Below, one piece after another: positions 1 to 64,000 of a stretch of DNA of 64,000 bases. The stretch's first letter is position 1. Every line of letters starts with the position of its first letter. Below the pieces are notes generated by a model. It did no database searches and was not told where the DNA came from. It was given only the letters and a program-made list of their open reading frames with translations. The stretch is from the human T2T-CHM13v2.0 reference genome, Homo sapiens. The translations under genes were made by a program, and so were the position numbers. The stretch is from NCBI RefSeq assembly GCF_009914755.1, contig NC_060945.1; one strand, given 5' to 3'.

Positions 1-766
1 CTGACTACACAGTAAAATCATTTGAAAGGATTTGCATCATGAACCTTTCAGACATTTGAAGTTATTCACATTGAATTGTCATCTAATCAGAAAGAGGTAT
101 CAATAAAAACACTGTAGGGTATTTAATCTAAATGTAACCACATTAAATTTAATCATATAGTTTTGCAATTATTTGTGGCTATATCTACTTAAGACCGTAA
201 GCAGGTCTTCTTTAATTTTCTATTCCTAATGCCAATGATAATGCTGGATACCTAATTAATGCTCAATATATGCTCACTGCAAAGAACCAAACAAGGAAAA
301 CACCAACTAAGAAATGCTTTGCAGTGTAACATAAACATTTTCTTTGAATGCTAAATATATTTTGAAATTACAAAATCAGACAAGAGACAAAATTAAGAAA
401 CGTTAATACCAATTAGACTAAGATGCTTCTTAAGCATAAACAGACTATTCAAATCACATAAGGGCTTTTTTTTAATTACTGGAAAATGTCTTATGTGGAA
501 GAACATTAAAGACAGAAGCTACATATTCATACACAAACACATTACTTAATATACTAATTCTATATTCGTCTATATTAATTTCTAGTTGTAAAAGCATTAA
601 AATCCACATAATTATGGACATCATCCATCCCTAAATGTGGATTAAAAGAAAATGTACTAACAGTTCTTTTACCATATAAAACAGAAAATATAAGGATAAA
701 CTGCCCTGCCAAATATACAGTTAAACTTATGCATATTGCAAAATAAGGAAAATAATGTATTCTAAA

Positions 767-1363
767 ATCATACCAATCTTAGATAATGTATAAAAAATAT
801 GCCTGTATATAACAAGTATCACAAAGTATATGAATCTTTTCATTTTTTGAAGGTTTGATCATTCCTATCTACTATTCTGACTCATATGTTCTTTCTTTTC
901 CAGTCAAGCTTATCATACCAACCTTTGATAATATATATAAATATGCCTGTATTTAACAAGCATCACAAAGTACATGAACCATTTTTTTTCCTTTTTTTTT
1001 TTTTTGAGACAGTTTCACTCTGTCACCAAGGCTAGAGAGCAATGGCGCGATCTAGGCTTACTGTAACCTCCGCCTCCCAGGTTCAAGGGATTCTCACGCC
1101 TCAGCCTCCCCAGTAGCTGGGATTACAGGCGTGTGCCACCATGCCCACCTAATTTTTATATTTTTAGTAGAGACGATGTTTCACCACATAGCCCAGGCTG
1201 GTCTCAAACTCCTGAGCTCAAGCAATCCTCCTGCCTCACCCTCCCAAAGTGCTGGGATTACAGGTGTGAGCTACCACACTCAGCCTTTTTCCCATTTTTT
1301 GAAGGTTTGGTCAATCCTATCAATTTCTCTCTGACTCATATGTTCTTTCTTTTCCAGTCAAGC
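767..1363. repeat. ~145-bp local tandem duplication, second copy split by an Alu
   Basis: atcataccaa...aacaag.atcacaaagta.atgaa...ttttttgaaggtttg...cagtcaagc occurs at 767-909 and again at 912-990 + 1286-1363. Confidence 0.85.
992..1285 (-). mobile_element. Alu
   Basis: Poly-T followed by the antisense Alu body. Confidence 0.95.
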
Positions 1364-1404
1364 ATCTTGAAACAGAGTAAAAATATATTTCTTTTATTTG
1401 TACC

Positions 1405-1595
1405 GGAGTCTGCAAACTTTTCCTGAAAAGGGCTAGATAGTAAATATTTTAGGCTTTGTGAGCCATAGCAGTCTCTGACAAAAAGTCAGACCTTTTGTTT
1501 TTATTTACACTCTTTTAAAAATGTAAAAATAATTCCTCGCTTGAGGGCAGTACAAAAACAGGCTTCAAAATGTGGACGCTGGCTGGACCTCTGAC
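1405..1595. mobile_element. MER58-like hAT MITE
   Basis: gtctgcaaacttt...aaagggctagatagtaaatattttaggctttg. Confidence 0.6.
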
Positions 1596-1659
1596 GTACT
1601 TCATGAAGGCTGGCTTAGCACCTAATACTCATCTGAAGCTACATTAGTGAGGCTGCCAA

Positions 1660-2710
1660 TGCCCATAGGAAACCCGATTTAGTCTTTGGCTTTTTTGCAC
1701 TTTGTAGCATTTGCATTGCTAGCCACTCCCACATTAAAATGCCCCTTTCCTTAGTTTCTATCATGGCAACTCTCTCCTAATTTCTCCTTAGTTTTCCCCC
1801 ACTTTCATCTCATTCTCCTTTGTTGGCTTTTGTACCTACACAATCTTTCTAAATGCTGGAGTTTCTTAGGATTTCATCCTTTTCCTTCTTTCCTAATCCC
1901 CCATAGTTTCCCTTTGTGATCACATCAACTCTCACGCCATAAAATGCCACCATGATTCCTAAATCTGTATTATTGGTCCTAGAATTCTTTCATAAACCCC
2001 AAACCTTTATTCTTCAAATCTTACTGGATCTCAATAGCCAGGTGTTCTAAACACTCAATTTCAACTGCTCTAAAGTGAAACTTTTTTAAAAACCCGAAAC
2101 AGCATCCATTTTTCTCAAGAATAGATAAAGGCAGAAACCTTAGTATCATTGTTGACTCTGAACTCAGCCCTGACCCAACAGATCCAGCCAGATCCCAATT
2201 CTTATGTATTAAACTTCCTACACATCATTCTTTCTTTATATGTTTATAGTTTAGTCTATCATACTAGGTTGGTGCAAAAGTAACTGCAGTTTTTGACATT
2301 ACTTTTAATGGCAAAGACTGCAATTACCTTTGCACCTACCTAATACTCTGTCTCGCTAACTGCAGTATCTTCTGCATCAAATCATCTCTACTTACGGTTC
2401 TGACGTCCTCTCTAAATCATTTTCTACACATCCAGAACAATCTTTCAAAAATGTAAATCTAATTGTTAACCTCTGTATAAATTAAAACTCCACCAATACC
2501 TCATTTTTCACCTAAAAGAAAATCAGAATTTTCAAGTATGAGGCAAAAAGGTCCTTATCTCCCTTTCCAACTGAATCTCAGAACCACTCACTATTTCATG
2601 GTCATGGTGGGTTGTCTGCCATGCACCTCACATAACATGCTATTCATGTCTGTGTGCTTTTACACATTCTGTTCCCTCGGCTTGAAATTTTGTTTTTCTG
2701 CTGTGCTCCC
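1660..2710 (+). mobile_element. L2 fragment, interrupted by MADE1
   Basis: Pyrimidine-rich L2-type motifs (catcaactctca..., ctttcaaaaatgtaaatct). Confidence 0.55.
2264..2343. mobile_element. MADE1 (80-bp mariner MITE)
   Basis: taggttggtgcaaaagtaa...ttacctttgcacctacctaa flanked by TA on both sides. Confidence 0.9.
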
Positions 2711-2731
2711 AGCCTTCAAAACTCTGCTCAT

Positions 2732-3024
2732 GGCTGGGCACAGAGGCTCACGCCTGTAATCCCAGCACTCTGGGAGGCCAAAGCAGATGGATCACCTGAG
2801 GTCAGGAGTTCGAGACCAGCCGGGCCAACATGGTGAAACCCCATCTCTACTAAAAATACAAAATTAGCAGGGTGTGGTGGCACATGCCTGTAGTCCCAGC
2901 TACTTAGGAGGCTGAGGCAGGAGAATCGCTTGAACTCAGGAGGTGGAGGCTGCAGTGACTAGAGTTTATGCCACGGCACTCCAGCCTGGGGGACAGAGTG
3001 AGACCCTGTCTCAAAAAAAAAAAA
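2732..3024 (+). mobile_element. Alu (S-type)
   Basis: Full dimer with A-tail. Confidence 0.95.
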
Positions 3025-3589
3025 TCTGCACATTATTTCCTGAATACCTATTACCACACCCAAATATCCATTTAGTTGTTGAATATTACTTTTACCCATA
3101 TGCTTACAAGAAACTTCTGTTACATAATCATTTATTTACAGCACAACTCTGTGAATCCTTGAAGGACAGGGGCCTTAACTTTTTTAACTTTGTATCCCCA
3201 ACTGCCTAACATGAATCAAGTCTTATTGAACATATTTTAAGTGAAGGACTTACTGCTAAAATCACTTTTAAATGGTTAAGTGATAGGCATTTAAAATAAA
3301 TCATTAACAATGGAAGCATCATAAATTGGTTCATTTTTGATAGAAAGGACATAACTGGGATGTTATGTTTCTTAATATTGAGAGTACTAGTATTTATCTT
3401 TCAAAATATGTACATTGAAAAATTGATCTCTTTTTGCTCACCGTAAAACTTTTAAAAATTGGGGGAATACTCAACTAATTATCAGAAACTAATTATCAGA
3501 TAATAAATTCATTTTTCTATTATACTCTCCTAGGAACACTAAAATGCTTCTGTGAAACTTTCTAGAGTTTGCTCCCCTGACACTTCAAG

Positions 3590-3866
3590 TTGCCATGGTA
3601 GCTATTAGCGACATGTGTTTTCTGAACAAGTGAAATGTAATTAGTTCAAATCGAGGTATGCAGTAAGCATAAAATGCACACTGAATTCCAAAATCTTAAT
3701 GGGGAAAAGGTATCTCAAAATTTGAAATATTACTATTTTGGATTACTGAATTAAATAAAATTTACTACAATTCTTCCCAAATGTTTCCTTTTTCTCAAAT
3801 TTTTAACATACCCACTAGAAAAATTACTTATGTTGCTCACATTATATTTATACTGCACAGCACTGT
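3590..3866. mobile_element. MER33/MER3-like hAT element
   Basis: gtaagcataaaatgcacac...tatgttgctcacattatatt...cagcactg. Confidence 0.55.
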
Positions 3867-6142
3867 TATATACAACAAAGTTCACTCTGCAACAAGACAA
3901 CTGTCATTGTCACAAAAATCACTTTTTAGACTATGATGATCTCCACCAATGCCTTACTGACAAGCTTGCTGTGTTATCTGATTACTATGGATCATTGGTA
4001 ATAAATTAGTCAAAGGAAAACATCCATGTAATACATCTGGTGCAAAAACACTTAATATGCCTTATGTGAAAAACAATATTATTTTTAAAAGCACTACACA
4101 AAGAAATGAGGTTGGTTCCAACCCTCCCAGTCAGGGAGAAGATGTGTGGGAATACTGAAACAACCTTACGGAGGTCATGTATAAGAAGATTATCGATACT
4201 ACTGGATAGGTTTGGTGTCATCACAGAAATTAAATATGAATATTTAGACACACATGTCTGTAAGCCAGAGACATTAAGTTTAAAGCAATAATCAACTAAA
4301 AAATTTTTCTTTAAACAGTTGAAAAAGCAAAAAGACAGGCTATAACTAAAGATAATTTAAGAGGGGAGAGGAGTAAAGTCCAGGTCTATTTGGCTTCTAA
4401 GATCAGGCTCTTGACTACTAATCAAATTGACTCCTCAGCAAACTTTACTACTGATCAATGAAAGTGATGAGTATTTGAGTATACACAAAAGTAGATATGA
4501 AATGCCAACAGTGGCATACAATGAAGCTAAATGAAGTAAAGGGAGCAAGGTTCTTATGGCAGGAGAAAAGTGAGAGGAAACAAAATGATCATCTTTAAAG
4601 AAGGTCATTTCCTAAGAGACAGCTGTAAAAAGAGAAGAGATAAATAAAAAAGACAAAAACATTGAGCTTAAATTAGAACAGAGCTTATCACAGATCCTTA
4701 AACTTGATGAAACTATTGCTTAAGAAAGTCCAGACAACACATAAGAATAAAAGCATTGGTGAACAGCAAGAAAAGTCAAAATAGCTGTCATACAGTGTAA
4801 ATTGAAGAAGGACCAAATCAGCATTGCTTTCTAATTTCCATCACACCCTATCATCTGCCAATTTTCATCACTGGCAGGACACTGGGCTGAGTGATTTGTC
4901 TATAAAAGGGAATCTCTGGAAAGAAAAAATAAATCATGGATGTCATCCAAAGAGGCTAGACCGTATCATTGGCAGGTAGATAAGAAAGGTCAGAGGACTG
5001 ACAGAATTTAGGGTAAAAGAAAAGCAGCAGGACTTAATGTCAAGAAATACAAAGATAACCAAAGAAAAGAGGCTGGAGTTAAAGCTTAAGTGAAGTAAAA
5101 GGAATTAAAGCTAAATGATGAGTAAATACATTGAGGAACAGGGGGTGAATTAAGATGTGTAGCATTTCCATGTTTAAACCTTGCAAAAACTTCTCATTGC
5201 AGACCGAACAGAACCCAAACTCCTTCCCTTGCTTACAAGCCTACATGATCTAGCCTTTGTTCGCCTTGATGATGTCTCTACTACCCCCACCTAGTAGGCT
5301 ACTATGCTCCAAGTAAAATGACATGCTGTCTGTTCATGAATCATGCCAAGTCCACTCCTCAAGGTCTGTGTAGTGGTCTGTTCCCTCTCCCTGGAATGTT
5401 CTTTCCTCTTATCTTGCATGACTGGCTTCTTACCATTCAGTTTTCCTATTCAGGAAGTATATCTGGTTGTATCTCCTAGATGGATTTTTAGTGTAAAATT
5501 TCCAGACAAGGTTAATGTATCCTTGTATCATCATGAAAATAATGTTGCAACAATGACCAGCCATTTACCTATGACAGAGCACCCTAAAAGTGTTTCCTGA
5601 TGAAAATCTTGGCCTTCTTCACAGATACTCTCTTTAGCGGATTTCTTTATAATGAGATGCATGATTTTGTTAAATTTCTCAACTTTTATAAAAAGATGTC
5701 AACCTTACTCCTAACTCAATCAACTATCACAGCTACTGCTCTGCCCTTTAGGAAGCAACAGAAAATACATATACTCAATATGTATTATCATTCTCATAAC
5801 TTAAGCTTTAGATAGGAGGTAAAATAACTACACTTTTTAAAGCAATTAATATATACAAGGCACAATGTTATGTGAATTCCATTCATTGTTTTCATTTAAC
5901 CCTCATAATAACAGTATGATTTAAGACAGTATCATTTTAAAAGCATAAAAAGTAACTTCTGCCATGACACACAATTAGGATAGGAAGAAATATTTATAAA
6001 AGATGTTAAAAAGGTGACAAAACATCCTATCTGCAATATTCTTTAAATTATATCCTTGGAACTTAATCCAAGATTATGATCGTCTTAACAGATGGGTCAG
6101 AACGCTGTGTAGTTAGAATGCACTGTTTAAGATCCCCAAGGA

Positions 6143-6452
6143 GGCCGGGCACGATGGCTCACACCTCTGTATCCCAGCAGTTTGGGAGGCTGAGACGGGC
6201 AGATCACGAGGTCAGGAGTCCGAGACAAATCTAGCCAACATAGTGAAACCCCGTCTCTACTAAAAATACAAAAAATTAGCCGGGTGTTATGGTGTGCGCC
6301 TGTAATCCCACCTACTTGGGAGGCTGAGGCAGGAGAAATCGCCTGAACCTGGAAAGCGGAGTTTGCAGTGAGCCAAGGCCATGCCCCTGCATTCCAGCCA
6401 GGGTGACAGAGCAAGACTCCATCTCAAAAAACAAAAAAAAAAAAAAAAAACC
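6143..6452 (+). mobile_element. Alu
   Basis: Full dimer with A-tail. Confidence 0.95.
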
Positions 6453-8474
6453 AAAGAAATCTAATTTAGTCATTTAGGCCTTGATTTTATACCACTGACT
6501 TAGTTTGAAGGCTGCTATAAGAAACAGCCCTATGAAACTGGTATTTTTCTACTGCAAGGTGGCTACTTTAAGACAATTTTTCATTGCATTCTATCAAGGG
6601 ATGTCTTATTATTATATCATTATATCAAGTGATGTTATAAATAGTAAGAATCAGATTAAGGGCTCATATTTCCTTCTTTGTATTGACTGTTGAAAAGGTA
6701 TGGGGCCAAATTTGTGGTTTGTCTGGAATTACATATTTTTGGGGGGTCTCTCTGTTATCTTCATATTTATCCTATCTAAATTTTCCATTGCCAAATTTCC
6801 TTACTTATTTTTAGTTTTATCCTATTGCTTATGTATTTTTATGAGTTTCCATAAGTCTATTTTGGAAAAAGGCAGAGTACTCATAATTTTAGTATATCTT
6901 TTAGCTTTATGTTGCCATAAACCTTTCATTATATACATGATCAACAACAGCAAATTATCTCACCTCAGTATTTAGTTTATTATTTTACAAACTGATTTAT
7001 GATTACTAACATGTAACTGAAGGTATACACTATTAGAACACAGTTTTCAGTAGAAAGTAGCACTGCCATTGAGTAATAAAATGTTCCAATATTAGAGCAA
7101 CATTCTTATACAAGTTTGCATGTTGTTTACTGAGGTCTAAAGCATGACTACACAAAAGGCTGAATAAAATTCAGATTCTTACATACACATAAAATTGTTT
7201 TATTGAGATGACAAAGTATATTTATTAGGCCACCCAGAATATAATCCACTCTGATAACTGCCAGTGTACGCACGTGCTGAAGTAACTCAGTACATAAATA
7301 GTAGCCACAACAGTTGCTGTGCATGAAAGTTCTTCTCTTCCAGATTGAAGAGTGTACAATCTAAAGCATTTTAAAACTTTAAATCCCTTATTAGCTTAAA
7401 TATAATTTAAAATTTTAGTTTGCCTTACCTATAATTTGTCTGTACACTAGGTTACTAAGGGTGATATGATTACATATGTGGACACAAAATAATTTTAATG
7501 GAAAATGAAATTAGGGTACTCAACAAAGATAAAGGGTAATGATCATGTAACTAACCGTATTTGAGATTAGTTTAAGCCTGGGGTAGCTATACTTATGTTT
7601 CACAGACCTGGAGAAGATAGGAAAAAAAGCTTTTATCAACATTGCTAAGGAACAGGTAAAAGCAAACATTAGGTGACTAAGAGGTGACATAAAAAAGACT
7701 GAATAAAATATCATGGAGGTTTCATAATAAGATTGGAAATTCAATAGACTAGGAGAAAAAAGATGCCAAAATATACATGCTCATTGGGAAAACACATAGT
7801 AAGAAAAAGGAGAGATCTCTATTTAATGATACAATAGTAGAGTTATAATTTCCTGTATAATGTAAATTTCAAGCATTTAAACATTTTCATTGAATTATAA
7901 AATACTATTTGGAAAAGAAAGATAAACAGCACAACTGCAGATTACAGATGACTAAGATAGATGAATCATGAAAAGGTGCTAGCAGAGATTTCTATCACAC
8001 CTATCAGGGATACAAAATTTCCAAGAATTTCAGAAGTGTTTGGTGTTCCTATTAATGTAAATCCTGAAATAACACCTGAGTGAACTGTCTTCTAATTCTT
8101 CAACTGGATGGCTTTTTAGTGTAAAAGATGTTGAATACTGATTGACTTTTTAATAATTTTATAGTATAAGTCAGAAATACTGCACAGTCCCTATTTACAT
8201 CTTTCTACAGTGGTTTTTAAAATGTTTTAAGAATAAAAAACATGCAAACTTTATTTGATTTTTCTGAGGAAATAACTTTTTGGATTTAATTTCAATGAAA
8301 CCGTTGATAACATTTCCCTCCCCAACAATCTCTGGCAACGATCCCTCAGATTTTAAAGATTATGTATTATTACCTTTTAATACAAGTAGAATAACACTCA
8401 GGGAATTTACAACATTTGTTATTTTCAGTAAATACATTGGTTGAAGTTTAAAAGTCTATGCGTAGTAAACTTAC

Positions 8475-8637
8475 ATCTTTCAGGAGCTTGGTCAATGTGT
8501 TCTGGACAAAGCAGGAAGATGTGACTGAAATCCTGAAAGCTGTCGGCTCCTGCAGCACAAGGATAATGATACATCTGGGTACATTTCTCTTCACAGCATT
8601 TGATAGTGGCTCCAAAGTGCTTACAAAATGCACATCG
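8475..8637 (-). CDS. BAGE2: BAGE exon 3 (163 nt) in the BAGE frame: (L)DVHFVSTLEP...TKLLKD
   Basis: Acceptor tttctctcctttacccctttcag|CG and donor AT|GTAAGT; phase fits exon 2 (CT+C=Leu); contained in ORF 8448..8693. Confidence 0.85.
8475..8637 (-). pseudogene. KMT2C: Duplicated KMT2C (MLL3) exon 7, PHD-type zinc finger region
   Basis: The other frame reads RCAFCKHFGATIKCCEEKCTQMYHYPCAAGADSFQDFSHIFLLCPEHIDQAPER, near-identical to KMT2C residues ~284-337. No preceding KMT2C exon was recognised in the window. Confidence 0.9.
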
Positions 8638-10023
8638 CTGAAAGGGGTAAAGGAGAGAAATCTCTTTATAAAACCTTGAAAAGGAATATTCAAATATAAG
8701 CTGGGAAGGTATAAAAAACTCTCTGTACATCACAAGTAAACAAATGGAACCTGCAAAATATTAAACAAAGGATTCGTTAGAAATAATAAAATCTACATTA
8801 CTCAATTTAGTGCTTCGTGTGCTACCAACTCATCCTTCCATTCAAATTAGAAAGTTAGAACTTCATTCCTTATATTTTCAAAAATAAATTGTGAAGCATT
8901 TTTGAAACAAAACCTAAAGATTTTTTTTTAAAGCAAATAGTAATATGGTTAAAGGGGCAGGTTTCTATATTGAGGATTATTATAAAGTTTTTAAATCCCA
9001 CCAAAACTAGTAATAGGAACATATATTATTTATGAGACATATTACTATTTTTTACCCTGCCTAAAAATAAATACAAAATAAACTCATCAATTATAAGTTA
9101 ACAGGGACATAAATAGTTAAAGACTCACAAAAAAAAAAAACTACATACTTCAATGTAGCAATCAACTTCAAATTTCTTAACAAAAGATGGAAATGTGGGG
9201 GAAAAAAATTAGTCATCTGGTATCTTTCCCATTTCAACCTGCCTCCATTATCTTGCAAGTGTTAAAACGCACAGAAATAAGCCCCAAACAAGAGGGGCAG
9301 TCTAGGGCAAGTGAACACATAAGAAGTCAGAAGAAATTATGTAAAATGTTGCATTTACTTATTCAGTTTTCCCTTAGAATGATTCACAAACTCTTCCTCA
9401 TTCTCCCAAGTCCATTTTGAGCATCATTTTCTTTGAAGAGAGTCTGATGGGCCCTGTACTGTACAGTATGAAATCTCTCTGTGGAAATGACTATCTAACA
9501 TAAATTTTTGTTTACACCGTTACATAGTACCTACTTGCTTATGCCATTACATGATCAGTTTATCTTTTTCTCATCCTAATCCAAGATCCTTCAATTGAGG
9601 CACCATACTATCTTTGTATCCAAAGCACCAAAAATGCTGCTTCAAACAGGCCCTAATAGATAGGTGTTCCTATACATATACCAAAAAGTCTTAACTTTTG
9701 GTGATCTTGTTTGTGAGTGTGGCTCATAAACAGCTTAGCTGAGATAACTGGAGCCTCACGTAGCAGAGACAGTTGGACCCTGCTAACATTACTGTGGATA
9801 TCTTCACATGTTACTACACTGACTTTATATTCTGCTAATTAACCAGGGACTACAGTAGTTAAAATTATAATTGTTTTCAATGTTTTATGTGTAAATCTGT
9901 ATTTCACATACTATCAAACTCTTCCTCATTGTCATCAGTCTACTGCATTGAATCAACATAACAAAGCTAAATGACTCCTGAGGGCCGAATCAGAAAGAAG
10001 AAAAGAAAGAGATACAACACTTT

Positions 10024-10217
10024 GGCCAGCCCAGTGGCTCACACCTGTAATCCCGGCACTTTAGAAGGCCAAGGCGGGCGGATCACGAGGTCAGGAGATC
10101 GAGACCATCCTGGCTGACACAGTGAAACTCCATCTCTACTGAAAATACAAAAAATTAGCCGGACGTGGTGGCAGGCACCTGTAGTCCCAGCTACTTAGGA
10201 GGCTGAAGCAGGAGAAG
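10024..10217 (+). mobile_element. 3'-truncated Alu (Y-like)
   Basis: gagatcgagaccatcctggct diagnostic; stops at ggagaag with no tail. Confidence 0.9.
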
Positions 10218-11107
10218 CTTCTAAATAACTCATAAACACTAATTACTGTTGTGACACTTTAATTTTATATAATATTTATAAGTATACAGAATAACATTTC
10301 AGTGCTATTTTGGCACTCAAGGGTATTAATGTATTAGAAACACAGAAAAAATATTTGTCTTCATTGATAAAGTGTAATAACCAGCTTTTACAAAACAGGT
10401 AATTTTTTATATTGTAACTCCCAAGGTATCTAAATATGTTTAGTGCATTAACAGAACCCAGAATTAACTGCAAATACAACACCTTGGTAGTCTAAATGTC
10501 CAAACAGAAAGTTCACGTAAATGTCGAAAGAAAAAGTACAATCAATCTGTTGAAAAATATTTATAACAACTCATTAGCATAACTAATTTCTGCTAAATTG
10601 TTAAAATCTAAAATCGCTTATTTTGATACCGTATGGCAAGTTTTGCAGAAGCCTTTTGCACTAAAAATAATCTTGGCAGATAAAATATAATGAGAGGTAA
10701 GTACATAATAACAGAAAATAATTTAAATTGACCAGCTTCTCAATGTCTTTCTCATTTTAGAAACACCAATATGTTCTCTTAATCATATCTGCAATGAAAA
10801 ATATTATATTAGCTAAACTATTATGAAAAGTACTGGAATATATCTAACATACTAATTTACAATATCATATAAAGGTATCAGTGAATAAAAGAAGGAAAAT
10901 AAAACACTACATTTAGGGGAACGCTTCAAACCCATATGTTACAATTAAATAGCTAATGAAGAGCACTCGGCATTAAAAGAAAACGTTTACTATATATACA
11001 CAGTCTGGAATGTATCTTCCTAAACCAAATAAAAAGGACTTGTAAAATCATAGACAATATCAAAGAATAGATTTCTACAGGGAACTTCTCAAATGTCAAC
11101 ACTCTTA

Positions 11108-11540
<433 letters not shown>

Positions 11541-12789
11541 GCCCTTAAATGGTTTATCAACTAAATGGTTTATTTGAATCAATAATGAAAATTCCTAGAC
11601 AGCATTTTTTCTTTTTACTTTTATTCATCATTAAAAAGACAGGGAGTAAGAAAAGGAAAAAAAGTAACATGTTATAATAATATTTTCCCATATTAATCCA
11701 AGAACACAATAAGAACAACAAAAACTCAGTGAGAACTCATATTACCAATTTTAAGAATGAGTCTGAGGAATTTTCAAAACTTTTATTTAATAGATTGAAA
11801 TAATCTGTCAAAATGTATCTATAAAACACAACAGAATGAACAAAATTTCTGAGATTAAAGTTGTATCATAAAAAAATACCAAGAAGTTAAATATTCCACA
11901 GTTCATTAAATTAATTATCCAGTATTTATTCTGTACCAACTATAGCAATGGTTTTAGGCTACGTGCTCCAATAAATAAGTATTGTAAGGCTCCCCATGCT
12001 CCAAATTTGTTTTTAATCTTCACCAATCTGTTTTTAGTGTTAGGCAACTAGGATTCTCCCAGGATGCAGTAATAAAGAACAAAGATGGAAAGCAAGAGAA
12101 AGAGGTAGAATGACATGAAAATCTGATCCAGAAGGTGCAACGTCTGTTTTATATGAGTACCAGAAAGGGAGAAAATAGGAGGGATTATAATCACCAAAAT
12201 TCTAAAGGAAAAGTTATGTATATATCTAATAATAAAAGCTAACATTTAATTAAGCATAATCCTCATTCAACAGATGAGGAATCTAAAACCCAAAGAGTCA
12301 TTATCACTGTTCCACTTATCTCTGTATCCCTACAAAAATACTCACTCTTGATCTGTAACAATGCCTCCTTAAACTCCCTGAATGGCAGCTTCAGATAAAA
12401 ACTTCCCAGAAAGTTTGAAATAACAAGGATAAAAGGAAAATTCTTGGAGCCACATAAAAAAGAAAACAGATCATTACAAAAAAAGAAGAATCGGGCATCA
12501 GTTCTCATTACCAATACTGAATTAAAAAGAAACCCCCCAAAAAATCATTATTTTCCTAGGTCTATAAGAAATTATTTAAAGCCAAAATTTTAATGTTTGT
12601 TAAGCTAACATTCAAGTCCACGGATAACAAATGTAAATAGTTTAAATTCTCTAGTAAAAGACAGCAACTTTCAAAATATGCAAAATATACTACTTAACAC
12701 ATACACATATTTTACATGTAACTATACTACAGACTTCATTTATGTATGTGTGTGTGTGTACACATATATAATATAAAATGAATGAAATA

Positions 12790-13375
<586 letters not shown>

Positions 13376-13376
13376 C

Positions 13377-13407
<31 letters not shown>

Positions 13408-14681
13408 TATTCATACATATGCACAATGCACAGTGACATACACAATTCAAAAACAGACTTGAGGGGAAAAAACACAAACGCTATCCAAAAAATGCAGGTA
13501 TAGCAATAATTGCAAAGAAACAGAATTTAAACTAAAAAGCAGTGAACAAGTCAAAGATAATAATTTATAATAACATAAGTTTTATGTTGCAGTGTAAATT
13601 CCAAAAGAAGCCATAGTCATTAAAGTTTATACACCTAATAAATATATGTCACATATAGAAAGTAAAGCTGAGTAGAAATAACATGCATAGATTAGACTTT
13701 AACATAGCTCTCAAATCAGGATATTAAGTAGATATGAAATAAATAATAACAATGATCGGGTTTGATTCAAGCAGACACATAAAATACACACAGATCTCTG
13801 AATTCCAAAAATAGAGAAAACATCCTATTCAAATGTACATAGAATTTTCAAAAAAACTTCACATGTATGGTCATAAAGAAATGTCCACATATTTTAAAAA
13901 GCAGGTATTTCCTAGGTTATATCCAGTAAAAGCAGATGCGTCCCTAGACCTAATACAATAAAAATTAGAAATTCATAATATAAGCATAAACTCCCAAATC
14001 TACCCACTGGCAAAATTTAAAAGTCCTTTCTATATAACGGCAGAGTTTCAATCAAGAAGAAAAATCATGTATTATTTTTAAATGATTAAGAAACATCAAA
14101 AATATCTCTGAGATGTGGCAAATGTGGTATTCAGAGGAAAAAAATATAGCTTCAAACATGCAAAACTGTAAGACTAAAGAATTACAATAAATAATGCCCG
14201 ATTCAAAAATTAAGCCAATAAGAATCAACATATAATCCATGAGATTCGCCATCTAGGGAAGTAAACCCACCCTAATACTGTGTTTATTAAAATGCTGTTA
14301 ATGAGATCCGAGGTTTAAACAACTCTTCGCTCTAGAAAGTGAAATAAAGCTGACTGAAATAAAACCTAATCTATGAAATTATTCTGTATATGAATTGACC
14401 TGAAGTAATGAACAGTTCAATGACTGGCTTATGACTCTTGTTCTGGTCCAGGTTAATCATTCTAGTTGGCATACTATTAAGCACACATTTCTGATTGAAA
14501 CATCTGTTAAAAAAATAACATCAAACGACATTACAAAATCAAAATGGAGACTGCTAAGAGTGGGATTTTTCTCCTGCCACTATCTTTCCTTTCTGCCACA
14601 TCCTCCTCCCTGCTGCCACAGCAATCTTTCTAAAGGAATACAAATATATTCTGAATCACACGCAAACCCCTCAATACAGAA

Positions 14682-15616
<935 letters not shown>

Positions 15617-16271
15617 GCAACATTTCAAGGCCCTCCATGCGTTGGTCTCTGCCAAATCACTATTAGATTTTTAAGATTTTTTTTACACATTATACTTACA
15701 TTACACAATGTCTTAACACTATGAAGTAAAAATGTAAATATTTTAAACTCTGGCTTGGAAATGAGGAGGCAGAATCTCAGAAATTTTCCTAAAATAAAAT
15801 AGGAGAGGCAAGCTTTCTGAGTCCACAAAAGTGCCCTCTACCTATTGGGTCAAAGAAAAAGTAATTTCTCTATTTGTAACAACATACATAAATTATAAAC
15901 CCTGAAGAAATAGGTCCCTAATAGCTATAATCTTTAACATAACCATAAATAAAAACATGAATAAATCTGACTACATAAAAATGTAAAAACTTCTATGTGG
16001 TGAGAACACACATTACAGAAAAAAAAAATCAAATGACAAAAAATAACCTCCAATTTGAATTACAAATATCTAGTTAATCCTGGATATAAACAAATAAAGC
16101 ATGTAAGTTATAAAAATGAGTATAATTTTAAAATAGACAAGGATACTTTATAGAATTTCATAATTTAAGGAAGACATAAAGTTAGCCAATAAACTATGGG
16201 TAATATGCAAGAATCAGTAAGCATTATTATTTGCCAGCAGCTAAGCCAAGTACTTTATAAGAATTACTTTA

Positions 16272-17262
<991 letters not shown>

Positions 17263-19099
17263 TCAAATTTAAAGTCCTCAAAATGACCAACGGTAAAATA
17301 AATAAATTATAGTACTCTTAACAACAGAATACTATATATCAATGAGAAAAATAAATGACTGGAAGGAACAATTTGGATTTATCTCACAAATATATACGTG
17401 AAAGATGACAGAAAACAGTACTTAGTAGCTCAATTATACGAAGTACAAAGCCAATTACGCAAAGTACAAACATAGGCAAGACTCATCTATGTTGTTACTA
17501 GATGATAGTGCATGTCTCTGGGGAGTTAGGAATAGTAACCAACAGGAGGTTTGAATGGAATGTCTGGGGCGCTATTATTTGTTTCCTGATGTGATTTTAG
17601 TATATAGGTTCTAATATTTGGGGTATTCCTAGAAATGTGTACCTATTATTCACTTGCTCTATATAGAGAGAGAGAGCTATATAGCTCTCTCTATATATAT
17701 AGCTATATATATAGCAAAGTGAATTTTATATATAATTCTTCAACATATTTTTAGAAAAATTAAGTTTTTTTAGAAAATTAAGAGAATTTTAGATAAAAAC
17801 TCAACTTTTAATGGAAAATATTTTCCTTTTTCTTTCTCACATGAAATCCTATATCAAGGTTAGTATCCTACCTGGCATCTCTCCAATACTGGGTTAAGAG
17901 TTTTTCTTCTCAAGTAACCTGTATTATATTAAGATGATATTAACTGAAATAATCAGATAGATGAATGCATCATAAAGCTAATTCTAAGATATCTGTCCTT
18001 AGCCAAAAGCAGAAAAGGGATACACATAACTCCCACATAAAACATCCACCCCCATTTTTTTGGTTATTCTTAAAAGCTCATAATGTATACAATGATAAAA
18101 TTTATTGTTTCAAATTAGGGTTTTTGAAATTGAAATATTAGTTTAAACATATTTGCTTAACACAACTTTAAAGTTAATAAGAAGACACTGCACATTACAG
18201 AAGAGTTAAATACTTCAAAAAGTGGGAAAAATTTTAAAAGCTTTCATTTGAGTAGGAGTAAACACAAACACACTAAGAATCTAGTTGGATACACTTAAAT
18301 CATGTCTTTTAAGAACATAAGAACAGATTATTTGCTTCCTCTTTAGTCCAAAACCTTGGTGTAATTTTAGTCCATATTCGAAACTAACAGAAGAATACTC
18401 AGCTTCTTAAAAGTTTTATTTCAAGAACAGTAAAAGAACTTCTGGTCTTATAAACATTATACAGATAAAACAAGTTTCTCCAAACAGATGTATGTAAAAA
18501 TCTAGTACATATACCCCCAAGTTAAGTTAATAAGGTGAACCAGATTCTGGTTGAATGGAATCCTTGAAATATAACTTTGGTGAACAAACTGTTTGTGTTT
18601 TCCACTTTTCTTAAAAAAGAAGTGATAAAGCAGATTTCCAGTACCTGCCAGCTGACAAAACGTTACTTACCAGGTAAAAACCACTACCAAAAATCAGAAT
18701 CACAGAAGGGCTATCAGTAAAATTATTAATGCCACAAATTAACATGATGTTAACAGCTGAATTATGCATCAAAAGAGTATTTATATAATCACAGCAAATA
18801 ACTCAAATCTTTTACATCACTAGTAAACTCAAAAAAGATAGCAAAAAGCAATAACATTAAATTTCATTATTGATCTACTAGCTTTAACTAATACTAGTAC
18901 ACTTAGTTTTGATTACTTTGAAATTGAAACAAAACAATAATCTTTTCTTCTTTTAATGACTTTTTCAGTTATAGGAAAGATGATATTAAAAGAAAATATA
19001 CAACTATAGCTTAGCTACAGGTATAAAATTGTTTTAAAGATATGTAATTGTGCTATTGAATTAAACTGAAAACATAAATATCAACTCATGATTTTGAAA

Positions 19100-20375
19100 A
19101 AAAAAAATCTTTTTTATGTTTGGTTTTGGTAAAAGGAGAGACAAATAAGTCAGAAGAACAGAAAATACAGAAATAGGCAAACTTTCCCATATTCAATTAG
19201 TTTTTGACCAAGGGGCCAAGATAATTCAAGAGAGCAATAAATAATCTTTTAGAATGATGCTGGAACTGCCAAATAATTCATATGGAAAACAAAGAAACAT
19301 GAATCTTATCTCGTATTCTCTTATCATGTGTAATTTAACCATAAATGGATTTTTTAAACCTACAAGTAACACTGTGGCAAGCAAAGATTTTTTAATAAAG
19401 CATAAAGAGCATAATTTTTTTAACTTCCAAAAAATTAACAAATGACGAATGTCATCAAAATGAAACCCTCTGCTGTTCAATAAACATTGCTAAATAAATG
19501 AAAACAAGTCACACATTAGGCAAAAATATTTATAAAATGCATCTCCAATAACTGACTTGTGTAAATAATATATAAAAAAAATCTTACAACTCAAGAAGAT
19601 GACAAGCAAATCAACTGGAAAAAAATGGTGGTAGAGACAAAATACTTTAACAGACATGTCACCAAAGATACACAAATGGCAAAAAAAGACATAAAAAGAG
19701 GCTCAATCTAATTAATCATCAGAGAATGCAAAATCAAACCCACAATAAATTGTCACTAAATGCCAACCAGATGGCTAAAATTTAGAAACAGTGGCAATAT
19801 CCTGTGCTGGCAACAATGTACAGCAAATGGAACTCTCAGATCTCTAGAAATGGAAAAGTATACAGACACTTTTTAAGAAACGGTGAAACTGTTTTCCAAA
19901 GTTAAGAATATTATTTCCAACAAGTCAGAAATTCCAGTCCTAGGTATTTACCCAAGAAACATGAAAAGATACATCTACAACAAAGCATGTTACATAAATG
20001 CTCACAGCAGCTTTATATACTGGCCAAAAATTGAACGATACTTAACTGTAAGCTAGTGAATGGACCACTCTCAAAACCATTATGCTAAGTAAAAAAAGGC
20101 AGACGGAAAAGATTCTATACTGTATGGTTCCATTCATATATTAGTCTAGAAAAGGCAAAACTATAGGAAAGCAACAGATCGGTGATTGCCAGGAGCTGGA
20201 GTGGGAGGTACGCAGTAACTTCAAAAGGTCATGAGCGAATTTATGGGTAAAGGGTCTATTCTGTATCTTGACTATGATGGTAATTACATGACTGTTCATA
20301 TTTACCAAATCACATTCAATACACACCTTAGAAAGGGTGAATCATAGTGTATGCAAAATATACCTTAACAAAACA
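19100..20375 (+). mobile_element. Old L1 (L1M) ORF2 3' end and 3' UTR
   Basis: A-rich; cctaggtatttacccaagaaa, ctcaaaaccattatgctaagt, tgtatggttccatt motifs. Confidence 0.8.
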
Positions 20376-20595
20376 ATGACTCTCACACATAAATTTATTT
20401 ATTTATTGGGTAACAGCATAGGGACTAATATCAGAATAACTTTCCTAAAATGTCTCAAATCTGAAGAAAATGTAAAAGCTAACTAATTGAAGTTACCTGT
20501 AAATAACCAAAAACTGGCTGGAATGGGAGGACATTTTACCCTTGGAAAAAAAGCGGAATATCATTGGCTAAAATCTATATTTAAATAGAGTTTCA

Positions 20596-24100
<3,505 letters not shown>

Positions 24101-24104
24101 AAGC

Positions 24105-25101
24105 TATGGTGGGTAATACTGTTGATGCATTTCCAAAACTGAAGGCAGCTGGCACCAAGCTGTATTAGAAGTTGTCACATTCTCAACTGGCACTACAACT
24201 ACAGTAAAAATAATGTAGAGTATCATTGAGAATATCACTGATGAAGCAGCAAAAATCTTTAATGTTTTAAGTCTTGATCCATGAATACACATCTTTTAAT
24301 TATCTATGTGACAAAATGAGAAATAAAGCATAAAATAATTGTTACACCATAGTTTTTCTTGAGGAAAGAATTTGTGATCATGTGATTTATAAACTGAAAT
24401 AACTGCTTTTTTCATGGAACACTGTTTTTACATGTAAGAACAACTAACAAACCACAATTATTAAAACTTGATTATCTGACATATTTCTTCAAAAATGAAT
24501 AAAGTGAGCCTGTCACTTCAAGGAAAACAACTTAGAACATGAGTGGACAAAAAGAAGATTTGAAAAACTTACAACCAACAATGTAAGCTTAACTAATTCC
24601 AGTACTTAAAGACTTTTCTGATGAGATCAGTCGATTATAACAAATGTGAATTTTGTTATTTATTAAAAATATGTAGGACTAGGTAAGGTGGCTCACACTT
24701 GTAACCCCAGCACTTTGGGATCACTGGAGGTCAGGAGTTCAAGACCAGCCTAGCCAACATAGTGAAACCCCATCTCTACTAAAAATACGAAAATTAGCTG
24801 GGCCTGACGGTGCATGCCTGTAGTCCCAGCTACTCAGGAGGCTGAGGCATGAGCATCACCTGAACCCAGGAGATGGAAGTGAGCTGAGATTGCACCACTG
24901 CATTCCAGCCTGGGCAACAGAGTGAGATTCTGTCTCAAACAAAACAAAACAAACAAACAAAAACAACCGTATCAATAGTTGGAATATCTGGATCACTCAG
25001 TGAACCAATATTTTCCAAAGACCACTTAGTAATCTAATAAAATCATATATGGGTAAAAGATCCCCTGAAATTGCAAGGTAGTCTAATAAATTTTATATAT
25101 A

Positions 25102-25144
<43 letters not shown>

Positions 25145-25600
25145 TTTGTCTGAGATGGAGTCTCACTCTGTCACCCACGCTGGAGTGCAGTGGCACAATC
25201 TCGGCTCACTGCAACCTCCACCTCCTGGATTCAAGCGATTCTCTGCCTTGGCCTCCCCTGTAGGTGGGATTGCAGGTGACTGCTATAATGCCTGGCTAAT
25301 TTTTGTATTTTTAGTAGAGACGGGGTTTCACAATCTTGGCCAGGCTGGTCTTGAGCTCCTGACCTCGTGATCCACCCGCTTCAGCCTCCCAAAGTGCTGG
25401 GATTACAGGCGTGAACCACTGCGCCCAGCCCATAAATTATAATTTTAAAGGGTAAAGATATAAAGTTCACTGATGGGATTGCAGTCTTCAGATTGCACCA
25501 AACCACTTGAAAAACTTGAGAAACTACCACTTCTCAAGCTTTGGTTTAGTATCAAACAGGAATATTCATTAGGGCTTGTGCTTTCATTCTTACGGTATCT
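24105..25600 (+). mobile_element. Charlie1-like hAT remnant with Alus (24678-24967 +, 25137-25430 -)
   Basis: gtgagcctgtcacttcaaggaaaacaact and cttaaagacttttctgatgagatc motifs. Confidence 0.6.
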
Positions 25601-25899
25601 TTTAATAAACAGAAGTTATTTCTCAAATGTAGTTGAATGCTCCAATATTTTCCTTTACATTCAGTGCTGTATCTCAAGAACTCTTTTACAAAAATATTAT
25701 CCTATATTATCTTTTTAAGTATAAATAAAAATAATTATCTTTTTAAAAGCTTATGAGTTTAGGTGGAAATATGAAGGGCCAAAAGGAATTGGAAGATATT
25801 TTCCTACTATTTGTTCTTTCTCTTGATTTTCATGATTCATTATTCTTGTAGAAGTGACCTTACCACAGTATAAGGTTCACTTATAATCACTGTTCTGCC

Positions 25900-27100
25900 T
25901 TGTAATTTTAGGTGAATTTGTTACAAAATATTATGAAATCTATAGGAAAAGCCAACTTTCAAAGCTATTAAGCATTTGACTTAACAGTTGAGGGCAATAT
26001 TATTCAGAAAAATTTCAATCTCATTCCTCAGCGCAAAAAACTGAAATAAAACTTTACCACTGCCAAGTCATTAAATTGCTCTGTAGAATGGCAATTCAGT
26101 ATATTCTGCCTCTATATCTAACAAAAATTCATAGGATTTGATGATGAAGTCCACAAATGCAAGTCAAAATCACTGCTGACACTATTATATAATAGTTCAC
26201 TAAAACATGACAGATTTAAATATTTTCTGCAAAGTACCTGCTAATAAATAATACAATAAATAATCAGGCTTTAAACACCTGACATTTAACAAGCTTTGTA
26301 AATTTGTCCAACTCAAGTCTTTCTGCTCCACAGTTATTTTTGCCACTATCATCTGTAATGCATCTTAGCGGATTCCACTTCAGGTTGTACTAAGTTAGTG
26401 TTTGCTCAACTTTTCTGAAAATATTTTCTCTTGTAGTTGTTTCACATAGACTATGCATAAATACTAATTCTTCAATCACTTCAAACTCAGCACTGACTTC
26501 TGGAATATGTAACAACTGAACAGTACTGGTAACACCTATTCATCCATCAAAAGCCTAAGAAAACCATGAAAAATCATTCACCCTTCTTTCCAAAATGACT
26601 TGATATTACTCCCAATGTCCTTAACTTTTAGAGCAATTACTCTCACTGAAAGGCTAATAGTCTTTTTTAAAGTTTATTTTCTACGGACACATCTTTGGTT
26701 ACCATAATAAAACATAATTTAATTAACTACTGTTGGTAATGGTTTTCCTTGCTTGGCTAACAAGCCATTGAAAAACTTACTTTAATTATAGCCTAATTTC
26801 CATTTTTTGTTTTTGAGAAGAAATTCTGCTGTGATAAAATTTTGTTTTAATTTACTATTTTTTTTCTGACCTTTAGTTTTATTCCTGTTGGTTGGGAATA
26901 TTGTGAGAAGTGCCCAGTCTGGCAATGTTGACATATATTATATTCTTTTAGCACAGCCATAGTCTTCTAGTATAACAAATATAATGCTTTGCTATCTAAT
27001 TTGTTAATAATATACATTCCACTATGCCTCTAAAGTGTTACATATAAAGTCCACTTTTCTCCTTTTCTTGTTTTAACATGATAGGTAGGTATGCACTGGT
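25900..27100 (-). mobile_element. Decayed Charlie/hAT transposase fossil
   Basis: Minus strand reads KRRKVDF...W...KAL.LL..KTMAVLKE with stops and shifts, resembling the GTF2IRD2-type Charlie N-terminus. Confidence 0.55.
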
Positions 27101-27289
27101 AATGAGAGAAATAAATAAGATGCCAGGGCAATATGTGTGGTGCACACACACACACACACACATACTGACAAACAGTAACTATGTCATTGTGATTCGCAGC
27201 ATGCAGAGCAGCAATTTGAAATATATGTGCTCTCTGCAGCAACCAACTCTGACACTGTAGTGCAACAGAAGTAATATATAATGCCCAAA

Positions 27290-28001
27290 CAATTCAGGGA
27301 AAGGAAAAGTCACATGCCTCTCACTTTAACTGAAAAGCTACAAAGGATTAATCTTAGTGGGGAAGGAATATCAAAAAGTGAGAAAGGCCTAAAACTAGGC
27401 CTCTTGTACCACTCAGCCAATTATGAATGTAAACGAAAAATTCTTGAATAAAATTAAAAGCACTATGTCAGTGAACATGAAACAATCTTATTGCTAATAT
27501 GAAGAAAGTTTTAGTGGTCCATATGGAAGATCAAACCAGCCACAACATTCCCTTAAGCAAAAAGCCTAATCCACAGCAAGGCTCTAAACTTTTTCAGTTC
27601 TATGAAGGCTGAGAGAGGTGAGAAAACTGCAGAAGAAAAACTGGAAGCAAGTAGAGGTTGGCTCATGAGGAAAAATGCTCTTGTCATAACATAAAAGTGG
27701 AAAATGAAGCAGCAAGTGCTGACATGGAAGCTGTAGCAAGTTATCCAGAATATCTATCTAAGATCATTGCTGGAGGTGGCTATACTAAACAAGGTGTTTT
27801 ATGTAGACAAAAGAGCCTTCCATTAGAAGAAGATGCCATCTAGGACTTTCACAGCTAGAGAGGGAAAATCAATGCCTTGCTTCAAAGATCAGGCTGGGGC
27901 CACACCTGTTATTCCAGCACTTTGAGAGGCCAAGGTGAGAGAATCACTTGAGCCCAGGAGTTCAAGGCCAGCCTGGACAACAAGGCGTCTCTTGTCTCTT
28001 T

Positions 28002-28050
<49 letters not shown>

Positions 28051-29653
28051 AAACTGACTCTCTTGTTAGGGGCTAATGCAGCTGGTAACTTGACGTTGAA
28101 GCTAATGCTCATTTGCCACTCAAAAAGTCCTAGAGCTCTTAAGAATTATGCTATATCTAATCTGCTTGCTGTCTACATATGGAACTACAGTCTCCTGGAT
28201 GACAGCACATCTGTTTAGAGGTTGGCTTACTGAATGTTTTCAGTCCACTGTCAAGACCTACTGCTAAGGAAAAAACATTCATTTCAAAATATTAGCACTC
28301 ACTAACAATGGACCAGGTCATTCAAGGGCTTTGATGGATATGTTCAGAAAGAAGAATGTTACTTTCATGCCTGCAGGTACAATACAACATCTATCCTGCA
28401 GCCCATGCATCAATGAGTAATTTCAATTTTTAAGTCTTACTGTTTAAGAAATACATTTCGGCCAGGCATGGTGGCTAATGCCTGTAATCCCAGCACTCTG
28501 GGATGCCAAGGCAGGAGGATCACTTGAAGCTGGGAGTTCGAGAACACCCTGGCCAACATGGCAAAACCCCATCTCTACTAAAAATACAAAAATTAGCCAG
28601 GCGTGGTGGCACACACCTGTAGTCCCAGATACTCGGGGGGCTGAGTCAGGAGAATCTCTTGAACCGGGAGGCAGAGGTTGCAGTAAACCAAGATCACACC
28701 ACTGCACTCCAGCCAGGCCGACAAAGAAAGACTCTGTCTCAAAAAAAAAAAAAGTGATTCCTGTAGTAGATTTGGGCAAAATAAACTGAAAACCTTCTGG
28801 AAAGTCTTCACCACCGTAGATGTCATTAAGAGCATTCATAATTCATGAGAGGAAGTCAAAATATCAACATGAACAGGTGTTTGGAAGAAGTTGATTCCAA
28901 CTCTCATGGATGACTTTGAGAGGTTCAAGACTCAAGTGGAGGAAGTTACTGCAGATGTAGTGGAAACAGCAAGAGAATTAGAAGTGGAGCCTGAAGATGT
29001 GACTGAATTGCTGCAATCTCATGATAAAACTTGCACAGATTAGGAGTTGTTCCTTACAGATGACCCAAGAAAGTGGTTTCTTAAAGATGGAAACTACTCC
29101 TGGTGAAAAGGCTGTGAAATTATTGAATGACAACAAAGGATTTAGAATACTATATAACCTTAGTTGTTAAAGCAGTGGCAGGGTTTGAGCTGACTCCAAT
29201 TTTGAAAAAAAGTTCTACTTTTGGGTAAAAAATGCTATCAAACAGCATCAAGTGCTACAGAGAAATCTTTCATGAAAGAAAGAGGCAATCAATGTAGCAA
29301 ACTTCATTGTTGTCTTATTGTAAGAAACTGCCAGAGGCACCCCAACCTTCAGCAATCACTGCTGGGATCAGTCGGCAGCCACCAACATCCTCTATCAGCA
29401 AAAAATCTTACAATTTACTGAAAGCTCAGATGATCAGTAGCATTTTTTAGCAATAAAGTATTTTTAAATTAAAGTATGCACATTGGTTTTTTAAATATAA
29501 CACTATTGAACATTTAATAGACTGCAGTAGAATATAAACATAATATTTACATGCACTGGTAAACCAAAATATTTGTGTGCCTTGCTTTATGGTGATATTC
29601 ACTTTATTGTGGTAGTCTATAATGGAACCTACAGTATCTCCAAGGTATGCCTG
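27290..29653 (+). mobile_element. Tigger1 DNA transposon (5'-truncated) with Alu insertions at 27893-28030 and 28459-28753
   Basis: gaagatcaaaccagccacaacattcccttaagc, tggaagaagttgattccaac, and terminal tatctccaaggtatgcctg. Confidence 0.92.
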
Positions 29654-30253
29654 TATTTACTTTGGTACCAATTCTAGATATACATCTGCATATACCTGGG
29701 TATTTAACTTCCTGGTCTCATGTTCCTTAAATAGTTAATAAGAAAGAGTAATTATGAACCATGCAGACCAATTAACAAGCCTAACTTCCAATATTTTCTT
29801 CACTCTGAAATAAATATTTCCAACAGTGTATTATGTCAGAAGTTCTCAGTTTTGGGGGTGCTGTATCTTAATTTTTCTGTACTCTATTTTCAACTTCACT
29901 GACATAATACAAGCTCTATCTTCCTTACAAATTTATAAGGAATCAAATGAAATGAAATATATAAAAGTTGTCCTCTTTCTCCCATCTTCAAAAAACTTCC
30001 CCCTGCACTTCATTTCCTGTTAGCCCTCTCTCCTTCAACAGCCTGGTCTGTAGAAAGAGTCCATACATGGCCTCCCTCCACTGCCTCATCTTCCATTCAC
30101 TCCTTGTTCCAAGGTCCTCCCAACACCACTGAAACTTTTTTCAATGCCCTTTTTTTAATTTTTTTTAAAGCAAATTCTGCCCCCAACTTTTCATTCTTTC
30201 AGTTGAACCACTTTTTCCAAAACACTGTGCAGATGTAAAAAATATGTAGTTAA

Positions 30254-32060
<1,807 letters not shown>

Positions 32061-32579
32061 AAAGGATAGGTAGGATTTACAGACTGGAAAATGGGAAAAA
32101 GATGAGAGTGGAAAAAGGAAGGAGGGGTAGCAAGAATGGCAGGCAGGTAGACAGAAAGGTAAAATTCAGCCATGTTCAAAAGGGAACAAATAAAAGCATT
32201 GAAAGGTAAGACAGACCTAGTATATTTATGACTTGAATCCCAAGCTAAGAAACTGGAACATAATTTAACAGAAAGACTTCAAAAGTTTTACAGCAAAATG
32301 TATTAGAATCATTTATATACTGGGAAAAAATAGCCTCCTCATTTTAATAATCCAGATTAGGAAATCAGATCTAAAACAGATGTTCAATGGACATCCCATT
32401 TCTTTTGTAAAAGCAACTTGAAAGGTCAGACATCAAGTTTTGTTCTGTTTTTAATTCACAATGAAAATCTGACTACTCATTTATTCAACAAATATTTGAG
32501 TACCAGCTATGTGCTAGGCACTGTTCTAAACACGCCAATAACATTTATTTAGTGGTACTGATTCTGTACTCTAGAACTA

Positions 32580-32817
32580 TAGCTCTTAACTGGGGAGAGG
32601 GAGCAATTTTTGCTGCCCAAGGGACATCTGGCAATGTCTAAAGACATTTTTGGTTGTCACGGGGGCAGGGAGGAGGGGAGGGGCGCGGGTGTGCTACTAT
32701 ATCTAGTGGGTGGAGGCCAGAAATGCTGCTTAACATCCTACACACAGGACATACTGCCCGTGACAAGGAATTAGTTAGCCCAAAATGTCAATAGTGCCAA
32801 AGTTGAATAAACCTGTT
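32580..32817. mobile_element. MER20
   Basis: gggacatctggcaatgtctaaagacatttttggttgtcac...ccaaaatgtcaatagtgccaa. Confidence 0.85.
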
Positions 32818-35519
32818 CAAGAGCAACACATTTCTATTCCCTCTTCCATAGTAACTGTTAATAAACATTAGTTCCATTTTCTACTATTTCTGTTCTACAA
32901 TAGAGGCTTTAAAATATCTTAAGAAATATAACACCATTTTAATAATTTGGCAAGTAGAAGTAATGATACCATGAATCCTGAGATTTCACTTTCAAAAATG
33001 TATAAGCTACATTTATTTTACAATATAACTTTTAGGAACAAAATTGTCTTCTCCTTCTGACACTGTTCTCAAAAACTGTGCTAAAAGCTTTGAGTGATGT
33101 TTGATTACTCCTTTTATTTTGGGGTCCTTATAGCTATTAATTACCACATTCTGCCAGTTCTTTCCATGTGAATGCCTCACATTTCAATGGATCTTTTTCT
33201 ATTACCAATGTATTATCTGAAACATTTTACTAACTGGTTTTTCTGAAGCTCAATGTCCATGTCTCCTTCCCTCCCAAGCTATCCCTACCCATTAATACTG
33301 TACTTTTCACCTGCTCAAAAGTCCATATGGTTGCCTGTAACATACCAAATAAGAACCTAATTCCTAAAGCTTGACATTCAAATCCTTTTTTCAACTAGCT
33401 ACAATCCACTTTTCCAACTCTTTTTTCCACTGCTCTCCCTCAGGAGTAGCCTTTTTTAGCAAAATGACTTATTCTGAGATACACAAACAACCTTTCCAGA
33501 TCAGAGACATCAAAAGACATTCAGGCTTCACTGAGACAAAAGGTATGCATTCAACTCAGAATAACAGTAAGGAATCAACTTATAGGGAAACCAGATCTAG
33601 CCATGTTCTTTAAATATGAGAGATAACCCCGTTGGCTCATGCCACTGTCCTTATTTATAACAGCCACTATTTGCCTTTCTACTTCTCTGAACTCATTATC
33701 CTTCAAATCTACAATCTTTTCAAAAACCCAAACACAGAGTCACCTCAGTCACCACTACCTGCCCTTCTCCTACCCCACCCAATGCCTGTGACTTTCAGGT
33801 CATTTATTTTGCAATAAACTTGTTATCTCAATTTTACTGGTTCTCTTTTAGATTCAGACAGCTGAGATTATGATAGATTCATTAGCAAGCTGAATGGGGA
33901 AGAAAAGGATATTTACATTCCCAGGCCAATTTTCAATGCTTTTTGGAAGATTCTGTTAAATTCACAATTTCCAGAACTGGCAAGGAATAGGTAAATATAT
34001 ACACTCATATATTACTGGTAAGAGTATAAATTGGTATAATTATCCTACAGTGATATCTGCCAACATTGAAAGTCTTTAAAATCTGTATACCCTTTGGCCT
34101 AGGAATTCAACTTGAAAATTTATCATGAGTAAATTATAAAATGTACAAAGGTTTAACTATAAATACACTCATCTCTGCATTGTTTCTAACTCTCAAAGAT
34201 TGAGGGGGAGGGGAAAATCCTTTGTCCAATAAAAAAAGACTATTCCATGAATCATTTATTTAAGTAATGTAATACTCTGCAACTACTAAAATCCTATAGT
34301 ATCATGGTTATTGACATGTAACTCTTTTAATGGCTTTCTTTCCTAAGCTAAAAAAAATACAAACATGATTCCACATAATGTATTTCAAATATTTGTATAC
34401 ATTTTTCTACTTTTCTATATTTTCTACACATCTATATATAATTTATGTGTGTGTGTTTGTGTGTGTGTATGCATGCATGTAAATAAAATATACCTCTAAG
34501 TCTTTGTAACCTTAAGACGGTGGGGCAAAATATTTTTATTTTCTGTTGTTGATTATTTAAAATTTAGCTATATTAAATGTTTTCTGATTTAGTAAACATA
34601 CATAAGGCCTATTTATAGTTGAATGGCAGTCTTACAAAACCTAAGCAACCTTGGTTTACTCTATCTGTGGGAAAAACATTTTTAGTAGAATGCTTGCGCA
34701 TCTTCCTACATTCCTGTAATCAAACAGTATTTATCATCAACTATGTTGGTGACTCTCACTTTGACATAGGCTGAACCAGAAATCCTAGGAAAAACTGATG
34801 ACAGAAAGCTAAGGGGAAGGATAGGAAGCCGGGAAACCCTGGGAAAGGAGGGATTATATTACACATGTTATGGGAACTAGTTTGTATGTGCGGGGCACAG
34901 AGCATACACTTAGATAAGAAGGGGGTCATAAACCAGAAAGGCAATAAATAGAACGTTATGAGCATGAACTCTAGATGCAAACTGTTCAGGTTCAATCCCA
35001 CCTCTGCTTCTTACTACATTTATTACCTTAAGCAAGTCACTTAACTTCTCCCTGCCGTTTCTGCCACATCTGTATAATGGGGATAACAGACCCTACCTTA
35101 GAGGGTTGTCACACTAATGAATTCTGAGAATAGTCCCTGGTACTACAGTTAAGTGCTCATTAGTTGTCCACACTCATCATCGTCATTACTCCCATTACTA
35201 TGAAGTGAAGAGTTGTGCTGCTAGGACGGGAGCAGCAACTTTTCAACACCAATCGCTTTTTTAGATGGCCTCCTTTCTAGCCTTGTTAGTTGCCCAAATT
35301 CTGAAAAAAAACAAGAACTAAGACTCTAGAAGGAGATCTGAGAGGCAGACGTGTGTCTCTGTGTGTGTTTGTGTGTGTGTGTAGGTGCGTGTGCATGTAG
35401 ACGAAGGAGGAATCAGGAGTAATGCCAAGAATGAGAATCAAATCTGTATAAGCAGTTCAGAAAAGGGGCATCATGAGTCGCTGTTCTCAGTGCTGCCCCA
35501 AGGGTTCCACAGTTTGCTC

Positions 35520-35865
35520 CTTCCATCATTCACTTGGATAAAACCTTTCAATGTCTCTCCATGGAATTCAGAGTTAAATCAAAACTATTCCTTGTAATGA
35601 CTTAAAACCCATACTACCTCTAAAGCCTCATCTCTTGACTCTCTCGCACCAAGCTCACTGAGCTTCCAGCCCTACCAAATTTCTTAATTAACAAACTCTC
35701 ACATCTCAGAGCCTTTGCACATGCTGCTCCCTCTGCCTGAAAAGTAACCTCTACCTCCTCCAATAGCAAACTGCTACTCAACCTTCAAAACACAGCTCAA
35801 GGATAACTCCAGAGGTCTTTCCTGATTTCAAGCTTAATGCCTCTGCTGTATTATCCCCTATGTGC
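35520..35865 (+). mobile_element. L2 3' fragment directly abutting the ACC tract
   Basis: gcctttgcacatgctgctccctctgcctg...tactca.ccttca...cagctca. Confidence 0.7.
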
Positions 35866-35867
35866 AT

Positions 35868-37079
35868 AACACCACCACTACCACCACCACCACCACCACC
35901 ACCATCACCACTAAAACCACGACCACCACCACCACCACCATCACCACTACCACCACCACCACCACCACTACCACAACCACCACCACCACTACCACCACCA
36001 CCACCACCATCACCACTAAAACCATGACCACCACCACCACCACCATCACCACTACCACCATCACCACTACCACCACCACCACCACCACCATCACCACCAC
36101 CACCATCACCACTACCACCATCACCACTACCACCATCACCACCACCACCATCACCACTACCACCATCACCACCACCACCATCACCACCACCACCATCACC
36201 ACCACCACCATCACCACCACCACCATCACCACCACCACCATCACCACTACCACCACCACCACCAGCATCACCACCACTACCACCACCACCACCACCACCA
36301 CCATCACCACTAAAACCACGACCACCACCACCACCACCATCATCACCATCACCACTACCACTACCACCACCACCACCACCATCACCACTACCACCACCAC
36401 CACTACCACCATCACCAGCACCACCACCATCACCACCACCACCAGTACCACTACCACCACTACCATCACCACCATCACCACCACCACCATCACCATCACC
36501 ACCATCACCACCACCACCACCATCACCACCACCACCATCACCACCACCACCATCACCACCACCACCATCACCACTACCACCACCACCACCAGCATCACCA
36601 CCACTACCACCACCACCACCACCACCACCATCACCACTAAAACCACGACCACCACCACCACCACCATCATCACCATCACCACTACCACTACCACCACCAC
36701 CACCACCATCACCACTACCACCACCACCACTACCACCATCACCAGCACCACCATCACCACCACCACCAGTACCACTACCACCACTACCATCACCACCATC
36801 ACCACCACCACCATCACCATCACCACCATCACCACCACCACCACCATCACCACTACCATCACCACCATCACCACCACCACCATCACCATCACCACCACCA
36901 CCACCATCACCACCACCACCATCACCACCATCACCACCACCACCACCATCACCACTACCACCACCACCACCACCATCACCACCACCACTATCACCACCAC
37001 CACCATCACCACCACCACCACCAGCATCACCACCACTACCACTACCACCACCATCACCACCATCACCACCACCACCACA
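35868..37079. repeat. ~1.2-kb interrupted trinucleotide tract (ACC/ATC/ACT)n = (GGT)n on the BAGE sense strand
   Basis: Directly visible; triplet register is kept throughout and there is an internal ~327-bp duplication. Confidence 0.98.
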
Positions 37080-37936
37080 CTGCACTGATCCACCACTAGC
37101 CAATGACTTCTTTAGAGATCTTGTCTTTGGGTATTTCCAGATACTGTCCTATACAGTAACAGATACATTAAAAATAATAGTTTTAAAAATTTAATCACAG
37201 CTGGAAAATACAGTGAACCTACTGACTACACTGGAAACTGGTAAAGAAAGGTAAACAAGCAAACATTTATTCTGCCTTTCCCATATGAACAGTTACGCTG
37301 GGCAATCAAGTAAGAGGTGATGGAAACTTTTCTTTTTATAAAACAGTATTCCAGATAATAAAATGAAGGAGTAACACAACTAGAACATTATCATTTTACA
37401 ACCCTTAATGAATCAACGGATCTAGGCATTAGTCACCAACAGTTGCTAGTGTCACAAAAAGAGACAATCACATTTTGTGCCTCCTGATGAAAGAATGCAC
37501 CACAACTACAAAGCAGTCTTGTAAAATAAAACTGAACCTGACTCTGACCAAGCCTCTGGTTCCAACTACTCATTTGGAAATACAGAAAATAGAGAAACAT
37601 CAGGGATAAACCTGGTATTGAATCTCAGGAATCAGAAAAATCCTGACTACGGGAATTCTACAGGGCAAATAACCCATTTCTTTAACAAATAAATTGCGAG
37701 AATAAAAAGGAAGGTGGTAACCTACAGATTAAGAGACTTAATCGCAATATGTAAGCCTTATTCAAATACTTTAAAAAACTGAGACATGTTTACCTGAACA
37801 TAGAATATTTGATGATATTATGGATTTAACTGTCAATTTTTTTTTAAGTATGATGGTGGTATTAGGTTTTTCTTAAGCCTTCACTTTTTAGAACTACATT
37901 CTCTAATATTTATAAATGATATCACATTATGCCTGA

Positions 37937-38250
37937 GGCCAGGTGCAGTGGCTCATGCCTGTAATCCCAGCACTTTGGGAGGCTGAGGCGGGTGAACCAC
38001 CTGAGGTCAGGAGTTCAAGACCAGCCTGGCTAACACAGTGAAACCCCGACTCTACTAAAAATACAAAAATTAGCCTGGCGTGGTAGCACTCGCCTATAAT
38101 CCCAGCTACTTGGGAGGCTGAGGGAGGAGAAGTGCTTGAACCTGAGAGGTGAGGTTGCAGTGAGCTGAGATCACACCACTGCACCCAGCCCAGGCGACAG
38201 AATGAGACTCCATCTCAAAAAAAAAATTAATAAAAATAAAAATAAATAAA
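37937..38250 (+). mobile_element. Alu
   Basis: Full dimer. Confidence 0.95.
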
Positions 38251-39447
38251 AGCACAGACCCTACAGAAAAGACTGCCTGGGTTCAAATCCTGTGTCCATG
38301 ACTCACTCTGAGCCTTAGCTTCCTCAGCTGTTAAAAAAGAAAAAAAAAAAGGACAATAATAGTCTTTACTTCAGAGGACTTTTGTAAGAATTAAGTGAGT
38401 TAAGATGGTTATAACATATAGTTCTCCCAAAACAGTGCTTCATAGAAGTTTTCATTATCATCCCCCTTCCCACTTTACAGAAAGAAACACGGACCTGGAG
38501 AGGTGAAAAGTGACTTGCTTAATGACTTGAAAACCATCTTCCAGGAACTGTGCTTAGCACTGGTGGCAAAAACTGGCTATTTACCAAAGCGTTTCCTTTT
38601 CCTCCTGGCATATGGCTAAACTACATTTCCCAGCTTCCCTTTCACATGACTGGTCTGGACAATGAAATGTGGGCAAAAGTGAAAGATGCCTCTTTACTAC
38701 TCTCAGGCCTTGTCCCCAAACTTCCCATGCAATCCCTCACCGCTTCTCACCCTCATTTGCCAGGGGAACATCAATGCCTAGGGCAACGGAGAAAAGATTA
38801 GCCTGAGTCCCAGTATGACTTAACTGTTACTGTGTTACTCTTGAAATTTCGGCCACCATAAAGTCAGTAAGACTGTATTTTTTATGGACTCATCACAACA
38901 ATCATTATTCCTATTCAACAATTGGGGAAACTGAAGTATAAAGAAGTCATGGTCAATTATTCAATGGTAGATCCAGAACTTGAACCAGCACTGGCTTAAC
39001 ACAGAGCTCAGGATCTTAAGTGACTTCCAAGATCATAAGACCAGTAAGGGCACCAAGATTTCTAACTTAGAGTAGATACATTTTATATAGAATTTGGTTA
39101 AGTATTCCTTAAAATATCACTTTAATATGCCACAAGAATAACCACAAAATAGTGTTACTTTAAAGTAAAAAGATATAAATAGAAGCCCAAAATGTTAAGT
39201 GGGGTTTTACAATCAAGAAGACACACCAGAATAAGATATTTTTAAAATACCATGTACGTTAAAGAGATCATACTTCCTTACCCTAATAAATAGCCATGTA
39301 GTACAAGTTTTAACTTTTTAAATTAAAAAATTATTAAAATATTAAATATACAACTATTTGGTTTTACCTGAGCCATTCCTTTATACTGACAGTTACATAA
39401 TGTGATTTCAGTTATATATGTAGTTATTGGTAATTTTTCAAAAATAG

Positions 39448-41817
<2,370 letters not shown>

Positions 41818-41929
41818 TGAACTTTTTTTAAACTAGCAGGGGTTATGTGAATAGTGGGATTACAGATATTTTCTTCATTATGCTGGTCCATATTTAAATC
41901 CTCTCCCCCTCACAAAAAAGGTAAAAATA

Positions 41930-42290
41930 TACAGCCATAAAAAAGAATGGAATCATGTCCTTCGCAGCAACATGGATGGAGCTGGAGGCTACATTCTTTC
42001 TCATCCTTTGTCCTAAAAGAAGTAACTCAGAACCAGAAAATCAAATACCACATGGTCTCATTTCTAAGTGGGAGCTAAACAATGAGTACATGTGAACATA
42101 AAGATGGAAGTAATAGACTAGAGATTCCAAAAGAGAAGGTAGAAGAGGAGGTACACAGGTTGAAAACTACCTATTGGGTACTAGGATCACTTTGGATGAT
42201 GGCTGCACTAGCAGGCCAAACCTCGGCATTACATAATCCAGCCATGTAACGAACCTGCATGTGTACCCCCGAATCTAAAATAAAATATTT
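41930..42290 (+). mobile_element. L1PB/L1MA 3' end
   Basis: cagccataaaaaagaatg...gcagcaacatggatggagctgg...catgtaac.aacctgca...gaatctaaaataaaa. Confidence 0.9.
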
Positions 42291-42932
42291 TTTTTAAAAA
42301 ATGGTAAAGAAAAAAGATTAAATGACATAACTAAATATTCTAGACATCATTCTACCATATGTTGTCCAAGAAAAACCACATTTTACCTTACTGTTTATCA
42401 TTTGAAATAAAATATTATGTTAAGATATTTTAAATTTTTACCAGTTCCACAAAGGAACTGGGAAGTAGAAACTGAAGAACACTTTGTTAAACAAGTCCTT
42501 GGGGATTAAAGAAGTAATAGCTACGAAGTATACAACAGTGTGACGAGTGAATCCTTCTGATATTGGGGTTAAAATGGTCATTATAGCTACTGCGTACCAC
42601 AAATCCAATCAAGTTAGGTATTTTGTACACATTATCATTTAATTCTCATTACAACCCATCACAATAGATGTTAATTAGTATGTCCCCTATTTTTCGGATA
42701 AGGAAATTCAAGATCAAAGAGATTAAATGGCCAAGGTCATACAACTAAGAAGTGAAAGTGCTGAGACTCAAACCTAAGTTCATGTCTTAAATCCCATGCT
42801 GTTTGATATTAAGGACCACTTGTGTTTAACAAATATTAAACACCTGCTACACACACACACTGTGCCAGATGTATAAGATAGAGCCATGACCCAAGAAACA
42901 CAGTCACTATTCTCAAAAAACTTAGAATCTCT

Positions 42933-43860
<928 letters not shown>

Positions 43861-44974
43861 GTTCTTGTTTTTCCTGTCTTTGTAACTAGACTTTAAAGCT
43901 CCTCAAAAGAGCTGGAGTATAGATGAAAATACAAAGAGCTTTGAGTCTCAGATCTGGAAAAAGTCTAGCTTTATCATATACATACATAAATTTAAATGCT
44001 GGATTCCTCACCAGCAAAAGGGTCTTGGGTTAAGTGGTATAAAGCAGTCCTGTGCTTATCCATAGGAAACACATTTCAACCCCATACCCCACCCCTGCCT
44101 GGCTCCCATAAATGCCTGACACCACGGATGCTACAAAGCCCTATATACACTATGTTTTATATTTTTCTTTGCCTCCAATGAATTCCCTCTCTTGGCAATG
44201 CCTTATAAGTTACCGTGCAAAAAAATATAAATGTATCTCATTTATCTGTTCTCCCCTACCCCCCACAACGCTATCTACCTCTCACAGGACTAAGCATTGG
44301 AAAGGCCTTAGTGCAGCCACCACCTAACCATAGAAATGATCCAAACTCACATACTACTACTTCTTTATTCTTCAGTAAAGTTCTCCAAACTAAAATGAAA
44401 TATGTAGTTTGAAAATATGTAGTAAAAATACAGCTTTTTAAATATATCCTCTGTGCTATTTCATAGCCACTTCACAGTGACCTTATTTCTCCATTTATAA
44501 CTCACCCAGTTAGTTATTAGTAAACAACTCTTAATCAAAATTAAAAATGAAGGGCTATGGAACTGTTCTCATATCCCATTAAGTGTCTTAAAGGCACTGT
44601 GCTCAGCATTCCACATGCATTATCTTATTGAAAGCGCAGTGTTTAATGAACTTGCCTAAAGCCACATCAGAACCACCAGGAAGCACAATTTCATTGTATT
44701 TTGTGTGAATGCCCTCCCCAGCACAAGAACGGAGCTGTACAATGAAGTGGTCTGGGTCACACAGCTAATTAAGTAATGGAGTTAAGGCTCAAAAACTCTT
44801 CAGTGTCTGATGAGAAAGCTCACACTCAAAACCTCCAAAAAACACTGCTTCGCATCACTGAAATTAAAGAATAAGAATACAATATAAATAGAATAAAATG
44901 AGAATTCCTTGTTATATAATAAGCCAGTTTATCAGCTTTCTTTGGTGAAGGAAGAAAGGGCAACATAGTGATAT

Positions 44975-45156
44975 CTTGTCTCTACTAGAAATTTAAACAT
45001 TAGCCGGGTGTGGTGGTATGCACTTGTAGTCCCAGCTACTGTGGAGGCTGAGTAGAGGGAGGATCACTTGAGCCAGGGAGGTTGAGGCTGCAAGGAGCCA
45101 TGATTGCATCACTGCACTCCAGCCTGGGTGACAGAGTGAGATCCTACCTCAAAAAA

Positions 45157-45191
<35 letters not shown>

Positions 45192-46052
45192 AAATAAGAA
45201 TAAAAATTGCCTCTGGCAAAACTGCACATATAGAGGCACAGTGTGTTTTTTTCCACCACCCCAATGCTACCTCTATAACTCACACATGATAGTTTTATAA
45301 AGATAACTACCTGGCATTCAGGTTAAAATCGCAACAGCATCCAGAATAGGAAAAACTATAAATTATGCATTGGACTCTGCAATCACCAGCCCCTACTTGT
45401 AAATTTCAATGGAGATTCACTTTATTTCAAAATTAGAAAACTGATCTCAGAGTTTAAAACCTCATTTACAGCTTCAAAATATTTAGAATCTAGAATTATA
45501 TAACAAATACTTATTTTCTTAGCATGCAAAAATTATTTACAAATCATTTAAAAAGGATGATCAACTTAACAGAAAAATGGGCAATGACAAATAGACTATT
45601 AGTTACCTAACCAATAGCCACTCCCCACTCACAACCTGTTCCTTACAGAGTTCACCTCCCACTATCATGGCTGAAAGGAACATCCTTGCTCTCTCACCCT
45701 CACTTGTACCTAGGACATGGATGGATACCAGTCACGGTTGATGGGATTTAAGAAAAAAATCTGTTGGCCGAGCGCAGTGGCTCATGCCTGTAATCCCAAC
45801 ACTTTCGGAGGCTGAAGCAGGCAGATCACCTGCCTGTTCCAATACGGAGAAACCCCGTCTCTACTAAAAACACAAAATTAGCCGGGCATGGTGGTGCACA
45901 CCTGTAATCCCAGCTACTCGGGAGGTTGAGGCAGGAGAATCACTTGAACCCGGGAGGCAGAGGATGCGGTGCAGTGAGCCGAGATCGTGCCATTGCACTC
46001 CAGCCTGGGCAACAAGAAGCAAAACTGCGTCTCAAAAAAAGAAAAAAAAAAA
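44975..46052 (+). mobile_element. Alus: 44975-45205 (partial, TAAA tail) and 45766-46052
   Basis: Standard Alu motifs. Confidence 0.9.
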
Positions 46053-46099
46053 ATCTGCTAAGGGCTTCCAGGAAAGGTTTTTAATTCCAAATAAAATAG

Positions 46100-46955
46100 A
46101 TGTGCATGAACAAATATACTTCATCTTTACTGGTCATTGAACCTGGTGTGAACTACGAATCCTCTTTTTCTCACATGCCACATCCCTCAACAAATCTTTT
46201 GGGCTCTGCCTCAACATATGCAGAATTACTTCAACATTTCTCTGATGCCTATCATGCTTCAAATCATCTGTCACCCTGCTAATATTATCTTAACTAACAT
46301 GCCTGCTTCTTCCTTGATCTCCTTCATTCTAGTCTCAACACAGCAGCCAGCATGAGAGTTTGAGAGTCTTGGTCAGATAAAGCCAGTCCTCCACTCAAAA
46401 GCCCCCAAAGGACTCTCATCTAATCCAGAGTAAAAGTCAAAAGATCTCACAATGGTCTACAAGGCCCTGCACAATCTGACTCCCCATGCTACTTCTCTTA
46501 TGATGTTTTCTCCATAACTCAGCTCCTGCCACATTAGCCCTTTCAGTTCTATGAACATGCTAAGCACATTCCTGCCTCGGGGCTTTTGCACTCACTGTTC
46601 CCTGCATCAGCAATACTCTTTCCCCAAATGATTGCCTTTGCATTCTTATTTCCTTTAAGATTCTATTCAAACATCAGCTCACTGAGGCCTTCTCTGATGG
46701 CCCCACTTAAAATAATCCAACCCAGCCCTTCCCGTCCCTTCCATGGCTTTATTTTTTTCCATAAAACTTAACGTCTTCTGACAACCTATAAATTCTACCT
46801 ATTTGTTTGACTGTCTTCTCCCTTATCCCCACTAAAATATCAGCTCCGTGAAGGAAGGCAATGAACTTTGTTTTGCTCACTGCTGTATTTCCTGTGCTTA
46901 TAGAATATTGCCTAATACATTGTAGGTGCTAAATGATTATTTAAGTGAATTAATT
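46100..46955 (+). mobile_element. L2 3' region
   Basis: cacattcctgcctc.gggcttttgcac...cagctcc.tga.gg...tttgttttgctcactgctgtatt...gtaggtgct. Confidence 0.85.
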
Positions 46956-47324
46956 TAGCAACTATCAACAACAAGCTGAGTATAAAACAGCAGGAAAATG
47001 AAAACCATCTAGGTCCGTGACAATTTAATTGAGCCATTGAATTACACCTGGACTTCTAGTCATGTGAGGTAAATTTTATTTATAGTTTAAGCCATTTTTA
47101 ATTAAAATTTTTGTTATTTGAAGCTGCAAAGTACCCAAAATAGGGTACTGGTAGGCAGTTTGCAAAAAAAAATGTGACAAATATCATCAATTTAACTCAA
47201 TCATAAGGCATGCAAATTAAAATAACCATGAAATAATGTCACTCAAGAAAAAATAAGTTTGGTACATGTATAATCCCACTTAATATGACTCACTACATTA
47301 GTAGCATTAAAAAAATTTTAAGGG

Positions 47325-48663
<1,339 letters not shown>

Positions 48664-48664
48664 A

Positions 48665-48766
<102 letters not shown>

Positions 48767-49765
48767 CTACAATAGGATGCAGAAAGTGGCAGTGTTAGAG
48801 CCTCACCCTGTCATGCTGCCCACTGGGTGGCTGGGGCCAGTTTCAGCGAAGGCACTCACACCCACCCTCCAAAGTCCAGCCTCTCCTCCTAGACCAAGCT
48901 GGCCTCCTGACCTGGGGTGGGGACTGGAGACACCACAGTGTCCGAGGCTAGTTGGGGAGCAAGAACAGCAGAAACTCAGACCCAGCCAGTCCTCCCCACC
49001 CAAGTACCAGTTCCCATTCCTGACTCCTCCACCCACAGGACCCTGAGCCCCCATGGTGCCCACTACTCCATGCCTGGGGCTCCCAGATGGTACCCACAAC
49101 ACAGAGCAAGAGGGCAAGGGCCGGGTAACCATGGTGGGTGTGAGGGCCCTGCGGTGGTCAGAGGATTGCCACAAAAACTCTGTGCACCCTCCGCGTTCCA
49201 ACACGAGCAGAAGTTCCCCTTTCCTCCATGGACAATGCAACATTTCACAGCTCCCCTAAAGCACCCCCGACTGCCTGCCAGTTGGCATTGTTGCTGACAT
49301 TGTAGCTCATGATAGCTCACCCAACCCGCCCCCTGCATCGGCCAGTGTAGCAGCTAATAATGCCCCTAATTCCCCACCACCTTCCGCTGGCAGTGCACGA
49401 CGGCACACACAACCTGCCTCCAACCCCCCACCACCTTAGGCAGTGTAGACTCTGATAGCGCAGCAAACCTGCCCCACTGCCAGCAATTCAACACCTGATA
49501 GTGCCACCCACCAGCCCCCCACGGCAGGGAGTGCAGCTCCAAAAGCACACCAAACCCGCTCCCCCACCACCCCGCAAGCAGGCAGTGCAGCCGCAGAGAG
49601 CACACCTACCCTGCCACCTTTCTACTACTCTAACAGAGATGCAGTCTCCGTCACCACTACCAACCGTAGCCAGGCGAGCCGCGGTGGCCAAGGCTGCAGC
49701 CTCCAGCGTTGGGCACAGTCCCCACCTTCTCCTAGATCTCTAGCCGGTCAAGAGCAGCTCCAGCT

Positions 49766-49912
49766 GCCAGCCACCCTCCTACCACTCAGGCTGCACTCCT
49801 ACCACTCCAGCCGCCATCTTACCACTCCAGCCGCCATCTTACTGCTCCGGCCGCCATCTTACTGCTCCAGCCCCACTCCTACCGCTCAGGCCGCCCTCCT
49901 AACACTCCAGCT
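49766..49912. repeat. 20-bp tandem repeat, ~7 units (accactccagccgccatctt)
   Basis: Units start at 49781, 49801, 49821, 49841, 49861 and 49881, with degenerate edges. Confidence 0.9.
49823..49837 (-). CDS. BAGE2: BAGE coding exon 1 (MAAGV); alternatives 49843-49857 (MAAGA) and 49803-49817 (MAAGV)
   Basis: aagATGGCGGCTGGAGTG|GTAAGA: strong Kozak context followed by a phase-0 donor, repeated three times at a 20-bp period. Confidence 0.75.
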
Positions 49913-50057
49913 GCGCTGCCATCTCTGTTGCCACCACCATCCAGAGCGAGACGAGCCACGGTGTTACAGGCTCCAGCCTCCAACTCCCCCTTCTCCTGGT
50001 CCTCTAAGCCGGGAACAGAGCAGCTCAGCGGGAGATACCAGAGACCCTAAACTGGCG
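49858..50057 (-). other. BAGE 5' UTR (approximate TSS ~50057) containing uORF 49899-49940 MVVATEMAAQLEC*
   Basis: Matches my recollection of the BAGE cDNA 5' end (CGCCA.TTTAGGGTCTC...GGCTTAGAGGACCAGGAGAAGGGGGAG); uORF read directly from the sequence. Confidence 0.65.
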
Positions 50058-50059
50058 TG

Positions 50060-50320
50060 AGGCCTGCTCGGCATGCACATGGGGTTACGCGCATGGTTTC
50101 TGGACTACATGTTCTGATTGGGTGAGAGAAAATCTCTAGGCCTTCTCTGATTGGACTTTATTTTCATACTCTAATTGGTTGTCCTAAGACTTTCATCCAA
50201 TCAGAACATGATAACAAAGTCCAATCAGAGTAGGCCTCCGGGCTTTCTCTTATCCAATCCTGGAAAGTGTAGTCCACGAACCGCATATGCATAACTTCAG
50301 TACATAAATGGGGCTGAAGA
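50060..50320. promoter_or_regulatory. Bidirectional promoter: six CCAAT boxes and two ACTACA (ZNF143/THAP11-like) motifs in mirror symmetry
   Basis: ATTGG at 50117, 50150, 50174 and CCAAT at 50197, 50221, 50254; GGACTACA at 50102 and TGTAGTCC at 50268. Confidence 0.75.
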
Positions 50321-50480
50321 AGAGTCAGGCTGTTCCAGGTTCTTCTGTGTCTGCTCACCGAGCTGCTCCGAGCCCGGCTTAGAGGACCAGGACAGACTGG
50401 AGGCTGTAGCCTGCTGCACTGTGGCTGGCCTCCCTGCAGTTGGTGGCGACAGACACTGTAGTGTGGCTGGAAAGGTAGGA

Positions 50481-51778
50481 AGGGGAAAATAGTTTTGGGA
50501 TAGATGGAAGGGTAAAGAGGGTGGTTAGTGCCAAAAGGAAAAAAGGATGGCGAGCCGGAGAAGTCATTGCATAAAGACGGTGAGGAAAAGATGTTGGGAA
50601 AAAAAATTGGGGGGTAGATGGAGGGGGAAAAACAGGGTGGTAAACAGGAGGGAGAGAAGGTTTCACAGAAAGATGGTGGGGAAAAAGTTTTTGGGTAGAT
50701 GGAAGGGGGTAAGAGAGGGTCGTGAGGGGGGAACGGGGATGAGCAGGAAGGAGAGAAGGTTTGCAAAAATATGGTGGGGAGAGAAGAAAGGGAAAGAAGA
50801 CTGTGGGTAAAAAGATTTTGAGTGATGGAGGGGGGAAAAGGGTGACAAGTGGGAGGAGAAAAGAGGGTGCAGAGAGGGAGGGGGAAGAGAGAGTGGCGAG
50901 CAGGAGGGAGAGAAGTTTTTGCGAAAAGACAGTGAGGAGAGAAGCTTTTGGGTAGATGGAGGGGGGAAAGAGGGTGGCCAGTGGGAGAAGGGTAAAGAGA
51001 GTGGCGAGCCGGAAAGAGAAAAGGTTTTGCTAAAAGACGATAGGCAGAAAAGAAAGTGTAGAAAGAAAAGACAGTGGGTAAAAAGTGTTTGGGTAGATGG
51101 AGGGGGAAAAGAGGGTGGCAAGTGGGAGGAGAATAGAAAGTGTGGCCAGAGGAAGTGGGGAAAGAGGACTGGGAAAAAGGCGATGGGGAAAATAGTTTGG
51201 GGTAGATGGAGGGCAAAAAGAGGGTGGCAAGCAGGATAGAGGAAAGAAGAGGGCGAGCGGGAAGAGGGGAAGGCTTTGTGAAAAGATGGCAGGGAAAAAT
51301 TGGGGAGGTAGATGGGTTAAAAGAGCGTGGTGAGCAGGAGTAGAGAAGAGGCTTTGCAAAAAGACGGCAGGAAAATGTTTTTGGGTAGATGGAGAAGGGA
51401 AAGGGTGGCAAGGAGGAAGGGAAAAAAGACGATAGGGAAACAGTTTTGGGGTAGACGGAAGGGGAAAGAGAGGGTGGCGAGCAGCAGGAGTGGGGAGAAG
51501 GCTTTGGGAAAAGATGAGGGAAATGTTTTTGGGGAGATGAAGGAGCAAAAGAGGATGATGAGAGCGGGAGGCGGAAAAAAGGGTGGCCAGAGAGAGGGAG
51601 AAAACACGGTGGGGAAAAGTTTTGGGGTAGATGGGTGGGGAAAACGGAAGTGAGCGGTATAGTATAGAAGGCTTTGCAAAAAGACAATGGGGAAAAAATG
51701 GTGGGGAAAAAGTTTTGGGGTAGATGGAGGAAGAAAAAGGGTGGCGAGAGAGGGAGCCAAAGACGGTCGGGAAAAAAA
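50481..51778 (+). repeat. Purine-rich (G/A) degenerate tandem repeat
   Basis: About 13 recurrences of ttttgggtagatggagggggaaaagagggtggc...agaaggttttgc.aaaagac at 60-130 bp spacing. Confidence 0.85.
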
Positions 51779-51779
51779 T

Positions 51780-56150
<4,371 letters not shown>

Positions 56151-56884
56151 CTTAATGATTGTTTTGCACATAAAATTAATGTATACATGATTAATGCTTT
56201 AAAGGAACTAAGCACCCACCAGACTCAAGAAAAAATGATGCCCTATGATACATCTGAAAAAAATTTAATCTTTCTATTAAATACAGTTACACAAATTAAG
56301 ATAATATGTATTTTTGTCTAGCAAAATAAAATATAGGTATCAGTTTTGGTGAAGCGAAAGCATAATGGACATTAATTTGCCGATTGGTGCTGAAAGTATA
56401 AATTGATTCAACATTTTGCAGGGATGTTAGTCAATATGTGTGAAAATTATACACTAATATCTCTTTACACAGTAATTAAAGTGCTAGGACTTTTTGAAAA
56501 GAAAACATGTCTCAATGTGCCCAAATTTGTTTCTGTGAAAATGTTTATAAAAAATGTTGTTCATTGAAAGCAATACAGTATTTAACCATAGAGAGAGTAG
56601 GCCTGTAAATCATGGAACTTATTCAATGGGGGATGTCTGAAGAGGGTCTAAAAATAATCTATATGTTTAAATAAATAAATTAAAAGAAATTTATTTTAAA
56701 ATCCTACATTTAATTATATTAAAAATTATCAATTTAGGTGATAGGATTATTGGTAAATTTGAATTTTTTAGCATTTTTGTTTATGTGCCAATTTTTCTAT
56801 TACTGTCTTTTACTCCTTTTGTAGATAAAATATACTGTTTTAACATAAAATAAATGTCATTCATAATTCTTATACAGTAAGAAC

Positions 56885-57687
<803 letters not shown>

Positions 57688-57799
57688 TTACCGAGAAAAT
57701 AATTTTAAAAAACATTATCCTAATGCAATCTACAATTGTGTAGAATCATTGTAGAATATACCACAGCATACTGTTGAGTTTTATTTGCTATTAAGATTA

Positions 57800-58272
57800 A
57801 GTGGGGCTGCACGGCCAGACAGGCCCTGCTCCTGAGGCCGGGCAGGCTGCGCGCCTGCGATCCTGCGCCTGTGGTCCTGGGGCAGCCCGGACCAGCTCAG
57901 GAGAACCCGCGAGCCCAGCGGCGACTGCCCCGGGCTGGAGCCCCACCTGCCGGCGCGCCGCCTGGGAGCGGCTTCTGGGAGGTGGGCGGCCCCCGCCGTG
58001 CAAGGGCGCTGCTAATGCCCTTGCGAGGCTCAGTGGATCTAAGAGGTCGGAAGCTGGGAGTGTCGCTGCTGAAGGCTGTGGTGGACCCGGCTGGATCGCG
58101 GATTCTGGGCTAGATCGCAGATTTGGGATCGCGGATGGGGGATTGGATCGCGGATTGGGGGTTGGAGCGGGGATTTGGGCCTGGATTGGGGATTTGGGGC
58201 TAGGTGGGGGGCGGTGAAAAGGTGACACGGAGTTGCCGCGGCTCAGGAGCCGGTGGTTGGGAGTCTGAGAAG
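57800..58272 (+). pseudogene. CpG-rich promoter/5' UTR of ANKRD18/ANKRD20A type, truncated just before the start codon
   Basis: GGATCGCGGATT-type short repeats followed by GGTGAAAAGGTGAC...GAGCCGGTGGTTGG.AGTCTGAGAAG, which I recognise as the ANKRD18/20A leader; the sequence then switches abruptly into mid-Alu. Confidence 0.6.
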
Positions 58273-60895
<2,623 letters not shown>

Positions 60896-61765
60896 AGGGG
60901 AGGGGAGATCAGGTGAGTTAAACTGGATTTGGGGGGGAATGTTGGCCAAGTGGCAGGCAGGGTGGGCCTGGGCCTGAGGGAAGCCATGGACCCCTAGACT
61001 TGTTCCTGCTGACAGAGCGCCAGTGGCTGGGCAGGAGCATGAGCAAGGTGGGTTTGCATCTGTCACTGGAGGAGCGCTCCGAATGCTTCTCAGGACAAAA
61101 GCAGGAGGCTGCCATTGTTCACAGGATGTGAGATCTAATATGGTTCAGGCTGGGGCAAATCAGTGAAGATCAAAATCCCTCATCTTCCACAATGAGGGAC
61201 TAGAATCAAAGGTGGATGTGCTCCCGCCTGCTCACAAAGGGTCCTCACATGCCCCAGGGCCCTCCGCTGGGGCACAGTCCACATTAGGCGACACACAAAC
61301 AGCCTGAGGGTGCCCAGTCACTGAGCAGCCCCAGACGCTGTGCCGTTACCGGCAGGCAGGGCCCTGCAGGAGACCTTCGCCTGCCCGGACCAGAGAGGCT
61401 GCAGGGGTGCTGTGGGGAGAGGGCCAGATGGCCGCAACACAGCTGGGAATGGCTCCAGAGGGGAGGGTGGAGAGTGCGCTGGCCCCTGGGAGGACTCAGA
61501 GAGGAGTTGCGTGTGTTTGGCGCTTGTGGACATGGTGTGTGGCAGTGTGAGCCAACAGGCCAACGGGCGGCAAGCATAGGAGGCTTTATGGATCCCCCTG
61601 AAGAACCACTGTGTGGAGGGGAAATGGCCCCCTGCGAGGAAAGTCCTAGCAGCCGGTGGAGCGCAACCAGATGCGGGCCCAGACTGATGGGGTCTCCATG
61701 GGAGCCCAGGTGGGAGGTGGAGGAGAAGGGAGACAGTGAGAAGGTTGTCACCAGGCCCTCACTAA

Positions 61766-63714
<1,949 letters not shown>

Positions 63715-64000
63715 TCACTTTCTATTCTACCATATGTGTTGAAAAGACCTATTTTTCCCTAACTGGCAGTGAAACATCATTAAATATATGTACACATATA
63801 TACACACACACAATATAGCATGTACACTTAACACACGTCCATGCATGAGTACTGAGAGAGCTTGGGCAAGTCAGGGAAGACCCTTATCTGAAGGACATAC
63901 CCTTGGTGCCATTTGGGAGAACAAACTCCTGTTACTAGCATCACAACAAAAACAGGTGGCAAGCTTTAAAGATAAACTCAAGACAGCGAGTGAAACTTCA

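What the first reader, a model, noticed from the sequence alone, without database searches (positions are those of the whole stretch)
49766..49912. 20-bp minisatellite whose unit packs a Kozak ATG and a 5' splice site
Seen on the minus strand: AAG-ATGGCGGC(C/T)GGAG(CA/TG)|GT, with ATGs at 49857, 49837 and 49817 and donors at 49862, 49842, 49822 (GTAAGA) and 49802 (GTAGGA). Each GTAAGA donor overlaps the next ATG. Because 20 is not a multiple of 3, only the ATG of the unit whose donor is used is in frame; upstream ATGs become out-of-frame uORFs that stop at TAA in the array or TGA in exon 2. The 49862 donor removes all three ATGs and leaves the internal Met (MKEESP), which drops the hydrophobic leader. 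Inference: donor choice and copy number set the N-terminus (MAAGA vs MAAGV), the translation level and the junction-spanning nonamer (AAGAVFLAL/AAGVVFLAL, compare the BAGE1 HLA-Cw16 epitope AARAVFLAL). Some named BAGE 'genes' may therefore be isoforms of one locus.
Basis: partly seen in the sequence, partly recalled or inferred. Interest (0 to 1): 0.78.

Follow-up and report, generated by a model that had tools for sequence, protein, structure and literature searches.

The report
BAGE start codon sits in minisatellite
A 20-base repeat at the first exon border of the cancer-testis gene BAGE2 carries a start codon and a splice site in each good copy, and its copy number differs among the gene's duplicates, but use of several splice sites within one copy is unproven.

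Summary
A 20-bp array (window 49767-49911, 7.2 units) spans the BAGE2 exon 1/intron 1 border.

In the same assembly I found 10 paralogous loci. They carry 1, 2 or 3 ATG units, and array lengths step by 20 bp between flanks that are 95-99% identical. The chr13:10.86 Mb copy, spliced after its first ATG unit, encodes exactly the printed 43-aa BAGE1 protein. So MAARA, MAAGA and MAAGV are explained by separate loci that differ by unit number and by CpG transitions inside the unit. Isoforms of one locus are not needed.

In both documented cases the donor used is the first G|GTAAG in the array. The closest precedent, the F7 intron 7 VNTR, uses a single donor.

No RNA data could be examined, so donor choice within one locus stays untested. 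This is a new variant of a known kind, of moderate interest.

The parts
49767..49911 (-). 20-bp minisatellite, 7.2 units, spanning the exon 1/intron 1 border of BAGE2
   Evidence: TRF; register laid out; direct-repeat family D2
49843..49862 (-). ATG unit 1: GTAAGA donor at 49862-49861, ATG at 49857-49855. The unit ends in GCA, so the next donor (49842) has A at -1. In the RefSeq transcript this ATG opens a 25-aa out-of-frame uORF that overlaps the main ATG.
49823..49842 (-). ATG unit 2: donor at 49842-49841 (GCA|GTAAGA, would give MAAGA). ATG at 49837-49835 is the in-frame start (MAAGV) when the RefSeq donor is used.
   Evidence: hub exon table
49803..49822 (-). ATG unit 3, identical to unit 2. 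Its first bases, GTG|GTAAGA at 49822-49821, are the RefSeq donor. Its own ATG (49817-49815) is intronic in RefSeq.
   Evidence: hub exon table
49783..49802 (-). Degenerate unit with a GTG|GTAGGA candidate donor at 49802-49801. It would give MAAGV with two upstream array ATGs.
49863..49882 (-). Degenerate unit with a GCG|GTAGGA candidate donor upstream of all array ATGs
49899..49922 (-). Oldest recognisable unit variant; it carries an ATG (49922) that opens a 7-aa uORF in exon 1
   Evidence: present in 10 of 10 loci
49823..50080 (-). BAGE2 exon 1 (RefSeq NR_169269.1)
   Evidence: hub table; sequence
48666..48766 (-). BAGE2 exon 2. It starts in phase 0 with VFLAL and matches Pfam BAGE PF08180 profile positions 6-28.
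48655..48665 (-). GTGAGT donor of exon 2, formed at a BAGE2-specific junction with a 5'-truncated antisense Alu
49613..49705 (-). Second copy (71% identical) of the roughly 277-bp module whose first copy contains exon 1 and the head of the array
   Evidence: family D12
50360..50483 (+). Inverted copy (72% identical) of exon 1 bases 49894-50026, upstream of the annotated transcript start
   Evidence: C21:10714360-10714483, + strand, query 75-207; analogous inverted hits lie beside the other paralogs

Best explanation
The array is a lineage-expanded minisatellite that all BAGE loci carry at the exon 1/intron 1 border. One unit type (GTAAGATGGCGGCCGGAGCG and its CpG-decayed variants) supplies the start codon. 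The first bases of the following unit supply the 5' splice site 15 nt later. So the first five codons of BAGE proteins (M-A-A-G/R-A/V) are minisatellite DNA, and the BAGE1 T-cell epitope spans the junction between that unit and exon 2.

I infer that each locus mainly uses one donor, the first G|GTAAG in its array. N-terminal diversity then comes from differences between loci, not from regulated donor choice. These differences are gain or loss of 20-bp units and transitions at three CpGs of the unit:
- CCGG to CCAG gives Gly to Arg (BAGE1).
- GCG to GTG gives Ala to Val (BAGE2).
- GCG to GCA is silent but puts A at -1 of the next donor.

In BAGE2 that last change disables the donor after the first ATG unit. 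Splicing moves one unit downstream, and the first ATG stays in the mRNA as a strong-context, out-of-frame uORF that overlaps the main start. This should lower translation of the MAAGV ORF.

Shown: array anatomy, frames, paralog variation, identity of the chr13 product with BAGE1, and the RefSeq donor. Inferred: the single-donor rule, the direction of the CpG changes, and the uORF effect.
For: - Anatomy and frames.
- Paralogs: 10 full-length loci in the same assembly. Array lengths between fixed anchors are 153, 133, 113 (five loci), 180 and 173 (two loci) bp. ATG units per locus are 3, 2 or 1, plus variant forms in three fragments.
- Pattern search: 17 hits against 0 in the reversed control. 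All 13 exact ATG units lie in the 10 BAGE loci. The three chr5 hits read GTAAGAGGG, with no ATG.
- BAGE1: the chr13:10.86 Mb locus, using its first ATG unit, the adjoining GCG|GTAAGA donor, exon 2 and read-through, gives a 43-aa ORF. It is identical to BAGE1_HUMAN as printed in the appendix of PMC11350539. MAARA is encoded by 1 of 10 loci and MAAGV by 1 of 10.
- Donor rule: the first G|GTAAG in the array directly follows an ATG unit in 7 of 7 gene-type loci. It equals the RefSeq donor in BAGE2 and the BAGE1-compatible donor on chr13. None of the 3 fragment loci has any G|GTAAG.
- U1 pairing: 49822 scores -8.0 kcal/mol, against -4.5 for 49842 and 49862.
- CpG changes: all differences among ATG units of the seven gene-type loci fall at three CpGs (unit strings). 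BAGE loci are reported hypermethylated in normal cells (PMC3084872, passages).
- Precedent: in the F7 IVS7 VNTR, reiterated donors are functional but only one is used (PMC1557585, abstract and sections 6, 9, 11).
- Pfam: BAGE profile positions 6-28 match exon 2, leaving positions 1-5 to the unit.
Against: - No transcript data were available. I saw one of two RefSeq transcripts, and only through the hub table.
- The first-G|GTAAG rule rests on two cases. The BAGE1 case is inferred from protein identity and assumes the patient's allele had the same array as this assembly.
- My U1-pairing measure does not separate the RefSeq donor (-8.0) from the upstream GCG|GTAGGA at 49882 (-7.9) or the downstream one at 49802 (-7.7). 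Read literally, the F7 rule (most upstream functional site) would pick 49882. So something beyond U1 pairing, probably A at +4, must matter. No MaxEnt-type score was computed.
- Exon 1 already has four other uATGs, so the added effect of the array uORF may be small.
- BAGE2 is annotated as a transcribed pseudogene.
- The array states do not follow the flank tree. The chr13:10.86 Mb copy is nested among one-unit loci but shares unit variants with BAGE2. The history therefore involves conversion or repeated slippage, and the direction of changes is not secure.
- From recall only, one named BAGE protein combines MAAGV with the CFIF end. No locus here encodes that under any donor.
Confidence: 0.6

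Rival explanations
1. One reading: within the single BAGE2 locus several array donors are used at appreciable levels. One gene then yields the MAAGA, MAAGV and leaderless MKEESP proteins with different uORF loads, and some named BAGE genes are such isoforms.
For: All four donors are in the right phase for their own ATG. The chr13:10.86 Mb locus has two donors of equal U1 pairing (-8.2 each), and the BAGE1 protein requires the upstream one, so an upstream array donor can be used while an equal one lies 20 nt downstream. With exon 2 read-through, the BAGE2 locus could give a 39-aa MAAGA product identical in protein to that of chr22:11.10 and chr21:7.88 Mb.
Against: RefSeq uses 49822 (hub table). 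Donors 49842 and 49862 have A at -1 and the weakest U1 pairing. In the F7 VNTR, reiterated donors do not compete. MAARA needs a base change absent from BAGE2, and five separate loci already encode MAAGA, so isoforms are not required to explain the named proteins.
Confidence: 0.2
2. Neutral by-product: at BAGE2 the array has no consequence beyond RNA structure. The locus is a poorly translated transcribed pseudogene, and the unit-number differences among paralogs are neutral slippage in heterochromatic duplications.
For: RefSeq labels BAGE2 a transcribed pseudogene (hub table). Testis expression is low, 2.9 TPM (PMC8997349, passage). There are five uATGs ahead of the main start. The exon 3 reading frame is out of frame with the KMT2C-derived exon. 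More distant copies of the element range from 2-3 units to 24 units with no ATG.
Against: A BAGE1 peptide whose first four residues are unit-encoded is presented on melanoma cells (PMC2868811, passage), so at least one family member is translated from a unit ATG. All 7 gene-type loci keep an ATG unit directly followed by G|GTAAG, against 0 of 3 fragments. That split amounts to one phylogenetic contrast only.
Confidence: 0.3

Closest known systems
F7 intron 7 37-bp VNTR with reiterated 5' splice sites (Borensztajn et al. 2006, PMC1557585; abstract and sections 6, 9, 11 read)
   Same: A minisatellite whose elements span an exon/intron border, so the used donor sits among near-identical donor sequences at a fixed period. 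The pseudo-sites are competent but normally silent.
   Different: The F7 period is 37 bp, the repeat carries no start codon and the exon is internal. In F7 the used donor is the first of identical copies. In BAGE the unit also carries the ATG 15 nt upstream of the next donor, the exon is the first exon, weaker donor copies lie upstream of the used one, and the period (20 bp) shifts the frame between units.
[quoted passage not shown] 2002, 2003; known to me only through citing passages)
   Same: Same genes and same distribution: expressed genes on chr13 and chr21, and fragments on chr9, 13, 18 and 21. My search finds gene-type loci with KMT2C-derived exons and three fragments on chr9, chr18 and chr21.
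   Different: The passages I could read say nothing about a minisatellite, about the start codon lying in it, or about unit-number differences. This assembly also has gene-type copies on chr15 and chr22. I could not read the primary papers.
Overlapping upstream ORFs that depress translation of a main ORF (established knowledge of scanning initiation)
   Same: ATG 49857 has a strong context, is out of frame, and its ORF ends downstream of the main ATG.
   Different: Here the uORF is created by duplication of the unit that also holds the main start. Its presence depends on which repeat's donor is used.
Tandem alternative 5' splice sites a few bases apart (GYNGYN-type; recalled, no call)
   Same: Closely spaced alternative donors that change a few residues.
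   Different: The spacing here is 20 nt, it comes from a repeat unit, and each choice brings its own start codon.

Membership tests
BAGE protein family (Pfam PF08180) | Protein matches the Pfam BAGE profile above the gathering score | tested here: met
   Exon 2 translation scores 49.9 bits against a cut-off of 20.9, E 3.1e-13, covering profile positions 6-28 of 28. The chr13 copy scores 49.4 bits.
BAGE gene family | Pericentromeric or acrocentric short-arm locus with KMT2C/MLL3-derived downstream exons | tested here: met
   Exon 3 matches chr7:153.45 Mb at 99%, and 7 exon-1 loci have an exon-3 copy 41-58 kb away. Window 46700-47300 matches chr7:153.57 Mb at 95%.
BAGE gene family | Cancer/testis-restricted expression | not testable with these tools
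   Literature passages only.
Minisatellite / VNTR | Head-to-tail units of about 10-100 bp | tested here: met
   Period 20, 7.2 copies, score 134.
Minisatellite / VNTR | Unit number varies | tested here: inconclusive
   It varies among 10 paralogous loci of one genome (113-180 bp), and from 2-3 to 24 units in more distant copies. Variation between alleles of one locus could not be tested, because only one haploid-like assembly was available.
VNTR spanning an exon/intron border with reiterated donors (F7 IVS7 type) | An element of the array spans the border, and donor-like copies recur at the repeat period | tested here: met
   RefSeq exon 1 ends at 49823, inside the array. GT[AG][AG]G occurs at 49882, 49862, 49842, 49822, 49802 and 49782.
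VNTR spanning an exon/intron border with reiterated donors (F7 IVS7 type) | Only one of the reiterated donors is used | not testable with these tools
   No RNA data. One RefSeq transcript (hub table) and the BAGE1 protein each imply a single donor.
Alternative 5' splice-site isoforms | Two or more donors of one locus documented in transcripts | not testable with these tools
   Only exon coordinates of 1 of 2 RefSeq transcripts were seen. Literature searches listed no paper whose title or listed abstract start concerns this; I opened only a few of them.
uORF-controlled mRNA | Upstream ATG in good context whose ORF overlaps the main start out of frame | tested here: met
   ATG 49857 has the context agtaagATGG and opens a 25-aa ORF ending at a TGA in exon 2.
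uORF-controlled mRNA | Measured effect on translation | not testable with these tools
   Needs reporter assays or ribosome profiling.

The most novel reading that the evidence does not exclude
The BAGE open reading frame was born inside an unstable minisatellite. A single G-to-T change turned a GTAAGAGGG unit, the form kept in the 24-unit chr5q35 array, into GTAAGATGG, which created a start codon welded to a splice donor. Since then, unit slippage and decay of three methylated CpGs in that unit have set three things locus by locus, and possibly allele by allele: the N-terminus, the HLA-C-presented epitope (only one of ten loci encodes AARAVFLAL), and the uORF load. One CpG at the unit boundary acts as the switch that decides which repeat's donor and ATG are used. 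People would then differ in which BAGE antigens they can make.
Probability: 0.3. Interest if true: 0.6.

Novelty: new variant of a known kind. Interest (0 to 1): 0.45.

Why it matters
- Gene birth: it gives a concrete, sequence-level account of how the first codons, signal-peptide start and T-cell epitope of a hominid-specific cancer-testis antigen family arise from repeat DNA, and why the paralogs differ there.
- Antigen prediction: in this genome only the chr13:10.86 Mb locus can encode the classical BAGE1 epitope. BAGE2 encodes AAGVVFLAL behind an overlapping uORF.
- Read assignment: RNA-seq or methylation reads over exon 1 can be assigned to paralogs by array length and by the unit's CpG variants.
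- Splicing: the locus is a natural second test bed, after F7 IVS7, for how the spliceosome chooses among reiterated donors. The added read-out is that each choice changes the reading frame.

Tried and rejected
- Primary BAGE papers were not held: PubMed ids 12676563 and 12461691, and PMC1581429. I did not ask for Boel 1995. I therefore cannot say whether the array is described there.
- Supplements of PMC12673850, which might list the short BAGE proteins, could not be read. The N-termini of BAGE2-5 in protein databases are recalled, not checked.
- Literature searches for a description of the repeat listed nothing relevant by title or listed abstract start: BAGE + minisatellite (13 papers hold both terms, 12 listed), 'B melanoma antigen' + 'tandem repeat' (4 papers, 3 listed), BAGE2 + splice/isoform, and the variant peptides (2 papers, both for the BAGE1 form only).
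- Local gene conversion between BAGE2 and chr13:10.86 Mb: sliding-window identity gives 96.1% (153 sites) against 94.0-94.7% (133 sites) for one-unit loci over the array. That is too few sites to decide. The discordance with the flank tree remains unexplained.
- Shapiro-Senapathy scores from a recalled matrix did not reproduce the values printed for F7 when worked by hand, so I report none. No MaxEnt model was available.
- I considered that the array might be a chance feature of this copy alone. It is present in all 10 loci, so I rejected that.

Full report
**What is in the sequence**

Tandem Repeats Finder reports one array at window 49767-49911, with period 20, 7.2 copies, 77% matches and score 134; it is also read as period 40.

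On the minus strand, in register from each GT, the units begin as follows:
- 49882: GTAGGA.
- 49862, 49842, 49822: GTAAGATGGCGGC...
- 49802 and 49782: GTAGGA.

The units at 49842 and 49822 are identical 20-mers. ATGs lie at 49857, 49837 and 49817, each in the context aagATGG. RefSeq exon 1 is 49823-50080 (hub table), so the annotated donor is GTG|GTAAGA at 49822. The exon/intron border therefore lies inside the array.

I spliced each candidate donor to exon 2 (48666-48766) and exon 3 in silico.

| Donor | Product |
|---|---|
| 49842 | MAAGA + VFLAL... |
| 49822 | MAAGV + VFLAL... |
| 49802 | MAAGV + VFLAL... |
| 49862, 49882 | internal start only, MKEESP (context ggctgATGA) |

With the RefSeq donor, ATG 49857 opens a 25-aa out-of-frame ORF. 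It overlaps the main ATG and ends at a TGA in exon 2. With donor 49802, ATG 49857 opens a 12-aa ORF that ends at a TAA in the array.

These are short uORFs present in every isoform.

**Paralogs in the same genome**

The window's assembly could be searched. The 501 bases around the array have 10 full-length matches: chr21:10.71 Mb (the window itself), chr13:10.86, chr22:11.10, chr15:5.47, chr13:13.84, chr13:10.11, chr21:7.88, chr9:44.20, chr18:15.03 and chr21:11.72 Mb. The tool states that its counts are lower bounds.

| Locus group | Array length between fixed anchors | ATG units |
|---|---|---|
| BAGE2 (chr21:10.71) | 153 bp | 3 |
| chr13:10.86 | 133 bp | 2 |
| five loci (chr22:11.10, chr15:5.47, chr13:13.84, chr13:10.11, chr21:7.88) | 113 bp | 1 |
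| chr9:44.20 | 180 bp | 2, separated by a degenerate unit; the first lacks a following GT |
| chr18:15.03, chr21:11.72 | 173 bp | one altered unit (GATCATGG) and one normal |

A genome-wide pattern search for the ATG unit, allowing at most 1 mismatch, gave 17 hits and 0 for the reversed control.
- The 13 exact hits all lie in these ten loci.
- Three one-mismatch hits lie in a chr5:181.84 Mb array and read GTAAGAGGG, without an ATG.
- The remaining hit is the chr9 unit that lacks a following GT.

**Which loci are genes**

The KMT2C-derived exon 3 has 11 copies.
- One is KMT2C itself, at chr7:153.45 Mb.
- Seven lie 41-58 kb from an exon-1 locus: BAGE2, chr21:7.88, chr13:13.84, chr13:10.86, chr13:10.11, chr15:5.47 and chr22:11.10 Mb.
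- Three have no exon-1 partner.
- The chr9, chr18 and chr21:11.72 Mb loci have no exon 3 nearby.

This fits the published picture of expressed genes on chr13 and chr21 plus fragments on chr9, 13, 18 and 21 (UniProt text quoted in PMC6630768, passage; PMC2868811, passage).

I built a maximum-likelihood tree of the roughly 3.4-kb flanks with the array removed (10 rows, 3366 of 3797 columns kept, all 7 inner branches well supported).
- The three fragments separate from the seven gene-type loci.
- BAGE2 is sister to the other six, on a long branch (0.044).
- chr13:10.86 Mb is nested among one-unit loci.

The array states do not follow this tree. BAGE2 and chr13:10.86 Mb share unit variants that the one-unit loci lack. 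The array has therefore changed by repeated slippage or conversion. A sliding-window comparison had too few sites to decide between these.

**BAGE1 is a different locus, not an isoform**

At chr13:10.86 Mb, the first ATG unit, the adjoining donor GCG|GTAAGA and exon 2 read through its 3' end give a 43-aa ORF. There is no usable donor at the exon 2 end in that copy (gtgctt). The ORF is identical to BAGE1_HUMAN as printed in the appendix of PMC11350539.

| Product | Encoded by |
|---|---|
| MAARA | 1 of 10 loci (chr13:10.86, first unit) |
| MAAGV | 1 of 10 loci (BAGE2) |
| MAAGA | five one-unit loci, chr13:10.86 second unit, BAGE2 first unit, and the second ATG unit of the three fragments |

Separate loci therefore suffice to explain the three N-termini. 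From recall only, databases list an MAAGA-type short BAGE protein. By protein sequence it could come from chr22:11.10 or chr21:7.88 Mb, or from BAGE2 with donor 49842 and exon 2 read-through. Only its nucleotide sequence would tell.

**Where the differences come from**

The ATG units of the seven gene-type loci differ only at three CpGs of a GTAAGATGGCGGCCGGAGCG-type unit. That form is kept intact in chr9 (unit strings).

| Change | Effect |
|---|---|
| CCGG to CCAG | Gly to Arg, the R of the BAGE1 epitope |
| GCG to GTG | Ala to Val (BAGE2) |
| GCG to GCA at the unit's last base | silent in the protein, but puts A at -1 of the next donor |
| GGCGGC to GGCAGC | silent |
| GCCGG to GCTGG | silent |

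The two fragment loci chr18 and chr21:11.72 Mb carry one additional non-CpG change. BAGE loci are reported to be heavily methylated in normal cells (PMC3084872, passages), which fits CpG decay. The direction of these changes is inferred by parsimony.

**Which donor is used**

By pairing to the 5' end of U1 snRNA:

| Donor | Site | Watson-Crick pairs | Energy (kcal/mol) |
|---|---|---|---|
| 49862, 49842 | GCA\|GTAAGA | 5 | -4.5 |
| 49822 (RefSeq) | GTG\|GTAAGA | 6 | -8.0 |
| 49802 | GTG\|GTAGGA | 6, plus 2 G:U | -7.7 |
| 49882 | GCG\|GTAGGA | 6, plus 2 G:U | -7.9 |
| chr13:10.86, donors 1 and 2 | GCG\|GTAAGA | 6 and 7 | -8.2 each |

In both documented cases the donor is the first G|GTAAG of the array: BAGE2 in RefSeq, and BAGE1 by its protein. 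Such a site directly follows an ATG unit in 7 of 7 gene-type loci and is absent from 3 of 3 fragments. By the tree, that split is a single contrast.

The measure is crude. It does not separate 49822 from the GTAGGA sites, so A at +4 or the wider context must also count.

**Closest precedent**

A literature search (confirmed as the only hit) found the F7 intron 7 case, PMC1557585. I read the abstract and sections 6, 9 and 11.
- It is a 37-bp VNTR whose first element spans the exon 7/intron 7 border.
- Five downstream pseudo-donors are functional but silent.
- Only the most upstream functional site is used, even when downstream copies are improved to a consensus value of 91.

This argues that a repeat of this kind normally yields one donor per allele. 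Sequence changes in the repeat, rather than regulation, move the donor. BAGE differs in several ways:
- The unit also carries the start codon.
- The exon is the first exon.
- Weaker copies lie upstream of the used donor.
- The 20-bp period shifts the frame between units.

**Origin of the array**

The whole 5' segment of BAGE2 (window about 51811 to 48663) is colinear at 77-92% identity with four chr5q35 copies. It comprises an upstream purine-rich repeat, exon 1, the array, intron 1 and exon 2.
- The copies at chr5:178.35, 176.58 and 179.39 Mb have only 2-3 imperfect units.
- The copy at chr5:181.84 Mb has about 24 units (472 bp, period 39/79, 91-92% matches), none with an ATG.

So the repeat expanded independently in different copies, and the ATG form is confined to BAGE loci.

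Pfam's BAGE profile (28 positions) matches exon 2 at positions 6-28. That leaves positions 1-5 to the five repeat-encoded codons.

**Verdict**

- The coupling of start codon, donor and frame is real.
- Unit number does differ, between loci.
- Multi-donor use within one locus is untested and disfavoured by donor quality and by the F7 precedent.
- The claim that named genes are isoforms of one locus fails for BAGE1 and is unnecessary for the rest.

I could not read the primary BAGE papers. The searches listed no paper that, by title or listed abstract start, describes the repeat, so novelty is provisional. I file it as a new variant of a known kind, a VNTR at an exon border, with moderate interest.

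Noticed in passing
window 48655-48666 and downstream to about 46700: BAGE2-only rearrangement. Homology to the nine paralogs stops right after exon 2, where a 5'-truncated antisense Alu begins. The junction creates the GTGAGT donor of exon 2; the paralogs read gtgatt or gtgctt there. KMT2C-derived sequence (window 46700-47300, 95% to chr7:153.57 Mb) lies 2.8 kb from the array in BAGE2 but 16.5-18.8 kb away in six paralogs, implying a deletion of about 16 kb. This may be why BAGE2 alone splices on into KMT2C-derived exons.
   Followed up: partly
window about 49214: BAGE2 lacks about 400 bp of intron 1 that is present in the other nine loci and in the chr5 copies.
   Followed up: partly
window 50480-51800: Purine-rich (plus strand) satellite-like repeats upstream of the transcript start. 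They have many families of 21-82-bp motifs, most spaced about 66-157 bp apart. They are shared with the chr5q35 and chr13:18.10 Mb copies.
   Followed up: no
window 50360-50483 against 49894-50026: Inverted repeat (72% identical) flanking the annotated transcript start. Equivalent inverted hits lie beside the other paralogs.
   Followed up: no
window 48682-48704 against 49967-49989, and 49613-49705 against 49890-49982: The 3' half of exon 2, a stretch of intron 1 and the middle of exon 1 are copies of one module (87% and 71% identical). The sequence after exon 2 in the paralogs continues the same module, with GGTAGGAG-like units. Both coding exons thus seem to derive from one repeated element.
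   Followed up: partly
L011 1689-2160 (chr5:181.84 Mb): A 472-bp expansion of the same minisatellite: about 24 units alternating between two subtypes, period 39/79, with no ATG.
   Followed up: partly
window 8475-8637 (exon 3): The BAGE2 ORF reads this KMT2C-derived exon out of its original frame. Another frame is open across it and reads like a PHD-finger stretch. The exon has 11 copies in the assembly, three of them without a BAGE 5' segment: chr22:6.64, chr14:3.54 and chr21:6.95 Mb.
   Followed up: partly
L003 and L004 (chr22:11.10 Mb, chr15:5.47 Mb): Gene-type BAGE loci with exon 1, array, exon 2 and a KMT2C-derived exon lie on chr22 and chr15 in this assembly. The literature passages I read name chr9, 13, 18 and 21 only.
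   Followed up: no
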